A program made the position numbers and the translations under genes. The notes under the pieces were generated by a model. The model saw only the letters and a program-made list of their open reading frames with translations, was not told the origin of the DNA and did not search any database. Of a stretch of DNA of 64,000 bases, positions 1 through 64,000 are shown piece after piece (the first letter of the stretch is position 1; every line of letters starts with the position of its first letter). Source of the DNA: Patescibacteria group bacterium (GTDB lineage: Bacteria > Patescibacteriota > Patescibacteriia > Magasanikbacterales > GWA2-37-8); contig JBAZUP010000001.1 of the NCBI GenBank assembly GCA_041661385.1, forward strand, positions 145,692 through 209,691, in the 5' to 3' direction.

Positions 1-2
1 TG

Positions 3-251
3 TACTTCGACGATGTCGAAGAAGGCCGGCGCAAGGTTCAGGAAATGTACGACAAAGGCAAGGAATTGAACAAGAAAGCGAAAGCATTGAACAAGGAGAA
101 GTTTCTCAGCGACATTCAGCTGAGTCAAGTGGAAAATCTCCTCGACAAGCTCGAGGAGAGGATCAACGCCGATCGTCAGGCGATCAAGCGGAGGCCTGCC
201 CACATCGGGGCGGCGAAGAACGGTGCCGGTCTCCGGCTGATTACCGCCTAG
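3..251 (+). CDS. C-terminal 82 codons of a GC-rich foreign-looking ORF, 5' truncated by window start; function unknown
   Basis: Open frame from window edge to TAG at 249-251. Codons are strongly C/G-ending (ttc gac aag ctc gag atc aac), unlike the A/T-ending usage of neighbouring genes. Local GC is far above the window mean. Confidence 0.4.
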   Translation, partial: YFDDVEEGRRKVQEMYDKGKELNKKAKALNKEKFLSDIQLSQVENLLDKLEERINADRQAIKRRPAHIGAAKNGAGLRLITA

Positions 252-278
252 CGCGGTTGAGGACTGAACAAAAAACGT

Positions 279-316
279 CCCCCGGTAGCAATCGCTACCG
301 GGGGACATCTATTTTT
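279..316. terminator. Bidirectional rho-independent terminator: 11 bp GC stem cccccggtagc/gctaccggggg with U-runs on both sides
   Basis: Perfect inverted repeat 279-289/294-304 followed by ctattttt. A-run upstream gives a U-run on the opposite strand. Sits between convergent genes. Confidence 0.6.
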
Positions 317-1280
317 ATTTGTTTCCTCCGTGAAATTTTTTATGAGTTTCACGGAGTTTTTTATTTGTGACGTGAGTATAAATCTGAGTTGTGACTATAT
401 TTTTATGGCCAAGCATTTCTTGTACCGATCTCATATCAGCGCCTTCATTTAGAAGATCAGTCGCGAAGCTGTGCCGGAGAGTATGGGGAGTAGCGTCGAC
501 TGGTAAACCGGCCATCACGGTATATTTACGAACAATGCGTTCAACCGACCGGGGAGTCAACCGGTGTTCGTCGTCGCTTCGATCGGTTTTGTAATTTATA
601 AAAAGTGGCGCGTACATATCTTTGGTGCGGATTTTAAGATATTTTCCAAGCCACCCCAGAGCGCGTTTTGAAAAATATACAGTTCGGGTCGATCCGCCCT
701 TGCCGCTAATACTAATTTCTAGTTCATCAATTTTATCGGATAAAATATTTTTTAAATCAAAAATTCGTGCATTTAATGAAGTAAGTTCTGAAACCCGCAT
801 GCCAGTCGAAAATAATATCTCAAGCATAGTGCGGTCACGCAGGCCGTCTTCTTCTGATGTATCCGGCATGTCCAATAATTTTTCAACCTGATTTAAAGTT
901 AAAAATTTAATCGATTTCTCTTTTTCGGTAAGTTTTGGAAGTTTTATTTTATCGGCCGAAATACATTCAATGTCACGCTCGGTAAAATATTTTACAAGAT
1001 TACGCAAAGCGATTAAATAGTAATTCTGAGTAGATTTTTTATTTAATTTTCCGTGATCGTCTTTTTTTCTTGATAAGTATAATCGATAGTTCCAAATATG
1101 ATCCGGGCTAAGTTCGTGCGGCTTGAGATTTTCAATTTTGTTGTCCTTTAGCCAAACGACAAACATTTTAAGAAAATTATGATAATTACGAGTAGAAACC
1201 TGAGATAAACCTTTCTCAACTTCACAATAATCTAAAAAAGACGATATATGATCAATAATTGGTACAGAAGATTTTGGCAT
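315..1280 (-). CDS. Tyrosine site-specific recombinase / phage-type integrase (XerC/D-like)
   Basis: C-terminal catalytic motif HTLRHSFATDLLNEGADMRSVQEMLGHKNIVTTQIYTHV (R..HxxR..Y). 321 aa. Confidence 0.85.
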   Translation of the reverse strand: MPKSSVPIIDHISSFLDYCEVEKGLSQVSTRNYHNFLKMFVVWLKDNKIENLKPHELSPDHIWNYRLYLSRKKDDHGKLNKKSTQNYYLIALRNLVKYFTERDIECISADKIKLPKLTEKEKSIKFLTLNQVEKLLDMPDTSEEDGLRDRTMLEILFSTGMRVSELTSLNARIFDLKNILSDKIDELEISISGKGGSTRTVYFSKRALGWLGKYLKIRTKDMYAPLFINYKTDRSDDEHRLTPRSVERIVRKYTVMAGLPVDATPHTLRHSFATDLLNEGADMRSVQEMLGHKNIVTTQIYTHVTNKKLRETHKKFHGGNK

Positions 1281-1454
1281 AGTGAAATATTAAGCGACGT
1301 TAGATAAATATAATATATCATATTTGAAAAAAAGGGGATAGGGAGACGTTACTAAACATCAAATTTGGTGTATAGTTATATACAAAGGTCGGATAAAATA
1401 ATAAATATCTCCGTATGTATATTAATTAAACATGGTTAGATTAAACTTAAATTT

Positions 1455-2039
1455 ATGATAAAAAAATATTTAACTGGATTCTTAATACTTTCATCAATTC
1501 TAATAACTGTTCCGGTTTTGGCTAATAATGACGTCTCAGTATCGGATTCCACAACCACATCTTCTTCGACTACAGTTCGAACACAGGAAGAAAAAATTAT
1601 TGAAGCTCAACGTAAATTGGAGGAGCGTTTTCAGGAAGCTAAAAGAAAATTACAAGAAAAATTAACATCTTTGCAAACAAAACAGGTAAATCAGGCTGCT
1701 GCAACCGCTTGTGTTGGGTTAGCTGTAAATAAACGAGAGGCTACTGTAGCCGCAGCGTTTGGAACATATTCTACCACTCAGACATCCGTTCTTACAGCGC
1801 GTGCTAATGCATTAAGCGCTGCTTGGACTGCGCCATCGTCAACACAAAAACAAATTCGGACCGCAGTTAACAGCGCCTGGGCAAATTATCGTACCGCGCA
1901 CAGGACTGCTATTGTAGCTCACAACGCGTCAACTACTGCCGCATGGACATTATTTAAAAAAGAAGCAAAAGACTGTAAGGCTTCACAATCAGGTGTGGTT
2001 GTTGATTATCGATCTTACGGACAGGACATGGCTCAATAA
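1455..2039 (+). CDS. Secreted hypothetical protein, N-terminal signal peptide and Ala/Thr-rich helical region
   Basis: MIKKYLTGFLILSSILITVPVLA signal-like start, predicted coiled coil, no recognisable catalytic motif. Confidence 0.55.
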   Translation: MIKKYLTGFLILSSILITVPVLANNDVSVSDSTTTSSSTTVRTQEEKIIEAQRKLEERFQEAKRKLQEKLTSLQTKQVNQAAATACVGLAVNKREATVAAAFGTYSTTQTSVLTARANALSAAWTAPSSTQKQIRTAVNSAWANYRTAHRTAIVAHNASTTAAWTLFKKEAKDCKASQSGVVVDYRSYGQDMAQ

Positions 2040-2060
2040 TTCATAATTGGATACATTTTA

Positions 2061-2090
2061 AACAAGACCGGTCAGTTTGGCCGGTCTTGT
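2061..2090 (+). terminator. Rho-independent terminator hairpin aagaccgg...ccggtctt
   Basis: 8 bp inverted repeat directly after the stop of the 1455-2039 gene. Confidence 0.4.
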
Positions 2091-2142
2091 AAGTTTATCT
2101 CATTAGGACTAGTATAAATATAGAAGTATTAACCTTAATTTT

Positions 2143-2286
2143 ATGGCATTATTTATATGCCCCAACTGCGAACAACGTTCGGAGATTAAGGAAGAAGATG
2201 ATAAGAAAATAACTTCGCACGTTTGTCCGCATTGTGGCCAAACCTACAATGTGGATCAGGAACTTAATGTGATTCTAGAGGAGTAG
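2143..2286 (+). CDS. 47-aa zinc-ribbon protein (CPNC...CPHC)
   Basis: ORF MALFICPNCEQRSEIKEEDDKKITSHVCPHCGQTYNVDQELNVILEE, below the 60-aa ORF-track cutoff. Two CxxC pairs; followed by a hairpin/T-run. Confidence 0.4.
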   Translation: MALFICPNCEQRSEIKEEDDKKITSHVCPHCGQTYNVDQELNVILEE

Positions 2287-2812
2287 TTTTTTCTTGATTC
2301 AATAGCAACCCAATCATAGGGAATATTATTTCCCTTCGGGTTGTTTTTTTAATTGTGTGTATAAAAATATTAAGCGACATTGAATAAACAGTTACGAAAT
2401 ATTTTAGGGGATAAGACCTGAGAAGGAAATATTTAACATTCAGCCGCTCAAATCTATAGATCAACCTGTATGATCCGTCATCTTAAAATCAAAATTATCA
2501 TTGCAAAGCTGGTATTGTATATGAATATAGATTGAGATATACCTGTAGAAATTATCTTAAACATTTCATCCGTGGCAAATAGTTCGATTCATTATTATAT
2601 ATAGGATGTTTGTTAAATAACTTAATTCGGCAGCTTGATGCAGCCCAGGCTTGCTTAGAGTGCTTTAAAGAAGAAAATAGGGGTATAGTTGGCTACTTAA
2701 CAAAAAAGCCCCCATAAGGGCCCTATATCGAATCTATGTTAGTCGCTTAATCTATGTTATACGACGTTGATAATCCCGTTTATTATACCTTGGCTTTTAC
2801 TTTGCTTACCCC

Positions 2813-3793
2813 CTACTTCCAAAATATTCGATCTTCAAGGCGTACATCAATATATTCTTTAGGCTTGCTTGATTTATATACATTCCAAAAAGCAATCAAT
2901 TGATCGTTGGCTGGTCGTTCTGTTGAAAAAATTATTCTCCAGCCTAAATTTGTAACCGCAGTAATATCTCGAGAACCATCATCAATTTCGTAATAGTTAA
3001 TTACTATCCCACCCCCCTTTTGGATCCCGGTATTAAAATCGGCGATTGATGTTATAAGTTCAGGATTAAGTTTGTTGTTTTTTTGGCTAATTTGATCGGA
3101 TTTAAAATAAATTAACGGTAAATCTGGGTAGTTTTTTTGATGCAGTACTATATTTGGTAAATGAACAGTCGCAACTGTTGAGGAGGAGGCTGTATCCGCA
3201 GTGCTTGTTGATATAGGAACGGTAACAAAATCGCCTGGACCTACTGCCCAAAGGTATTTAATTACCTTTCCATCTTTATCTAGCAGGTAGTAATCTCTTC
3301 CGTCATCGTAAATAACAGAACTGTTTTTTTCAGTAATATAAATGTTAAGAGTATTTGGAAATATTTTTTCTACTCTTACATTACTTACCGGATATTCATT
3401 TTTAATACTGTTTGAAATTTTAGATGAATTTACAAACAAGTAGTGATTTAACGGAAAAAATTTGAAATCCTGATGAAGATTTCGACTCACTGTGTCCTCT
3501 ACTTTTTGTTTATCGATAAGATTTAGGCCGACGATGGATACTCGCGTAACTCTAAAAAATGGTAAAAACAACAATAATATTAACCAAGTTGATAAAACAA
3601 TCGATAGCAAGGTTGTTTTTAGTTTGAGAGGTTTAACCTTAATCTTTCGCTTATAAGGATTTGAAAAACCCAAAAAAGCCGTTTCTTCGTATTGACGGAA
3701 TCTTTTCCGGCCGAGCGTTGTACCCACGATTTTTTCCTGACGCCGACGGGAATAATTCTTTTTTAATTTCCTTCCGGTTTGATAATATTTCAT
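2813..3793 (-). CDS. FtsQ/DivIB-like cell division protein (basic N-terminus, one TM, POTRA-like domain)
   Basis: Topology and RVTRVSIVGLNLIDKQKVEDTV POTRA-like segment after the TM helix. Weak similarity call. Confidence 0.45.
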   Translation of the reverse strand: MKYYQTGRKLKKNYSRRRQEKIVGTTLGRKRFRQYEETAFLGFSNPYKRKIKVKPLKLKTTLLSIVLSTWLILLLFLPFFRVTRVSIVGLNLIDKQKVEDTVSRNLHQDFKFFPLNHYLFVNSSKISNSIKNEYPVSNVRVEKIFPNTLNIYITEKNSSVIYDDGRDYYLLDKDGKVIKYLWAVGPGDFVTVPISTSTADTASSSTVATVHLPNIVLHQKNYPDLPLIYFKSDQISQKNNKLNPELITSIADFNTGIQKGGGIVINYYEIDDGSRDITAVTNLGWRIIFSTERPANDQLIAFWNVYKSSKPKEYIDVRLEDRIFWK

Positions 3794-3813
3794 TATTAGG
3801 AAGTTCGTGAATA

Positions 3814-4929
3814 TTATACCACAATTCTCCGAATAAGAGGATTAATTCTCGTAACAATTTCATAATTAATTGTTTCCGGGGTCAGCGCCGTCAAATCATC
3901 AGCAGTTATCTCCTCTTTTCCATCCGCACCGATTAGCGTCACAATTGATCCCTCTTTACAATTTTTTAGTTTTGAAACATCAATCATTGTAAGGTTCATA
4001 CATACGCGGCCTCTCACCGGACACCTTTTTCCATTAATTAGAACTTCGGCTTTATTACTCCAAGCTCTGTCATATCCATCATAGTAACCCACCGGAATAA
4101 TGGCAATTTTGCCGTTTTTAGGCATTTTATAGGTATTACCGTAACTTATGCCTGTTCCTTTCTTTACGTTCTTAACTTGAATAACGGTAGTTTTCCAGCT
4201 TAAAACAGGTTTTAGATTTATTTTTTTTCGCGATTTTTTGTCTGGATATAGGCCATAAGAACACAAACCAATCCGCACTGCGTCATACCGGGCGACTGGA
4301 TGTAAAATTGTAGCGGCACTGCATGATATATGCCTAATCGGCACACAAATTCCTATTTTTTTGAATACCCCGATTGCAGAATCAAATATTCTATTTTGTT
4401 CACGGGTGATTTCATAATCCGTTTCACTCGATGAAAAGTGGCTCCACACTCCTTCAATTTCAATGTGTTTTAATTTTTGAATATTTTTTAAAAAATCTTC
4501 AAGCTCGGACACAAAAAAACCAATTCGCGTTGTGCCGGAATCAATCTTGATATGAATTTTACATCTTTGGCCTATTCGTTCGGCTACGGTATTTAACCAA
4601 ATTGCCTGTTTTAAAGTATAAACTGGAAAGATAACATTCTTTTTCATCGCCTCCCCTGCTTTCTGAATATCAAAACTAAAAAAAGATAAAATTTGAATAG
4701 GCTTTTTTATATTTAACATTCGTAACAGAAGCGCCTCATCTAAATTTACTACAGCCAATCTATCTACATCTTCTAATTCATCGCAGATTTTTGCAACTTC
4801 AGCGATGCCGTGACCGTATGCATTCGATTTAATCACCGGAATTAAAAGTGTGGCCTTTCCAATAAGGTTACGAAAATTTTTCAGATTATGCTCTAGTGCA
4901 GAGCGATTAATTTCTACCCAACTTAGCAT
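3814..4929 (-). CDS. alr: Alanine racemase
   Basis: PLP-lysine motif VIKSNAYGHG near the N-terminus; 371 aa typical length. Confidence 0.85.
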   Translation of the reverse strand: MLSWVEINRSALEHNLKNFRNLIGKATLLIPVIKSNAYGHGIAEVAKICDELEDVDRLAVVNLDEALLLRMLNIKKPIQILSFFSFDIQKAGEAMKKNVIFPVYTLKQAIWLNTVAERIGQRCKIHIKIDSGTTRIGFFVSELEDFLKNIQKLKHIEIEGVWSHFSSSETDYEITREQNRIFDSAIGVFKKIGICVPIRHISCSAATILHPVARYDAVRIGLCSYGLYPDKKSRKKINLKPVLSWKTTVIQVKNVKKGTGISYGNTYKMPKNGKIAIIPVGYYDGYDRAWSNKAEVLINGKRCPVRGRVCMNLTMIDVSKLKNCKEGSIVTLIGADGKEEITADDLTALTPETINYEIVTRINPLIRRIVV

Positions 4930-4953
4930 AAAGATGCCGAGGAAGAATTGTTA

Positions 4954-6192
4954 TTAGATTTTGTTGAAGCTAAGGTATTTTTGCAATACTTTTGGAATCA
5001 AAACCGTGCCGTCTTTTTGTTGATTGTTTTCGATAATTGCGAGCATGGGTCTGTCACTTGCTACAGTTCCGTTTAAAGTGTGCGCGAATACCCTTTTTCC
5101 TTCCTTGTTTTTAATTTTAATATTGCATCTTCGGGCCTGGTAATCCGTGGTGTTGCTTGTCGAGGTAAGTTCACGGTATTTATTTTGTCCGGGAAACCAA
5201 CCTTCACAATCAAATTTTTTGGCAGCTGGAAAGCCGAGATCACCTGAGCAAACATTCACTACCTGGTAATGAATTCCGAGTGAACTAATAAACTCTTCCT
5301 CGTGGGCAAGAAGCTCGTCATGAATTTTTGCCGAATCATCTGGGGCGCAAAAAACAACCATTTCTACTTTATAAAACTGATGGACTCTAAATAACCCTTT
5401 TGTATCTTTGCCATAGCTTCCAGATTCTCGCCGAAAACATGGGGTGATAGCGATATATTTTTTTGGTAAATCGCTCTCATTAAATGTTTCGTCGGCATGC
5501 ATGTAAATTAATGAAACTTCAGATGTGCCAACTAAATATAAATTATCTTCAGTTGGGTTAACTGCATAAACTTCATTTTTATCAGCTGGAAAAAAACCCG
5601 TTCCGTACATCGCCTCTTCTCGCACCAAGACTGGCGGCAGAACTAATTCAAAGCCCTTGCCAACCATAAAATCAACGGCGTACTGCATAATCGCTCTTTC
5701 CAGTTGAGCAACTTTTCCTTTTAAATAATAAAAACGTGAACCAGAGACTTTAGCTCCCCTTTCCATATCAATACCACTTAATACCGATTCAACTGCAAAA
5801 TGTTCCTTGGGTGTAAAATCAAATTCTGGCTTTTTTCCACTGTGACTCGACACCTTGTTTTCGGAATCATCTTTTCCAACTGGTACTGAGGGGTCATTAA
5901 TATTTGGAATTTTAGTTAACAAAGACTGAAGTTCATCGCTTTTTTTCTTCAAAAGATCATCCAGCGCAGCAATTTCTTGGCCAACCTTTTTCATTTCAAT
6001 AATTTCAGCATCGGTTGGTTTAGTTTTTGACTTATCATTTCGTTTTGCCCGAAGTGCTTCGGCTTGTTTTAATAACAGATTTTTTTCTTCATCAAGCCGA
6101 ATGATTGCCGACAAATCAATCTTTACGTTTCTGGTTAAACTATTTTTTTCAACCAATTCTTTATTTTCGCGGATAAATTTTATATCTAACAT
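4954..6192 (-). CDS. serS: Seryl-tRNA synthetase
   Basis: N-terminal coiled-coil arm, class II motifs (FRRE, GLFRVHQFYKVEMV), 412 aa. Confidence 0.93.
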   Translation of the reverse strand: MLDIKFIRENKELVEKNSLTRNVKIDLSAIIRLDEEKNLLLKQAEALRAKRNDKSKTKPTDAEIIEMKKVGQEIAALDDLLKKKSDELQSLLTKIPNINDPSVPVGKDDSENKVSSHSGKKPEFDFTPKEHFAVESVLSGIDMERGAKVSGSRFYYLKGKVAQLERAIMQYAVDFMVGKGFELVLPPVLVREEAMYGTGFFPADKNEVYAVNPTEDNLYLVGTSEVSLIYMHADETFNESDLPKKYIAITPCFRRESGSYGKDTKGLFRVHQFYKVEMVVFCAPDDSAKIHDELLAHEEEFISSLGIHYQVVNVCSGDLGFPAAKKFDCEGWFPGQNKYRELTSTSNTTDYQARRCNIKIKNKEGKRVFAHTLNGTVASDRPMLAIIENNQQKDGTVLIPKVLQKYLSFNKI

Positions 6193-6213
6193 ATGATTTC
6201 GTTTGGACTATAT

Positions 6214-6612
6214 TTATTCTGGCTTTAATTTAGAACTTTTATAAATCTTCTCTTTAAATGGTTTGAGTCGGACAATTTTTGTATTTTTTCCAAATTTGTT
6301 TTCAAGTTCATCAATAAAGAATTTTTGATCATAACCTAGCGCAATAATATCCGGCTTTTCTTCATTAATAATTTGATGCTTGTCTTCATTTTCTGATCCT
6401 AACACCACTCGGTCGGCAATATTTAATTTCTCTAAATTAGCGACTCTTAATTTTTCAGAAAAATGCGGCGAATGATTTTTTACTTTTAATACTGTTTTGT
6501 CGCGAGCTATTACTACCACTAACGAATCAGCAAGTTTTTTTGCTTCTCTTAATAAATATTCGTGGCCGGGGTGTAAAATATCAAAAGTACCAAAAACCAT
6601 TATCTTCGTCAT
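6214..6612 (-). CDS. Small nucleotidyltransferase of the cytidylyltransferase/FAD-synthetase (HxGH) superfamily
   Basis: FGTFDILHPGHEYLL (H/T)xGH motif; 132 aa. Confidence 0.6.
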   Translation of the reverse strand: MTKIMVFGTFDILHPGHEYLLREAKKLADSLVVVIARDKTVLKVKNHSPHFSEKLRVANLEKLNIADRVVLGSENEDKHQIINEEKPDIIALGYDQKFFIDELENKFGKNTKIVRLKPFKEKIYKSSKLKPE

Positions 6613-6620
6613 ATTTTTAT

Positions 6621-8111
6621 CTATTCTTTTGGGTTGCTTTCGGGTCTCAGGGTAGGAAATAAAATCACTTCTTTCAAATTGGGGGCGTTTGTAAGTAGTT
6701 TAACCAAACGATCAATTCCCATTCCCATACCGGCCGTCGGGGGCATTCCATGCATCAAAGCCTCAACAAAATCCGTATCGTATGGCATAGATTCATCATC
6801 TCCGGCCGCTTCAAGTCGTAATTGTTCTTTAAATCTTTCTTCTTGATCAATCGGATCATTTAATTCCGAAAATGCGTTGCAGAGTTCATTTCCACCTACG
6901 CAAAGCAATTGAAATCTTTCAACGTAATTTAAATTTTTTACTTTTCTTTTTGCAAGCGGAGAAAGTTCAACTGGGTGATCGATTACAAAAATTGGGTTAA
7001 TTATATTAGGTCTCGCAAATTTTTTATAAATTTCGTCAATTAATTTGCCGCGGCCGGTACCAGAATCAATGTTGTCGATTTGAAGTTCTTTAGCTTTTTT
7101 AAATAGCGCCCCCTGTTCAGGATAATCCTCAATATCAATTTGAGCATGTTGGCGAATAAGTTCGCGCATCGTAATTCTTTTATAGGGCGGTGTAAAATCT
7201 ACCGTTTCACCTTCAGCTTCAAATTTTAATGATAAACCAATTGAAGTAATTAATTTAGGTAATAAATCCTCAACCAAATCCATTAGCATTTGATAATCGG
7301 CGTACGCCCAATAAAACTCAATTTGTGTAAATTCTGGATTGTGATTTTGATCAATACCCTCGTTTCTAAAACATTTTGCAATTTCGTAAACTTTCTCAAA
7401 ACCGCCGACAATCAAACGCTTTAAATATAGTTCCGGTGCGATACGTAAGTACAAAGGAATATCTAATGCGTTGTGATGTGTCTTAAAAGGTTTTGCAAGA
7501 GCTCCTCCATATAAGGTTTGTAAAACCGGAGTTTCAACTTCAAAAAAACCATGTGAATCAAAATACGAACGAATTTCTTTTACCAAAACGGATCTAATTT
7601 TTGCAATTTTAATTGATTCCGGGTTTGAAATAAGATCTAAGTAGCGTTTTCGATACCTTGCTTCTTGATCGGAAAGTCCGTGCCATTTTTCAGGCAGAGG
7701 CAAAAGCGCTTTGGAAAGAATAAAATATTTTTTAACTAAAATGCTAATTTCGCCTTTGTGAGTCGTAAAAATTGTTCCTTCAACTTCCAAAAAGTCACCA
7801 ATATCAAAATTTTTGTTAAAAAATTTATAAGGGATTTTTTCTAATTCCGTTTCGGTCAGAACGATTTGGATATTTCCCGATTCGTCATGAAGGTGGCAAA
7901 AGGTCAATTTGCCCATTTCACGGCGCGTCATAATTCTGCCCGCCACAGTTAGTGAGGTTCCTTCGGCGGAAATTTTTGCTTCGGCCAAAGTGTGGGTACG
8001 ACGACTGCGCGCTGGAAACGGATCAATGCCTTCATGGATAATATTTTTCAAGTGTCCAAGTCTGGCTTCCGATTCCGTTTGGTGTTCTACCATTTTTTTC
8101 GACTCACTCAT
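6621..8111 (-). CDS. lysS: Lysyl-tRNA synthetase, class II
   Basis: OB-fold N-domain plus class II core (FRNEG, GGNELCNAFSELNDP, GMGIDRL). Start placed at MSESKK; the ORF track extends 18 codons further upstream. Confidence 0.93.
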   Translation of the reverse strand: MSESKKMVEHQTESEARLGHLKNIIHEGIDPFPARSRRTHTLAEAKISAEGTSLTVAGRIMTRREMGKLTFCHLHDESGNIQIVLTETELEKIPYKFFNKNFDIGDFLEVEGTIFTTHKGEISILVKKYFILSKALLPLPEKWHGLSDQEARYRKRYLDLISNPESIKIAKIRSVLVKEIRSYFDSHGFFEVETPVLQTLYGGALAKPFKTHHNALDIPLYLRIAPELYLKRLIVGGFEKVYEIAKCFRNEGIDQNHNPEFTQIEFYWAYADYQMLMDLVEDLLPKLITSIGLSLKFEAEGETVDFTPPYKRITMRELIRQHAQIDIEDYPEQGALFKKAKELQIDNIDSGTGRGKLIDEIYKKFARPNIINPIFVIDHPVELSPLAKRKVKNLNYVERFQLLCVGGNELCNAFSELNDPIDQEERFKEQLRLEAAGDDESMPYDTDFVEALMHGMPPTAGMGMGIDRLVKLLTNAPNLKEVILFPTLRPESNPKE

Positions 8112-8202
8112 ATTTAAGAGGTTAATGTTGAATACTATACAGAAAAAAATGCTTAGCGTCAACAAAAAAACCGACCCATATTAAGCCGGTTTTTAATCTT
8201 AA

Positions 8203-8664
8203 TTATCTAATTTCTTTGATAATGTAGACCATTTTGCCAGACGGAACATTTACTTCTACTTTATCGCCTATTTTATGGCTTAAAAAGGCCTCTCCTAGGG
8301 GCGATTCATTGGAAATGAGACCTTTTGCCGGGTTAATCTCTTGAGGTCCCACAATCGTATATTCTTTGTTTTTTCCATTAATTTCGACTTTAATAGTGTC
8401 CCCAATCGATACAACACCGGTCGTCTGTTTAATAATAATTTTTGCGTTACTAATAATCTTTTCTACTTCAATTAAGCGACCTTGTGCCCAGGCCATATCT
8501 TCTCTGGCTTGGTGGTATTCCGCATTTTCGGACAAATCACCTTGTTGTTTTGCTTCGTCGATACGTTTTGCAATGTCGGGTACGGTAGTATTTTTCAATG
8601 TTAATAATTCGTTTTTTAATTCTTCTAGGCTGTCGGCTGATAAATAATGAATATTTTCTTCCAT
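8203..8664 (-). CDS. greA: Transcription elongation factor GreA
   Basis: Typical GreA N-terminal coiled coil with acidic tip (DLSENAEY) and FKBP-like C-domain; 153 aa. Confidence 0.9.
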   Translation of the reverse strand: MEENIHYLSADSLEELKNELLTLKNTTVPDIAKRIDEAKQQGDLSENAEYHQAREDMAWAQGRLIEVEKIISNAKIIIKQTTGVVSIGDTIKVEINGKNKEYTIVGPQEINPAKGLISNESPLGEAFLSHKIGDKVEVNVPSGKMVYIIKEIR

Positions 8665-8717
8665 AAATAAATTTAGTTATTTTCTAAGTATAACACACAA
8701 ACACGGTGTGTCAAATA

Positions 8718-10700
8718 TTATTCTAGGTATTTTTTGCCCCACCAGTCTAAGAATTTCTGAGCAATCGGCTGTGCGATAACCGACCCCTCTCCCCCATCTT
8801 CGACCAGCACAGTGACCACAATTTGAGGTTTGTTATATGGTGCAAAAGAGGTAAACCAGGCATGGGTCGGCTTGGTTTTACTCCATTGGGCGGTTCCAGT
8901 TTTCCCGGCCGCAGGAAATGCCAGTCCCCTTAATAATCCACAGCTCCCGGCAACAACACACTCTCTCATTCCTTCTCTAACAATTTTTAAATTAGCATCC
9001 GAAACACCAGCTATATGCTTAGTATCAAAAATAATTTTTTCAGATTTTTTATTTAACGGATCAACCATTTCTTTTCCAAGATGCGGAGTGACTAGATCTC
9101 CTCCGTTAGCTACCGCAGCTGTCCAAGCCGCGACTTGAAGCGGACTGACCAACATATCACCTTGGCCGATTGAGACGTTATAGGTGTCACCAACAAACCA
9201 TTGTTCATTTTTTTTCGATCTTTTCCAATCTTTTGAAGGAACAAATCCTGTACTTTCACCCGGTAAATCAATATTAGTTTTTTGACCAAGGCCAAACATC
9301 GCAAAATATTTATCAATTCTATCAATGCCAAGACCGATAAATTTTTCAAAACCTCCGCCGATATAATAGTAAAAAGTGTTTACCGACCAAGCAATGGCTT
9401 TAGTGACATTTGTGATTCCGTGTCCGCCTGCTTTCCAGTCTTTAAAAAATGATTTCCCAACCTCAATTCCTCCGACGCTGTTTACAGTGGTATTTTTGGT
9501 AATAATTCCTTCTTGTAGGGCTGCAGCTGACATGATAAGTTTTATCGTGGATCCGGGTGGGTACTGTCCGCTGATAGTGCGATTAAATAATGGTCGATCT
9601 TCATCGTTTATATATTGAGAATATACGTCTTCTCTAATACCGCCCGCAAAAAGATTGTTATCAAATGAAGGCCAGCTTACCATTGCAAGAATCTCTCCGT
9701 TACTTGGATTCATGGCAATAGCAGATATTTTTCTCTTTTTAGAAATATTTGCCGTTTCACTTACCAATGACTCAAGTTTCTTTTGAGCATCAAGGTCTAT
9801 CGATAAAATTAAATTACTGCCCGGAATCGGTGCTTCGGTTGCTAAAACTGATTGTTCTTTTCCGATCGCATTTACTTCAATTTTCTTTTTTCCATAAGTA
9901 CCGCGTAATATTTTTTCATAACTTTTTTCCAAACCGGTCTTACCTATTAAATCCGAAGATAAATAACCGTCTAAACGGTATTTGCTCAACTCTTCATCGT
10001 TAAGTTTGCCGACGTAACCAATTAAATGAGAAAGACTATAAACAATTTCCGGTTTGGTGTTTGTGGCGGTCAGAAAATAATATCCACGCCTGCTACCACT
10101 TTCAACTTGAACACCCGGTAAATCCGAATTTTCAACATACAACTTTAGCGCTTTAAAATAATCAAGATTGTCTTGAACAGCTAAAGATTCAAAACTATAA
10201 TCACCATATTTTTTTATCAAAGCCACAAGATCAGTGGTGGTTACACCGCTCATTTCAGAAATTCTATTTATTATATGTCCGCGTTCCCCGGGGTTTTTTG
10301 GAAGGTCTTGAGGAACTACGACCAAGGAAAAATTTGGGATATTTTTAAGCAAATCGCGATTATACCGATCATAAATTATTCCACGTTCGGATGCAATCGG
10401 TATCAAGCGAATGCGATTTCCTTCCGCCTGATTACGATATTTATGACCATTAATTATTTGTAGCTGGAAAACTCTTCCAAAAATTATTGCCGTTAAAAAC
10501 AGTACAAAAAATAATAAAATGTTAATTCTTTTTTGGCTTATACCGGTCCCGACATATTTTCGAGTGTGAGAAATAGATAATTTTCCTTTAGAATCATCTT
10601 CGATATCAAAAGAACCTTCAACCCAATCTTTATTATATTTACCGGTTAAATCCCCTATTCCACCAAGATCACTTTCAATTTTGAATGGATTTTTAGCCAT
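8718..10700 (-). CDS. mrdA: Penicillin-binding protein 2 (elongasome transpeptidase)
   Basis: STIK (SxxK), SVN (SxN) and KTGTA (KTG) motifs. N-terminal TM anchor; lies directly downstream of mreBCD. Confidence 0.85.
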   Translation of the reverse strand: MAKNPFKIESDLGGIGDLTGKYNKDWVEGSFDIEDDSKGKLSISHTRKYVGTGISQKRINILLFFVLFLTAIIFGRVFQLQIINGHKYRNQAEGNRIRLIPIASERGIIYDRYNRDLLKNIPNFSLVVVPQDLPKNPGERGHIINRISEMSGVTTTDLVALIKKYGDYSFESLAVQDNLDYFKALKLYVENSDLPGVQVESGSRRGYYFLTATNTKPEIVYSLSHLIGYVGKLNDEELSKYRLDGYLSSDLIGKTGLEKSYEKILRGTYGKKKIEVNAIGKEQSVLATEAPIPGSNLILSIDLDAQKKLESLVSETANISKKRKISAIAMNPSNGEILAMVSWPSFDNNLFAGGIREDVYSQYINDEDRPLFNRTISGQYPPGSTIKLIMSAAALQEGIITKNTTVNSVGGIEVGKSFFKDWKAGGHGITNVTKAIAWSVNTFYYYIGGGFEKFIGLGIDRIDKYFAMFGLGQKTNIDLPGESTGFVPSKDWKRSKKNEQWFVGDTYNVSIGQGDMLVSPLQVAAWTAAVANGGDLVTPHLGKEMVDPLNKKSEKIIFDTKHIAGVSDANLKIVREGMRECVVAGSCGLLRGLAFPAAGKTGTAQWSKTKPTHAWFTSFAPYNKPQIVVTVLVEDGGEGSVIAQPIAQKFLDWWGKKYLE

Positions 10701-10701
10701 A

Positions 10702-11229
10702 TCAAAATGTATAATTATACTTTCGGCGCGGTTTTAAAATATTATATGTTCCGTAAAATAAGAAAAAACATGCCGCATTAAGAAAAATTTCAATTAGTAA
10801 ATAATATATTTCAGAAACCTGATAACTTACACGATCGCCAAAAAGCAACGGAACAAGTGCGGTAAAAAAAGTTAAAAAAGCATAATTCAGTGAAAAACCC
10901 ACTAAACCTAATAAAAAAAAGCTGTACCAAGAATAGGTTGAAAACCAAATTAAAAATATTTGTTTTGCTAAGATTATTGAACAAAAAATTGTCAGTCCCA
11001 AAACACCAAACGAAACAGAAGTAAATAAGCTAAAAATAAAATAAGTTGGAATTATTAACCATAAATATAATAATTTATCTTGATAAACAACTTTCCATAA
11101 AAAAAAGATGAATATAAAATTTACCTGATTAAATGGATACGGTAAAATATACGATATTAAAATTTGAACAATAAATAAAAATACCGTCAAAAAAACATAT
11201 TCCACTAGATTTTTTAGCAAGTGGTACAT
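10702..11229 (-). CDS. mreD: Rod shape-determining protein MreD-like polytopic membrane protein
   Basis: Highly hydrophobic 175 aa; position between mreC and mrdA. Confidence 0.5.
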   Translation of the reverse strand: MYHLLKNLVEYVFLTVFLFIVQILISYILPYPFNQVNFIFIFFLWKVVYQDKLLYLWLIIPTYFIFSLFTSVSFGVLGLTIFCSIILAKQIFLIWFSTYSWYSFFLLGLVGFSLNYAFLTFFTALVPLLFGDRVSYQVSEIYYLLIEIFLNAACFFLFYGTYNILKPRRKYNYTF

Positions 11230-11230
11230 A

Positions 11231-12034
11231 TTATTTTATTATGAGAACACTTACTGAGGAAATTTTAGAATAATCCGTAGCGGGTGTTACGACGGCTTGT
11301 TGAAATGGTTTATACGGTTCGTTTTCAACTTCGGCAATATTGCCAATTAATAGGCCGCGCGGAGTTTTTTCCTCAAGTCCGGATGTTACAACTTGATCAT
11401 TAACAAGAATTATTTCATCGCGCGGAATCAAATTCATTTTTAAACTAATTCCAAAACCACCCTCAATAACACCTAAGCTTTTATCATGGTTTAAAATTGT
11501 TGATCCAACGCGACTGGTATTGTCATTAAGCAGTCTAATAAATGAAATTGATTTTTCGACTTTAAAAATTTTTCCAATTAAAATTCCATTGCCGATGATG
11601 GCCGGGTCCCCTTCGCTTAAACCATCATTTGAACCACGATCGATAATAATAGATTGGTCTGAGCTAATTAATTCTTTTCCGACAACATTTGCAAGCAAAT
11701 GTGTTTGGGTGTGAGTTTGAAAATAATTTAGTTGGCGTCTAAGCTCAGCATTTTCTTCAGAAAATCTTTTTACATCTGCTGTAAGCACTTCAGATTCTTC
11801 ACGATTAGAAATATTTTTTTCGTAAGCAGCAATAAAATCATCTCGATTTTTAAAAAACTGATAATTATCTCCAATTTTAATACTGATTCCATTTATTGAA
11901 CCTAAAATCGGTAACCCTGTTATTCTAATCTTTTCTTCGACTGCGCTTAACCAACCTAAATAATGAAGAGCTATAATTAATAAAAAAACCGCCCCCACGG
12001 ACAGATAGATTTTTTTTTCTCTATTTGGGGCCAT
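11231..12034 (-). CDS. mreC: Rod shape-determining protein MreC
   Basis: N-terminal TM, coiled coil, beta-rich C-domain; operon context after mreB. Confidence 0.7.
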   Translation of the reverse strand: MAPNREKKIYLSVGAVFLLIIALHYLGWLSAVEEKIRITGLPILGSINGISIKIGDNYQFFKNRDDFIAAYEKNISNREESEVLTADVKRFSEENAELRRQLNYFQTHTQTHLLANVVGKELISSDQSIIIDRGSNDGLSEGDPAIIGNGILIGKIFKVEKSISFIRLLNDNTSRVGSTILNHDKSLGVIEGGFGISLKMNLIPRDEIILVNDQVVTSGLEEKTPRGLLIGNIAEVENEPYKPFQQAVVTPATDYSKISSVSVLIIK

Positions 12035-12041
12035 ATTTATT

Positions 12042-13106
12042 TCATTTAATTACGTTCATATTTTTTGAAAGTAATGGGAAAACAGCTACTTCACGAAGTA
12101 AATTATCGTCATCAAGTAAAATGCCAAGACCGCGAACCACTGAAGTAAGCGGATCGTCGGCAATTCTAACCGGAATTTCAATAGCTCGATTTATCAATTG
12201 ATCAAGACCCCTCATTCTTGCACCGCCTCCGGATATAAGAATACCTCGCTCGTGAATATCAGCGACTAATTCTGGCGGCGTTATTTCCAAAATATCTTTT
12301 ATACTATCGACAATAACCCTCAATGATTTTATCATTGCCTCCCGAACCTGGGAATCATTAATCATTACCTCGCGAGGAAGACCAGTTAGAAGATCGCGTC
12401 CTCGCATTGGATATTCAATCGGTTCAGACATTTCAATCGCCGAACCAACTTTTATTTTTATTTCTTCTGCCTGTCTTTCGCCTAAAAGCAAATTAAAAAC
12501 ATCTCTCGCATATTGAACAATGTTTCGATTTAGCTCGTCGCCCGCAATTTTTATTGATTTGCGGGTAGTAATGCCGTTTAATGAGATTACTGCGATTTCA
12601 CAAGTTCCTCCGCCAATTTCAACAATAAGATTTCCGACTGGCTCACTAATTGGCATTCTTGAACCGATTGCCGAAGCCATAGGCTCTTCGACTATCCAAA
12701 CCTCTCTTGCCCCACTATTCATTACCGCATCACCAATCGCGCGCCTTTCGACTTCAGTAATATCTACCGGAGCACCAATTACAACTTTAGGACGAGAGAA
12801 AAAATTCAAAGAACTATCTTCATAAACTTTATCGACAAAATATCGGAGCATTTTTTCAGTTACTTCAAAATCTGAAATAATACCATTGGTAAGCGGCTTG
12901 GTGGTGATAATGTGCGGAGGAGTTTTACCAAGCATGTTTTTTGCTTCATGACCGACCGCCAAAATCTGTTCGGTTTTTGTGTTTACTGCCACTACGCTTG
13001 GTTCATTAATTACCACTCCTCTACCCTTTACATAAATAAGAGTATTGGCCGTTCCGAGGTCAACACCTAATTCTTTTCTAAATCGATTCGAAAAATTCTC
13101 AAACAT
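12042..13106 (-). CDS. mreB: Rod shape-determining actin homolog MreB
   Basis: GVDLGTANTLIYVKGRGVVINEPSVVA and DIGGGT motifs; 354 aa. Confidence 0.95.
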   Translation of the reverse strand: MFENFSNRFRKELGVDLGTANTLIYVKGRGVVINEPSVVAVNTKTEQILAVGHEAKNMLGKTPPHIITTKPLTNGIISDFEVTEKMLRYFVDKVYEDSSLNFFSRPKVVIGAPVDITEVERRAIGDAVMNSGAREVWIVEEPMASAIGSRMPISEPVGNLIVEIGGGTCEIAVISLNGITTRKSIKIAGDELNRNIVQYARDVFNLLLGERQAEEIKIKVGSAIEMSEPIEYPMRGRDLLTGLPREVMINDSQVREAMIKSLRVIVDSIKDILEITPPELVADIHERGILISGGGARMRGLDQLINRAIEIPVRIADDPLTSVVRGLGILLDDDNLLREVAVFPLLSKNMNVIK

Positions 13107-13112
13107 AAAATA

Positions 13113-13559
13113 TTATCTGTGCAGTAAATTGTTAGTCGGTCGCTCTCGTGAAGAAGTAAAAAATACCGTTTCAATAAATATAAAAAAGACGACTAGAATA
13201 ATAGCGTTCCACCAAAATAGCAATTTATTTGATAATAAGATCAATACAATGGTAATAACAGTGGCGATAAAAATACTTTGGCGAAAGGTGTGCCTAACAT
13301 GTCGAAAGACTACCTCATCATCTTTTAATATTACCCTTCTGATCATAAACCCTAGAACAGAAAACGTACCAACAATTGATAAGAATAAACTTAAATAGAA
13401 TGAAAAAATTCCAATAAAACCACTATCAACTGGCGAAACCTTAAATATTACAAATATCCAGGAAACCCAACATAAAAGGGTTCCAATCGACATCAAAATT
13501 AAGTATTGTTTCAGGTTCATAAGCCTGGATATATTAGCGGATTTAATGTATTTTCGCAA
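13113..13559 (-). CDS. Hypothetical polytopic membrane protein
   Basis: Four predicted TM helices, no motif. Confidence 0.4.
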   Translation of the reverse strand: MRKYIKSANISRLMNLKQYLILMSIGTLLCWVSWIFVIFKVSPVDSGFIGIFSFYLSLFLSIVGTFSVLGFMIRRVILKDDEVVFRHVRHTFRQSIFIATVITIVLILLSNKLLFWWNAIILVVFFIFIETVFFTSSRERPTNNLLHR

Positions 13560-13561
13560 GG

Positions 13562-13855
13562 TTACGACAAATACCGTATTTTTTCCACTTTGATTCCGCT
13601 TAAGACAGTGTTGATAGCAGTCAAAAAATCTTTTTCGCGAAGTTTAATTTCCTGGGCAGCAGAAGAACTAAGACAGGCAATTGTTAAAATTCCGTTTTTA
13701 TAATATGCCGGCGCTGCATAGTTTTTAATCTCTTCTCCAAATTCTTTTACTAAAAGTTTTTCAGCTTCCTCCACAACTCTTGCCGCCCTAACCCCGATTA
13801 AAAGCGGAGAAGAAATTCCATTATTTTTTAATAAGTCACCAAGAGATTTCATCAT
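13562..13855 (-). CDS. DUF721/DciA-like small protein (possible helicase-loader family)
   Basis: 97 aa. Pattern LGDLL...GV...LTI.C.SS..AQEIKL resembles the DUF721 family. Overlaps the upstream helicase-nuclease gene by 4 bp. Confidence 0.35.
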   Translation of the reverse strand: MMKSLGDLLKNNGISSPLLIGVRAARVVEEAEKLLVKEFGEEIKNYAAPAYYKNGILTIACLSSSAAQEIKLREKDFLTAINTVLSGIKVEKIRYLS

Positions 13856-16797
13856 ACTCGATATTCACAGATATCCTTAAAATCACAAAATTTACAAGCA
13901 AATTGGTTTGGGGTAGCAGTAAAATCTTTCTTATATATTTGATCCATAGTTGAAAGAAGTTTTGACTGTAATTTTTCCAAATCTTTTCTTTCACCAATAA
14001 ATGAAGTATGCAGATCGTCATTTATATAATAATAAGTTAGTTTACTTGGCGCGCCAAGAATTTTATATTCTGCCAGTTGTTCAACAGCAATTTGGTAAAT
14101 AAATAACTGCTCTTTATCTTCAGTTGATAACTTTTCTTTACTGTTGCCGGTTTTATAATCAATAATTTCTAAGGTTCCATCTACTAATTTATCTACCCGG
14201 TCGATTCGTCCATGCAAGAAATAATCACCGATTTTAATTTTGAACCAGCTTTCAAGCTTTTCCGGTATCGTCCAATTATTTTCTTGAGATTTATAAAATA
14301 TGTTTAAAATTTCCTTACCTTTTTTATGGTAGTCAGCTTTTTGATATTCATCTTTGTACCAGTCGTCTTGCCATGCCGCTTCGTACATCTGCATTAATTC
14401 ATCCAAACTTGGAACTTTAATACCGGTTATCTTTTCCGACACAACCGGCTTTTCAAATAAAGATGATTGTTGGATGCTGTTTAGTTCCAAAACCTTTTCA
14501 TAAAAATTCTGTAGAGTTCCGTGGATAGATTGCCCAAAGCTAAAGCTAGCACTTCCTCGGGTAGGAATTCTTAGAATATGAGCAAGTTTATATTGGAAGG
14601 GGCAGGTCTCATAGGCCCGGATTTGAGAAAATGAAAAAGCTTTTGGTAATTCAAAAACAAATTCGCCTTTTTCTTCATTTTTCTTTTCAATCTTTTTTAG
14701 TGCTCCAGTATCTTTATCCGAATCTGATACGGCATAACCCAGTTCATTTAAAAAACGACTAATCTTTTTTCGTCTTTCACCACCATAGTCCGAGGCGCTT
14801 GTGAGGTAAAGTCGGTCTTTAGCTCTTGTCATTGCGACATAAAATAAACGCCGCTCTTCTTCAATATGATGATCGCCTTCTGGTAGTTTCTCTTTTATTA
14901 GCTTGGTAGGTATTTCAATAGCTTCACTGCGGCGACGGCTGGGGAAACGGTCCTCAACCAGGTTTACCACGAACACATACTTAAATTCTAAACCTTTGGC
15001 AGCGTGAACAGTCAAAATATTAATTGAATCCGGAGTATCAGACGGTTCAAATAGTCCGCCTTGGTCACCGGCTTCGGAGATAAGTTCAAAATTTTCCAAA
15101 AAACCACTAAGACCGTGGTCGCGGGTAATAGTTTCGTATTCGTTTAAATAATCGAAAAATTGTTTAATGTGATAAATTTGACGGATACTATCAAGGTTGC
15201 CGGATTCCTCTTCTCTCGTTAAATATGAAAGATAGCCGGATTTTTCTAGAAAATTATACAAAATAACTGAAGGTTTGCTGTTTCTCGCAATTTGCATTCC
15301 CTCATGAATTAAAGAAATTAAATTATCGCAAATTTTCTGCCCCTTCTCCGACAGGTCAAGTGTTACACCTTGTTTCATTGCATTATAATAACTGATCGCC
15401 TTTTTCTTGGCATTGTAAGTTATTTTTTGAAGATCATTCACACTAAAACCAAGGAACGGCATTGATAAAACACGATACATAGCGGCACTATCCCTTACGT
15501 CGTCTAAAACCCGGAAATAGTTTAAACTATCAAGCACAATTGGTTGGCGATAAAGACCAGACGATGCAAGAAACTCAAAAGGCAAGCCAATTTTTTCAAG
15601 CTGATTAATAAATGGATCCGCATGATTGTTGGCTCTAACCAGTATTGCGAAGTCGTCCCAAGTCGCGGTTTTGTCAATCTTTTTAAGACGAACAATTTCT
15701 TTAATAACATCATCCACCTCATTCTCAAGAGTAGTTGAGTGAATGTGGCAAACTCGAATTTTATCCTTTTTCTTTTGTGTAGATTCAACTCGCGTTGATT
15801 TAAGTTTTTTTTCAATATTTAATTTAATTTCTAAGCGATCAGGATTATTATTTACAATTGATTTATAAGAGATATCCAGAATTTCTTGAAATGAACGATA
15901 GTTTTCGTTTAAAACAATTTCTTTGGCTTTTGGAAAATCATCTTTAAAATGCAAAATGTTTGAGACGCTTGCGCCACGAAAAGCATAAATACTTTGATCA
16001 TCGTCCCCTACTACTGTCAGCTGAGAAGTTCCCGCGCTAAGTAATTTTAATAGATTATATTGCGACCAGTTTACATCTTGAAATTCATCAACCAAAATAT
16101 ATTTATACTTATTCTGATATTTTTTTAGAATAGTGGGTCGCTTAATAAATATTTGGTTGCAATTATAAATCAGATCACCGAAATCAAAAGCAGAAGTATC
16201 ATGTAAGATTTGATTATAAACACCATATGCTGTTGCAATTTCAGTCAGGCGCTTTATTTCTTCGATATCATGTTCCCCGCTTTCCGTATTTAACCCTTTC
16301 GCATAATCCAGATACTGCTCCGGTGAAATAAGTTCATCCTTGCACTTAGAGAAATGTTTCAAAAGTTCGTGAATATGGCGGTAGGGATTGCCGAGCGGTC
16401 GATAATAATCTAAATTAAATTTTTGAAAATTCTTTTGAATAAGCAGCCAAGCCGCAGTCGGAGTTAAAAGTTTGAACTGATTGCTAAGTCCGATATCAAG
16501 AGCGTGACTCTCTAAAATTTTTTGGCAAAATGCATGAAAAGTGGATATTTGAAGATCTGAGTAGCCGATATCAATCGCGTCATCTACCCTCTCTTGCATT
16601 TCCGCCGCAGATTTATCCGTAAAAGTTAAAGCTAATATTTCCTCTGGTTTTGCTAGCTTATTTTGAAGTAAATATGCAATTTTTTTTGTTATTACAGTTG
16701 TTTTACCAGTTCCGGCGCCGGCAACAATTAACAACGGACCTTCGATATATTCAATCGCTGTTTTTTGTGCGGCATTTAGCTTTTTTTCGTTTTTCAT
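13852..16797 (-). CDS. UvrD/PcrA-type SF1 helicase fused to a C-terminal PD-(D/E)xK Cas4/AddB-type nuclease with a 4-Cys cluster
   Basis: Walker A AGAGTGKT at N-terminus. C-terminal domain has CP...HGRIDRVD...EIIDYKTG...QLFIYQ...CKFCDFKDIC. Confidence 0.85.
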   Translation of the reverse strand: MKNEKKLNAAQKTAIEYIEGPLLIVAGAGTGKTTVITKKIAYLLQNKLAKPEEILALTFTDKSAAEMQERVDDAIDIGYSDLQISTFHAFCQKILESHALDIGLSNQFKLLTPTAAWLLIQKNFQKFNLDYYRPLGNPYRHIHELLKHFSKCKDELISPEQYLDYAKGLNTESGEHDIEEIKRLTEIATAYGVYNQILHDTSAFDFGDLIYNCNQIFIKRPTILKKYQNKYKYILVDEFQDVNWSQYNLLKLLSAGTSQLTVVGDDDQSIYAFRGASVSNILHFKDDFPKAKEIVLNENYRSFQEILDISYKSIVNNNPDRLEIKLNIEKKLKSTRVESTQKKKDKIRVCHIHSTTLENEVDDVIKEIVRLKKIDKTATWDDFAILVRANNHADPFINQLEKIGLPFEFLASSGLYRQPIVLDSLNYFRVLDDVRDSAAMYRVLSMPFLGFSVNDLQKITYNAKKKAISYYNAMKQGVTLDLSEKGQKICDNLISLIHEGMQIARNSKPSVILYNFLEKSGYLSYLTREEESGNLDSIRQIYHIKQFFDYLNEYETITRDHGLSGFLENFELISEAGDQGGLFEPSDTPDSINILTVHAAKGLEFKYVFVVNLVEDRFPSRRRSEAIEIPTKLIKEKLPEGDHHIEEERRLFYVAMTRAKDRLYLTSASDYGGERRKKISRFLNELGYAVSDSDKDTGALKKIEKKNEEKGEFVFELPKAFSFSQIRAYETCPFQYKLAHILRIPTRGSASFSFGQSIHGTLQNFYEKVLELNSIQQSSLFEKPVVSEKITGIKVPSLDELMQMYEAAWQDDWYKDEYQKADYHKKGKEILNIFYKSQENNWTIPEKLESWFKIKIGDYFLHGRIDRVDKLVDGTLEIIDYKTGNSKEKLSTEDKEQLFIYQIAVEQLAEYKILGAPSKLTYYYINDDLHTSFIGERKDLEKLQSKLLSTMDQIYKKDFTATPNQFACKFCDFKDICEYRV

Positions 16798-16803
16798 AGG
16801 CAG

Positions 16804-17898
16804 CTATTTTTTTGTATTGCGAAGCTGCCCGCACGCGGCGGCGATATCTTGTCCTTGAGAGTATCGAATGGTGGATGTAAAGTCATTTTTCATTAGCTCC
16901 TTGTGCCAGCGTTCTATTTCGTGTGATGGTGTTCGGTCAAAATTATAAATATTATCTATCGGGTCTTTCCCGGTTGAGTTATAAGGTATTAAGTTAATTC
17001 TTAAATGCGGAATTCGTTTACAAAGTTTAATCAATGCATCGAGATGTTTTTGATCGTCGTTTATTCCGCCAAGCATTATATATTCAAGGCCGATAAATTG
17101 AGTTCGGCTCGGCATTTTCTTCCGGTATTGCTTTGTCCATTCAACCAAATAATCTAGAAAACCATTTTTATGTGATGGCATGATTTTTTTTCTCGATTCT
17201 TCTATAGCGCTGTGCAGTGAAATCGCCCAGCGCACCGGCGGAAAATCTTTATCATTAATTAGTTGCTCCATAACCGGAATTACACCGGCGGTGGAAACAG
17301 TAATCTTAGTCGGACCAATATCGGTATTTGCTAATATTATCTGCAAAGCTTTTTTGACATTATCATAGTTTAATAACGGCTCTCCCTGACCCATAATGAC
17401 AATATTATTTATTCTATCACCGGTTTGTGCTAGTAAATAATAACAATACCGTATTTGTTCTACAATTTCCTCGGCAGTTAAATTTCTTTTAAAACCAGCT
17501 CTTCCTGTTGCACAAAATGCGCATTTCATCGGGCAACCTGCTTGGCACGAAATGCAAATCGTATATCGTTCTCTATTTTCTCCTTTATCATCCTTTAGAT
17601 TTTTCCTGCCCATTATCACGGTTTCAATAAAGTTTTCATCCCAGAGCTTAAATAAAATTTTTCTGGTGTTGTCGATACTGCTTACTAGTTCTGTATGAGG
17701 GGCAAGATATTGCCAAGAAATATCAGTCAGTTGATTTTTAAGATCTTGTGGCAGAGTTGAAATATCTTGATAAGAATTAATTTTCACATCAAACCAAGCC
17801 TTTTCAACCTGTTTGCGGCGAAATGGCTTCTCTTTATCAAGAATTTCGTTTAATTTTTTATATGGAGAATTCATAATAAGTATATATTTTAGCCTCAA
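16804..17898 (-). CDS. rlmN: Radical-SAM 23S rRNA A2503 / tRNA A37 methyltransferase
   Basis: CISCQAGCPMKCAFCATG radical-SAM cluster plus C-terminal Cys; 364 aa. Confidence 0.85.
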   Translation of the reverse strand: MRLKYILIMNSPYKKLNEILDKEKPFRRKQVEKAWFDVKINSYQDISTLPQDLKNQLTDISWQYLAPHTELVSSIDNTRKILFKLWDENFIETVIMGRKNLKDDKGENRERYTICISCQAGCPMKCAFCATGRAGFKRNLTAEEIVEQIRYCYYLLAQTGDRINNIVIMGQGEPLLNYDNVKKALQIILANTDIGPTKITVSTAGVIPVMEQLINDKDFPPVRWAISLHSAIEESRKKIMPSHKNGFLDYLVEWTKQYRKKMPSRTQFIGLEYIMLGGINDDQKHLDALIKLCKRIPHLRINLIPYNSTGKDPIDNIYNFDRTPSHEIERWHKELMKNDFTSTIRYSQGQDIAAACGQLRNTKK

Positions 17899-17916
17899 AT
17901 GAGGTCTAAGTCAATA

Positions 17917-17945
17917 AAAAATCCTCCGTTGTACGGAGGATTTTT
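17917..17945 (-). terminator. Rho-independent terminator after atpC (aaaaatcctccgt..acggaggattttt)
   Basis: 9 bp GC-containing inverted repeat flanked by A/T runs; symmetric, so it could act in both directions. Confidence 0.55.
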
Positions 17946-17954
17946 GAAAGTGTT

Positions 17955-18368
17955 TTATTTAATTTTTCGATACTTATTGCCGACCCTAAGTCTGGCCAGT
18001 TGTTTTTCAAGCTGTGACTCAAGAGCTTCAAAGCTGACATGTTCTCGGTGTCTAGCTTCGGACATTGTTTTTGAAGCCCGTTCTTTTGCTTCTCCTGCTC
18101 GAACGAGATCAATCTCAGCAGCGTGTTCGGCAGTGTCTGCTAAAACAATCACCGAACCATCATCCCTAACTTCTACGAAACCACCGGATACTGCTAAAAT
18201 AAATTCTTCACCATTTTTTTTATATCTTAATTCGCCTGGTTTCAAAATTGTAACCAATGGAATGTGTTTTGGTAACACAGTAATTTCTCCATCTAGCGTA
18301 GGCAAACTAACCTGCTCTATTTCGTCAGAAGAAACTGTTTTTTCAGGTGTTACGATTTGAAACTTCAT
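17955..18368 (-). CDS. atpC: F1 ATP synthase epsilon subunit
   Basis: Typical 137 aa beta-sandwich plus helical hairpin sequence; last gene of the atp operon. Confidence 0.9.
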   Translation of the reverse strand: MKFQIVTPEKTVSSDEIEQVSLPTLDGEITVLPKHIPLVTILKPGELRYKKNGEEFILAVSGGFVEVRDDGSVIVLADTAEHAAEIDLVRAGEAKERASKTMSEARHREHVSFEALESQLEKQLARLRVGNKYRKIK

Positions 18369-18445
18369 AAAATGTTATAATTGCTAGGAACGAACAAATA
18401 AAATATATTTTAATTTGTGAGAGACGACGCAATTTCAAGCTCAGC

Positions 18446-19822
<1,377 letters not shown>

Positions 19823-19841
19823 TTAACAAATATCTTTATAA

Positions 19842-20744
19842 TTATTCAAGGGCGGCGGCACCACCGACAATTTCCGAAATTTCTTGCGTAATAGCAGACT
19901 GGCGGGCCTTATTAAAACTATAATTTAATTCTTTAATAATATCCTTGGCGCTGTCTGAGGCATTTCTCATTGCGAGCATGCGGGCGCTGTGTTCAGAGGC
20001 ATCGGATTCTAACACGGCCTGATAAATTTGCATTTCAACTAACCTCGGTAAAAGAGTATTTAATACCGCAGTTGGGTCAGGTTCAAATTTATATCCCAAT
20101 TTAGATGCAGAAATTTCAAGATTGCTTTCTGTAGTCTGACCAAGCATCTCATCAGCTTTGTTTTCGAGAGGTAAAATTTGTTTGACTCTGGGGATTTGTC
20201 GCAGGGCCGAAGCAAAGTCAGTATAGGCTACTACAATTAAATCATATTTACCTTCGGTGTATTCTTTTATTGCGAGTTGTGCCATAGGCAAAACTTCATT
20301 AATCTGACTAGTAAGATCCATTTTTTCAAATTCGGCGGAAATTTTATGTCCAAATTTGTGGTAGATTTTTTTACCTTGCCGGCCGGTAAGCAGAATATCA
20401 ACTTCACATTTATCTACTTTTTCCTGCTTGGAAACAAATTCGTGAACGATCTGCAAAAGACGGCTGCTAAAACCTCCGGCGAGACCTCGATTGCTGGTAA
20501 TAAGTATTACGCCTACTTTTTTTACATTTCTTTTTGCCAGCAATGGGTGCAATGTAACATCCGATTTTTGAGCGATCTCAGTTAACATTTGCCAAGCAAA
20601 AGAAGCATAGCCCCGGGTTGAGAGCACACTTTGTACCGCCCGACGCATTTTAACCGCACTAATCATCTCCATCGCTTTTGTAATTTTTCTGGTGTTGCTG
20701 ATGGATTTGATGCGGCGTTTAATTGTCTTAGTATTTACGCCCAT
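19842..20744 (-). CDS. atpG: F1 ATP synthase gamma subunit
   Basis: Conserved N- and C-terminal helices (ITKAMEMISAVKMRRA ... ITQEISEIVGGAAAL). Confidence 0.9.
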   Translation of the reverse strand: MGVNTKTIKRRIKSISNTRKITKAMEMISAVKMRRAVQSVLSTRGYASFAWQMLTEIAQKSDVTLHPLLAKRNVKKVGVILITSNRGLAGGFSSRLLQIVHEFVSKQEKVDKCEVDILLTGRQGKKIYHKFGHKISAEFEKMDLTSQINEVLPMAQLAIKEYTEGKYDLIVVAYTDFASALRQIPRVKQILPLENKADEMLGQTTESNLEISASKLGYKFEPDPTAVLNTLLPRLVEMQIYQAVLESDASEHSARMLAMRNASDSAKDIIKELNYSFNKARQSAITQEISEIVGGAAALE

Positions 20745-20746
20745 AA

Positions 20747-22237
20747 TTATGATTTTTTGAAATCGGTAATTGCTTCTTTTAGTTCTTTCTCAATCGCCTC
20801 GTCCCAACCATTGGCATTAATTTTTTCTAACATTGATTTATGGCGAGAGTCTAAAAATTTGTGCAGTTTATTTTCCCATTCTGACATTTCTTTTACATCA
20901 ACGTCAGTCGCGTAGCCATTGTTAACCGCATAAATAATAGCGACTTGTTGGCCGACCGGCATTGGCTGATATTGAGGCTGTTTCAAAACCTCTACCAAGC
21001 GCTGACCAAGATCAATTTGTTTCTTTGTTTCCGGATCAAGGTCGCTTGCAAATTGGGCAAAAGCTTCCATTTCGCGGAATTGCGCAAGACTAAGCTTGAG
21101 TTTTCCGGCAACTTTTTTCATTGGTTTGGTTTGAGCGGCAGAACCGACGCGCGAAACCGAAATGCCGACGTTTAAAGCTGGGCGAATACCACGGTAGAAC
21201 AAATCACTTTCAAGGAAGATTTGACCATCGGTAATGGAAATGACGTTGGTTGGAATATAGGCAGTAACGTCACCGGCTTGAGTTTCAATAATTGGCAACG
21301 CGGTAATAGAACCTCCGCCTGATTCCTTATTGCGGCGAGCGGCACGCTCTAGTAAACGACTGTGTAAATAGAAAACATCACCAGGATAAGCTTCGCGACC
21401 CGGTGGACGGCGGAGCAGAAGCGAAACTTCACGGTATGCTACCGCTTGTTTTGATAGATCATCATAAACGATAAGCACGTCTTTGCCTTGATCCATAAAG
21501 AATTCAGCCATTGCAACTCCAGCGTAAGGAGCAAAATATTGTAAAGCGGCGGATTCAGAAGCAGAAGCCGAAACAACGATGGTGTAATCCATTGCACCGG
21601 TTTCTTTCAGTTTGGCGACAATACGGGCAACTTTGGCTTCTTTTTGACCGATAGCGACATAGACGCAGGTCATGTTCTGGCCTTTTTGGTTGATAATAGT
21701 GTCGATAGCTACGGCAGTTTTACCGGTTTGGCGGTCGCCGATAATAAGTTCACGTTGACCACGGCCAATTGGAATCATGGCGTCAATCGCCTTTATACCG
21801 GTTTGAACAGGTTGAGTTACACCTTCACGGGTCATAACACCTGGAGCAATTTTTTCTACCGGATTATATTTTTTGGATTTAATCGCTGCACCGCCGTCAA
21901 TAGCTTGACCAAGGGTGTTTACCACGCGGCCAATCAATTCTTCTCCAACTGGCACAGACAAAATTCTGCCGGTACGTTTTACCGAATCCCCTTCTTTAAT
22001 GTGTTTAAAGTCACCTAAAATAACCGCACCGACCGTTTCATTTTCGAGGTTAAGCGCGACGCCAAAAGTTCCACCAGGAAATTCAAGCATTTCACTAGCC
22101 TGACATTTTGATAAACCAGACAATCTCGCGATACCATCTCCAACTTCGAGAACCGTTCCGACTTCTTCGACTTCTACCTGTTTTTCAAAAGAAGCAATGC
22201 TTTTTTTGAGTTCTTCGACAATGTGATTCACTGACAT
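20747..22237 (-). CDS. atpA: F1 ATP synthase alpha subunit
   Basis: P-loop GDRQTGKT; 496 aa. Confidence 0.97.
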
Positions 22238-22245
22238 AAAGGTTT

Positions 22246-22632
22246 TTAATTAAAAGATTGTTTAAGGAGCTGCAATTGTTTGCGCAGGCTTCCGTCAAAA
22301 ATCATATTTTCTGTTTTAATTTTAATTCCTCCTAAAATCTCCGCATCAATCATTTGGGTCGCTTCAACCTTATCGCCAAAACGTTTTTTAATTTCTTCTA
22401 CTAGTTTGTGTGATAAGTCATGCGCGGAAGTTATTTCGATATCTACAATTCCGGCTTCCTTTTTAGAATATTTTATATATTCAGAAATTATCGAATTGAT
22501 TTGTTTCGAAACACCCGAACGAAATAAAAGTTTAGCAAAAGCCTCAATCATTAGTGAAAGTTTGGCACCCTTTAAATCTTTTGTCGCTTCAAAAAGGGCT
22601 ATGGCGTATTCTTTGTTAGTATTTTTTTTCAT
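22246..22632 (-). CDS. atpH: F1 ATP synthase delta (OSCP) subunit, short form
   Basis: 128 aa with OSCP-like C-terminal region; position between atpF and atpA. Confidence 0.65.
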
Positions 22633-22637
22633 TTGAT

Positions 22638-23213
22638 TTACTTAATTTTCTTTACCATTTCCTCAATCAATTGGTGGTCTTTCTTATCGGTAATTTTTTC
22701 CGACAAAACTTTTTCCAAAGCCGCAACAACCAATTCACCGGCAGCTTTTTTCACATCCATTACCATTTCATCGCGTTCGGCTCGAATGTTTCGTTTTGCC
22801 TGCTCTACTAAACCGTCTATTTCTGTTTTAGATTTAGTTTTTATCTCCATTGCGAGTTTATCGGCTTCAACTGAACTTTTTTCCAAAATTTTTCCAGCTT
22901 CAGTTTTGGCCTCATTAATCTTTTCCTGAAATTTTTCTTCACTGTGTTTGAGGTTTTCCTGAATTTTTTTGGAGTTATCAATACTTTCATCAATCATTTT
23001 TTGGCGTTCTTCCAATTTTTTGGTAAGTGGTTTTAAAATAAGATACCAGATAATCGCGGCAACGATGGCAAAGTTAATTAGCTGAAATACAAACAATGAC
23101 GGATTGATTCCGAGTGATGCAAGAGGTCCACCGGCTGTGGAACCGCCTTCGGAAACTGTTCCAGCCGCTTCGTTTGTAACTGGTTCTACGATTGTATTGG
23201 ACATAATATTCAA
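22638..23213 (-). CDS. atpF: Fo ATP synthase subunit b
   Basis: Single N-terminal TM followed by a long charged helix. Confidence 0.8.
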   Translation of the reverse strand: MNIMSNTIVEPVTNEAAGTVSEGGSTAGGPLASLGINPSLFVFQLINFAIVAAIIWYLILKPLTKKLEERQKMIDESIDNSKKIQENLKHSEEKFQEKINEAKTEAGKILEKSSVEADKLAMEIKTKSKTEIDGLVEQAKRNIRAERDEMVMDVKKAAGELVVAALEKVLSEKITDKKDHQLIEEMVKKIK

Positions 23214-23256
23214 ATAAGATAATCCTGGCCGGCCAAAATTGACCAGCCCGGTTATA

Positions 23257-23505
<249 letters not shown>

Positions 23506-23583
23506 CTAAGAGAAATTTTCTCCTGGCCTAAATACCATTAATAAATATTGCTGGCGGCTCAAAGAACCGACAACATCCAGTTA

Positions 23584-24387
23584 TTAATGATGTGTCGCTT
23601 CGGCGTGTGCGCTTTCGTCTCCATGCGGAGCTTGTCCCGCGACAGTTAGGTATACAATGGTAAGAATCGCAAATACACCAGCTTGAATAAGTCCAACCAG
23701 TAATTCTAAGAGCATAAACGGCGTTGGCATAAGAATTCCAATGATGCTAGCAATAACAGTCATGAGCACTTCACCGGCAAAAATATTTCCAAAAAGACGC
23801 AGGGAAAGTGAAAGAACTTTAGCAAGTTCGCTAACTATTTCAATAAGTCCGACTGCAAATTCTACCACGGCGGTAAGTATTCCGGTTGGTCCTTTTTTAA
23901 AACTTTTTACTAATGAACCGATCTGAATAAATTTATTCATGTGCACAAAAAAACCAATGCCCGCGATTGCAAAAACGTGCGACATCACAACCGATACCAA
24001 AGCCATAGCAAGAGTAAGATTTAGGTCAGTGTTCGCAGGGCGGAGTAACAGTTCATGATTATAAGTAATGGAACCAGTGCCAGGGATGAGACCAAGCCAA
24101 TTGGAAAGTAAAATAAAAAAGAAAACCGATCCAGCGAGCGGTAAGTATTTTATCGTTAATTTTCGGCTGCCGGTAACCTGGTCAAAATAACCCATTACCT
24201 GCTCAAGAATGTATTCCCAAAAATTTTGAAGCTTATTTGGGCGTAAAGAAATGTTTTTTGAAATAAATATTCCGACCACCAAAAAAATTATTCCGGCGAG
24301 CCAAGTATTAATTATAGTATTAGTAACTGGTATGGAACCAATGTGAAAAAGTGTTTCTGGTGCTAGTGGTGGAATATGAAGTGACAT
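23584..24387 (-). CDS. atpB: Fo ATP synthase subunit a
   Basis: Polytopic; conserved Arg in LSLSLRLFGNIFAGE. Confidence 0.85.
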   Translation of the reverse strand: MSLHIPPLAPETLFHIGSIPVTNTIINTWLAGIIFLVVGIFISKNISLRPNKLQNFWEYILEQVMGYFDQVTGSRKLTIKYLPLAGSVFFFILLSNWLGLIPGTGSITYNHELLLRPANTDLNLTLAMALVSVVMSHVFAIAGIGFFVHMNKFIQIGSLVKSFKKGPTGILTAVVEFAVGLIEIVSELAKVLSLSLRLFGNIFAGEVLMTVIASIIGILMPTPFMLLELLVGLIQAGVFAILTIVYLTVAGQAPHGDESAHAEATHH

Positions 24388-24389
24388 AA

Positions 24390-24656
24390 CTATTTTGATT
24401 TCTTATCTACCAATGATTGATACTCTTTTCCGTATTTTTTGGCGTTTCGGTAAATTAGGATACCCGATAAAACCGCCGCCGTTACGAAACCGATAATTGT
24501 AAGGGTGCTTCCGGTATGATATTTTGTGTCTAAATTTCGGCCAACCAGAGCTAAAACTACTACCGGAATCGCTATTGCCGCACCAAAATTTCCTGCTATC
24601 CGCAAGGCGAAATAATAGTATTCTCGGTCATTATTTTTAGGAGTTTTTTCGTCCAT
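24390..24656 (-). CDS. AtpI/AtpZ-like small membrane protein leading the atp operon
   Basis: 88 aa, two TM helices, first gene of the operon. Confidence 0.45.
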   Translation of the reverse strand: MDEKTPKNNDREYYYFALRIAGNFGAAIAIPVVVLALVGRNLDTKYHTGSTLTIIGFVTAAVLSGILIYRNAKKYGKEYQSLVDKKSK

Positions 24657-24668
24657 AAAAGCGCGACT

Positions 24669-24696
24669 ATTATACTAGAAATGCAGATAAAGTCAA
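24669..24696 (-). promoter_or_regulatory. Sigma70-type promoter for the atp operon (TTGACT-16-TATAAT on minus strand)
   Basis: Reverse complement reads TTGACTttatctgcatttctagTATAAT. Only about 12 nt lie between the -10 and the atpI-like ATG, so the leader is very short. Confidence 0.45.
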
Positions 24697-24770
24697 GAGT
24701 TTTTTTAAAATTGTGTGTATAACTCAACAAAAAACCGAGCTAAAAAACTCGATTTGGCTTAAACAAAGGT

Positions 24771-25610
24771 TTATTTCATTTTAGAAAACAGTCGTAAGGC
24801 ATTTTCGGTAGTTTTTTGTCTTATTAATTCAACCGATTCACCCCTGAGTTCAGCAATTTTTTTAATTACTTCTTCGACCATCCATGGTTCGCCTTGTTTC
24901 CCTCGATAAGGAACTGGTGCAAGATAAGGACAATCAGTTTCTACAAGTATCCTCTCGAGTGGCATATTTTTTATAACCTGCCACAATTCTTCTTGAGCCA
25001 AAGGGTTCTTTTTTTGCGGAGGAAAAGTAATTACGCCGGTAAAACCAAGATAAAGACCGAGATCCAAATATTTTTTTGCATTTTCCCAATTTGAAGTATA
25101 GCAGTGCATTGTACCTGAAAAATCATTCATTGAAGAAAGTGTTGAAATCATTTCCGGGTGTGCTTCTCGACAATGGATAACAAGCGGCAGATTATATTTT
25201 TTTGCGATAGTTGCCTGTAAAAGAAAAACCTCAGTTTGTTTTTTAATGACAATTTCGCGAGAAACATTTTCCGGAAGACGATAAAAATCAAGTCCGCACT
25301 CTCCAATGCCGACGACTTTCGGATGTTTGGCAAGCGATTCATAAAATTCTACATCAAAATCTTTTTCATTTATTTTATTTTCCGATTCACCGGTGTCATG
25401 AAATTCGGAAAATAAATGCCCGGGATGCAAACCAATAGAGGCGTAGGCGTCAGGATATTTGTCTGCCATTTCAACTGCGGCGCTACTAGTCCCCTTTTCC
25501 GTTCCGACAATATTAACAACAACCTTTTTTTCAAGGTTGCGTTTCATCATGTTTTCAGTTTCATTTCCGTAAGAGCGAAACTGGCAATGCGCGTGCGAAT
25601 CAATAATCAT
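24771..25610 (-). CDS. tatD: TatD-family metal-dependent DNase/hydrolase
   Basis: MIIDSHAHCQF N-terminal motif; start moved to the Met preceding it. Confidence 0.85.
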   Translation of the reverse strand: MIIDSHAHCQFRSYGNETENMMKRNLEKKVVVNIVGTEKGTSSAAVEMADKYPDAYASIGLHPGHLFSEFHDTGESENKINEKDFDVEFYESLAKHPKVVGIGECGLDFYRLPENVSREIVIKKQTEVFLLQATIAKKYNLPLVIHCREAHPEMISTLSSMNDFSGTMHCYTSNWENAKKYLDLGLYLGFTGVITFPPQKKNPLAQEELWQVIKNMPLERILVETDCPYLAPVPYRGKQGEPWMVEEVIKKIAELRGESVELIRQKTTENALRLFSKMK

Positions 25611-25612
25611 AA

Positions 25613-26113
25613 TTAAATAAATTTCATCGCATCTGGTAGAAGCGGCCAAAGAAAAGATGCGATACCCTCACAAATTGTCACTAAGTTTGATCTCGAAAGT
25701 TGACCTAAAAAACCCGACCATGGTCCGTAGCGGTCCACGATATAAAAAACGATACCAATAAATATAATCCCTTCAAACAGGCCAAAAATAAGTCCTAATA
25801 TTTTGTTTAGCCCACTGATAAACGGCAAAGATGTAAAGACAAATAAAGACTTGTCAAGAATATGAAATAATAATCCGACTAATCGGTTAATAATTAAAAA
25901 ACAAATAATAAACATTGCCACCTTTGGAAAATTCCCGCTCCAATGGGTAAATTTTATTAAATATTCAGCTGGAATTTCATAAAAACGACCGGCTAAATAG
26001 ACACCGGCCGCTGTGCCAAGTAGTGATCCTAAGGTGCTTATTATCCCAAACCAAATACCAAATAAACCGAATCCGCCGATTATGCCAACAATTACAATAT
26101 CGTATACAGACAT
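25613..26113 (-). CDS. CvpA-family membrane protein
   Basis: 166 aa, four TM helices, G-rich first helix typical of CvpA-like proteins. Confidence 0.45.
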   Translation of the reverse strand: MSVYDIVIVGIIGGFGLFGIWFGIISTLGSLLGTAAGVYLAGRFYEIPAEYLIKFTHWSGNFPKVAMFIICFLIINRLVGLLFHILDKSLFVFTSLPFISGLNKILGLIFGLFEGIIFIGIVFYIVDRYGPWSGFLGQLSRSNLVTICEGIASFLWPLLPDAMKFI

Positions 26114-26116
26114 ATA

Positions 26117-27661
26117 TTATTTATCTAATAACCTTGGAAAAAGCGGCTCACCTTTTGAAATTTTTGATCCGACCGTCAAATCAACCCATTGTTTTAGTTC
26201 GCTAAGGGGCTTCGCAAATTCTTTTGAAACATCTAATCCTAGTTGATTAATAATTTTTTCAGCGGTATCAGGCATTGCTGGCCAAATCATAACCGCGATA
26301 TGCCGCAGCGATTCGGCTAAATGATACAAAAGATTATTTACTTCTTCCGTTTTTCCAGCTTTTGCCATCGCCCAAGGTTGTTTATCAGAAATTTGTCGGT
26401 CGCAAAAAGTTATAAATTTCATCGCTGAGTCTAATGCAAGATCAAATCGCCATCCACTCATCGCCGATTCGTATACCGGCCAAATATCTTTGGATAAAAA
26501 ATTTATAAACTGGTCATCAGTGTTTTTTACTTCCGGAATTACATTCTCGCAATATTTTTCAATCATCGTGAGAATGCGGTTGGTAAGATTGCCGAGTCCG
26601 TTTGCTAAATCAGAATTATATCGTTCTTTTAATTTTTCGTCAGAATAGTTTCCATCATTATCAAAAGGAATTTCTCGTGCTAAGTGATAGCGCACGGCTT
26701 CGAGAGGAAACCTAGTAATTAATTCAATCGGATCAACAACATTACCAAGCGTCTTGCTCATTTTTTGCCCGTCGCCGGCATAAACAAAACCATGCACTGC
26801 CACTTGTTTCGGCACATCTACTCCAGCGGACATTAACATCGCTGGCCAAAGTAGTGAATGAAAACGATTGATATCTTTGCCGATAACATGGGTACCGGGC
26901 CAGAATTTTTTGAATAATTTACCGTTTTTCTCAAATTCTAGGGCGGTAATATAGTTACTGAGAGCATCAAACCAGACATACATCACTTGGGTTTCATCGC
27001 CGGGTACCGGTATTCCCCACGGCAGCTTTTCTTTTGAACGCGAAACACTAATATCTTCAAGTCCGGCTTTCAGTACGCCAATCATTTCGTTATACTTGCT
27101 TTCAGGAATAACGAATTGTTTATTTTTTTCAAAAAGAAATTGCAGCGGTTCCTGATATTTAGATAATCGGAAAAAATAATTCTCTTCTGAAACTTGTTCG
27201 GGGGCCCGGTTGTGCAAGGGGCACTTGCCGTCAATTATATCTTTATCGGTTTTAAAAGATTCACAGCCGTAGCAATATAAACCAGAGTAAGATTTTTTGT
27301 AAATATCATCGCTTGCGACTACCCTTTTCCAAAGTTCCTGCGCACCCTTAATGTGCCGCTCTTCGGTAGTGCGGATAAAATCATCATTTGAAATATTCCA
27401 TTGATCAAGCAGGTTTTGAAATATTGCAGACTTTTCAGCAGCAAAATCTTCTACTTTAACCCCAGCATCACGAGCGGTTTTAAGCATTTTTTGGCCGTGT
27501 TCATCGGTACCGCTTAAAAAATACACATCATTACCAAGCAAACGCTGATACCGTGCCATTATATCTGTATACAAAAATTCAATCGCATGACCCATGTGTG
27601 GCTTGTCGTTGGCGTAGGGAATAGCGGTAGTTATATAAAATGTTTCGCTCTTTTTCGGCAT
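26117..27661 (-). CDS. metG: Methionyl-tRNA synthetase
   Basis: HMGH (PHMGHAIE) and KMSKT class I motifs; 514 aa. Confidence 0.95.
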   Translation of the reverse strand: MPKKSETFYITTAIPYANDKPHMGHAIEFLYTDIMARYQRLLGNDVYFLSGTDEHGQKMLKTARDAGVKVEDFAAEKSAIFQNLLDQWNISNDDFIRTTEERHIKGAQELWKRVVASDDIYKKSYSGLYCYGCESFKTDKDIIDGKCPLHNRAPEQVSEENYFFRLSKYQEPLQFLFEKNKQFVIPESKYNEMIGVLKAGLEDISVSRSKEKLPWGIPVPGDETQVMYVWFDALSNYITALEFEKNGKLFKKFWPGTHVIGKDINRFHSLLWPAMLMSAGVDVPKQVAVHGFVYAGDGQKMSKTLGNVVDPIELITRFPLEAVRYHLAREIPFDNDGNYSDEKLKERYNSDLANGLGNLTNRILTMIEKYCENVIPEVKNTDDQFINFLSKDIWPVYESAMSGWRFDLALDSAMKFITFCDRQISDKQPWAMAKAGKTEEVNNLLYHLAESLRHIAVMIWPAMPDTAEKIINQLGLDVSKEFAKPLSELKQWVDLTVGSKISKGEPLFPRLLDK

Positions 27662-27663
27662 AT

Positions 27664-28332
27664 TTAATTTATCACTATTACAAATTCTCCTCTTTCGTCT
27701 ATTTTACTTGCGATTATTTCATCAATCGTACCCCGATAAACTGATTCAAATTTTTTGGTAAGTTCGCGGCAAACTACGATTTGTTTTTTTGAATCCAAAA
27801 CGTTTTTTAAATCTTGCAAACATTTAATTATTCGGTGGCCAGATTCAAAAAAAATCACCGTTCGCTCTTCCTTTGCCAAATCCGAAAAATATTTTAGTCT
27901 TTTATTTTTATGAGGAGGAAACCCCAAGAATATAAATTTGTCAGTTGGAAAACCGGAAATGGAAAGTGCGGTTGTTACGGCCGAAACTCCAGGGATTGGA
28001 ATGATTACAATTCCAGGAATTCGTTTTACCAATATTGATATCAGCATGTTCCCCGGGTCGCTAATGCCCGGCGTGCCCGCATCGGTAACTAGAGCGACAT
28101 TTTTTCCTTCATTTAAAAGATTCTGAATTTCCTTCACTTTTCTTTCGTCACTGTGGTGATGATAACTAATTGTCTGCCCTTTCACTTGGTAATGATCAAG
28201 TAATTTTTGGGAAACCCTAGTATCCTCACATAAAATAATATCAACAACCTTAAGAGCTTCGATCGCCCGAAGTGTCATATCCCCTAAATTACCAATCGGG
28301 GTTGAAACAATGTATAATTTTCCTGTATCCAT
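27664..28332 (-). CDS. rsmI: 16S rRNA C1402 2'-O-methyltransferase
   Basis: LYIVSTPIGNLGDMTLRAIEAL tetrapyrrole-methylase-like N-terminus; start moved to the internal Met. Confidence 0.88.
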   Translation of the reverse strand: MDTGKLYIVSTPIGNLGDMTLRAIEALKVVDIILCEDTRVSQKLLDHYQVKGQTISYHHHSDERKVKEIQNLLNEGKNVALVTDAGTPGISDPGNMLISILVKRIPGIVIIPIPGVSAVTTALSISGFPTDKFIFLGFPPHKNKRLKYFSDLAKEERTVIFFESGHRIIKCLQDLKNVLDSKKQIVVCRELTKKFESVYRGTIDEIIASKIDERGEFVIVIN

Positions 28333-28371
28333 GATCAATATTTTAGCGAAAAATGGCCTAAAAAGCAAATC

Positions 28372-28986
28372 TTACAATATTCCCTGTTGTTTTAGGTTTT
28401 CCCTTAAATCTGCAATTTTTCCAGTAATATAGACACAACCTTTCATATTGTATCTATTTAAAACATAATCAACGTTGTGCTGCTGGTCATCAATAAAATA
28501 TGCTTCTTCCGCCGTACAACCCAATGAATTAACAAGCGTTTCATAAAATTCAGAATCGGGTTTAGTATATCCAACTTCGCAAGAATAAATTGATGTATCA
28601 AATAATTTATAAAAATCGTATTTATCTTGCAGAAATTTCAATCTTTCTTTCATGTTTCCAGAAAAAGCAATAATTTTATAATTTTTTGTTCGCAATTCAA
28701 TAATTAACTTCTTAATATCTTCATCCTGTTTATAACTATCATAATATGCCCTTGAGATAAATTCGATGTCATAATAGGATGGCAGAATTTCTTTTGCCCA
28801 TTTCCAAAAATTTTGGTCAGTTATTTTACCTCGCAACGCATCCTTCCTCATTTCTGATTTTAAAACCTTTTTTAAAAGCTGTTCATCGTAATTTTTTGTT
28901 TCCTTTAAAAAATTATAGACATGTTTTCCACCATCTACAAAATATACGCCTCCTAAATCAAAAATTACGGCGCTAATTTTTCCCAT
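28372..28986 (-). CDS. HAD-superfamily hydrolase
   Basis: Motif I FDLGGV, C-terminal DD motif. Confidence 0.6.
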   Translation of the reverse strand: MGKISAVIFDLGGVYFVDGGKHVYNFLKETKNYDEQLLKKVLKSEMRKDALRGKITDQNFWKWAKEILPSYYDIEFISRAYYDSYKQDEDIKKLIIELRTKNYKIIAFSGNMKERLKFLQDKYDFYKLFDTSIYSCEVGYTKPDSEFYETLVNSLGCTAEEAYFIDDQQHNVDYVLNRYNMKGCVYITGKIADLRENLKQQGIL

Positions 28987-30142
28987 ATTTTTGATCTCTA
29001 ATCGATTTTAAACAACTAATTGTATAGTCAAGATCCTTTTTAGATGTAGAGCGGCCCAAACTAAACCTCACCGAAGATTTATTATCTTTTTCACTCAAAC
29101 CGATTGCTTTTAGTACATGTGATGGTTCGTTAGTAACAGCTGAGCAGGCCGAAGCTGTCGAACATTGAACTCCGAACGAATCTAAATAAATAACAAGTTG
29201 CTCACCGTCGTAACCAGGAAATACAACATTTACATTGTTAGCTAGTCGGTTTTGACCAATTTCCGGACCGTTTAATTTTGCATCCGAAAATAATTTAACA
29301 ATTTTATCAAAAAAATATTTTGATAATTTATTTAATCTGACTGTTTCTTTATTTATATTTTTAGATGAAATTTCTAGCGCTTTAGAAAACCCAACAATTC
29401 CAGTGACATTTTCGGTACCGCTTCGGAGTCCCTTTTCCTGTCCCCCACCCAAAATTTGTGATGATAGCTCTACACCACGTCTAACATACAAAGCACCAAC
29501 CCCTTTTGGACCATAAATCTTTCCACTATTTATCGTCATTAGGTCAACATGCAATTTTTCTACATCAAGTGATAAATATTCCGAGGCTTGGCAGGCATCC
29601 GAATGAAGGTACGGAAAATTTGCATTATTTTCCTTGCGGTAACGCAAGATTGCCCTGCCAATATCCGCAATCGGTTGAACTATGCCAATTTCGTTATTAG
29701 CATACATAACCGAAATCAAAACAGTTTCTTTGTTAATGAGTTTTATGAGGTCATCAACTTTTATCAATCCATCCTTCCCGACTGGAACATATGATACTTT
29801 ATAACCATTTTTTTCAAGCTTTTTTAAGGGTTCTAGAACTGAGGCGTGTTCGGTTGCGACACTTATTATATGTTTACCTTTAAACCCTTCGGAAAGCCCA
29901 AATACGGCCAAATTATTAGCTTCTGTGCCCCCGGATGTGAAATAAACTGTATCTGGCTGGGTTTTTAAGATTTCAGCGATAATCTTACGACTCTTTTCGA
30001 CAGTTTTTGAAGCAAAAAAACCTTCGGCGTGCAAGCTAGAAGGATTACCAAAGTGCTCACTTAAATACGGCTGCATGGCTTTAGCGACTTCTTTTGCAAC
30101 TGGTGTAGTTGAAGCATTGTCTAAATAAACAGTTTTTTTCAT
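28973..30142 (-). CDS. Cysteine desulfurase / class V aminotransferase (NifS/IscS-like)
   Basis: YLDNASTTP start and PLP-lysine region SGHKIYGPKG-like (SGKIYGPKGVGALYV). Confidence 0.85.
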   Translation of the reverse strand: MKKTVYLDNASTTPVAKEVAKAMQPYLSEHFGNPSSLHAEGFFASKTVEKSRKIIAEILKTQPDTVYFTSGGTEANNLAVFGLSEGFKGKHIISVATEHASVLEPLKKLEKNGYKVSYVPVGKDGLIKVDDLIKLINKETVLISVMYANNEIGIVQPIADIGRAILRYRKENNANFPYLHSDACQASEYLSLDVEKLHVDLMTINSGKIYGPKGVGALYVRRGVELSSQILGGGQEKGLRSGTENVTGIVGFSKALEISSKNINKETVRLNKLSKYFFDKIVKLFSDAKLNGPEIGQNRLANNVNVVFPGYDGEQLVIYLDSFGVQCSTASACSAVTNEPSHVLKAIGLSEKDNKSSVRFSLGRSTSKKDLDYTISCLKSIRDQKYGKN

Positions 30143-30145
30143 TTA

Positions 30146-30730
30146 TTAAAACGGTAAGGTTAAATTAATATTTTTTTGTGTGGAGTTTTTAGGCGTAAAC
30201 TCCATATTCACCCTAAACGGCAAAACTTCACCAGTTAGCGATTTGTAAAAAAGTTGTTTATTCTTTTTTCCAAATTCATAAACGTCTTTAGTAATTTTTA
30301 CATCCTGTTCACAATATTTCCTTATTTCAGCAATTTTTCCCTCTTTCCACCAGCGAATTGCCTGGAGACCATCAGCGCTTTTCTCAACACCATCTAGTGT
30401 TGCCTGCGCCAAATCATTCAATTTCAAACGGAAACCCAAGCTCTCTCTCACTCGTTCCATAATATCGAGGTGGGGAATTTTTGTAAGATCACCCATGTAA
30501 TAATTATTTAATACCGGAACATCAAAATGGGCGCTATTAAAACCAATCAAGAGATCTGACTTTTCTAAAATTGGCCAAAGCTTGCCAAGCTCGTGCTCTT
30601 CAAAACTCTCATAACTATCAGTTGCGTATTTATAAATAGAAACACAAGAAATTTTTAATTTTTTAAAATCATTGTTCACATCGGCAAATGAATTCTGAGT
30701 TTCAATATCAAAGACAATTTCGTTTGGCAT
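30146..30730 (-). CDS. DEDD-family 3'-5' exonuclease (DnaQ-like fold)
   Basis: Exo motifs FDIETQ, GFNSAHFDVPVL, YCEQDV. Confidence 0.6.
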   Translation of the reverse strand: MPNEIVFDIETQNSFADVNNDFKKLKISCVSIYKYATDSYESFEEHELGKLWPILEKSDLLIGFNSAHFDVPVLNNYYMGDLTKIPHLDIMERVRESLGFRLKLNDLAQATLDGVEKSADGLQAIRWWKEGKIAEIRKYCEQDVKITKDVYEFGKKNKQLFYKSLTGEVLPFRVNMEFTPKNSTQKNINLTLPF

Positions 30731-30733
30731 AAT

Positions 30734-31168
30734 TTATTCTAAATTATAAAACATTTTTATACAGGAATCCTCATCTTGAATTAAGTTAAGTTTTAACGCT
30801 TCAGCAGGTGTAACCCAACGATGTTCTACATGTGATTTTTCGTCAATTTTTACCGCTTGTTTTACTGAAAGCCGCACCGAGTACATGTGATATTTAAAAT
30901 CGTACGTCGGATAGCGTACGAAAAGTGTTTTAAAGTATCTCAAGTCATTTTTACCCAGTAAAATACCTGTTTCCTCTTTTAATTCCCGCAGAACCGTTTC
31001 ATCTGGCAGCTCGTTTTCTTCAATTTTTCCGGCCGGCACGCCCCAAGTTCCACCTTGCGGCTTGTGATTAGCTCGGCACAATACAAGTATTTCGCCATCA
31101 TGCTCAATAAAACAACTAGCCACTTCAAACTCCTGATTAAATTTCTCTGGCTCAGCCAAATAAATCAT
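30734..31168 (-). CDS. NUDIX hydrolase
   Basis: Nudix box GGTWGVPAGKIEENELPDETVLRELKEETGI. Confidence 0.8.
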   Translation of the reverse strand: MIYLAEPEKFNQEFEVASCFIEHDGEILVLCRANHKPQGGTWGVPAGKIEENELPDETVLRELKEETGILLGKNDLRYFKTLFVRYPTYDFKYHMYSVRLSVKQAVKIDEKSHVEHRWVTPAEALKLNLIQDEDSCIKMFYNLE

Positions 31169-31187
31169 AATCTGAAAAAAAATTAAA

Positions 31188-32426
31188 TTATGAAAGGTGT
31201 TTTACAAGCTCGTCTAATTTAATAATATCCGATTTGGCCTCGTTTCTTTTTTTAACTTCAACCGAACCTAGCGCGAGAGTTTTTTTAGAAATAATAATTC
31301 TGGTAGGAACTCCAATTAAATCCGCATCGCCAAATTTTTCACCGGCACTTACCCCTTCGCGATCGTCAAATAAAACATCAAATCCTTTTTGCAACATAGT
31401 TGCAAATAATTTTTCAGCTTCAGAGGTAACTTCGGGGCTACCAGCCAGGTTTACCAGATGTATTTTAAAAGGCGCGACAGCTTCTGGCCAGATAATTCCT
31501 TTTTCATCGTGAAAAATTTCAACCAATGCACCCATGATTCGAGATGGCCCCATTCCATAACAGCCCATTTCGACTGGCTTATTATTTCCTTCAGCATCTT
31601 TGAAGGTAAACTTGAATGAATCACTAAATTTAGTGTGAAGTTTGAAAATATTTCCAACCTCAATGGCTTTTTTTATTTTAAGATCAACATTATTACAGTT
31701 CGGGCAAAAATTATGTTCCTCAATGATTTCCTTATTAACTGCAACACGACATTTCTCACATAAATATATTGTGTCTTCACCGATATCGCTTATAGATTGA
31801 AATTCGTGAGAATAGCGGCTAAACGCTCCACCAGAGGCATAAGTCAAAACAGTCACTTCACCCAAGCCTAATCGATTATAAATATTAAAGTAGGCGCGGA
31901 GTGCTTTATCATAAAACGTGTCCAAATCTTCCACTGTGGTGTGAAAAGAATACATGTCCTTCATGTTGAATTCCCTCCCCCTCAATATTCCAGATTTCGC
32001 CCGGGCTTCATTACGAAATTTATTTTGAATTTGATAAACGTAAATCGGCAGATCACGATAAGAAAACGCGTAAGACTGAACTAGCGGTGTTACCACTTCT
32101 TCATGAGTCGGGTTAAGCATAGCCTTACCGCCACCAATAATTTCCGTTCTAAACAAAATATCCATCGTTGTTCGTCCGGTCGTAACATAGCTCTCCTCTT
32201 GAGTTAAAGCCGGCATTAAAATTTCTTGTCCGCCGAGTGCGTTCATTTCTTCTCTAATAATATTTTGAATTTTCGTCAAAACCCGCAAACCAAGCGGTAG
32301 ATAATTATAAACCCCGGCCATCTGCTTATTAACAAAACCGCCTTGGGTTAGAAACCGGGCATTAACACTTTCCGCATCAGCCGGTGTCGATTTAGTCGTT
32401 TTTCCGAATAATTGTGAGTATCTCAT
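31188..32426 (-). CDS. proS: Prolyl-tRNA synthetase, bacterial-type N-terminus, no INS editing domain, Cys4 zinc ribbon in its place
   Basis: MRYSQLFGKT...PADAE start. Class II motifs, anticodon-binding C-domain. CEKC...CPNC at residues ~223-244 between motifs 2 and 3. Confidence 0.85.
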   Translation of the reverse strand: MRYSQLFGKTTKSTPADAESVNARFLTQGGFVNKQMAGVYNYLPLGLRVLTKIQNIIREEMNALGGQEILMPALTQEESYVTTGRTTMDILFRTEIIGGGKAMLNPTHEEVVTPLVQSYAFSYRDLPIYVYQIQNKFRNEARAKSGILRGREFNMKDMYSFHTTVEDLDTFYDKALRAYFNIYNRLGLGEVTVLTYASGGAFSRYSHEFQSISDIGEDTIYLCEKCRVAVNKEIIEEHNFCPNCNNVDLKIKKAIEVGNIFKLHTKFSDSFKFTFKDAEGNNKPVEMGCYGMGPSRIMGALVEIFHDEKGIIWPEAVAPFKIHLVNLAGSPEVTSEAEKLFATMLQKGFDVLFDDREGVSAGEKFGDADLIGVPTRIIISKKTLALGSVEVKKRNEAKSDIIKLDELVKHLS

Positions 32427-32478
32427 AAAATATCAATAATATGCTGATTATAGCGGTTAAAATTAGGTTTGTAAATGA

Positions 32479-33249
32479 TTAAATAATAAAGTACGCAGCT
32501 GCTGCAACCAAAACCCGATATATTCCAAACCCGGTGAAAGTATGTCCCTTAATAAATTTAACCAGCCACTTAACCGCAATGATAGCTGTAATGAATGAAA
32601 CCACAAACCCTATCCCAAGCGACACAACCTGTGACGAATCAAACGAATTGCCATTTTTTATTAAATCGAGTCCAGTCGCGGCAAGCATGGTTGGTATTGC
32701 AAGTAAAAATGAAAACTCGACAATTGATTTACGATCATAACCAAGAGCAAGTCCGCCAACAATCGTAGCGGCGGCTCGCGACACCCCGGGAACTATTGCC
32801 AGACTTTGAACAACGCCTAAAATTACAGCATGTTTATAAGTAAGTTTTGAAATATCCATTTTTTCCGTTTTATCTTTTGCATACCACTTTTCAAAAAATA
32901 TCAAAACTAAACCGCCGATAAATAATGAATAAATAACTAGATGTGAATTACCCAAAAAATATTGCTTGGCTACTTTGTAAATAAGAAGTCCGATTATTCC
33001 AGTTGGAATAAATGCCGCAGTAATTTTAAGAAAAAGCTGTTTATTATACAAAATCTTTTTTCCATATAAAAAAACCACGGCGAGAATTGCGCCGAGCTGA
33101 ATAATTATTTCAAAACTTTTTACAAATTCCGATTCAATAATTTTTAGTAAATTTGCAGCAAGAATAAGATGGCCGGTAGAAGAAATCGGTAAAAATTCTG
33201 TTATACCCTCCACAATTCCAAGAACTATTGCCTGAAAAATTGATATCAT
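32479..33249 (-). CDS. uppP: Undecaprenyl-diphosphate phosphatase
   Basis: GITEFLPISSTGHL motif; polytopic, 256 aa. Confidence 0.9.
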   Translation of the reverse strand: MISIFQAIVLGIVEGITEFLPISSTGHLILAANLLKIIESEFVKSFEIIIQLGAILAVVFLYGKKILYNKQLFLKITAAFIPTGIIGLLIYKVAKQYFLGNSHLVIYSLFIGGLVLIFFEKWYAKDKTEKMDISKLTYKHAVILGVVQSLAIVPGVSRAAATIVGGLALGYDRKSIVEFSFLLAIPTMLAATGLDLIKNGNSFDSSQVVSLGIGFVVSFITAIIAVKWLVKFIKGHTFTGFGIYRVLVAAAAYFII

Positions 33250-33313
33250 AAAATCGATAAATATGGGTTATTTTATCACAAAACTTACAATAAAAAAAGA
33301 GCCGAGCGGCTCT

Positions 33314-33874
33314 TTAAGGAACGACAGTAACTGTAGCACTGCCACCACCATCGCAGGTGATATAATTTGTACCAATATTATTGAGGGTCGCGATTGCGTA
33401 ATTGTACGAAGCAATCAAATATTTATCATTTTTTATACCGATTGAGTGAGCTTTGCTATCGCGGTTATCAAGCATGATTTTACTTCCCTGCTTTACGATA
33501 AGCGAACCAGGTGTCGCCTGACAAGGATAGAATTGAATGTAATAACCGGAATCCTTATATTTTGTCGAAGCATCAACATACGACTGAGTGGCTGATTTTG
33601 AAATTACTGGTTTAGTTTCTGTTGTTTTCGGTGCCGTAGTTGCTGATTGCTTTGTGGACTGAATAACCGGCACGGTTTTTTGAGTTGTGGTAATTTCTGC
33701 CTGAGTAGATGTATTTTGACCTATTGTATTTTTAGATCCATTATTCTCATTATTGGATATTTTGTTTTTGCTATATATAGCTAGAACAATAAAAAAAACC
33801 ACGATTCCTCCTGCGGCGATGAACTTGGAATATTTTTGCATAGTTTTATTAAAAATATTGTCTATACTATACAC
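33314..33874 (-). CDS. Membrane-anchored hypothetical protein with Thr/Gln-rich linker and Cys-containing C-domain
   Basis: N-terminal TM, low-complexity linker, no motif. Confidence 0.4.
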   Translation of the reverse strand: MYSIDNIFNKTMQKYSKFIAAGGIVVFFIVLAIYSKNKISNNENNGSKNTIGQNTSTQAEITTTQKTVPVIQSTKQSATTAPKTTETKPVISKSATQSYVDASTKYKDSGYYIQFYPCQATPGSLIVKQGSKIMLDNRDSKAHSIGIKNDKYLIASYNYAIATLNNIGTNYITCDGGGSATVTVVP

Positions 33875-34365
33875 TATTTTACATTATCCGTCAAAGAATC
33901 AACCGATTCGATAAGTAATTTTGGAGAATCAACAACTAGGTCAACGCCCGCGCCTTCCAGAGCTTTTTGATTATGAGCACCCCACAAAACACCAATAACC
34001 TTAATGCCGGCATTGTTGGCGCTTTCCACATCTTGCGTGGTATCAGTAATCATTACAGTTTTACTGCTATCAATTTGAAAAGATTTCAAAATTTCCAAAA
34101 TTTTTTCGGTTTTATTCGAATTATCATCGAATCCAAATACTTCTTCAAAACAATTTCTAATCCCGTGTTTAGTTAGAAAATGAACAATAGTGCTGGAATA
34201 TGATGATGAAACAACAAACAGAAGGTGCGTTTTTGATAAATTGACTATCACCTCTTTAATTCCAGGCATTATTGCTCCAAATAATCCGTTTGATATAACA
34301 CCGCCAAAATCAAAAATTACGCACTTTTGACCTTGTTTAACAAGATTTTCATTCATTATTATCAC
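33874..34365 (-). CDS. HAD-like hydrolase
   Basis: VIFDFGGV motif I; 163 aa. Confidence 0.5.
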   Translation of the reverse strand: MIIMNENLVKQGQKCVIFDFGGVISNGLFGAIMPGIKEVIVNLSKTHLLFVVSSSYSSTIVHFLTKHGIRNCFEEVFGFDDNSNKTEKILEILKSFQIDSSKTVMITDTTQDVESANNAGIKVIGVLWGAHNQKALEGAGVDLVVDSPKLLIESVDSLTDNVK

Positions 34366-34434
34366 ATTATTATGGTCAGGCCTTGATTTATTTATTATTT
34401 CAGTGTATAATGTAGGAGAATTAATTTAATCTTT

Positions 34435-34563
34435 ATGAATACCGCATTAAAAGCGCGTCTAAAACACAGTTTAAAGAATACCAAGAAAGGTAAGGAATTG
34501 GCAAGAAAAACCAGAAAATTCCGACGTAATAACTACTGGACCAAGCCAAAAAGCATCAAATAA
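34435..34563 (+). CDS. 42-aa very basic small protein, or alternatively a ~180-nt sRNA, with its own promoter and terminator
   Basis: ORF MNTALKARLKHSLKNTKKGKELARKTRKFRRNNYWTKPKSIK. Upstream TTGATT-17-TATAAT (34383-34411). Strong terminator right after the stop. No good SD. Confidence 0.3.
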   Translation: MNTALKARLKHSLKNTKKGKELARKTRKFRRNNYWTKPKSIK

Positions 34564-34570
34564 ATTAAAA

Positions 34571-34593
34571 ACCTCCATTCGTGGAGGTTTTTT
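34571..34593. terminator. Bidirectional terminator acctcca-ttcg-tggaggt + T-run
   Basis: 7 bp stem with UUCG loop flanked by A-run and T-run, between convergent transcription units. Confidence 0.6.
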
Positions 34594-34981
34594 AAATTTC
34601 CGTTAATAATTTTGCCGTCCAGCCGTCAACTAATTTTTGGTTTAAAGAAAGGTCCAAATAATACCCATCTAACTTTAATGTCGGAAATATTTTTTTTGAA
34701 CCGAGCGACCGAAGAGCCGCATCAATGTAATCTACCGCGCCGCAAAAATTAGTAAAACTTCGATTACCACAGCCAAATACTGTGTATTGCTTGGGAATTA
34801 TTCGCTCTGCGGCAACTCGTCTTAACAGGTCCATCATAAACTCGTGCGGCACTGCATCCTTTCCGTTGCTTTCCCAAGTTGGCGAACCAAATATAACCAA
34901 TTTGTATTGTTCGAGGTCGCTTGGATTTACTTTTTCTGCGCGTTGCATTATCACTTCATGCTTAACAGATAAATTCTTCAT
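34592..34981 (-). CDS. Flavodoxin-like protein lacking the N-terminal FMN phosphate-binding loop
   Basis: LVIFGSPTWESNG and YTVFGCGNRSF align to the central and C-terminal flavodoxin segments. No T/SxTGxT loop. Only 64 bp separate it from korB. Confidence 0.45.
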   Translation of the reverse strand: MKNLSVKHEVIMQRAEKVNPSDLEQYKLVIFGSPTWESNGKDAVPHEFMMDLLRRVAAERIIPKQYTVFGCGNRSFTNFCGAVDYIDAALRSLGSKKIFPTLKLDGYYLDLSLNQKLVDGWTAKLLTEI

Positions 34982-35045
34982 TATTCTCTCACTAACTAAA
35001 AAAGTATTTCATGAATTAGTGGAATAAACAATAATTATTTTCATG

Positions 35046-35903
35046 TCAGCAATACTTATCAAAAATTTTTGAAATGTCACGCTTCGGCACTGAGCGTTTT
35101 ACGAGCGTTTCATTTTTTAGTACTTCGAGCTGATCTTCGTAGCATGGGGCGTCACTTTCATAAAAGACACCGACCGGAATATTTTTTTCTCCCCACTCAG
35201 AACATTTTTCCATCGCTGAATAAAGATTATTAGTTTTGTACTTATTATCTAATTTATAAGTATTTTTCTGATAGAAGATGTGGGTATATTCATGATTAAA
35301 TGTTACGCAGGGCTGTAAAATATCAAGTAGCGCGAAACCTTTGTGTTTCGCGGCGCGAGCCATAAGTTCCGCAGTATGTTCAATGTCACCAGCATAACTA
35401 CGCGCCACAAAAGTTGCTCCGGCTGACAATGCGAGCATCATCGGATTTAAGGGTTCCTCAATTTTTCCATCCGGTGTTGATTTTGAAACATAACCTTTGG
35501 ACGAACGTGATGAAGTTTGTCCGGTGGTAAGCCCGTAAATAGCATTATCATGCAATATCACAGTAATATTTTGATTACGTCTCGCGGCGTGGATAAAATG
35601 GTTTCCTCCTTCTGACAAGCAATCGCCGTCACCAGTAAAAACCATTACATTTAAATTATGATTTGCAAACTTAATTCCTGAGGCCACCGGTATCGCTCTT
35701 CCGTGGAGACCCTCAAAAGCGGTAATTTTAGTAAAGTTTATAATATGACCATGACAACCAATACCGGCGACTATCACAGTATTACCGTCGCTCCAGTTTT
35801 CGGCTTCTGCAGCTTTTTTAAACGAATACCAAATTCCAAAATTGCCACAACCAGTGCACCAATTACAAACATTTGGGGTTAGAAATCTGTCAGTTTGGTT
35901 CAT
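35046..35903 (-). CDS. korB: 2-oxoacid:ferredoxin oxidoreductase beta subunit (TPP-binding)
   Basis: N-terminal Cys cluster NWCTGCGNFGI and TPP motif GDGD. Confidence 0.85.
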   Translation of the reverse strand: MNQTDRFLTPNVCNWCTGCGNFGIWYSFKKAAEAENWSDGNTVIVAGIGCHGHIINFTKITAFEGLHGRAIPVASGIKFANHNLNVMVFTGDGDCLSEGGNHFIHAARRNQNITVILHDNAIYGLTTGQTSSRSSKGYVSKSTPDGKIEEPLNPMMLALSAGATFVARSYAGDIEHTAELMARAAKHKGFALLDILQPCVTFNHEYTHIFYQKNTYKLDNKYKTNNLYSAMEKCSEWGEKNIPVGVFYESDAPCYEDQLEVLKNETLVKRSVPKRDISKIFDKYC

Positions 35904-37606
35904 ATGGCTAATCGTTTATTTATTTCTACAACTAATTCGTCTGGAAAAAATGGCCTACCATCAGATTTAAGTAAATTATCCATTATTCTAATGCCCGTCA
36001 TTTCGGTAATTAAACCGCCAAGTTGAGCAGAAAAATTACCTTCAACATTAAGCAGCCGTTTTGCCCGTTTTAATTCTTTTGCAACCGCATCAGACGGAAA
36101 TGGGCTTAACCAACCAATATGAACAAAATTTACATTTGGCAATTGCTTCATCGCTTCCAAAACTGCTCCTTTAGTACTGCCCCAAGATACGATTGTTAAT
36201 TCCGCATCTTGTGGCCCATAAAGCAATGGACCCTTCATATCCTCTGTTGAACAAGTATCCATTTTGCGCATTCGTTTACCCATCATCATATCGCGCATCG
36301 CCGCTTCATCATTTGTATAACCTTTTTCATCATGTTCATCGGAATTTGCAACAACATGATTTACACTGCCGGCTGGCGCGCGTAGCGAAATACCGTCTTC
36401 GGAATTCGCGTAACGTGAATAGTCCGCAATGCTTTTCATAGAAAATTTCCCTCGCTCAATCGGACCGGTAACTTTGAATGGCTGGAATGATTGGTGACTT
36501 TCGCAAATTTGCTTGTCGAGCATAACAATTACCGGTGTCTGATATTTGTCGGCCAAATTAAAAGCGTCAAATACCATTTCGAATGCTTCTTTGGCATCGC
36601 CGGGAGCTAAAACAATTTTTGGAATATCCCCTTGATGACTGTGTAAAACAAACCGTAAATCTCCTTGTTCGGTCCAAGTGGGTAATCCGGTAGAGGGTCC
36701 GCCCCGCATTCCTTCGATAATAACTACCGCTGTTTCAGTCATGCCGGCGAGCCCTATTGCCTCGGTCATAAGACAATAGCCTCCCCCGCCCGTTGCCGTC
36801 ATTGATCTTACACCCGCAAACGAAGCGCCAATCGCCATGTTTAATGCGCTTATCTCATCTTCTGGCTGGCGGAAAACAAATTGATAATCTTTTTGGAGCG
36901 GAGCAAGAGTATGTAAAATATTTGTTATTGGTGTCATGGGGTAAATCGCGGCAAATTGCATTCCGGCCGCAACTGAGCCAAGCGCCGCAGCTTCATTTCC
37001 GGTAATTACAATTTTTTTACCAGAACTTTTTTGTTTAATCAAAAGCGGCTGAATAAATGTTTTAAAATTTGCAACCGCATATTCATAACCGGCTTCAATC
37101 GCCTCCGTATTTTGAATTTTAACTTTTTCGCTTTTCGTTTTAAACTCTTCAGCGACAATCCCTCTCATCAAAACTTGATCAGCCCCAAGCAAGGCCGAAA
37201 CCGCACCAAGCGCAATCGTATCTCTTAGTAGCACTGCGCCCTTTTCCATTGCTATTTTTCCAAGCGGCATGTCAATCAAGCGATATTTATTTACATTGGT
37301 TGGAAGAATCTTAACTTGCGAGCTGTCATAAAGTATTGTCGCATTTTCATTTAAAAATTCGGTATCTCTATTCATTGATTCCTGGTTTAACACTACCAAA
37401 AAATCGATCCCCGAATAGGCGCTGAAAATAGGTTCAACAGAAAAAGTTGACCTAAATAAAGTATGACCACCCCGCACAATTGAAGGATATTCAAAATAAT
37501 TAAAAACACTATAACCAAGTCGAACTGCGATTTTTGAAAAGCTAAGTCCGGTCGAATTGATACCGTAACCAGCCTCTCCACCCATTGCTAAAGTAAAATG
37601 TTTCAT
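35900..37606 (-). CDS. korA: 2-oxoacid:ferredoxin oxidoreductase alpha subunit with fused N-terminal gamma domain
   Basis: 568 aa. Gamma-like GGEAGYGI N-terminus followed by alpha domains; overlaps korB by 4 bp. Confidence 0.85.
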   Translation of the reverse strand: MKHFTLAMGGEAGYGINSTGLSFSKIAVRLGYSVFNYFEYPSIVRGGHTLFRSTFSVEPIFSAYSGIDFLVVLNQESMNRDTEFLNENATILYDSSQVKILPTNVNKYRLIDMPLGKIAMEKGAVLLRDTIALGAVSALLGADQVLMRGIVAEEFKTKSEKVKIQNTEAIEAGYEYAVANFKTFIQPLLIKQKSSGKKIVITGNEAAALGSVAAGMQFAAIYPMTPITNILHTLAPLQKDYQFVFRQPEDEISALNMAIGASFAGVRSMTATGGGGYCLMTEAIGLAGMTETAVVIIEGMRGGPSTGLPTWTEQGDLRFVLHSHQGDIPKIVLAPGDAKEAFEMVFDAFNLADKYQTPVIVMLDKQICESHQSFQPFKVTGPIERGKFSMKSIADYSRYANSEDGISLRAPAGSVNHVVANSDEHDEKGYTNDEAAMRDMMMGKRMRKMDTCSTEDMKGPLLYGPQDAELTIVSWGSTKGAVLEAMKQLPNVNFVHIGWLSPFPSDAVAKELKRAKRLLNVEGNFSAQLGGLITEMTGIRIMDNLLKSDGRPFFPDELVVEINKRLAI

Positions 37607-39798
37607 AAAAATGCCTTGCCATCGACGGCAAAAATTTCGTTTTCAGTAATAATAATTGGGTTAATTTCTATTTCCTTTAACATCTCACATCTTTCTAAAA
37701 GCCCATCGACAATCATAATTAATCGGACCAACTTGTCTATCGCGTAAGATTTACCAGTACGATAACCGGTCAAAATTTTACCGATTCGGGAATTTTTCAA
37801 CAAATCAATAATTAATTCTTTTGAAGCCGGTAAAATAATAATTTTATTATCATTAAATAATTCTGCATAAATACCCCCTGCTCCGAGCAATAATATTCGT
37901 CCGTAAACAGGATCTTTTTTTATACCAATAATTACTTCAATACCAGGCGGTGCAAATTTTTGAACCATAATTCCGGCGTCTAATTTTTTTGATTTGAGCT
38001 GATCGACAACTTTCTGCAGCTTACGCATATCTATCGCCAAATCGTCACCGTTATTTATACCGGAATAAACTCCACCAATATCAGTTTTATGCAAAACAGC
38101 GGGTGAAGTAATTTTAATTGAAATTGGATATTCAAAACGATGAGCAAATTCCTGAGCATCAGCAAAACTAGTCGCGAGCGCATAAGGAGGCAACCGCACG
38201 CCAACTTCATTTAGTATTTCGTTAACCTCATAACCGCTCAATACTTTTCTTTGGTCAAAAATCTTACCCAAATAATTATTAACTCTCCCAAGCGACGAAT
38301 CCGAAATCAATGATTTATTTGATTCACTACCTAATACCGCAGCCATTCTTTTTTTATTCCAAATCCACATTTTTCCCAGCGCTTTTACCGCGCGTTCTGG
38401 ATAGTGAAATGAAGGAATTTTCGCCTCATTTAACACCTTAACTCCGATATCAGTTTGCGAACCGCCCATAAATGAGCAGATAATTGTTTTTTTGTATCTT
38501 GCAGAAAGTTCACAGATTACTTTGGCAGTTTGTTCGATTTCAGTCATTATTTGCGGTGTAAGCAAAGCAAGAACACAATCAACATTTGAGTCTGCTAAAA
38601 CCGCCTCAAGCGCATCATGATAACGGCTGGCATTCGCATCTCCTAGAACATCAATCGGATTATGCAATGCCGCCTCTCTCGGTAACAACTTTACCAACTT
38701 ATTTTCAGTTCGTTTTAATAACGGCGCAAGTTTAAGATTGTTTTCAAACAAAAAATCTGTGGTAATAACCGCTGGTCCACCAGCATTCGAAACAATCGCA
38801 GTGTTAGGTCCCTTCGGGGCATTTTCCCAGGAAAAAACTTTTAACAAATCAAACATATCCTCAATACCTTCCGCTCTTATAGCACCGCTCATTTCCAAAG
38901 CTGCAGAAAATATCTTGTCATCTCCGGCAAGAGCACCCGTATGCGAAATCATAGCTTTACTAGCCGCAACACTTTTTCCGGGTTTTAAAACAATGACCGG
39001 ATTTTTAATCCCATTTAATGAAACGAGTTCAACAAATTTTTGTCCTTCGCTTACCGATTCAAGATACAGACCAATCGGTTTGTAAGAAGAAAGACCATTT
39101 AATTGCTGTTTTTTTGTAATTAGAACATTATCTTTGTTCAATTGCCAATAATCCAAAAAACTATTTTCAGTTAGCCCGGCTTTATTTCCGATTGTTACAA
39201 ATTCATCAAACCCAATCGAGTTTGCCGCCGCCCAATCAAACATACTGGTGGCGATTGCGCCGGATTGAGAAATAAACCGAACGTTACCGGTTTCTTTTGC
39301 TACCATTCCAAAAGTCGCATTGACCTGAGACGCAGTACTTAAATAACCAAGACAATTAGGACCGAGTATATTAATCTTAAATTCTTTTGCAATTGTCACG
39401 AGCTCATTTTCAAGTTCCGCACCACTCACGCCAATTTCTTTAAATCCAGCTGCCAAAACAACAATATTTTTAGTTCCCTTTTCACCAATCTCTCGAATTA
39501 AGCCAGCAATTGTTTCAGCGGGAGTAGTTAATACTGCAACATCGGGTATTACAGGAATTTCTGTATAAGATGCAAAAACCTGATGTCCATTAACATCAGG
39601 AAGGTGTGGATTAACCAAATAAACCTCTCCTTTAAATCCAAATTTATCAAGATTCTTTACAACAATATTTCCGATCTTTTTTTCATCTGCGGACGCGCCG
39701 ACTACGGCGATAGTTGAGGGGCTAAAAAAGGTTTTTAATTTTTTAATGTCTCCTTTCTCCATGTTATACATTATACCATTTTTTAATTTGGTGGACAA
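37603..39798 (-). CDS. ADP-forming acetyl-CoA synthetase (NDP-forming acyl-CoA synthetase, fused alpha/beta)
   Basis: CoA-binding IAVVGAS...KIG N-terminus, succinyl-CoA-synthetase-like and ATP-grasp domains; 731 aa. Confidence 0.85.
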   Translation of the reverse strand: MSTKLKNGIMYNMEKGDIKKLKTFFSPSTIAVVGASADEKKIGNIVVKNLDKFGFKGEVYLVNPHLPDVNGHQVFASYTEIPVIPDVAVLTTPAETIAGLIREIGEKGTKNIVVLAAGFKEIGVSGAELENELVTIAKEFKINILGPNCLGYLSTASQVNATFGMVAKETGNVRFISQSGAIATSMFDWAAANSIGFDEFVTIGNKAGLTENSFLDYWQLNKDNVLITKKQQLNGLSSYKPIGLYLESVSEGQKFVELVSLNGIKNPVIVLKPGKSVAASKAMISHTGALAGDDKIFSAALEMSGAIRAEGIEDMFDLLKVFSWENAPKGPNTAIVSNAGGPAVITTDFLFENNLKLAPLLKRTENKLVKLLPREAALHNPIDVLGDANASRYHDALEAVLADSNVDCVLALLTPQIMTEIEQTAKVICELSARYKKTIICSFMGGSQTDIGVKVLNEAKIPSFHYPERAVKALGKMWIWNKKRMAAVLGSESNKSLISDSSLGRVNNYLGKIFDQRKVLSGYEVNEILNEVGVRLPPYALATSFADAQEFAHRFEYPISIKITSPAVLHKTDIGGVYSGINNGDDLAIDMRKLQKVVDQLKSKKLDAGIMVQKFAPPGIEVIIGIKKDPVYGRILLLGAGGIYAELFNDNKIIILPASKELIIDLLKNSRIGKILTGYRTGKSYAIDKLVRLIMIVDGLLERCEMLKEIEINPIIITENEIFAVDGKAFL

Positions 39799-39846
39799 AC
39801 CCTTGTATAAAAAAAGCCGACAATGTAATTTGTCGGCTTAAAAAGG

Positions 39847-40245
39847 CTATTTTTTTAGCAAATCTCTAATCTCGGTAAGTAATAATTCTTCTTTGGTTGG
39901 CGGTGGCGGTACGGTCGGTGCCGCTTCTTTTTGTTTTTGCAATTTATTTATCAGCTTAATCATAATAAAAATTACCGCGGCAATAATTATGAATTCAATA
40001 ACATTTTGGATAAATACTCCATAATTTATAGATGCGAGCGGTGTACCATCGGCGGCTTTAGTCATCACCCACTTTAAATCCTTAAAATTTACATTGCTAA
40101 TTAATAACCCAAGCGGCGGCATAACTATGTCACCCACTATTGAAGTAACTATTTTACCGAAAGCACCTCCAATTACCACACCAACCGCAAGATCAATAAC
40201 ATTCCCTCTCATTACAAATGTTTTAAATTCATTTAAAAATTTCAT
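39847..40245 (-). CDS. mscL: Large-conductance mechanosensitive channel
   Basis: [33 protein letters not shown] signature. Confidence 0.9.
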
Positions 40246-40582
40246 ATCGATTATATTAAAACAATATAATTATATAATCTAATTTTCAAAATTGCAATAA
40301 AAAAACGGCCAAAGCCGTTAATTGAGGGGGGGAAATAAATGTATAATGAGGATAATCAGTTCGTAATATTCTAGCTGCTTCCTATTATACCAATATCCGA
40401 TTTTAGGTAGAGCCTAAATACCGAACGTTTTTTCCTCTTTTATACACTGATTTTCACCCTCAACTATATTGTTTCTACTCGTCTATATACTAACTATAGC
40501 ACCACTAGAAGCTTCGACAAGTGCACAAATGGTGCATAACTAAAACCCCTCTTCTGAGGGGTTTTAGTAAGATTTATAATAA

Positions 40583-40897
40583 TTATTTTTTTTCTTTTTT
40601 GCCGGTTATTTTTCGGAGTCTCGCCATACCTCTTTCCAATGTCCGGTGCAAATCCTCTTTTAATGCTTCCTTGTGCGCAATTTCTTTTTCCACAAATTCC
40701 GCATTGGTCTCAATTTTTTTAGGTTTAGAAACCTCAGTGCTTACACTCTCTACATCGCGACCATACCGGTGTAATTTTTTTTCTTCTTCGTTATTTTCCT
40801 CACGTTCTAGTTCGCGTTTTTTTTCAAGCTCTTTTTCTTGTTCATTTTTTGCCCAGTCAAAAAGCGGTTGACCTTCCGCACCTTTTTTTTCCACCAT
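40583..40897 (-). CDS. Highly charged (KE-rich) hypothetical protein
   Basis: 104 aa, low complexity, followed by a clean hairpin terminator at 40540-40565. Confidence 0.35.
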   Translation of the reverse strand: MVEKKGAEGQPLFDWAKNEQEKELEKKRELEREENNEEEKKLHRYGRDVESVSTEVSKPKKIETNAEFVEKEIAHKEALKEDLHRTLERGMARLRKITGKKEKK

Positions 40898-40906
40898 AAA
40901 ATATTA

Positions 40907-41230
40907 TTAATTAATACCTAATAACTCCACTTCAAAAAATAAAGTAGATTTTGCAGGAATTGGACCATACTGTTCTTCGCCATAGGCTAAATTATATGGC
41001 ACGGTTAATTTGCGCTTTTCGCCAACTTTCATGCCTACTACCCCCAAATCCCAGCCTTTTATGACCATTCCCGAACCTAGCACAAATTCAAATGGTTCAT
41101 CTCGGTCAACGCTAGAATCAAATTTTTTTCCATCTTCAAAAGTGCCGGTATAGTGAACACGAACACTTTTTCCGTTTTGCGCCTTCTCCCCTGCTCCTTC
41201 TTTTATTACTTCTATTTTTAACTCATTCAT
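40907..41230 (-). CDS. FKBP-type peptidyl-prolyl cis-trans isomerase
   Basis: GKKFDSS...FEFVLG...IKGWDLGVVGMKVGEKRKLTVP motif. Start moved to MNELK to remove overlap with the cupin gene. Confidence 0.8.
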   Translation of the reverse strand: MNELKIEVIKEGAGEKAQNGKSVRVHYTGTFEDGKKFDSSVDRDEPFEFVLGSGMVIKGWDLGVVGMKVGEKRKLTVPYNLAYGEEQYGPIPAKSTLFFEVELLGIN

Positions 41231-41234
41231 AAAA

Positions 41235-41633
41235 TTATTCAGTTGTTTTCCCATCAAATTCTTCATGATCGCTTTCTGCAATTGATTTTGTCGCGTGTAC
41301 TACTCCATCACGGTGATGAGCCGGAGAATAAATCGTATATAATTTAAGCGGCTCACTTGATGATGTGTTAATAACATTGTGTTTTGATCCGGAGGGAATA
41401 ATTACCGCCGAACCATCAGTCACCAAAGATTCTACCCCATCAATTATAACTTTTCCTTGTCCGCTTTCAAATCGGAAAAATTGATCATTGTCGGTATGAG
41501 TTTCCATTCCAATCTCAGAATTAGCGGCAATATTCATCACAACTAATTGCGCATGTTTTGAAGTATACAAAACCTTTCGAAAATTTGCATTATCGAGGGT
41601 AAGTTTCTCGATATTTGCATTAAAACCTTTCAT
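41235..41633 (-). CDS. Cupin-domain protein
   Basis: Two-His cupin motifs (GMETHTD...; PSGSKHNVIN). Confidence 0.65.
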   Translation of the reverse strand: MKGFNANIEKLTLDNANFRKVLYTSKHAQLVVMNIAANSEIGMETHTDNDQFFRFESGQGKVIIDGVESLVTDGSAVIIPSGSKHNVINTSSSEPLKLYTIYSPAHHRDGVVHATKSIAESDHEEFDGKTTE

Positions 41634-41645
41634 ATATTTATTCGG

Positions 41646-42233
41646 TTATAATTTCCCAACTAATTCTGTGGAAGGTGTGAGTGTTTTGTCGCCTGGTTTC
41701 CAGTTTACCGGACAGGCTTCTCCGCCATGCTCCCGAACAAATTTTGCTGCTTGAAGCTTGCGAAGCAGTTCCCGCGGATTTCTACCGATATTATTTGCAT
41801 GCACTTCATAAGCTTGAATAATCCCATCCGGATCAATGATAAAACTTCCTCGAAGCGATAGACCTTCTTGAGGAATATATATTCCAAGCGCCTGGCATAA
41901 AGCACCAGTTGGATCGGCGAGCATCGGAAAATTAATCTTACTAATTGAGGGTGAATGATCGTGCCAAGCCTTATGCACGAAAGCAGTATCGGTGCTGACA
42001 CTCATTACTTCTGCGCCTTCTTTTTGAAAATCCGGATATAGATCCGCGAGATCAGAAAGCTCGGTGGGACAAACAAAAGTAAAATCTGCTGGATAGAAAA
42101 ATAATACAACCCACTTTTTATGATAGTCATTAAGACTAATCTTTTTGATTTCCCCGCCAACAAAAGCCTCAAAAGTACTTCCTGGCACGCTTCCGCCAAT
42201 TAGCGGCTGCCGGTAATTTAATAAATTTTCCAT
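41646..42233 (-). CDS. Peroxiredoxin (AhpC/TSA family, typical 2-Cys)
   Basis: FTFVCPTE peroxidatic Cys motif and C-terminal resolving Cys (GEACPVNW). Start moved to MENLLNY. Confidence 0.9.
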   Translation of the reverse strand: MENLLNYRQPLIGGSVPGSTFEAFVGGEIKKISLNDYHKKWVVLFFYPADFTFVCPTELSDLADLYPDFQKEGAEVMSVSTDTAFVHKAWHDHSPSISKINFPMLADPTGALCQALGIYIPQEGLSLRGSFIIDPDGIIQAYEVHANNIGRNPRELLRKLQAAKFVREHGGEACPVNWKPGDKTLTPSTELVGKL

Positions 42234-42290
42234 ATTAGTGGAATTAATAATTATATTTTTATCGTAACAGACTGAATGCATTTGCGCAAC

Positions 42291-42326
42291 CCCGAAAATA
42301 TATAGGGCGCCTCCGAAGAGGCGCCC
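42291..42326 (-). terminator. Strong minus-strand terminator: 9 bp GC stem gggcgcctc/gaggcgccc with UUCG loop, then UAUAUAUUUU
   Basis: Perfect inverted repeat 42305-42313/42318-42326; the reverse-complement loop is UUCG; AT run follows on the minus strand. Confidence 0.6.
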
Positions 42327-42347
42327 TGGTGGTGCATGGGTTTGCCG

Positions 42348-42524
42348 CTAAGCGGCGTTGTTGTCCTCCTTGGAGAGGGGTGGTACGGGCTGGGACTTTT
42401 GGTCCTTCCCGCTGAAACGATCGACAGCTCCGCCGACGTCGTGTTCGAGAGTCGCCCCGTCGGGTGTCACCAGCTTGGGGTGATATCCGAAGCGCTGATT
42501 GCCCATCCTGCCTGCGTGAGACAT
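42348..42524 (-). CDS. 58-aa GC-rich foreign-looking ORF (MSHAGRMGNQRFGYHPKLVTPDGATLEHDVGGAVDRFSGKDQKSQPVPPLSKEDNNAA), function unknown
   Basis: RBS GAGGAAAGGG 10-14 nt upstream. G/C-ending codons. Terminated by the strong hairpin at 42291-42326. Could instead be a non-coding RNA. Confidence 0.3.
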   Translation of the reverse strand: MSHAGRMGNQRFGYHPKLVTPDGATLEHDVGGAVDRFSGKDQKSQPVPPLSKEDNNAA

Positions 42525-42684
42525 GTGTATCCGCCCTTTCCTCTACTATTAGGTCCATGCTGCTTTAGTAGAGCTTAAAAATGTTATCACAATAAGCTAA
42601 ATATTTCAAGATAAGCTATAAATATCACAACATTTATTATTGACAAAATGTCATAAAAAACATAGACTCTATATACAAATATAT

Positions 42685-42756
42685 TCCCAGGTAGCGCAGC
42701 GGTAGCGCAGTTGGCTGTTAACCAATTGGTCGTCGGTTCGAATCCGACCCTGGGAG
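42685..42756 (+). tRNA. tRNA-Asn (GTT)
   Basis: Manual cloverleaf: acceptor tcccagg/cctggga, anticodon stem gttgg/ccaat, loop ctGTTaa, T-arm gtcgg-ttcgaat-ccgac. Confidence 0.85.
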
Positions 42757-42766
42757 CAAATTAAAA

Positions 42767-42788
42767 AGACGGATCTAGTCCGTCTTTT
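42767..42788 (+). terminator. Hairpin agacgga-tctag-tccgtct + T-run after tRNA-Asn
   Basis: 7 bp inverted repeat followed by ttttat. Confidence 0.45.
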
Positions 42789-42837
42789 ATATATTTTATG
42801 ATGAAGTTTTAAAGACTTCAAAATTAAAACATTTTAA

Positions 42838-42999
42838 CTATATTATTTTTTTACCCTGAAGCAATCTTACAATCACTACGATAATAGCTATTATGAGTAG
42901 AACATGGATATAGCCCCCGAGCGTATAGGAAGTTACAAGTCCTAACAGCCAAAGAACTAATAATATAACCGCTATGGTCCACAACATATGTTTGAACAT
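42838..42999 (-). CDS. lmo0937-family small membrane protein (53 aa)
   Basis: MFKHMLWTIAVILLVLWLLGLVTSYTLGGYIHVLLIIAIIVVIVRLLQGKKII matches the conserved small two-TM family. Below the ORF-track cutoff. Confidence 0.55.
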   Translation of the reverse strand: MFKHMLWTIAVILLVLWLLGLVTSYTLGGYIHVLLIIAIIVVIVRLLQGKKII

Positions 43000-43200
43000 T
43001 AGTTTAATAAATAAAATAATATTCGCTGCTTGCTTTCAAGCAAGCTTCATAGTAATCTTAAAAAGTACACCCATTTCTGTCAGGTCGCGCTGGCTATTCT
43101 AATTACATACCCAATAAAGTACTAGGTCAATAGTAAATATAATTAAAGGTGCATAAATGGTGAATGAATTTTTAAAATAACCGCATTTTAGCGAAAAAAT

Positions 43201-43695
43201 ATGCCAATCAAAGTAAAACAGGGATTTACATTAATAGAACTTCTCGTGGTTATCGGTATTATCGGAATCCTAACGACGATTGTCACCGTAGCAACGAATG
43301 GTGCGAGAATAAAGACGCGCGACACCAAAAGAAAAGCCGAGTTATCACAAATTGGCAGATTTTTTTCCGCTTCGAGTTGTTTTATTCCAAATGCCGGCCC
43401 TGGTGATTATGATTTAGCAGATTTAGTTTCGGAAATCAAAAGTAAAAATCCACAACTAGCCACAATGTTTAAACTTCCGGTTGACCCAAAAAGCGGAACC
43501 GAAAGCAAAACAAATTATCATTATAAAATTTTAAATTCTGACCGCTGTATTCTATATGCAAATCTCGAAAATAAAGATGAAAAAATAACAATCCCCGATC
43601 TGAACTTTCCAGATGTCGGCAAAGGAACTGGAATTCTAAGGTCAACTACCGAAGGTGTAAACGGAACAAATATATATTTTCAATACAGCAAATAA
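43201..43695 (+). CDS. Type IV pilin / pseudopilin-like protein with prepilin N-terminal methylation motif
   Basis: MPIKVKQGFTLIELLVVIGIIGIL class III signal peptide (G/FTLIE). Confidence 0.8.
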   Translation: MPIKVKQGFTLIELLVVIGIIGILTTIVTVATNGARIKTRDTKRKAELSQIGRFFSASSCFIPNAGPGDYDLADLVSEIKSKNPQLATMFKLPVDPKSGTESKTNYHYKILNSDRCILYANLENKDEKITIPDLNFPDVGKGTGILRSTTEGVNGTNIYFQYSK

Positions 43696-43705
43696 TTACG
43701 AAATT

Positions 43706-43733
43706 AAAAAACCCGTTTTATAACGGGTTTTTT
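43706..43733. terminator. Bidirectional terminator aacccgtt-ttat-aacgggtt with flanking A/T runs
   Basis: 8 bp inverted repeat between convergent pilin (+) and glycosyltransferase (-) genes. Confidence 0.55.
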
Positions 43734-43763
43734 AATATAAATAACTGTAATGGACTTTAATTA

Positions 43764-45086
43764 TTACAACAATTCATCATCTGCCGAAGGATCAATTACC
43801 CCTTTAAATAAAACGTCTTCGATGTTTTTAACGCCAAATTGCCGACCGTCCAAAAAACCCGCCACAGCTGCTTCGGCGAGCCAGCCAGACTTAACCCAAT
43901 CAAACAACCATTCACTGGTATATTTTGGATTATTTTGAGATATGCCAGCACCAATTGTTTTTAACCAAGTACGATTGTAATCTTCCTGCGAACCAACCGA
44001 AGGTGCCATAATTATCGGCAAACCTAAACCGGAATAGAAAACCAACTCACTTGGTTTGGTCCACAAGACATCAGTAGTTCTAAGGGCATTATTAAAAAGC
44101 TTAAAATAATCTTCTTTGTGAGGCGCAAAAATTATATTTAAATTTCTTCCGAAATTTTTAATTAGCCGTGAATCAATAATAGCTTTTTTAAAATAGCTAT
44201 AAACATCATTTCGGCTGCCCGCAACCAAATTAAAACAAACTTCTTCTTTGGTAATTTTTTCTCGAAGACTCATTAAAATATCATGAGCAATATTTCTTTG
44301 GGCACCGGCTCCCCCGACACCAAATGTAACCGTAAGCGGACGGCGACTTGGCGAATTAGGCTGAATTCCCGGCAAGAATCTTTTAATTGTATCACCATAT
44401 TTGGACCGATAACGATGTTCCGGATCTAAATTGATTACCCGATCAGAAAGATCAGATTTTAAATCAGCGAAATTCAAACCAATATTTTCGCTCGGCAATG
44501 GAAAACCCGTCAAGAAAATATTTTGATCTTTTACTCCGTACAATTTGAGACGTTCTACTACCCGGCGACATGGGGCCAAATACTTAATGCGGCTTTTAGC
44601 AGGATTAAGCGCAACCCAAGCCCGGCTAATATCACTGTCGCAAATAACAACGTAAATATCATTTTTAAATTTGTGCTCTTCCGCCATAAAAGCCACCGTA
44701 AAAAAGGTGGTAATGAGCGGAATGTCTTCGGTATTTAATTGTTTTATTAAATCTTTTCCAAAACCGGTGCGAATCAGCGAGTATTCTTGTCTAACCTGAA
44801 TGGAAGGCCATGACAAATCACGGCGAGGATAAAATTGATCAATTGATTGAAGCTTGTCGAAAGCATTCCAAATATATTTCCCAATAATTGGAATGCCGGT
44901 GGTGCGAGAAAAAAATTCATAAGTTCGACGTCCACTATTCCAGATACGATGATCGCGACGCGGAATTCCGGCATAATTATTCGCAATCAACACTTTGCCA
45001 TTTGGAGATAATTCGCGTAAAGGATAGGCAGCCCGTTGATGGCCATACCCCATATCTACAGCAACGACCCAAGCTTTGTGATCCAT
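43764..45086 (-). CDS. GT-B fold glycosyltransferase (MGDG-synthase/MurG-like N-terminal G-x-G-H loop)
   Basis: VAVDMGYGHQRAAYPL resembles GGGHxxAAxAL of GT28/MGDG synthases; 440 aa; weak. Confidence 0.4.
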   Translation of the reverse strand: MDHKAWVVAVDMGYGHQRAAYPLRELSPNGKVLIANNYAGIPRRDHRIWNSGRRTYEFFSRTTGIPIIGKYIWNAFDKLQSIDQFYPRRDLSWPSIQVRQEYSLIRTGFGKDLIKQLNTEDIPLITTFFTVAFMAEEHKFKNDIYVVICDSDISRAWVALNPAKSRIKYLAPCRRVVERLKLYGVKDQNIFLTGFPLPSENIGLNFADLKSDLSDRVINLDPEHRYRSKYGDTIKRFLPGIQPNSPSRRPLTVTFGVGGAGAQRNIAHDILMSLREKITKEEVCFNLVAGSRNDVYSYFKKAIIDSRLIKNFGRNLNIIFAPHKEDYFKLFNNALRTTDVLWTKPSELVFYSGLGLPIIMAPSVGSQEDYNRTWLKTIGAGISQNNPKYTSEWLFDWVKSGWLAEAAVAGFLDGRQFGVKNIEDVLFKGVIDPSADDELL

Positions 45087-45177
45087 ATTCGAAATGAATG
45101 AGTGAAATGATTAAATTTATTTATACATTTCCGAGTGAATGAGAATATATGCGGCGCAGCCCATATATTAATATCGA

Positions 45178-45873
45178 CTATTTTCGTTTATTTACAGCAA
45201 AAATAAATCCCATTTTTTTATCAAATTTCGATGGCATAATTTGAACACCAAAACCATTTACTCTAAGATTATTTTCTATTACTTGATACTTTTTTCCACC
45301 ATCCAAATGGTACTCAATTATAAATGCTTTTATTTTAGCAAGATCTTCTATCTTTAATCCTTCAAACACTTCGTATTCCCCTCCCTCAATATCCATTTTA
45401 ACCAGACTAACATTGTCAATTATACTCTTTTTAAGAAGTTCAGGCAACGACCAGGTGTTAACTATAGTGCTATTCTGCGTTTTAACATCCTCTCGGTTGA
45501 GCAGATAATGATTATGACTATCCTTGGAAACCACCAGATGCCGCCGGCCCGCGTCCGCAGCAACGGCCCCAGCAACAACTTTAATGGATTTAATATTATT
45601 TTCTTTTAAATGCCTGCTCAGCTGATCAATATTATTTGGTTCCGGCTCGATAGCAAGAATTGGCACATTTTCGTTTAAAGTACGAACGTACAAAGAAAAA
45701 AAACCGGCATGACTACCGATATCAATGATTGGGTCAGTGGCGCTTTTGATAATATCGTCAGCAATCCGGTATTCGTGTTTATCAAAAATCTCCGCCGCGA
45801 CACTTTCGTCCGCATCATCTCGAATATAAACAGAAAATGATTTACCGTTTGATTTAACTTGTATCTTGTTCAT
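45178..45873 (-). CDS. FkbM-family SAM-dependent methyltransferase
   Basis: IIDIGSHAGFFSLY motif (DxGAxxG-type) and overall length. Confidence 0.65.
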   Translation of the reverse strand: MNKIQVKSNGKSFSVYIRDDADESVAAEIFDKHEYRIADDIIKSATDPIIDIGSHAGFFSLYVRTLNENVPILAIEPEPNNIDQLSRHLKENNIKSIKVVAGAVAADAGRRHLVVSKDSHNHYLLNREDVKTQNSTIVNTWSLPELLKKSIIDNVSLVKMDIEGGEYEVFEGLKIEDLAKIKAFIIEYHLDGGKKYQVIENNLRVNGFGVQIMPSKFDKKMGFIFAVNKRK

Positions 45874-45937
45874 AACACTCTAATTATATCATAATTAATA
45901 CAAAAAAACACCGCAAACGGGTGTTTCTGTGCCTTTG

Positions 45938-46008
45938 TTCCGGGACTTGGATTCGAACCAAGATACTCGGCTTCAAAGGCCGATGTCCTACCATTAGACG
46001 ATCCCGGA
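45938..46008 (-). tRNA. tRNA-Gln (TTG)
   Basis: Minus strand reads tccggga-tc-gtct-aatggta-ggac-a-tcggc-ctTTGaa-gccga-gtat-cttgg-ttcgaat-ccaag-tcccgga-a. Confidence 0.8.
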
Positions 46009-46071
46009 TTGTACAGCCATTAGACCTGCCCGCAATGCTACGCATAGCGTTGCAGGCGGGCGATCCCGGAA

Positions 46072-47010
46072 TTAAACCTTCAGTTGTCGTCGCATGGCAA
46101 GACCACTTGAAAGATTGGTCAGGACCAAAACGGCCAAAGCTTGAATTCCGAACAGGTACAGCATATTCGACTGGTAGTAATTTGTCAAGGAGAAGCCGTT
46201 AGCAAAAACAATGCTGATATACTGATCCAACCAATGTAATGAAGTAAAAACAATCACAATTGTAATAGCAGTGCTAACCAAAGCATAAATAGCCGCTTCT
46301 AATAAGTATGGGCCCCTAATAAACAAATTATTTGCGCCTACCAAGCGCTTGATGCTAATTTCCACCTTCTGGCTTTGGATGGCGGCCCGAATCGTGTTAA
46401 AAATGATGAAAAAGGCTATCACAGCAAAGAGCAGAGACAAACCTAGGCCAACACGTTCGATTCTGCTGGTGATAAGCTGGATTCGATCCAATGCGGATTC
46501 ATTTCCATCAAAACTTTTATTTTCAATAATCGGTTCATACTCTGGAACACTTAAAGCATCAATAATTTTACGATAATCGCCGGGTTCTTTAGTACGAATT
46601 GTTATAGTTGGTCCAAACGGGTTGCCACCAAGTTCATCGAGCGCCTCCAAAACTTCCGGACTCAAACGATGGCGGTCTTGAAATGTTTTTAAAACTTCTT
46701 CTTTCGAAACTAATTTAAGTGAAGTTACTTCCGGAAAAGTCGCGACATAAGATTTTAATTCTTTAACTTGCTGTTCTGTAACAGTGGGCGCGAGATAAAA
46801 ACTGATTGTAACTTGATCACGAACGAGTTGTAGTGCCTGTTTGGTAATAATATCAAGCGACCATAAAGTATTTACCGACAACAACATCAAAACCAAAATA
46901 AATACCGTCATGAAAGAAAGCCCAAAATTTCGTCCAATATCTTGTAAGGCAAATTTTGCAATTCGATAAAGTGAACGCATATTATAAAATATATTTTCCT
47001 TCTGAATCAT
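46072..47010 (-). CDS. ftsX: Cell division ABC-transporter permease FtsX
   Basis: Four TM with large periplasmic loop; overlaps ftsE stop; FtsX N-terminal pattern. Confidence 0.8.
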   Translation of the reverse strand: MIQKENIFYNMRSLYRIAKFALQDIGRNFGLSFMTVFILVLMLLSVNTLWSLDIITKQALQLVRDQVTISFYLAPTVTEQQVKELKSYVATFPEVTSLKLVSKEEVLKTFQDRHRLSPEVLEALDELGGNPFGPTITIRTKEPGDYRKIIDALSVPEYEPIIENKSFDGNESALDRIQLITSRIERVGLGLSLLFAVIAFFIIFNTIRAAIQSQKVEISIKRLVGANNLFIRGPYLLEAAIYALVSTAITIVIVFTSLHWLDQYISIVFANGFSLTNYYQSNMLYLFGIQALAVLVLTNLSSGLAMRRQLKV

Positions 47011-47662
47011 CGTTAATGATCATGCCATCTGCGAGAGTAATAACACGGCGGCGCAGTTTGTTTACAACTTCGCGATTGTGAGTTACCAATACAATCGTCG
47101 TTCCAAACTCATTAATTTTTTTCAAAATCTCAATAATTTCATCCGTATTAATTGAATCTAAATTTCCAGTCGGTTCATCAGCAATAATAACTTTAGGTCT
47201 GTGCACAAGCGATCTCGCAATCACCACTCGTTGCTGCTCTCCGCCGGAAAGCTGATCGGGATATCTTTCAAACTTATTTCCAAGACCAACCAAATGCAAA
47301 ACTTGCGGTACTATTTGCCTTATTCTACTTCCAGTCGCGCCTGATACCTCAAGAGCAAACGCAACATTTTCAAAAACAGTCTTCTTAGGTAATAATTTAA
47401 AATCCTGAAAAATGACTCCGATTTGTCGGCGAAGATATGGAACGACGCTGGAAGATATTTTTGTAATATCCCAGTTTCCAAGCTCAATTTTACCTTTAGA
47501 AGGCTTTTCTTCAGCTATAAGAAGACGAACGAGGGTTGTTTTACCCGCGCCGCTTTGACCAACAATCGAAACAAATTCACCAGGTTTAATTCTAAGATTG
47601 ACATCTTTCAAAACTGGCGAATTTTGATTGTAATATTTTGAAACTCCGTAAAGACTAATCAT
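46982..47662 (-). CDS. ftsE: Cell division ABC-transporter ATPase FtsE
   Basis: Walker A GQSGAGKTT, signature LSGGEQQRV, Walker [12 protein letters not shown]. Confidence 0.9.
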   Translation of the reverse strand: MISLYGVSKYYNQNSPVLKDVNLRIKPGEFVSIVGQSGAGKTTLVRLLIAEEKPSKGKIELGNWDITKISSSVVPYLRRQIGVIFQDFKLLPKKTVFENVAFALEVSGATGSRIRQIVPQVLHLVGLGNKFERYPDQLSGGEQQRVVIARSLVHRPKVIIADEPTGNLDSINTDEIIEILKKINEFGTTIVLVTHNREVVNKLRRRVITLADGMIINDDSEGKYIL

Positions 47663-47728
47663 AATTTTGTTTTCTTATTATAGCACATCCTGACCAGACA
47701 ATGAATATTTTTGGGGATAAAATAAAAA

Positions 47729-47750
47729 ACCACTCAGAATAGGAGTGATT
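47729..47750 (-). terminator. Weak hairpin + U-run downstream of tRNA-Thr
   Basis: cactc-ctattct-gagtg followed by gttttttatttt on the minus strand. Confidence 0.35.
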
Positions 47751-47807
47751 TTTATGTTTGTGAGTCGAGCAGTGAAAGTCCCATAGTGAGTGATTCTTAT
47801 ATGTGTG

Positions 47808-47880
47808 AGCCGAGAATGGGACTTGAACCCACGACCTGCGGTTTACGATACCGCTGCTCTACCAACTGAGCTATCTCGGC
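47808..47880 (-). tRNA. tRNA-Thr (CGT)
   Basis: Minus strand reads gccgaga-ta-gctc-agttggta-gagc-a-gcggt-atCGTaa-accgc-aggtc-gtggg-ttcaagt-cccat-tctcggc-t. Confidence 0.85.
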
Positions 47881-47961
47881 GTTTTTGGTGGAAATATCAT
47901 AGTCTTTAAACACTGCTTTGTCAATATAAAAACCCGCGAATTTGCGGGTTTTTTAATTTCT

Positions 47962-48555
47962 TTACATCATCTCCATTATCTCAACCACTTCTTTTGGATA
48001 ACTCGGCAATACCGAACCGTTATAATACCACAACTTTTGAGCTTGAGTTTTATCTTTATAATATTTTGCGGTAGATTCTCTTAACCCACACAAGTGATCG
48101 CTGACATTTTCAATCGCATCATTAAAGTCATTGAATTTAATATTGGCTGATCCCCAACCAAATGGATTATTATTTCTTAAGTGTTTTCCACCAGATGATT
48201 CACGAACACCAATAGCTGGAAGAAGGCGCCAATCTATATCACACTTTTCCGCAATTTCGACAAACTTAGCACCATAACCGGCAAGCGGCATATCGCGCTT
48301 GGCGAAAAAGGAATCTAAACGGTTAATTTTATCCTGTTTCTCAACATCAACTTCCTCTGTAGTGGTTGTTTCAAAACCAACATAAGCGATTGATGTTTCC
48401 TTGGTTGAAAAATTAACCACTTGAAATACATCCAAATATGCCAAAGATAGCATTTTTGCAGACGCGTAAGCTGGGTTTAGAACGACGCCAATCACAGCAA
48501 AAACTGCGAATAGGACAAGATTGATAATTTGTTTGTTGGTCTGATAAATATTCAT
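47962..48555 (-). CDS. Secreted protein, possible peptidoglycan hydrolase (glucosaminidase/muramidase-like)
   Basis: Signal/TM at N-terminus; AIGVRESSGG resembles the xESxxG catalytic region of FlgJ-type glucosaminidases. Weak. Confidence 0.35.
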   Translation of the reverse strand: MNIYQTNKQIINLVLFAVFAVIGVVLNPAYASAKMLSLAYLDVFQVVNFSTKETSIAYVGFETTTTEEVDVEKQDKINRLDSFFAKRDMPLAGYGAKFVEIAEKCDIDWRLLPAIGVRESSGGKHLRNNNPFGWGSANIKFNDFNDAIENVSDHLCGLRESTAKYYKDKTQAQKLWYYNGSVLPSYPKEVVEIMEMM

Positions 48556-48710
48556 AATTTTCAGTCATAAAAAAAATATCCAAAAGGATATCAATAATTT
48601 TCACAACTGAAGAGTATATCATAAATAGACCCTTTTGTCAATAGTTAATCATAAATATTGGCTTATATTTGGCTAAGATAAGCAAAAACAGCCTTGCGGC
48701 TGTTGCTTTG

Positions 48711-48781
48711 AGCGGGTAACGGGAATCGAACCCGTGGCTTATCCTTGGGAAGGACACATATTACCATTATACTATACCCGC
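48711..48781 (-). tRNA. tRNA-Gly (CCC)
   Basis: Minus strand reads gcgggta-ta-gtat-aatggta-atat-g-tgtcc-ttCCCaa-ggata-agcc-acggg-ttcgatt-cccgt-tacccgc-t. Confidence 0.85.
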
Positions 48782-48785
48782 ATTT

Positions 48786-48815
48786 TTAAAAAAGGCGGCT
48801 GTTAGCCGCCTTTAG
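48786..48815. terminator. Hairpin aaggcggct-gtt-agccgcctt with A/T runs on both sides
   Basis: 9 bp perfect inverted repeat just downstream of the PPIase gene stop (minus strand). Confidence 0.55.
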
Positions 48816-48817
48816 TC

Positions 48818-49867
48818 TTAATTTGTTTCACTCGCCGGCGTTTCTGTCAATACTTTGAACGGGTTGTTTATCTTTCCATAAACATGGATGGTCGCTTTCT
48901 TTATAGCATCACTAAGAATCTTATCAAGCGATGGAAAAGCGAACAATATGTGTCTCGCTATAACTTGCTCCTTGTTTACATTTTTGCCGGATTCATCTTT
49001 TACCTTTTCAGTTTTCTTATCCATAGTTTGAACTACATGATATCCATATTGAGTTTCAACTAGAACTGGTGATAACTCGCCCTTTTTTAAAGCAAAGGCG
49101 GCAGTTTCAAATTCCGGAACCATATCCCCTTTTGCAAACCAACCAAGGTCCCCGCCTTTTTGAGCGGTACCATCGGAACCGTATTTTGCCGCCATAGCGA
49201 CAAAATCTGCTCCGCCTTTTATCTGATCAAGAACACCTTGAGCTTCGACGCGAATCTTTTCTCGAGCAACCGTATCAGAAGCGATAATTTTTGCTAATTT
49301 ATTCTGCAATATATATTGACCAATTACTTTCTTTTCAAACTGCGCTAGTGTCCAACCGTATCTTTCTTTTATTGCCGCCTCAGCTTTCGTAAGGTCACCA
49401 AATTGCTGTATTAGAATATCTTTTTTTACACTATCAATGTCGGCCTGTTCTACTTTTACGCCAAACTTAGCAGCCATTTCTTTAATAAGAACATTATTAA
49501 CTTGTCTGAACAATACTTGATCAGATAAATTTTCATCCGTTAGGCTTGCAGCTGGTCCGTTGGATTTCGCGTCAAAACTTCTCATTGCTTTAATCGCGCT
49601 TAAATCATCAAAATAATCACTAAACAAAATTGTTTGGCCGTTTACCTTGGCAACCGGCAGGCGCAAAACTGTTGCTACTGCAACAGAAAATTTATCACTC
49701 GCGGATTTAGCGTAAACACGATAAATTCCTGTTCCGACCGAAGCTATTAAAATCAAACCAAGAAAACCAAAAAAACCGAATAAAAATACCTTTTTAGTCA
49801 CATTTATTTTTTTGGCAGCTTCCTTTTCGACGACTGGTTGTTTTTCCACCTCTGGCATGTTTGTCAT
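48818..49867 (-). CDS. Parvulin-type peptidyl-prolyl isomerase (PrsA/SurA-like), membrane anchored
   Basis: PpiC domain GGDLGWFAKGDMVPEFETAAFALKKGELSPVLVETQYGYHVV. Confidence 0.8.
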   Translation of the reverse strand: MTNMPEVEKQPVVEKEAAKKINVTKKVFLFGFFGFLGLILIASVGTGIYRVYAKSASDKFSVAVATVLRLPVAKVNGQTILFSDYFDDLSAIKAMRSFDAKSNGPAASLTDENLSDQVLFRQVNNVLIKEMAAKFGVKVEQADIDSVKKDILIQQFGDLTKAEAAIKERYGWTLAQFEKKVIGQYILQNKLAKIIASDTVAREKIRVEAQGVLDQIKGGADFVAMAAKYGSDGTAQKGGDLGWFAKGDMVPEFETAAFALKKGELSPVLVETQYGYHVVQTMDKKTEKVKDESGKNVNKEQVIARHILFAFPSLDKILSDAIKKATIHVYGKINNPFKVLTETPASETN

Positions 49868-49879
49868 AAATATTTGAAA

Positions 49880-50287
49880 TTAATTACTGTTAAAAAAGTA
49901 ATTCCACCACTGACGTGGGTTGGAAATTCTAATTGATTCTAACATAGAGGAATTTGTTTGTCCATCCTTTTTAGACGCCCCACCGATAACAATAACCTGA
50001 TTTTCACCGGGCTTTATTAAACCAAAATTTGTCCGGCCGATTTGTTCAGCATAAGCAGGCGATTTTACTTTTTCAAGAATTGCTTTCAGTTCGGCATTGG
50101 TGTTTTCAACTTTTTGCGCCTCTTCTAGCATGTGATTTATTTCAACCCGTAAAATATAATTTTGGTAATATTTTTGAGCAAAAAAATATGCAAGAAGCGC
50201 AAAAAACAACGACCCACCGATTAAAAACCAGCGAGATTTTAAAAATTTCTTTGTTGCTCCTTTTTGCTGTTCCATAGGAATAGCCAC
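49880..50287 (-). CDS. FtsB/DivIC-like septum-formation initiator family membrane protein
   Basis: Single TM followed by a coiled coil (LEEAQKVENTNAELKAILEKV); weak. Confidence 0.4.
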   Translation of the reverse strand: MAIPMEQQKGATKKFLKSRWFLIGGSLFFALLAYFFAQKYYQNYILRVEINHMLEEAQKVENTNAELKAILEKVKSPAYAEQIGRTNFGLIKPGENQVIVIGGASKKDGQTNSSMLESIRISNPRQWWNYFFNSN

Positions 50288-50292
50288 TATTA

Positions 50293-50943
50293 TTATATCA
50301 TTTCCAAATCTTCTTTTACACCTTCATCGGCAATTTTTTTAAGCTGACTGTTTACACGCTGGTAAAGCATAGTAAGCTCAGCTTCACTCAGGTCCGGAAC
50401 TATTTTTAAGACTTGTTTGAGCAAAGCTGAATTATTTATATACTGATTATTTCGGTTAGCTGCCTCTCGACGCTCAAACAGTAAATTTTGAACGCGGCCG
50501 GGCTTGGGAACTTTTTCGATTTCAAAGGTAAATTTACCGTCTCTCGGGTGTAAAGTGATTAAGCCATAATTTAAAATTGTCGGCAAAAAACCTTTTTTTA
50601 TTACCACCACATCAACTAAATCGGTAAAATTAAGCGTTGCTAAAGTTTCGGAAAATAGTGATTCTCTTTGAATATCAAAAATTCTTTCGTTAGTTACTAC
50701 CAAATAATTCGAACGATTAAATAATGCTCCATATAAAACTAAATATAAACCTAGAGCCCAAACAGCACCATAAAAAATTTGACCCTCAAGTCCTTTTTGC
50801 CAAAACCAAAAAGTAAAAAATGAATTAACAAGCAAAATAACTAAACCAATACCAATTCGAAAAAAACTATGGACCATGGCGGGTTTTATTATTTCGACAA
50901 CTAACTCCCCATTTCGAAGCGGCAAATTTTTTATTCTAGTCAT
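50293..50943 (-). CDS. Membrane protein with bacterial PH (YdbS/YdbT-like) domain
   Basis: Two TM hairpin preceding a ~100 aa domain, pattern typical of bPH_2 proteins. Weak. Confidence 0.3.
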   Translation of the reverse strand: MTRIKNLPLRNGELVVEIIKPAMVHSFFRIGIGLVILLVNSFFTFWFWQKGLEGQIFYGAVWALGLYLVLYGALFNRSNYLVVTNERIFDIQRESLFSETLATLNFTDLVDVVVIKKGFLPTILNYGLITLHPRDGKFTFEIEKVPKPGRVQNLLFERREAANRNNQYINNSALLKQVLKIVPDLSEAELTMLYQRVNSQLKKIADEGVKEDLEMI

Positions 50944-52235
50944 AATAATTCTGCTAATAATTTTTTTGCAACTTCACGATCGTCCCAAGGGATCTTTTTT
51001 CCGTTCGCAATACCAATATATGGTTCCGTGCCTTTGGCAGTGATAGCAACCGTATCACCAACAGTAGCAATTCGAAATGCGGTTTGTATTGCAGTTTTTC
51101 GATCTAGTTCAATAAACAAATCAATTTTATCGTGTTTTCCGGCTGCCCTTGCTCCTTCTGCAAGCATCTCAGCGATTTCGGCCGGGTTTTCATCATAACA
51201 ATTTACATCCGTAATAATTACAATGTCAGTCATTTTTCCGGCAATATTTCCCATTGTGCTACGTTTTTGAACATCACGTCCGCCTCCATCTGAACCAACA
51301 ACACTAATTATCCTACCCGAAGTCATTTTTCTAAGGCTGTTAAACAAAGCTGTTAAACTCATTGATTCGTGAGCATAATCTACTACCACCTTAAAGGATT
51401 GGCCTGCTTCAATAAATTCCATTCGACCGGGAACAAGTTTTACGCCTAATAAGGCATCACGAATTAATTCATATTTAATTCCAAAACTTTTTCCGACTAC
51501 CGCTGCTGCCAATCCATTATAAACATTAAAATCGCCGACTAACCCCAGAGTATATTTTTCTTCACCGATTGTAAACGACTGATCTTCGTCTGCTACTTTT
51601 TTTGCGAGCACCGACTCTGAATCTTTAAATGTTTTTTCCGTAAAACCATAAATATATTTACGATCGGCACCAAACGAAAGGAAATAATCAACCTCTTTAT
51701 CATCGCCGTTTGCAACAATGGTTTTTGGAACAACTACACCATTAAGTTTTTTTTGACAAACCTTTTTTAAACATGCAAATATCTTACCTTTATCATTTCG
51801 TAAATTTTCAAAACCGCCATGGCGCTCCGCGTGCTCTGAACCAAGATTTGTAAACACGCACAAATCATAATTCAAACCATAATGCCGATATTGTAAAATC
51901 CCCTCCGAAGAAGTTTCGACAACGACATGGGTACAGCCGGCCATAACCATATCATGAAGCATTTTCTGAATCTGTCCGCGGCCCAGCATGGTCATTTTTT
52001 TATCATTAAACCAATGCTTGTCGCCAATCTGAAACTCAACAGTCGACAAAAGTCCAACCTTAAAACCGCCTTTTTCTAACACCGAAGCAACAAGACGACT
52101 GGTGGTCGATTTGCCTTTTGTACCGGTAACGCCGATAACAATAATTTTTCGAGAGGGACGGCTGTAAAACCAATATGCAAAAAAAGCAATTAGCCAATGT
52201 AATAATTTTTTACTCATTTTAATAAGCGGCTCCAT
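50940..52235 (-). CDS. Mur ligase family protein, MurE-like, with N-terminal membrane segment instead of the usual N-domain
   Basis: P-loop GVTGTKGKSTT, GRMEFIE and VVDYAHESMSL (DxAH) Mur-ligase motifs. Confidence 0.65.
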   Translation of the reverse strand: MEPLIKMSKKLLHWLIAFFAYWFYSRPSRKIIVIGVTGTKGKSTTSRLVASVLEKGGFKVGLLSTVEFQIGDKHWFNDKKMTMLGRGQIQKMLHDMVMAGCTHVVVETSSEGILQYRHYGLNYDLCVFTNLGSEHAERHGGFENLRNDKGKIFACLKKVCQKKLNGVVVPKTIVANGDDKEVDYFLSFGADRKYIYGFTEKTFKDSESVLAKKVADEDQSFTIGEEKYTLGLVGDFNVYNGLAAAVVGKSFGIKYELIRDALLGVKLVPGRMEFIEAGQSFKVVVDYAHESMSLTALFNSLRKMTSGRIISVVGSDGGGRDVQKRSTMGNIAGKMTDIVIITDVNCYDENPAEIAEMLAEGARAAGKHDKIDLFIELDRKTAIQTAFRIATVGDTVAITAKGTEPYIGIANGKKIPWDDREVAKKLLAELL

Positions 52236-52243
52236 AAAGCACT

Positions 52244-52837
52244 CTAGGCCTTAAGACTCACCTCGTAAACAATTTGTTGAAGTTTATTTAATGCGTGTTT
52301 GGCCTGATCAAATTTCTGGCGATGATATCCGGTCAAATCCATATCAATAAGTTCATTGATAATCGCTTCGGAAACTTCGTAACAATGTTTTACAATTTCA
52401 AATTTTCTTTCCGTCGCAGATTTTATCGCGTAGCGCACTATTTCTCCTGGCACATCGCAAAGTCCGCTAATAAACATATCTGAATCCACAGGAAGCTCAT
52501 CGATTTGCCCTAACTCTTTGCCTTGAATAAAAGATGTAAACAATCTAGCTTCAACATATTCCTCGAGAGCAGCCCGGAAAGCACCTTCATCAAAAATCCC
52601 CTCTTCGCCGTGGTATTTTTTTACCAAACTATCGAGAATTGATAGAGACTTATCGAGACATTCTTTGGCTTCTTTAGTTTCGTCTCGCTGAAGGGCAAAT
52701 ATGCACTTTTTAGCGAGGTGTTGGGCGTCGCCCGAGGCCTTAATTAGGGTGCGGCGCTTTTCCGCATAAGATAGCAATTCTTCGCGAACCTTTTTAAAAT
52801 ACTTGAGATTTAACATAAATATATTAAAATTATCCAC
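52244..52837 (-). CDS. All-helical hypothetical protein
   Basis: No motif recognised, possibly translin/PhoU-like helical bundle. Confidence 0.3.
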   Translation of the reverse strand: MDNFNIFMLNLKYFKKVREELLSYAEKRRTLIKASGDAQHLAKKCIFALQRDETKEAKECLDKSLSILDSLVKKYHGEEGIFDEGAFRAALEEYVEARLFTSFIQGKELGQIDELPVDSDMFISGLCDVPGEIVRYAIKSATERKFEIVKHCYEVSEAIINELIDMDLTGYHRQKFDQAKHALNKLQQIVYEVSLKA

Positions 52838-52900
52838 CCTGGGACTTGATTTTTATGCTAAAGTAGTATATCATGTACGAAGTCTGAAGTCTATTTAGAC

Positions 52901-52973
52901 GGGTTGGTAGCTCAGCTGGTAGAGCAGCTCCCTTTTAAGGAGAAGGTCATGGGTTCGAATCCCATCCGACCCA
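52901..52973 (+). tRNA. tRNA-Lys (TTT)
   Basis: gggttgg-ta-gctc-agctggta-gagc-a-gctcc-ctTTTaa-ggaga-aggtc-atggg-ttcgaat-cccat-ccgaccc-a. Confidence 0.85.
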
Positions 52974-52981
52974 CAAATATA

Positions 52982-53005
52982 AAAGCCGCATTTATGCGGT
53001 TTTTA
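52982..53005. terminator. Hairpin agccgca-ttta-tgcggtt + T-run after tRNA-Lys, symmetric
   Basis: 7 bp stem (one G-U) flanked by AAAA and TTTTT. Confidence 0.5.
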
Positions 53006-53009
53006 TATT

Positions 53010-53190
53010 TGTGTGGGAGGAGCGACCAAACTGCTTTGGTCGCGTATGGGGTGAGAACGCCGGAGCCATGTCCGAGGAGCTTTGCTGGCGACGAGGACGG
53101 CGAGGCGGTGGCTAGCCCGAATGAGCGGAAGCGAATGAGAGGCGAAGCAGAATCCCGGATAAAGCGCGCGAGAATCCCCCGACCTACTTC
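53010..53190. other. GC-rich (~60%) purine-rich non-coding islet with 9-bp perfect hairpin gcgaccaaa-ctgc-tttggtcgc and tandem gcGAATGAGngg units
   Basis: No ORF over 25 codons on either strand once the read-through of tRNA-Lys is discounted. Composition contrasts sharply with the flanks. Confidence 0.3.
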
Positions 53191-54203
53191 AAATACTTAT
53201 CAAAAAACGCGACTGATCTTTTCATTGCGAGGTCAAAGTTCGGAGCTGATAAATTATGATTGCCGTTTTTATAGGTATATAATTCTATCTTCTTTTTTGC
53301 CAATTTCATCTTATTATAAAATCCGCGCGAGAAATCAATCGGCACATCCAGATCTTTTGTACCGGCGTGAAGCTGAATCGGTGTAGTTATGTCTTTTATA
53401 TAATAGGTTGGATCGACAAGTTTCCAATAACTAAGATTTGTTTTTGGTGTGCCATATTTCGCGATAATCTTTTTGCGATAATCTTGCTTCACTGAGATGT
53501 CCTTTGGCGAAGGTCTGTATACAGCTTTCGGATTATTATCCGGCCAATTGAACATAATATCGCGGTATGATGCTACTACCCCACCCCAGATGACTGCTGC
53601 TTTAATGCTTTTACCATCTACTAATAAATTTTTTAAAGTTATATTTCCACCCATTGAATGAGCCCAGTAACCGATTTTTTTTGCATTAACATCGGGATAT
53701 TTTTTTAGACTTGAAAGCGCGTTCAAAACATCGATAGCGTACGCAGGTGAATAATACACACCCTCTGGAGCACCCTCAGACTCCGCGTGCCCGCGATAAT
53801 CTGGTTTAAAAACTACATAACCTTTTTTTGCAAAATAATCTACATAGGCCGCGTAGCGCTTTTCCGTGGTATATACTTCGGGTTGAACATAGCCGTGAAG
53901 AAAAAGAATCGCCGGCCAGCCACCAATAGGCTTTTCACCCTTTGGCACAGTTAGCAAACCATTTTCCTTTAATCCATCAGACTCATAGGAAACAATATAG
54001 CGATAATAAGTACTAGAGGCATCTAACTCACTTACAACGACAAAATCACTGCCCGGGTAAGCGCGCGCTTTAAGCGAAGATATTTTAAGCTGGTTTGCTA
54101 TTTGCGAAACAGAAAGTTCTTTTACAGTTGAAGTTGTTTCTGCCAAAACCGAACCCGCTACAAATATAAAAGCAAATACAATGATTGCCGTTATTTTTTT
54201 CAT
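53184..54203 (-). CDS. Secreted alpha/beta hydrolase (S9 / dienelactone-hydrolase-like)
   Basis: Signal peptide, nucleophile elbow GYWAHSMGG, C-terminal Asp/His. Confidence 0.7.
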   Translation of the reverse strand: MKKITAIIVFAFIFVAGSVLAETTSTVKELSVSQIANQLKISSLKARAYPGSDFVVVSELDASSTYYRYIVSYESDGLKENGLLTVPKGEKPIGGWPAILFLHGYVQPEVYTTEKRYAAYVDYFAKKGYVVFKPDYRGHAESEGAPEGVYYSPAYAIDVLNALSSLKKYPDVNAKKIGYWAHSMGGNITLKNLLVDGKSIKAAVIWGGVVASYRDIMFNWPDNNPKAVYRPSPKDISVKQDYRKKIIAKYGTPKTNLSYWKLVDPTYYIKDITTPIQLHAGTKDLDVPIDFSRGFYNKMKLAKKKIELYTYKNGNHNLSAPNFDLAMKRSVAFFDKYLK

Positions 54204-54769
54204 AATTTTTTCAATTCACTTGCCAGCGCTTCTAATTCATCTTTAAGCGGACTTTCAGGCCAGCGCCCTACAAGGACAGAAATAATTTTTAGATACTTTT
54301 CAATAGTTTTTTCTTTTGACTCGCTAAATCTTTTAAAAGTTATATCGCCATATCGCCCATGGTCATCTAAAATCTCGGCAATATTATTTAAAACATCGGC
54401 GGATTTAAGCATGATAGAATCATGAGAAAAAGTTTTTAACCGTTCTAAAACTTCCGCCTTACGCTCTTCTTTTTTTAATTGTTTATTATCCGTTACACTT
54501 ACCACCAAATCTGAAACATTTTTGCCAAATCTTTCTGTTAGCATTTCCGCTGTTACTTTTTTATCTTCTGAACTATCCTCTATCGTGTCATGAAGGATAC
54601 CCGCGCAAATAACATCTTCATCAGCTTCGTGCAAAGCTAAAATAAGCGCAACCGTGAGCGGATGTGTGATATATGGAATATCTTTACCTTTTCGTTTTTG
54701 ATCCTGATAATGCTGATGAGTTTTTGCGGCAAACTTAATGGCACGATGAATTTTCTCGGTATATTTCAT
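54200..54769 (-). CDS. HD-domain protein of the RelA/SpoT hydrolase family (small alarmone hydrolase-like)
   Basis: HP...HD (ITHPLTVALIL...GILHDTIEDS) motif arrangement; start moved to MKYTEK. Confidence 0.7.
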   Translation of the reverse strand: MKYTEKIHRAIKFAAKTHQHYQDQKRKGKDIPYITHPLTVALILALHEADEDVICAGILHDTIEDSSEDKKVTAEMLTERFGKNVSDLVVSVTDNKQLKKEERKAEVLERLKTFSHDSIMLKSADVLNNIAEILDDHGRYGDITFKRFSESKEKTIEKYLKIISVLVGRWPESPLKDELEALASELKKL

Positions 54770-54870
54770 ATATAAACAAACAATATTTCTAACAAAACTA
54801 TAACATGGAATATTAAAAAGATACACCCCCTCACCATTTGCATGATGAAGGGGTTAAAGAGGTACCTTTT

Positions 54871-55356
54871 TTAGACTTTGGTTCCGCAACAGGGACACCC
54901 ATGATTAATGGAAACCACTGGAGTTCCCTCGATTTCGATGGCGGTTGCTGATGAAACAATGCAGACTGAGATTGGAACAAGCTGGGGCGTGCTTGGAGCA
55001 AATTTACGGGTAAAGATTCTTTCCCGTACTTCTTCCAAGCATTTTTTGCTAAAAGCAATTTCTTGCACATGCAAAATCTTTTGTCCCTGATCGAGACGCA
55101 AATTTGCTTTCAGACACTTGAACTTGGCTCCTGCTCCCAAACTTTTGGCGAGAGCAGTAAAAATTTTCGTTCGATAGTCTGCGACTACCAGATCTATTAC
55201 GCAAAGACTATGTCTCTGCACTTCTTTGGTAATAAAATCCAATGCCCGGTCGCGAAACAATTTATTCTGAAGTTTTATAATCGTTTGTCGATATTCTTCC
55301 CGGATGGCCTCCCGACTCGCAAGCAAATACTTATCATTAAATTTTTTTTTCATCAT
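54871..55356 (-). CDS. Hypothetical protein ending in HGCPCCGTKV
   Basis: 161 aa, no family recognised. Confidence 0.35.
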   Translation of the reverse strand: MMKKKFNDKYLLASREAIREEYRQTIIKLQNKLFRDRALDFITKEVQRHSLCVIDLVVADYRTKIFTALAKSLGAGAKFKCLKANLRLDQGQKILHVQEIAFSKKCLEEVRERIFTRKFAPSTPQLVPISVCIVSSATAIEIEGTPVVSINHGCPCCGTKV

Positions 55357-55490
55357 TCACCTCGGCGAAAAAAGGTTAGTATAAAAACTTGCTGCAATTT
55401 TCTCACCTCACGACTTGCGCGTCAACGAAAATCTGTGCATAACTCAGCTATTTTTCGACTTTTCAATAAACCCATGTCTGCTATAATACA

Positions 55491-55519
55491 TTGACAAAAG
55501 TGCTTTTTTGTGGTATAAT
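55491..55519 (+). promoter_or_regulatory. Perfect consensus sigma70 promoter TTGACA-17-TATAAT
   Basis: TTGACA at 55491-55496, 17-nt spacer, TATAAT at 55514-55519, 26 nt before the ATG of the 55546 gene. Confidence 0.6.
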
Positions 55520-55545
55520 TATTTGTACTTTTAACCATATATTAT

Positions 55546-55881
55546 ATGAGAGAAACCCAACGAGGTTATCGACCTGAAGATATAAAAGCTCGCGACAAAT
55601 CTGCGCTTGATGCTTCATTTCGAGCTTCAAAAGAGACACCAAATGATATTATTGAATTAACAGACGAAGATTTAGCAATCAAACCGGAAGACAGAATTAA
55701 ATCAACCGGACATGAATTTGATCTCGACCTTGGAACAGAAGATATTGATATCGATGTCGATTGGAGCAAGGCTGACAAAGAAGAAGCTGAACGACGCGGT
55801 GTACCGGTTGAAGTGATAAAAAAAATTAGAGAAGCAAAGGAAAAGAGTGAAGAAATAAATAAAAGAGCAAAAAGAAATTAA
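55546..55881 (+). CDS. Acidic (D/E-rich) 111-aa hypothetical protein
   Basis: Host-like codon usage, own promoter and own terminator; no motif. Confidence 0.5.
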   Translation: MRETQRGYRPEDIKARDKSALDASFRASKETPNDIIELTDEDLAIKPEDRIKSTGHEFDLDLGTEDIDIDVDWSKADKEEAERRGVPVEVIKKIREAKEKSEEINKRAKRN

Positions 55882-55885
55882 ATTT

Positions 55886-55914
55886 AAAACCCGCCTAATC
55901 GGCGGGTTTTTTAT
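55886..55914. terminator. Bidirectional terminator aacccgcc-taatc-ggcgggtt + T-run
   Basis: 8 bp stem; between convergent 55546 (+) and murG (-). Confidence 0.6.
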
Positions 55915-55917
55915 TTT

Positions 55918-56994
55918 TTAATATTCTTTTGTAAGCAGTTCAATAATCTCAATTATTTTTTTAGGATCTGTCTGGGGCAATAAATCGTGAAGTTTGTCGC
56001 CTAATTCTTTTAAGTATTGTTTTTTAGGAACAAGCTCTTTCAGCATTTGCGCGAGCCTCAAACCGTTTATGCCGTTATCAAGCATTATTATTCCCCCGTT
56101 CTTTGCAAACACTCTCGCATTCTCTTCTTGGTGTGTACCAAACATCGGCAAAATTATTGCCGGTTTACTAAGAACGGCTAATTCGGTAAGGGTAGAAAAC
56201 CCAGCGCGCGCAACAACAATATCGGCTACTGCGTAGGCGTCTTTCATTTCACTTACAAAAAAATCATAAACATGATAATTTGGAAAAATTCCCGCCGCCC
56301 GCTCGGATAATTCCTTCGGTCGTTCTTTCCCTACCAAATGAATGACGTGCCAATCTTCGGGAAGTTGCGGAATCGCGGAAAGCACCAGTTGATTAATAGT
56401 CGCGGAACCGGTTCCCCCGCCAAGCGCAAATATTATCGGTTTTCCTTCCGGAATACCAAATTTATTTCTTGCTTCATTTTTATCGGACACTTGCAGATCT
56501 CGAGATGGGTTGCCGATCCATTCAGTTTTTTTTGGCGGTAATTTTGCGGCTGTTTCCGCGAGCGCCGCCGTAGTTTTGAAAGCCAATTTAAACATGAGTT
56601 TGTTCGCGAGGCCGATTTGAGCATCTTGCTGATGAACCCAGGCCGGCATACCAAGGAAAGCTCCGGCAAAATGCACCGGTACACTTACATATCCCCCGGC
56701 CGAAATTAACAAATCCGGTTTTTCACGAATTAAAATAACTAACGCGTGAAAGAAAGCGATAATAAGCTTGAATAAATCGATAATATTAAGAAGTGAAAAA
56801 TAGCGTCGCCATTTTGCCGATCCGATTGTCAAAAACGGTATTCCGTTATTTTCAACTAAAACCCGTTCTGGTCCGGTTTTAGTACCAATCCAAATAAATT
56901 TAACTTCTGGATTGAATTCACGGTAACTTTCGGCAATTGCAATAAGAGGCACGACCGGCCCCAGTGTCCCCCCGCCGGACAAAACAATCTTCAT
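55918..56994 (-). CDS. murG: Lipid II synthase MurG (UDP-GlcNAc:MurNAc-pentapeptide-PP-undecaprenol GlcNAc transferase)
   Basis: N-terminal G-loop GGGTLGPVVP, C-terminal GT28 domain; 358 aa. Confidence 0.88.
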   Translation of the reverse strand: MKIVLSGGGTLGPVVPLIAIAESYREFNPEVKFIWIGTKTGPERVLVENNGIPFLTIGSAKWRRYFSLLNIIDLFKLIIAFFHALVILIREKPDLLISAGGYVSVPVHFAGAFLGMPAWVHQQDAQIGLANKLMFKLAFKTTAALAETAAKLPPKKTEWIGNPSRDLQVSDKNEARNKFGIPEGKPIIFALGGGTGSATINQLVLSAIPQLPEDWHVIHLVGKERPKELSERAAGIFPNYHVYDFFVSEMKDAYAVADIVVARAGFSTLTELAVLSKPAIILPMFGTHQEENARVFAKNGGIIMLDNGINGLRLAQMLKELVPKKQYLKELGDKLHDLLPQTDPKKIIEIIELLTKEY

Positions 56995-57003
56995 ACGCTA
57001 ATT

Positions 57004-58293
57004 CTAATAATCGCGAAGTTTGCTGACGATTTCGGTATGTTGAATTTTTTCGAGAGCTTTGGCTTCAATTTGACGAATACGTTCGCGTGTAACACCAAAT
57101 TCCTGGCCCACTTCTTCAAGGGTGTGTGTAACGCCGTCACCGAGACCAAACCGCATTTCTAGAATTTTTTGTTCACGTGGCGCCAAATCCTTGATTGCGT
57201 CGTGCACATAATCACGGAGAATTTGAAGACCGGCCGAACGATCGGGAGAAATATTTTTAACATCTTCAATAAAATCACTTAATTGAGTATCCTCATCATC
57301 ATCACCAATTGGCACTTCAAGTGACATTGTGTCCTGAGAAATTTTTATAATATGTTGAATTTTCGAAACCTCTTCACCCATTTCCGCTGCTAATTCCTCT
57401 GGAGTGGGGTCGCGGCCAAGATCCTGAAGCAGCCGACGCTGAACTTGTTGAAAGCGATTAATAGTTTCAACCATGTGGACTGGAATACGAATCGTACGAG
57501 ATTGATCGGCAAGAGCGCGGGTAATGGCCTGACGAATCCACCAGGTGGCATAAGTTGAAAATTTGTAGCCTTTGCGGTAATCAAACTTTTTTACTGCCCG
57601 GAATAAGCCAATATTTCCTTCCTGAATAAGATCTAGCAAGGTAAGACTTTTGCCAACAAATTTTTTAGCAATTGAAACAACCAGGCGCAAGTTCGCCTCG
57701 ATAAGCTTGGCCTCGGCCGCTTTATCATTTCTTTCCTTGCGTTTGGCGAGCACAACTTCTTCCTCAGCCTTAAGCAGTGGAATCTTGCCGATTTCACGCA
57801 AATACATCTGAATTGAATCCGAAGAAATTTGACCCAAATCAAAAGGAACATCCATATCGGGCTGTTCACCTTGAAATTGCTTTAAAGTTTTTTTGTTTAC
57901 ATCGTGATTTCCGAGCAAGCTTCCTGCTCCCTCAACTACAGAAATTCCGTTTTTTTCGGTTATTTCAAGAAAGGCCTCATACAGTTCGAGGTAACATTCT
58001 GGCCGAGGCATGGTTTGCATTAATTCCGCTTCCGTAATAAAACCGCGATTGCGGCCTTTTTTAATGAGCGCCCAAATAACTTCGGCTGGCGGCTCGACTA
58101 CTTCTTCCGGAATAAATTTTTCTTTTTTCTTGGCTTGAAGTTTTTTAAATTTTTTGTCGTCGCGTTTTACGGCTTTGACATTTAATTTTTTGCTTACAGC
58201 CTTCTGGGCTGCGTGTTTTGGTTTGGCGGATTTAACCACCTTTTTTAATTTTTTGGCTTTGCCAACTTTTGGACTTTTTGACTTTACAGTCAT
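57004..58293 (-). CDS. rpoD: Primary sigma factor RpoD (sigma70)
   Basis: Regions 1.2-4 present: [13 protein letters not shown] (2.4), lysine-rich N-terminal extension, region 4 HTH. Confidence 0.95.
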
Positions 58294-58315
58294 GTTGCCT
58301 TATTAAAAATATTTT

Positions 58316-60106
58316 TTAAATAGCTTGAATTTTTTGTAACTCGTCAATTAGATTTGATATTCTCAAATTATCCTTTAGTTTTTCCGCGTCAGCCAGTTCA
58401 CTTTGTATTTCCTTTCCTCTCTGAACCTTCCACATACCTTTAATTCTGTACAGGAGCTGCTCCAACTCCTTACCCGATGTTTCGGGTGTTATATTGTCAA
58501 AATCCTTTGAGGCCCTTAATAACAAGAGCTCCACAGAGGAAGAAAGGCCAGTATTCGCTATTTCCGAACGAATATCATCTGCGGTAATTTTGTTGCGCTT
58601 ATTATATATTCTTTCGGCTGCTTCGTAAAGGCCTGCGAAACCAGAACTAAAAAATTGGCCAGTCGGTATTTTATCACGCAATGAATTGTAATTTTCCGGG
58701 TGTTTCAATAGTAACGACCAAAATTCCTCTTCCATATTATCCTGCGGGCTTTTCACGACAATTTCTACCTTTGACAACTCTACCTTTACCGGACTCACAA
58801 CTTTCGATTTTATTTTTTTAATTTCTTCACGTAATACGCTCGGCTCAATTGAAAGATCATCTGCTAATTTCTTTAACCACTCATCCCGTTCTACGCCATT
58901 TGGAATTTTTGAAATTTCCAGAAGCAAAGCCTGTGCAACTTTTTGTTTTGAACCAAAATCTTTCTTATTTAATCCACTAAGATGAATACCAAAATACCAA
59001 TCCATCACACCCTTGGCATTTTTTACGGAATCAAACCAAACTGTCGGATTTTTTTTCAAACATTCATCCGCGTCCTTTCCGGCTCCGGGAGGAATTTGAA
59101 TAACTTTTATACTCATTCCGTTTTCAAGCGCTACATCAATTCCTCTTTGACCGGCTTTTTGTCCGGCCGCATCCGCATCAAACGCCATGATAATATTATT
59201 ACTATAGCGCTTTAATAATTTAACCTGTTCCATAGTTAATGCCGTACCAGAAGCCGCAACCACATTAGCCATACCAGCTTGATGGCAAGCTATTACATCC
59301 ATTTGCCCTTCCACTACCACCGCTTGATCTTTGGCTTTGATTTCTGTTTTTGCGCGATGAATTCCGTACAAAACTCGTGATTTGTCATAAAGCGCGGTTT
59401 CTGGAGTGTTTACATATTTTCCGCCCGACTTCTCTGTTTCCACCAAAACTCGGCCGGTAAAGCCAATTACATTCGCGTGAGTATCGTAAATCGGAAACAT
59501 TATCCTACCTCTAAATCGATCATAAAATCCCTGACCGGTTTTTTCGTCTGCTCCTTCTCTTCTAATTGTAAGCCCCGCGAGAACTAAATCTGTTAGAGCA
59601 AAACCCTTTTTTAATAAATATTGAGTTAGCAGTTCCCACTGATCGGGAATATACCCAATTTGCCAATCGGTAATAGTCTGATTTTTTAATCCTCTATTTT
59701 CTAAATATTTTCTTGCCGGTTCAGCAGCCGGAAGTTCGGTAAGAAAACGGTGATAAAAAATTGCCGCGGAATTATTTATTTCAAGCAAACGATTTCTGAG
59801 GCTAGCGTTTTCTTCATTACGATCAAGATTAACTTCTACTCCGGCGCGTTTTGCGAGCAATTTTAAACATTCAACAAAATCCAATCCTTCCATTTCCTGA
59901 ACAAAGGTAAAAACATCTCCGCCCTTACCACAACCAAAACAATGCCAGATCTGTTTTTCCTGATGAACCATAAAAGACGGGCTCTTTTCATTATGAAAAG
60001 GACAGTTCGCTTTCCAGTTAGCGCCAGCCTTTTTTAGAGTGATATATTCACCAATAATCTGGACGATGTCCAACCGGTCTTTTATAGCCTGGGTATCTGT
60101 TGCCAT
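58316..60106 (-). CDS. dnaG: DNA primase
   Basis: Zinc ribbon CPFHNEKSPSF...CFGCGKGGD, TOPRIM EGQMDV, 596 aa. Confidence 0.95.
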   Translation of the reverse strand: MATDTQAIKDRLDIVQIIGEYITLKKAGANWKANCPFHNEKSPSFMVHQEKQIWHCFGCGKGGDVFTFVQEMEGLDFVECLKLLAKRAGVEVNLDRNEENASLRNRLLEINNSAAIFYHRFLTELPAAEPARKYLENRGLKNQTITDWQIGYIPDQWELLTQYLLKKGFALTDLVLAGLTIRREGADEKTGQGFYDRFRGRIMFPIYDTHANVIGFTGRVLVETEKSGGKYVNTPETALYDKSRVLYGIHRAKTEIKAKDQAVVVEGQMDVIACHQAGMANVVAASGTALTMEQVKLLKRYSNNIIMAFDADAAGQKAGQRGIDVALENGMSIKVIQIPPGAGKDADECLKKNPTVWFDSVKNAKGVMDWYFGIHLSGLNKKDFGSKQKVAQALLLEISKIPNGVERDEWLKKLADDLSIEPSVLREEIKKIKSKVVSPVKVELSKVEIVVKSPQDNMEEEFWSLLLKHPENYNSLRDKIPTGQFFSSGFAGLYEAAERIYNKRNKITADDIRSEIANTGLSSSVELLLLRASKDFDNITPETSGKELEQLLYRIKGMWKVQRGKEIQSELADAEKLKDNLRISNLIDELQKIQAI

Positions 60107-60198
60107 ATGCTCGCTAGATTAACACTAAAAATCCATCTTCGCAAGTCTAAAAGGTGTTAAAATTGTGCTTAATTTGGCTTAAAACTGCCCAAATGCTC

Positions 60199-60227
60199 TT
60201 GACAATATCGTCATATTATGCTAATAT
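60199..60227 (+). promoter_or_regulatory. Near-consensus sigma70 promoter TTGACA-17-TAATAT in the dnaG divergent intergenic region
   Basis: TTGACA 60199-60204, 17-nt spacer, TAATAT 60222-60227, ~85-nt leader to ATG 60315. Confidence 0.5.
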
Positions 60228-60314
60228 ATTCAGTTGATTTTAACTCGGCGAAAGAAATTTCACCCTGTTAATCAGCAAATCTGATGTTCACTTTTCACCT
60301 CGAAAGGGAAAACG

Positions 60315-60767
60315 ATGACCCGTAATACTCGCAGTTCATACCAGAAATTGCTCTTGGTACTCAACGAAGTCTTCGTTGGCTACTGGTTCATCACCTACCC
60401 AGTCATCATCGTCACCGCATCCAACTTCGCCGTTGAGCAAGATTTTTCCGAAAGACTCATCATCTTCGCCTTGCTCCTTCCGGTGTTGAAGATGGTGCTC
60501 TTGCTCGTCGAATTGAACGATGAGATGAAGGCTGCCCGTGAAAACAGGCAGTACGACGAGGAGAAGGCCAATTCCATCGGCCCCATCGAGAACGAACTCG
60601 ACATCCCGACGAATATTCGTCGAATGCACCCCGACCCAAACTGGGGGGAAAAGTTCGTTGCTGCCATGAAGAATCCGCAGCCTGATGACATTCCGCCCGA
60701 AGACGGCAAGCTCCTCGACTTCCCCGCCTACAAGAGGCACAGCAAGAAGCCCGACCTGCCCAACTAA
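60315..60767 (+). CDS. GC-rich foreign-looking 150-aa protein: two N-terminal TM helices plus acidic, Pro-rich C-terminal tail
   Basis: Strong C-ending codon bias (ttc atc ctc gac aac aag ccc), ~52% GC against a ~35% background. Upstream RBS aaggga. Confidence 0.5.
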   Translation: MTRNTRSSYQKLLLVLNEVFVGYWFITYPVIIVTASNFAVEQDFSERLIIFALLLPVLKMVLLLVELNDEMKAARENRQYDEEKANSIGPIENELDIPTNIRRMHPDPNWGEKFVAAMKNPQPDDIPPEDGKLLDFPAYKRHSKKPDLPN

Positions 60768-60788
60768 AGCAGGACATCAGAAACACCT

Positions 60789-60826
60789 CTAACCCCTCCC
60801 CCGATTCGTCGGTGCGGAGGGGTTTA
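60789..60826. terminator. GC-rich hairpin cccctcc...ggagggg then T/A run
   Basis: 7 bp G/C stem with 16-nt loop; weak U-tract. Confidence 0.35.
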
Positions 60827-60836
60827 AATTTTATAC

Positions 60837-62087
60837 TTATTCTTTACGAAGCGCGTCAATTGGACTTAAGTTAGACGCTTTACGGGCCGGATAAATACCG
60901 AACAGTAAACCAATGACGGCTGAAAAACCAACTGAAAGTAAAATTGAAAATAACGAAACATCAAAAACCCATTTGAAGCCAAAACGAACTGCTAGGTAAT
61001 AAATTACATACGCTAAGACCGAACCAATAATAATACCTACTACTCCACCACCAAGTGTAACTAGCACCGCTTCTGAAAGAAATTGTAAAAGGATATCGCT
61101 TTTTTTTGCGCCCAAAGATTTTCTAAGTCCGATTTCAAACGTCCGCTCGGCAACCGATACATACATAATATTCATAATTCCAACCCCTCCCACCAAAAGC
61201 GAGATACAAACGAGCGCCACCAAAAGAAGTGTAACACCATCGGTAACTGTTTTCAGAGATTTCAAAGCGTCAGCCGTGGTATTTATCATAAAATCATCAC
61301 GATCGGGGTTAGTGATAGAATGATTTTCGCGAATTATTGCAGCCAAATCATCCACTGTTTCGGCGGCTTTATTTGTGTCGCGCAGATTAGCTATGATCTG
61401 TCTCACATAATCAATGCCCAATAATTTTTTTTGCATTGTTTTACACGGCATGTAAATAACCGTATCGAGATCAAAAATAAAAGCGGCACCGCGCGGAGCC
61501 AAAACACCAATCACTCGAAATGATTTTCCACTAAGATAGATATTTTTTCCAACCGCCGATTCATCACCAAACAAAGTTTCTTTTACTTTCGCACCTAGCA
61601 CAACAACAGAGGCCAGTGAATCTTCCTCGTCTTTGGCATAAAACCTTCCTTCAGAAAATTTTAACACCTCAACTTCTGCCGCTCCGGCTCCTTCACCCCA
61701 AATAGTTGTTTTTTGATTATAGCCATTGTAGGAAGCGATTTCCTGGCCGATTACCATTCCATACGCAACGGAAATATTTGGGTGTTTACTAACATCTTCA
61801 ATATCTTTATCCCGTAAAGTGGTAATTACAACACCGCTTGCCTGAGCAATTGCGCTATCGCTTGAATTTGCCTTAGATGTTGGAATTTTAGTTTCAATGC
61901 TTAAAGATTTTGCATCAAAAATATCAAATTGACCAAGCACAAACTTTTGCATACCGCGACCCGCCGCCATAATAGTAATAACCGCGCTAATGCCAATACT
62001 AATAGCTAGCATTGTTAAAATCGTGCGGCGCTTTTGGCGCAAAAGGGACTGATATGCGAGTCTAATGTTATTTATACGAATTAACAT
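60837..62087 (-). CDS. ABC transporter permease, MacB/FtsX-like fold
   Basis: N-terminal TM, large periplasmic domain, C-terminal three TM with FtsX-type conserved loop. Confidence 0.8.
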   Translation of the reverse strand: MLIRINNIRLAYQSLLRQKRRTILTMLAISIGISAVITIMAAGRGMQKFVLGQFDIFDAKSLSIETKIPTSKANSSDSAIAQASGVVITTLRDKDIEDVSKHPNISVAYGMVIGQEIASYNGYNQKTTIWGEGAGAAEVEVLKFSEGRFYAKDEEDSLASVVVLGAKVKETLFGDESAVGKNIYLSGKSFRVIGVLAPRGAAFIFDLDTVIYMPCKTMQKKLLGIDYVRQIIANLRDTNKAAETVDDLAAIIRENHSITNPDRDDFMINTTADALKSLKTVTDGVTLLLVALVCISLLVGGVGIMNIMYVSVAERTFEIGLRKSLGAKKSDILLQFLSEAVLVTLGGGVVGIIIGSVLAYVIYYLAVRFGFKWVFDVSLFSILLSVGFSAVIGLLFGIYPARKASNLSPIDALRKE

Positions 62088-62088
62088 A

Positions 62089-63327
62089 TTATTCGTGTCT
62101 CAGAGCTTCAATCGGATTTAACCTAGCGGCGTGGCGAGCAGGCGTCACACCAAAAACAATTCCTATTACAATTGATACGATACAGCCGAGAATAATTGAA
62201 GAAGGAGTAATAACCAAATCCCAACTATAACCCATATTTTTTGCTATCGACGCAACCAAAATAGAAATTCCGCTGCCGATAATTATACCAATAACACCGC
62301 CCGTGAATGTTATCAAAATCGTTTCAACCAAAAATTGGGCAATAATTTGTCGGCTCTTTGCTCCAACTGCTTTACGCAGGCCAATTTCTTTGGTGCGCTC
62401 TTCTACCGCCGCAAGCATAATATTCATGATTCCAATACCGCCTACAACGAGTGAGATTGCCGCAATCGCAGCAAGAAAAAATTTAAGACCATTGGTCACC
62501 GAGGAAATCGCTTCAATCCCTTGATTAGTAGACCGAACGGAAAAATCATCATTATCTGGATTTGTTATATTATGCTGTTCGCGTAATTTTATTTTAATAA
62601 ATTCTTCCACCTCTGAAATATTATCAGCCGAATCTACCTTTACTCGCATAAAATTTACATAATTTATGCCGAGCAATAATTTCTGCGCAGTAGAAAGTGG
62701 CACAAATATTTGATTGTCTTGATCTTGAAAACCGCTTCGGCCTCGCTCCTTTGCTACGCCAATAATTTGAAAAATCGTTTTTTTAATTTTTACATTTTTT
62801 CCAAGCGGATCAGCGTCCGGAAATAATGCCTTGGCAACTGTACTGCCAATAACCGCAACTTTCGCATTTCCTTTTTCTTCTTCTTCAGTAAAATAGCGAC
62901 CAAATTCCAAATTTATTTCTTCCACATTCGGATACCCGGCGGAAGTGCCAAGAAAATTTGTATCAGTTTTATTATCACCGCTAGTAACAGTATCAATACC
63001 CCGCACATAGGACGTGGAGGCTAATATATGTGGAATCTCGCCATTGTCAAAAGCTTTGCGATCATCATCTTTAAGAGTTGTAACGACGATACCCATAACC
63101 GAGGCAGGCGGACCTTTTTCGTCGGATTTTCCGGGTAAAACTCCAACCAAATTTGTACCCATGCTTTTAAATTGATTAACTATGAGGCTCTGCGCGCCCG
63201 CACCAACGGACATAATAACCACCACCGCCATAACGCCAATAATAATACCAAGCATGGTTAGAAATGACCGCACCTTATTTTGGCGTAAAAGACGCCAGGC
63301 ATTACGCAGGTTATCGAATATCACCAT
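62089..63327 (-). CDS. ABC transporter permease, MacB/FtsX-like fold, paralog of previous
   Basis: Same architecture; a tandem permease pair. Confidence 0.8.
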   Translation of the reverse strand: MVIFDNLRNAWRLLRQNKVRSFLTMLGIIIGVMAVVVIMSVGAGAQSLIVNQFKSMGTNLVGVLPGKSDEKGPPASVMGIVVTTLKDDDRKAFDNGEIPHILASTSYVRGIDTVTSGDNKTDTNFLGTSAGYPNVEEINLEFGRYFTEEEEKGNAKVAVIGSTVAKALFPDADPLGKNVKIKKTIFQIIGVAKERGRSGFQDQDNQIFVPLSTAQKLLLGINYVNFMRVKVDSADNISEVEEFIKIKLREQHNITNPDNDDFSVRSTNQGIEAISSVTNGLKFFLAAIAAISLVVGGIGIMNIMLAAVEERTKEIGLRKAVGAKSRQIIAQFLVETILITFTGGVIGIIIGSGISILVASIAKNMGYSWDLVITPSSIILGCIVSIVIGIVFGVTPARHAARLNPIEALRHE

Positions 63328-63339
63328 ACTGATAAGAAG

Positions 63340-64000
63340 TTACTTGCTGAGTTCACTTTTATCTTTTGCAATTTGGCGATTTTTTACAAGCTCGTCAGAA
63401 ACAATCAATCCATCATGGATTAAAAGAATCCGCTTCGCGTGCTCCGCCGTATATTTTTCGTGCGTTACTAAAATAATCGTATGACCCTGTTCATTGAGCT
63501 CCTGAAGAATTTTCATCACCTGCAAACCGGATTTTGAATCAAGATTGCCGGTTGGTTCGTCGGCAAAAATAATTTCGGGATTATTTATTAACGCACGCGC
63601 AATTGCTACCCGTTGTTTTTCTCCACCCGATAACTGGCCCGGCGTATTATTCATACGATGTGAAAGACCGACTTGTGCGAGAAGCTCAGTACCTCGCCGA
63701 TCTCGTTCGGCGCCGGACGCTTTTGTATATAAAAGCGGCAGAACTACATTATCTTTAGCGCCCACCCGATTAAGCAAATTAAAAGCCTGAAAAACAAAAC
63801 CAACCTTACTGCCGCGCATTTCCGCAAGCTCATCATCATCAAGGGTGCTCACATCTTTATCTTCAAAGATATATTTTCCGGTTGTAAGTGTATCGAGAAA
63901 ACCCAAAATATGCATGAGAGTTGATTTGCCGGAACCGGAGGGACCCATAATAGCAACAAATTCACCTTTTTCAATACTAAAATTCAAACCACCCAGAACC
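63340..64000 (-). CDS. ABC transporter ATP-binding protein (MacB/LolD family), N-terminus cut by window end
   Basis: Walker [19 protein letters not shown], Walker [13 protein letters not shown]; the reading frame continues past position 64000. Confidence 0.85.

What the first reader, a model, noticed from the sequence alone, without database searches (positions are those of the whole stretch)
60199..60830. Third GC-rich islet: perfect sigma70 promoter driving a foreign-codon 150-aa two-TM protein with acidic tail, inserted between dnaG and a MacB-type ABC transporter
A near-consensus promoter (TTGACA-17-TAATAT) and an ~85-nt leader precede a 453-bp ORF at ~52% GC. Its C-ending codon usage (ttc, atc, ctc, gac, aac, aag, ccc) is alien to this genome. 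Five spurious overlapping antisense or alternate-frame ORFs in the track confirm the compositional shift. The protein has two N-terminal TM helices and an acidic, Pro-rich cytoplasmic or extracellular tail (PDPNWGEKF...PQPDDIPPEDGKLLDFPAYKRHSKKPDLPN). It has its own GC-rich hairpin and stands alone on the plus strand in a minus-strand region. Together with the islets at 1-316 and 42.3 kb, this suggests repeated acquisition of small single-gene cassettes from a high-GC donor.
Basis: partly seen in the sequence, partly recalled or inferred. Interest (0 to 1): 0.7.

Follow-up and report, generated by a model that had tools for sequence, protein, structure and literature searches.

The report
Resident GC-rich small gene, not foreign
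The GC-rich 150-codon gene between dnaG and macB is an old resident of this small bacterial lineage rather than a recent import, and its odd codon usage belongs to a conserved, highly structured messenger-RNA design shared with the window's other two GC-rich islets.

Summary
A near-consensus promoter (60199-60227), an 82-nt leader, a 453-bp ORF (60315-60767; GC3 0.74 against 0.32-0.36 in neighbours) and a GC-rich terminator lie on the + strand between dnaG and macB.

The foreign-cassette reading does not hold. An exhaustive protein search found four homologs (31-41% identity). All three with context sit at the same site and strand in related low-GC Patescibacteria, with GC3 0.69-0.85, although flanking genes have saturated synonymous divergence. 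The high GC3 is therefore maintained, not decaying.

The non-coding parts are conserved:
- a 10-12/12 promoter;
- a 44-nt 5'-terminal hairpin (9 compensatory pairs);
- a Shine-Dalgarno sequence, in a genome whose ordinary genes lack one;
- a 7-10 bp helix joining leader to 3'UTR (4 compensatory pairs).

The coding sequence folds more stably than synonymous permutations in all five orthologs. The islets at 1-251 and 42348-42524 share the design, and the second has syntenic GC3-rich orthologs.

The protein is a two-helix membrane hairpin. Its disordered tail carries one or two motifs resembling the FtsZ C-terminal peptide. This is a lead, not statistically secure.

Best reading: a lineage-specific gene with a stability- or translation-gated mRNA design, possibly acting in cell division.

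The parts
60199..60227 (+). Sigma-70-type promoter, TTGACA-17-TAATAT, with an extended -10 TG
   Evidence: scores it 10/12. The orthologous promoters score 12/12 (L011, L013) and 11/12 (L012), all with TG.
60233..60276 (+). Conserved 44-nt hairpin at the inferred 5' end of the mRNA (GUUGAU...AUCAGC)
   Evidence: It is predicted in all 5 orthologs. It has 19 pairs, 90.5% of cells are paired, 9 pairs carry compensatory changes, and 0 of 500 shuffles reach the observed score. The transcription start is inferred, not mapped.
60280..60289 (+). Leader arm (UCUGAUGUUC) of the long-range 5'UTR-3'UTR helix
   Evidence: Minimum-energy folds of the full transcripts pair it with 60772-60781 in all 5 loci. 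Duplex energy against shuffles gives p <= 0.007 in 4 of 5 loci. Four pairs carry compensatory changes.
60302..60309 (+). Shine-Dalgarno-like GAAAGGGA, 6 nt upstream of the ATG
   Evidence: Its dG to a generic anti-SD is -5.5, and -5.6 to -8.3 in the orthologs. Only 2-5% of 66 ordinary window genes have such a sequence.
60315..60767 (+). CDS of a 150-aa protein (NCBI: hypothetical protein WC725_01035), GC3 0.74
   Evidence: The family of 5 is supported. The native CDS folds more stably than synonymous permutations (z -1.97; orthologs -1.4 to -2.9), against a mean of -0.28 for 11 control genes.
60348..60422 (+). Transmembrane helix 1 (about residues 12-36)
   Evidence: Hydropathy and AlphaFold helix 3-36.
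60453..60515 (+). Transmembrane helix 2 (about residues 47-67), continuing as a juxtamembrane helix to about residue 84
   Evidence: The N-in/C-in topology is inferred from the positive-inside rule.
60597..60623 (+). Tail motif copy 1, LDIPTNIRR (residues 95-103), resembling the FtsZ C-terminal peptide
   Evidence: Alignment, where D96 is invariant. A motif profile searched against PDB sequences puts FtsZ tails (LDIPAFLR[RK]Q) at ranks 1-4. The score is not above a reversed-sequence control.
60714..60740 (+). Tail motif copy 2, LDFPAYKRH (residues 134-142)
60772..60781 (+). 3'UTR arm (GGACAUCAGA) of the long-range helix, 5 nt after the stop codon
60793..60834 (+). Intrinsic terminator: CCCCTCC...GGAGGGG hairpin (60793-60822) followed by a T-rich tract
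   Evidence: inverted repeat I16. The stem sequence is conserved in the orthologs.
58316..60106 (-). dnaG, transcribed divergently from the islet promoter (flank)
60837..62087 (-). MacB-type permease gene, convergent with the islet gene (flank)
42304..42612 (-). Second member of the same design class. It comprises a promoter, a 5' hairpin whose loop GCAUGG (42555-42560) is complementary to CCAUGC in the 3'UTR (42334-42339), an SD, a 58-aa CDS at 42348-42524, and a terminator at 42304-42327.
   Evidence: Syntenic orthologs in L015 (GC3 0.78) and L016 (GC3 0.92) keep the same complementary hexamers; L014 lacks the gene.
1..306 (+). Third member, with its 3' part in the window. The CDS ends at 251, the 3'UTR arm GACUGAAC is at 262-269, and the terminator hairpin is at 277-306.
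   Evidence: The whole gene was recovered from L045: 108 aa, GC3 0.77, and a leader GUUCAGUC complementary to the 3'UTR (duplex p 0.014).

Best explanation
The islet is a vertically inherited, lineage-restricted gene of a small clade of low-GC Patescibacteria. It entered the macB-dnaG junction once, before these lineages split, and has stayed there.

Its high GC3 is not a fading foreign signature. It belongs to a conserved mRNA design:
- a near-consensus promoter;
- a 44-nt hairpin at the 5' end;
- a Shine-Dalgarno sequence, in a genome that otherwise does not use one;
- a coding region depleted of A/U at wobble positions and arranged to fold tightly;
- a short helix pairing the leader with the 3'UTR, so that the coding region is closed into a loop;
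- a strong terminator.

The inferred purpose is to make the transcript resistant to 5'-end-dependent and AU-directed ribonucleases, and perhaps to gate its translation. The other two GC-rich islets of the window, and a second cassette in a relative, are built the same way, so this is a gene class and not a one-off.

The product is a fast-evolving two-pass membrane protein with both ends in the cytoplasm. Its disordered tail carries one or two copies of D-[IF]-P-[AT]-[FY]-x-R-[RK]. This resembles the C-terminal peptide through which FtsZ docks onto FtsA, ZipA, SepF, MinC and others. The most specific functional guess is a membrane-tethered mimic of the FtsZ tail that competes for, or recruits, a division protein.

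Shown: synteny, persistence of the bias, the covarying RNA helices, the excess of CDS folding, the contrast in SD use, and the conserved protein motifs.

Inferred: the transcription start, RNA stability or translational gating as the selective reason, membrane topology, and the FtsZ-tail function (about 0.3 on its own).
For: Persistence and synteny
- Homologs P0003, P0004 and P0005 lie between dnaG and macB on the opposite strand in L011, L012 and L013, with GC3 0.69, 0.85 and 0.81. Their neighbours have GC3 0.28-0.42.
- P0002, on a 601-bp contig, has GC3 0.83.
- Flanking genes: DnaG 70-96% and MacB 85-86% amino-acid identity, with dS 1.4 to infinity. The islet protein is only 31-41% identical.
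- More distant relatives have no gene at this junction.

Direction of the codon bias
- The islets have a G-fraction of 0.65-0.95 at two-fold purine-ending codons.
- Probably highly expressed genes (atpA, atpD, atpE, greA) move the other way, to 0.10-0.16, while raising C over T. The bias is therefore general A/U avoidance, not this genome's translational optimisation.

RNA design
- Conserved promoter.
- 5' hairpin: 19 pairs, 9 compensatory, 0 of 500 shuffles.
- Leader-3'UTR helix in all five minimum-energy folds, better than shuffles, with 4 compensatory pairs.
- Codon-permutation z of -1.4 to -2.9 in 5 of 5 orthologs, against a mean of -0.28 (sd 0.77) in 11 controls.
- An SD in 9 of 9 islet-type genes against 2-5% of 66 ordinary genes.

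The same design elsewhere
- Islet 2 and its orthologs.
- Islet 1, completed from L045.
- The second L012 cassette.

Protein
- Family alignment with conserved motifs.
- Helical hairpin plus a disordered tail.
- Charge distribution consistent with N-in/C-in.
- The motif profile ranks four FtsZ sequences first among 177,635 PDB sequences, aligned exactly on LDIPAFLR[RK]Q at their C-termini.
- The motif is absent from all other six-frame ORFs of the window and 17 loci.
- The FtsZ tail DYLDIPAFLRKQAD is the docking site for FtsA, ZipA, MinC, ZapD, ClpX and SlmA (PMC4117426).
- A 14-bp 5'/3'-UTR interaction modulating RNase Y cleavage is known for B. subtilis hbs mRNA (PMC5737220).
Against: - Only five family members exist, so the covariation counts rest on few sequences.
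- The leader-3'UTR alignment (A5) was registered by hand, which favours the proposed helix.
- Transcript ends are inferred from promoter and terminator motifs. There are no expression data.
- Minimum-energy folds of 500-600-nt RNAs are unreliable in detail.
- The L012 long-range duplex is not significant on its own (p 0.09).
- The excess-folding signal in islet 2 is uneven (z -0.37, -1.26, -2.91).
- Predicted occlusion of the SD and start codon does not differ from ordinary genes, so translational gating is unsupported.
- The FtsZ-tail resemblance scores E 0.46-1.8, and a reversed-sequence control profile gives a top hit at E 0.48.
- The position matching FtsZ L378, which is critical for FtsA, ZipA and MinC binding (PMC4117426), is variable in the family (K, Q, L, I, R).
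- The lineage's own FtsZ, FtsA and 16S rRNA 3' end could not be examined.
- Some Parcubacteria lack the anti-SD motif (PMC9297842). In that case the G-rich element would not act as an SD.
Confidence: 0.6

Rival explanations
1. This is the first reader's view: a recently acquired foreign single-gene cassette from a higher-GC donor, whose C-ending codons are the donor's signature and have not yet ameliorated.
For: GC3 is 0.74 against about 0.33 in the host. The gene is absent from the macB-dnaG junction of more distant relatives. It is SD-led in a genome that lacks SD sequences. It has no detectable relatives in the bulk of the lineage.
Against: It is present at the same site, with the same or stronger bias, in all three related contigs with context, although their flanks have saturated dS. 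The AT-rich promoter and leader are conserved and co-diverge with the host. No donor homolog exists in 1.84 billion representatives. No repeats or mobility genes flank it. GC1 and GC2 are host-like even though the protein evolves fast.
Confidence: 0.06
2. The gene encodes the toxin of a type I toxin-antitoxin-like module, or another toxic small membrane protein. The compact mRNA with a 5'-3' fold-back would be a stable, translationally inert store, as in hok or aapA1.
For: Several features recall type I toxin loci (hok/Sok: PMC9841398). There is a long-range 5'-3' interaction, a strongly structured mRNA and a strong promoter. The product is a fast-evolving, lineage-specific membrane protein. 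L012 carries tandem cassettes.
Against: The protein is 112-150 aa with a long hydrophilic tail, not a peptide of under 60 aa. No antisense promoter overlaps the mRNA in any of four loci. SD and start occlusion is no greater than in ordinary genes. The same mRNA design serves a 58-aa hydrophilic protein and a 108-aa coiled-coil protein, which do not look like membrane toxins.
Confidence: 0.12
3. The bias is ordinary translational selection. The gene would be among the most highly expressed in the cell, and its codons would simply be the optimal ones.
For: The promoter is near-consensus and conserved. C is preferred over T at two-fold pyrimidine codons, as in the atp genes and greA.
Against: The atp genes and greA lower G at purine-ending codons (0.10-0.16), whereas the islets raise it (0.65-0.95). 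Four-fold sites also shift wholesale to C and G. The arrangement of codons adds folding energy beyond their composition, which elongation-rate selection does not predict.
Confidence: 0.1
4. The high GC3 comes from a local mutational process rather than selection, such as GC-biased gene conversion at a recombination hotspot or transcription-associated mutation.
For: The protein evolves fast and the locus varies in content: a second cassette in L012, and presence or absence of islet 2 in L014.
Against: The shift is confined to the CDS. The leader and promoter are 31-37% GC. GC1 and GC2 stay host-like despite dN of 0.5-0.8. Three unlinked loci on both strands show it. A mutational process would not order codons so as to increase folding.
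Confidence: 0.05
5. The functional product is not the + strand ORF. It would instead be a non-coding RNA or one of the long antisense ORFs.
For: All three antisense frames are open for more than 100 codons, and the RNA is highly structured.
Against: GC by codon position follows the coding pattern in the + frame in all five loci. Protein motifs are conserved at 31-41% identity. An SD and ATG are present. No antisense promoter was found. There is no Rfam match. The antisense ORFs follow automatically from avoiding the TTA, CTA and TCA codons.
Confidence: 0.02

Closest known systems
B. subtilis hbs mRNA, with a long-range 5'UTR/3'UTR interaction (PMC5737220)
   Same: A short mRNA for a small protein whose leader pairs with the 3'UTR just upstream of the terminator. 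It also has a structured 5'UTR and a strong SD. In hbs the pairing modulates RNase Y cleavage and so controls stability.
   Different: The helix here is 7-10 bp, against 14 bp in hbs, and no cleavage site is known. The CDS is also strongly GC3-enriched relative to the genome and folds more than expected. The design recurs in at least four unrelated small genes of the lineage.
Type I toxin mRNAs with a fold-back interaction (hok/Sok, PMC9841398)
   Same: A 5'-3' long-distance interaction, a compact stable mRNA, a membrane protein product, and lineage-specific, fast-evolving and sometimes tandem loci.
   Different: No antisense RNA gene was found. The protein is two to three times larger and has a long cytoplasmic tail. 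No SD sequestration is predicted. Non-membrane proteins share the same design.
Conserved C-terminal peptide of FtsZ (E. coli DYLDIPAFLRKQAD; PMC4117426)
   Same: The core D-I-P-A/T-F/Y-x-R-K/R lies at the end of a disordered, Pro-rich segment and is followed by basic residues. P0004 reads DIPAYLRK, against DIPAFLRK in FtsZ.
   Different: The motif sits on a membrane-anchored orphan protein, sometimes in two copies and not at the extreme C-terminus. The Leu position that is critical in E. coli is not conserved. The similarity score is within chance range.
Small membrane-anchored division inhibitors (B. subtilis YneA, PMC13396833; S. aureus SosA, PMC6851548)
   Same: They are small, lineage-specific, fast-evolving membrane proteins. 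This is what the islet protein would work like if it acts on division.
   Different: Those proteins are single-pass, SOS-regulated, and act through extracytoplasmic parts on late divisome proteins such as FtsW. Here the proposed active part is cytoplasmic and would mimic FtsZ's tail. There is no sequence similarity and no LexA-type operator is evident.
SD-bearing rpsU in SD-blind Bacteroidia (PMC13000453)
   Same: A rare SD-led gene in a genome whose ordinary genes lack SD sequences. This suggests translation that depends on the state of the ribosome.
   Different: It is a different phylum and gene. Whether this genome's 16S rRNA keeps or exposes an anti-SD is unknown, and some Parcubacteria lack it (PMC9297842).
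Compositionally atypical horizontally acquired islets
   Same: A sharp local GC and codon-usage anomaly, a small orphan gene, and absence from more distant relatives.
   Different: The gene is syntenic and the anomaly is maintained across lineages with saturated synonymous divergence. There are no mobility signatures and no donor.

Membership tests
Recently acquired foreign (horizontally transferred) islet | Composition and codon usage atypical for the host genome | tested here: met
   GC3 is 0.74 against 0.32-0.36 in the neighbours, and the gene is one of two outliers among 71 ORFs.
Recently acquired foreign (horizontally transferred) islet | Absent from the same site in closely related genomes | tested here: not met
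   It is present at the same site and strand in L011, L012 and L013. It is absent only in more distant relatives.
Recently acquired foreign (horizontally transferred) islet | The anomaly decays toward the host composition with time (amelioration) | tested here: not met
   GC3 is 0.69-0.85 in all lineages, although the flanks have dS of 1.4 to infinity.
Recently acquired foreign (horizontally transferred) islet | Mobility signatures: flanking direct or inverted repeats, an integrase, or a tRNA target | tested here: not met
   No repeats bracket 60107-60836, and the neighbours are dnaG and macB.
Recently acquired foreign (horizontally transferred) islet | Homologs in a plausible donor lineage | tested here: not met
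   Only 4 homologs exist among 1.84 billion representatives. All come from low-GC contigs of the same locus type. No viral match was found.
Type I toxin-antitoxin system | Small hydrophobic toxin peptide (typically under 60 aa) | tested here: not met
   The proteins are 112-150 aa, with two transmembrane helices and an approximately 85-aa hydrophilic tail.
Type I toxin-antitoxin system | Antisense RNA gene with its own promoter, overlapping or adjacent to the toxin mRNA | tested here: not met
   Promoter scans of four loci find no minus-strand promoter inside the transcript. This is a consensus scan only.
Type I toxin-antitoxin system | Long-distance 5'-3' interaction in the toxin mRNA | tested here: met
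Type I toxin-antitoxin system | SD or start codon sequestered in the full-length mRNA | tested here: inconclusive
   The probability of being unpaired at the SD and start is 0.2-0.85, overlapping the values for ordinary genes.
mRNA with functional 5'UTR/3'UTR pairing (hbs type) | Conserved complementarity between leader and 3'UTR, with compensatory changes | tested here: met
   There are 9 pairs, 93% of cells are paired, 4 pairs carry changes on both sides, and 1 of 500 shuffles reaches the observed score (on a hand-registered alignment). The helix is predicted in 5 of 5 minimum-energy folds.
mRNA with functional 5'UTR/3'UTR pairing (hbs type) | The pairing alters ribonuclease cleavage or mRNA half-life | not testable with these tools
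   This needs half-life measurements with mutations in each arm and compensatory mutations.
FtsZ C-terminal peptide (short linear motif) | Core sequence D-I/L-P-x-F-L-R/K-R/K | tested here: inconclusive
   Six or seven of eight positions match in most copies. FtsZ tails are the top four PDB hits, but at E 0.46-1.8, no better than the reversed control at E 0.48. The Leu position is variable.
FtsZ C-terminal peptide (short linear motif) | Displayed on a flexible, disordered segment in the cytoplasm | tested here: met
   The tail has pLDDT 39-68. The N-in/C-in topology comes from the charge distribution and is an inference.
FtsZ C-terminal peptide (short linear motif) | Binds FtsA, ZipA, SepF or MinC | not testable with these tools
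   No FtsA or FtsZ gene lies in the window or in the fetched loci.
Integron gene cassette | Promoterless ORF followed by an attC site, in an array next to intI | tested here: not met
   The gene has its own consensus promoter. The 3' hairpin is a plain GC stem with a T tract. There is no array. The recombinase next to islet 1 is Xer-like by Pfam.
Any described RNA family (Rfam 15) | Covariance-model match at or near the gathering score | tested here: not met
   At gathering score only tRNAs match in the window. The permissive scan of 60100-60900 gives only weak chance hits.
Any described protein family (Pfam, PHROGs, PADLOC) | Profile match above threshold | tested here: not met
   Searches give nothing above the cut-offs.

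The most novel reading that the evidence does not exclude
This Patescibacteria clade runs a second, separate gene-expression regime. It covers a set of small genes, roughly one per 20 kb in this window. Their mRNAs are built differently from all others in the cell: SD-led in an otherwise SD-less genome, A/U-depleted at wobble positions, tightly folded, and closed by a leader-trailer helix. Such mRNAs would be unusually long-lived and would be translated only by ribosomes in a particular state, or under particular conditions.

One member of the class, the gene studied here, would encode a membrane-tethered decoy of the FtsZ C-terminal peptide. That would couple cell division to this regime.
Probability: 0.2. 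Interest if true: 0.85.

Novelty: new variant of a known kind. Interest (0 to 1): 0.68.

Why it matters
- Compositional outliers are routinely scored as horizontal transfers. Here a GC3 anomaly of about 0.4-0.5 is stably maintained in vertically inherited genes, so composition-based island calling would mislabel a whole class of native genes in these genomes.
- The conserved hairpin, the leader-trailer helix and the excess of CDS folding give a concrete, testable case of selection acting on synonymous sites through mRNA architecture. The organism has a reduced genome and cannot yet be cultured alone.
- The contrast between SD-led islet genes and SD-less bulk genes bears on how translation starts in CPR bacteria, some of which have lost the anti-SD.
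- If the tail motif really mimics the FtsZ C-terminal peptide, this would be a new way of regulating division, and a first handle on division control in Patescibacteria.

Tried and rejected
Searches that found nothing relevant
- Known RNA: the Rfam gathering scan of the window found only five tRNAs. The permissive scan of 60100-60900 gave chance-level snoRNA and sRNA hits. ARAGORN found no tmRNA.
- Known protein family: Pfam, PHROGs and PADLOC gave nothing above threshold for any family member or for the other islet proteins.
- Foldseek of the AlphaFold model against PDB gave only meaningless helical matches, E > 8.
- The word-index protein search with the single sequence and with the family profile found no members beyond those from the exhaustive search.
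A promoter+GTTGATTTT DNA pattern hit 27 viral contigs, all unrelated and none with a GC-rich ORF downstream.

Technical failures
- The look-up of the 139-aa JGI version of the protein failed.
- MAFFT misaligned the concatenated leader and 3'UTR (A3). The long-range helix was therefore counted on hand-registered 28-mers (A5), which biases the count toward the helix.

Ideas tested and set aside
- Antisense ORFs as real genes: rejected. They are the automatic result of avoiding TTA, CTA and TCA, and they have no promoter.
- Homology between the second L012 cassette and the family: hhalign probability 1.4%.
- SD and start occlusion as evidence of translational gating: no different from controls.
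- Transposon-like flanking repeats: none.
- L005 and L006 (DnaG 60-61% identical) have a different upstream context. L005 has a tRNA-linked island with an integrase fragment, which is uninformative for this locus.
- Significance of the FtsZ-tail resemblance: the reversed-sequence control scored equally well, so the resemblance is kept only as a lead.
Full report
OBSERVATION

The window is a low-GC (about 0.38) Patescibacteria sequence. The product of the ORF is recorded in NCBI as 'MAG: hypothetical protein WC725_01035 [Patescibacteria group bacterium]', on a 778,751-bp contig.

All descriptive elements of the finding are present.
- TTGACA-17-TAATAT with an upstream TG lies at 60199-60227.
- A 150-codon ORF lies at 60315-60767 on the + strand.
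- A CCCCTCC...GGAGGGG hairpin with a T-rich tract lies at 60793-60834.
- dnaG (58316-60106) and a MacB-type permease gene (60837-62087) flank it on the - strand.

GC by codon position is 0.53/0.31/0.74, against GC3 of 0.32-0.36 in the five neighbouring genes. The strong third-position signal, with normal first and second positions, is a coding signature. Of 71 non-overlapping ORFs in the window, only this one and 45..251 reach GC3 of about 0.75. Four overlapping ORFs of >= 40 aa accompany it. They follow from the total avoidance of TTA, CTA and (nearly) TCA. No tRNA, tmRNA or Rfam family matches the region, and no Pfam family matches the protein.

IS IT FOREIGN?

The word-index search found only the protein itself. 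The exhaustive HMMER search of 1.84 billion representatives found four homologs of 31-41% identity: P0002 to P0005. Their contigs are decisive.
- In L011, L012 (a 141-kb contig) and L013 the homolog lies between the start of dnaG and the end of macB, on the opposite strand, exactly as in the window.
- In every case it is the compositional outlier. GC3 is 0.69, 0.85 and 0.81, and 0.83 for P0002 on its short contig, while the neighbours have 0.28-0.42.

These genomes are not close. DnaG is 70-96% and MacB 85-86% identical to the window's proteins, and synonymous sites of the flanking genes are saturated (dS 1.4 to infinity). A neutral foreign signature would have decayed over that time. Instead it is as strong or stronger in the relatives.

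More distant Patescibacteria (L004, L008, L009; DnaG 51-71% identical) have ABC-macB-macB-dnaG-rpoD on one strand, with only 47-49 bp between macB and dnaG. The gene was therefore inserted once, in the ancestor of a small clade.

No repeats bracket the insert. No viral or defence-system family matches. A DNA-pattern scan of viral contigs gave only unrelated hits.

WHAT KIND OF BIAS?

Pooled over the five orthologs:
- C is used at 75% of two-fold pyrimidine-ending codons, against about 0.2 in the flanks;
- G is used at 75% of two-fold purine-ending codons, against about 0.26 in the flanks;
- four-fold sites are 51% C and 28% G;
- there is no TTA, CTA or ATA among 77 Leu and 45 Ile codons.

Genes likely to be highly expressed (atpA, atpD, atpE, greA) raise C over T (0.44-0.67) but lower G relative to A (0.10-0.16). 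The islet bias is thus not this genome's translational-selection direction. It is a general avoidance of A/U at wobble positions.

GC1 and GC2 remain host-like although the protein evolves five to seven times faster than its flanks (dN 0.53-0.77). The leader and promoter are 31-37% GC. Together these argue against a regional mutational or conversion bias.

CONSERVED mRNA ARCHITECTURE

The non-coding parts are far better conserved than the protein.
- The promoter scores 10/12 to 12/12 in all four loci scanned (the window, L011, L012 and L013), with an extended -10 TG in every case.
- All transcripts would begin with GTTGATTTT, which closes a 44-nt hairpin. On an unfitted MAFFT alignment, 19 pairs are 90.5% paired, 9 pairs carry changes on both sides, and no shuffle out of 500 reaches the covariation score.
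- About 25 nt before the ATG, [U/C]UGAUG[U/C] is complementary to a sequence just after the stop codon.
  - Minimum-energy folds of the complete 500-610-nt transcripts form this helix in all five loci.
  - RNAduplex energies beat shuffled 3'UTRs at p <= 0.007 in four loci and 0.09 in L012.
  - Four of its nine pairs show compensatory changes, with 1 of 500 shuffles reaching the score. That alignment was hand-registered.
- The terminator stem sequence is also conserved.

The native coding sequences fold more stably than versions in which synonymous codons are permuted among sites. The z-scores are -1.97, -1.99, -2.85, -1.43 and -2.03. Eleven ordinary genes of the window average -0.28 with sd 0.77. 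Codon order, and not only codon content, therefore adds structure.

Finally, ordinary genes of this window have essentially no Shine-Dalgarno sequence. The median dG to a generic anti-SD is +0.1, and 2-5% of 66 genes have one. All nine islet-type genes examined have one, with dG of -5.5 to -8.5. Start sites of the ordinary genes are my own calls. Loss of the anti-SD motif in part of the Parcubacteria is reported in PMC9297842.

A GENE CLASS, NOT A SINGLE CASE

The 42.3-kb islet is a 58-aa gene on the - strand (42348-42524). It has a promoter, a 5' hairpin, an SD and a terminator.
- Syntenic orthologs lie between tRNA-Asn and the peroxiredoxin gene in L015 (54 aa, GC3 0.78) and L016 (the same contig as L012; 59 aa, GC3 0.92). 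The gene is absent in L014.
- In all three, GCAUGG in the leader hairpin loop is complementary to CCAUGC in the 3'UTR, while the hairpin stems differ.

The islet at the window's start was completed from L045. It is a 108-aa coiled-coil protein with GC3 0.77. Its leader GUUCAGUC is complementary to GACUGAAC just after the stop codon (duplex p 0.014).

L012 carries a second cassette between dnaG and the family member. It encodes 91 aa with two hydrophobic segments, has GC3 0.60 and an 11/12 promoter, and pairs leader AACUGAUUU with 3'UTR AAAUCAGU. It has no detectable homology to the family.

Four unrelated small genes thus share promoter strength, an SD, GC3 enrichment, leader-trailer complementarity and a strong terminator.

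THE PROTEIN

The five sequences align with these conserved features:
- an N-terminal basic segment (M-x-R-Y-x-R-x-T-x-x-E);
- a YWW-containing helix;
- a short acidic loop;
- a second hydrophobic helix;
- then LNEE-x-K-x-x-RE-x-x-QY-x-x-EP-x-x-SIGP-x-x-N-I-x-D-I-P-x-F-x-R-R.

AlphaFold (5-sequence alignment, mean pLDDT 70.5) gives a helical hairpin at 3-36 and 42-84, followed by a low-confidence tail. The charge distribution suggests that both termini are cytoplasmic (an inference).

The tail carries the motif D-[IF]-P-[AT]-[FY]-x-R-[RK] once (P0003) or twice (window protein, P0002, P0004). A profile of the seven copies was searched against all 177,635 distinct PDB sequences. It ranks four FtsZ proteins first, each aligned on the conserved C-terminal peptide LDIPAFLR[RK]Q. 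That peptide (E. coli DYLDIPAFLRKQAD) is the docking site for FtsA, ZipA, MinC, ZapD, ClpX and SlmA (PMC4117426). The motif occurs nowhere else in the six-frame ORFs of the window and 17 loci.

There are caveats. The E-values are 0.46-1.8. A reversed-sequence control profile reaches E 0.48 on an unrelated protein. The residue aligned with the functionally critical L378 is variable. I keep this as the best functional lead, at about 0.3, and not as a finding.

MECHANISM AND RIVALS

The best-supported account is a native gene whose transcript is built for persistence.
- The 5'-terminal hairpin would block 5'-end-dependent decay.
- A/U depletion and tight folding would remove sites for AU-directed endonucleases.
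- The leader-trailer helix would close the molecule, as in B. subtilis hbs mRNA, where such pairing modulates RNase Y cleavage (PMC5737220).
- The SD would allow initiation on an otherwise structured RNA.

These functional steps are inferred. No expression or stability data exist.

A type I toxin-like reading shares the fold-back and the compact mRNA (PMC9841398). It lacks an antisense promoter, a small peptide, and predicted SD occlusion. Ordinary translational selection is contradicted by the purine-ending codons. Biased conversion is contradicted by the restriction of the bias to the CDS and to codon position 3. A non-coding or antisense product is contradicted by the phase signal and the conserved protein motifs.

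VERDICT

The interpretation as repeated foreign acquisition is not supported beyond the fact of an ancient insertion. What is there is an orphan, clade-specific membrane protein gene. It belongs to a previously undescribed (as far as my searches show) class of GC3-rich, SD-led, closed-loop mRNAs in an otherwise SD-less, low-GC genome.

Noticed in passing
window, 66 ordinary genes (e.g. upstream of 60106, 63327, 19813, 22237, 13106): Ordinary genes have no Shine-Dalgarno sequence upstream of their start codons. The median dG to a generic anti-SD is +0.1, and only 2-5% have one. The GC-rich islet genes all have one. The 16S rRNA is not in the window, so whether the anti-SD exists is unknown.
   Followed up: partly
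window 53010-53185: A 175-nt stretch of up to 64% GC lies between the tRNA-Lys terminator and the end of the gene at 53184-54203. It contains no convincing ORF. There is no Rfam match, and the + strand fold has z -1.5. It could be an undescribed small RNA or a degraded islet.
   Followed up: partly
L012 9452-9880: A second self-contained small-gene cassette lies between dnaG and the family member. It has an 11/12 promoter, a TTG-start 91-aa protein with two hydrophobic segments, GC3 0.60, leader-3'UTR pairing and its own terminator. The window has no counterpart.
   Followed up: partly
L014 3716-3961 compared with window 42282-42684: The 58-aa islet-2 gene is present in L015 and L016 but absent in L014, where tRNA-Asn is followed directly by the peroxiredoxin gene (Prx 84% identical). 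These small genes therefore show presence/absence variation within the clade.
   Followed up: partly
window 54871-55356 (-): This 161-aa Cys-rich protein gene is one of only two ordinary genes with a clear SD (GAGGTG, dG -6.5). Its GC3 is slightly raised at 0.40, and its L012 ortholog at 4237-4713 has GC3 0.50. It may be a weaker member of the same class.
   Followed up: no
window 23257-23478 (-): The 73-aa ORF in the ATP synthase cluster is probably subunit c (assigned from its position and size, not checked against any family library). It has GC3 0.55, driven by C-ending codons but with a G-fraction of only 0.14 at purine-ending codons. This shows the genome's own direction of translational selection.
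   Followed up: yes
window 42259-42558 (-): The 99-aa ORF listed here is an out-of-frame artefact of the GC-rich islet (GC1 0.65, GC2 0.62). The real gene is the 58-aa ORF at 42348-42524.
   Followed up: yes
window 60107-60198 and L011 483-512: Splitting the ancestral macB-dnaG operon left dnaG needing its own promoter. A minus-strand promoter-like site lies back-to-back with the islet promoter: TTGGCA-18-CATAAT in L011, and a weaker TTGGGC...CACAAT in the window.
   Followed up: no
L005 1-1312: In a more distant relative (DnaG 61% identical, genome about 49% GC), the region upstream of dnaG holds a tRNA-like sequence, an integrase fragment and a GC3-rich gene. This looks like a genuine integrated island and is unrelated to the islet family.
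   Followed up: no
L007 6058-7911: Another relative has a 617-aa ORF inserted between macB and dnaG on the same strand. The macB-dnaG junction has therefore been hit by insertions more than once.
   Followed up: no
L019-L044 (viral contigs): About 20 large phage contigs, mostly from one sample, share a near-identical locus that happens to match the pattern TTGACA-17-TAnnAT-GTTGATTTT. It is followed by AT-rich sequence and has no relation to the islet.
   Followed up: yes
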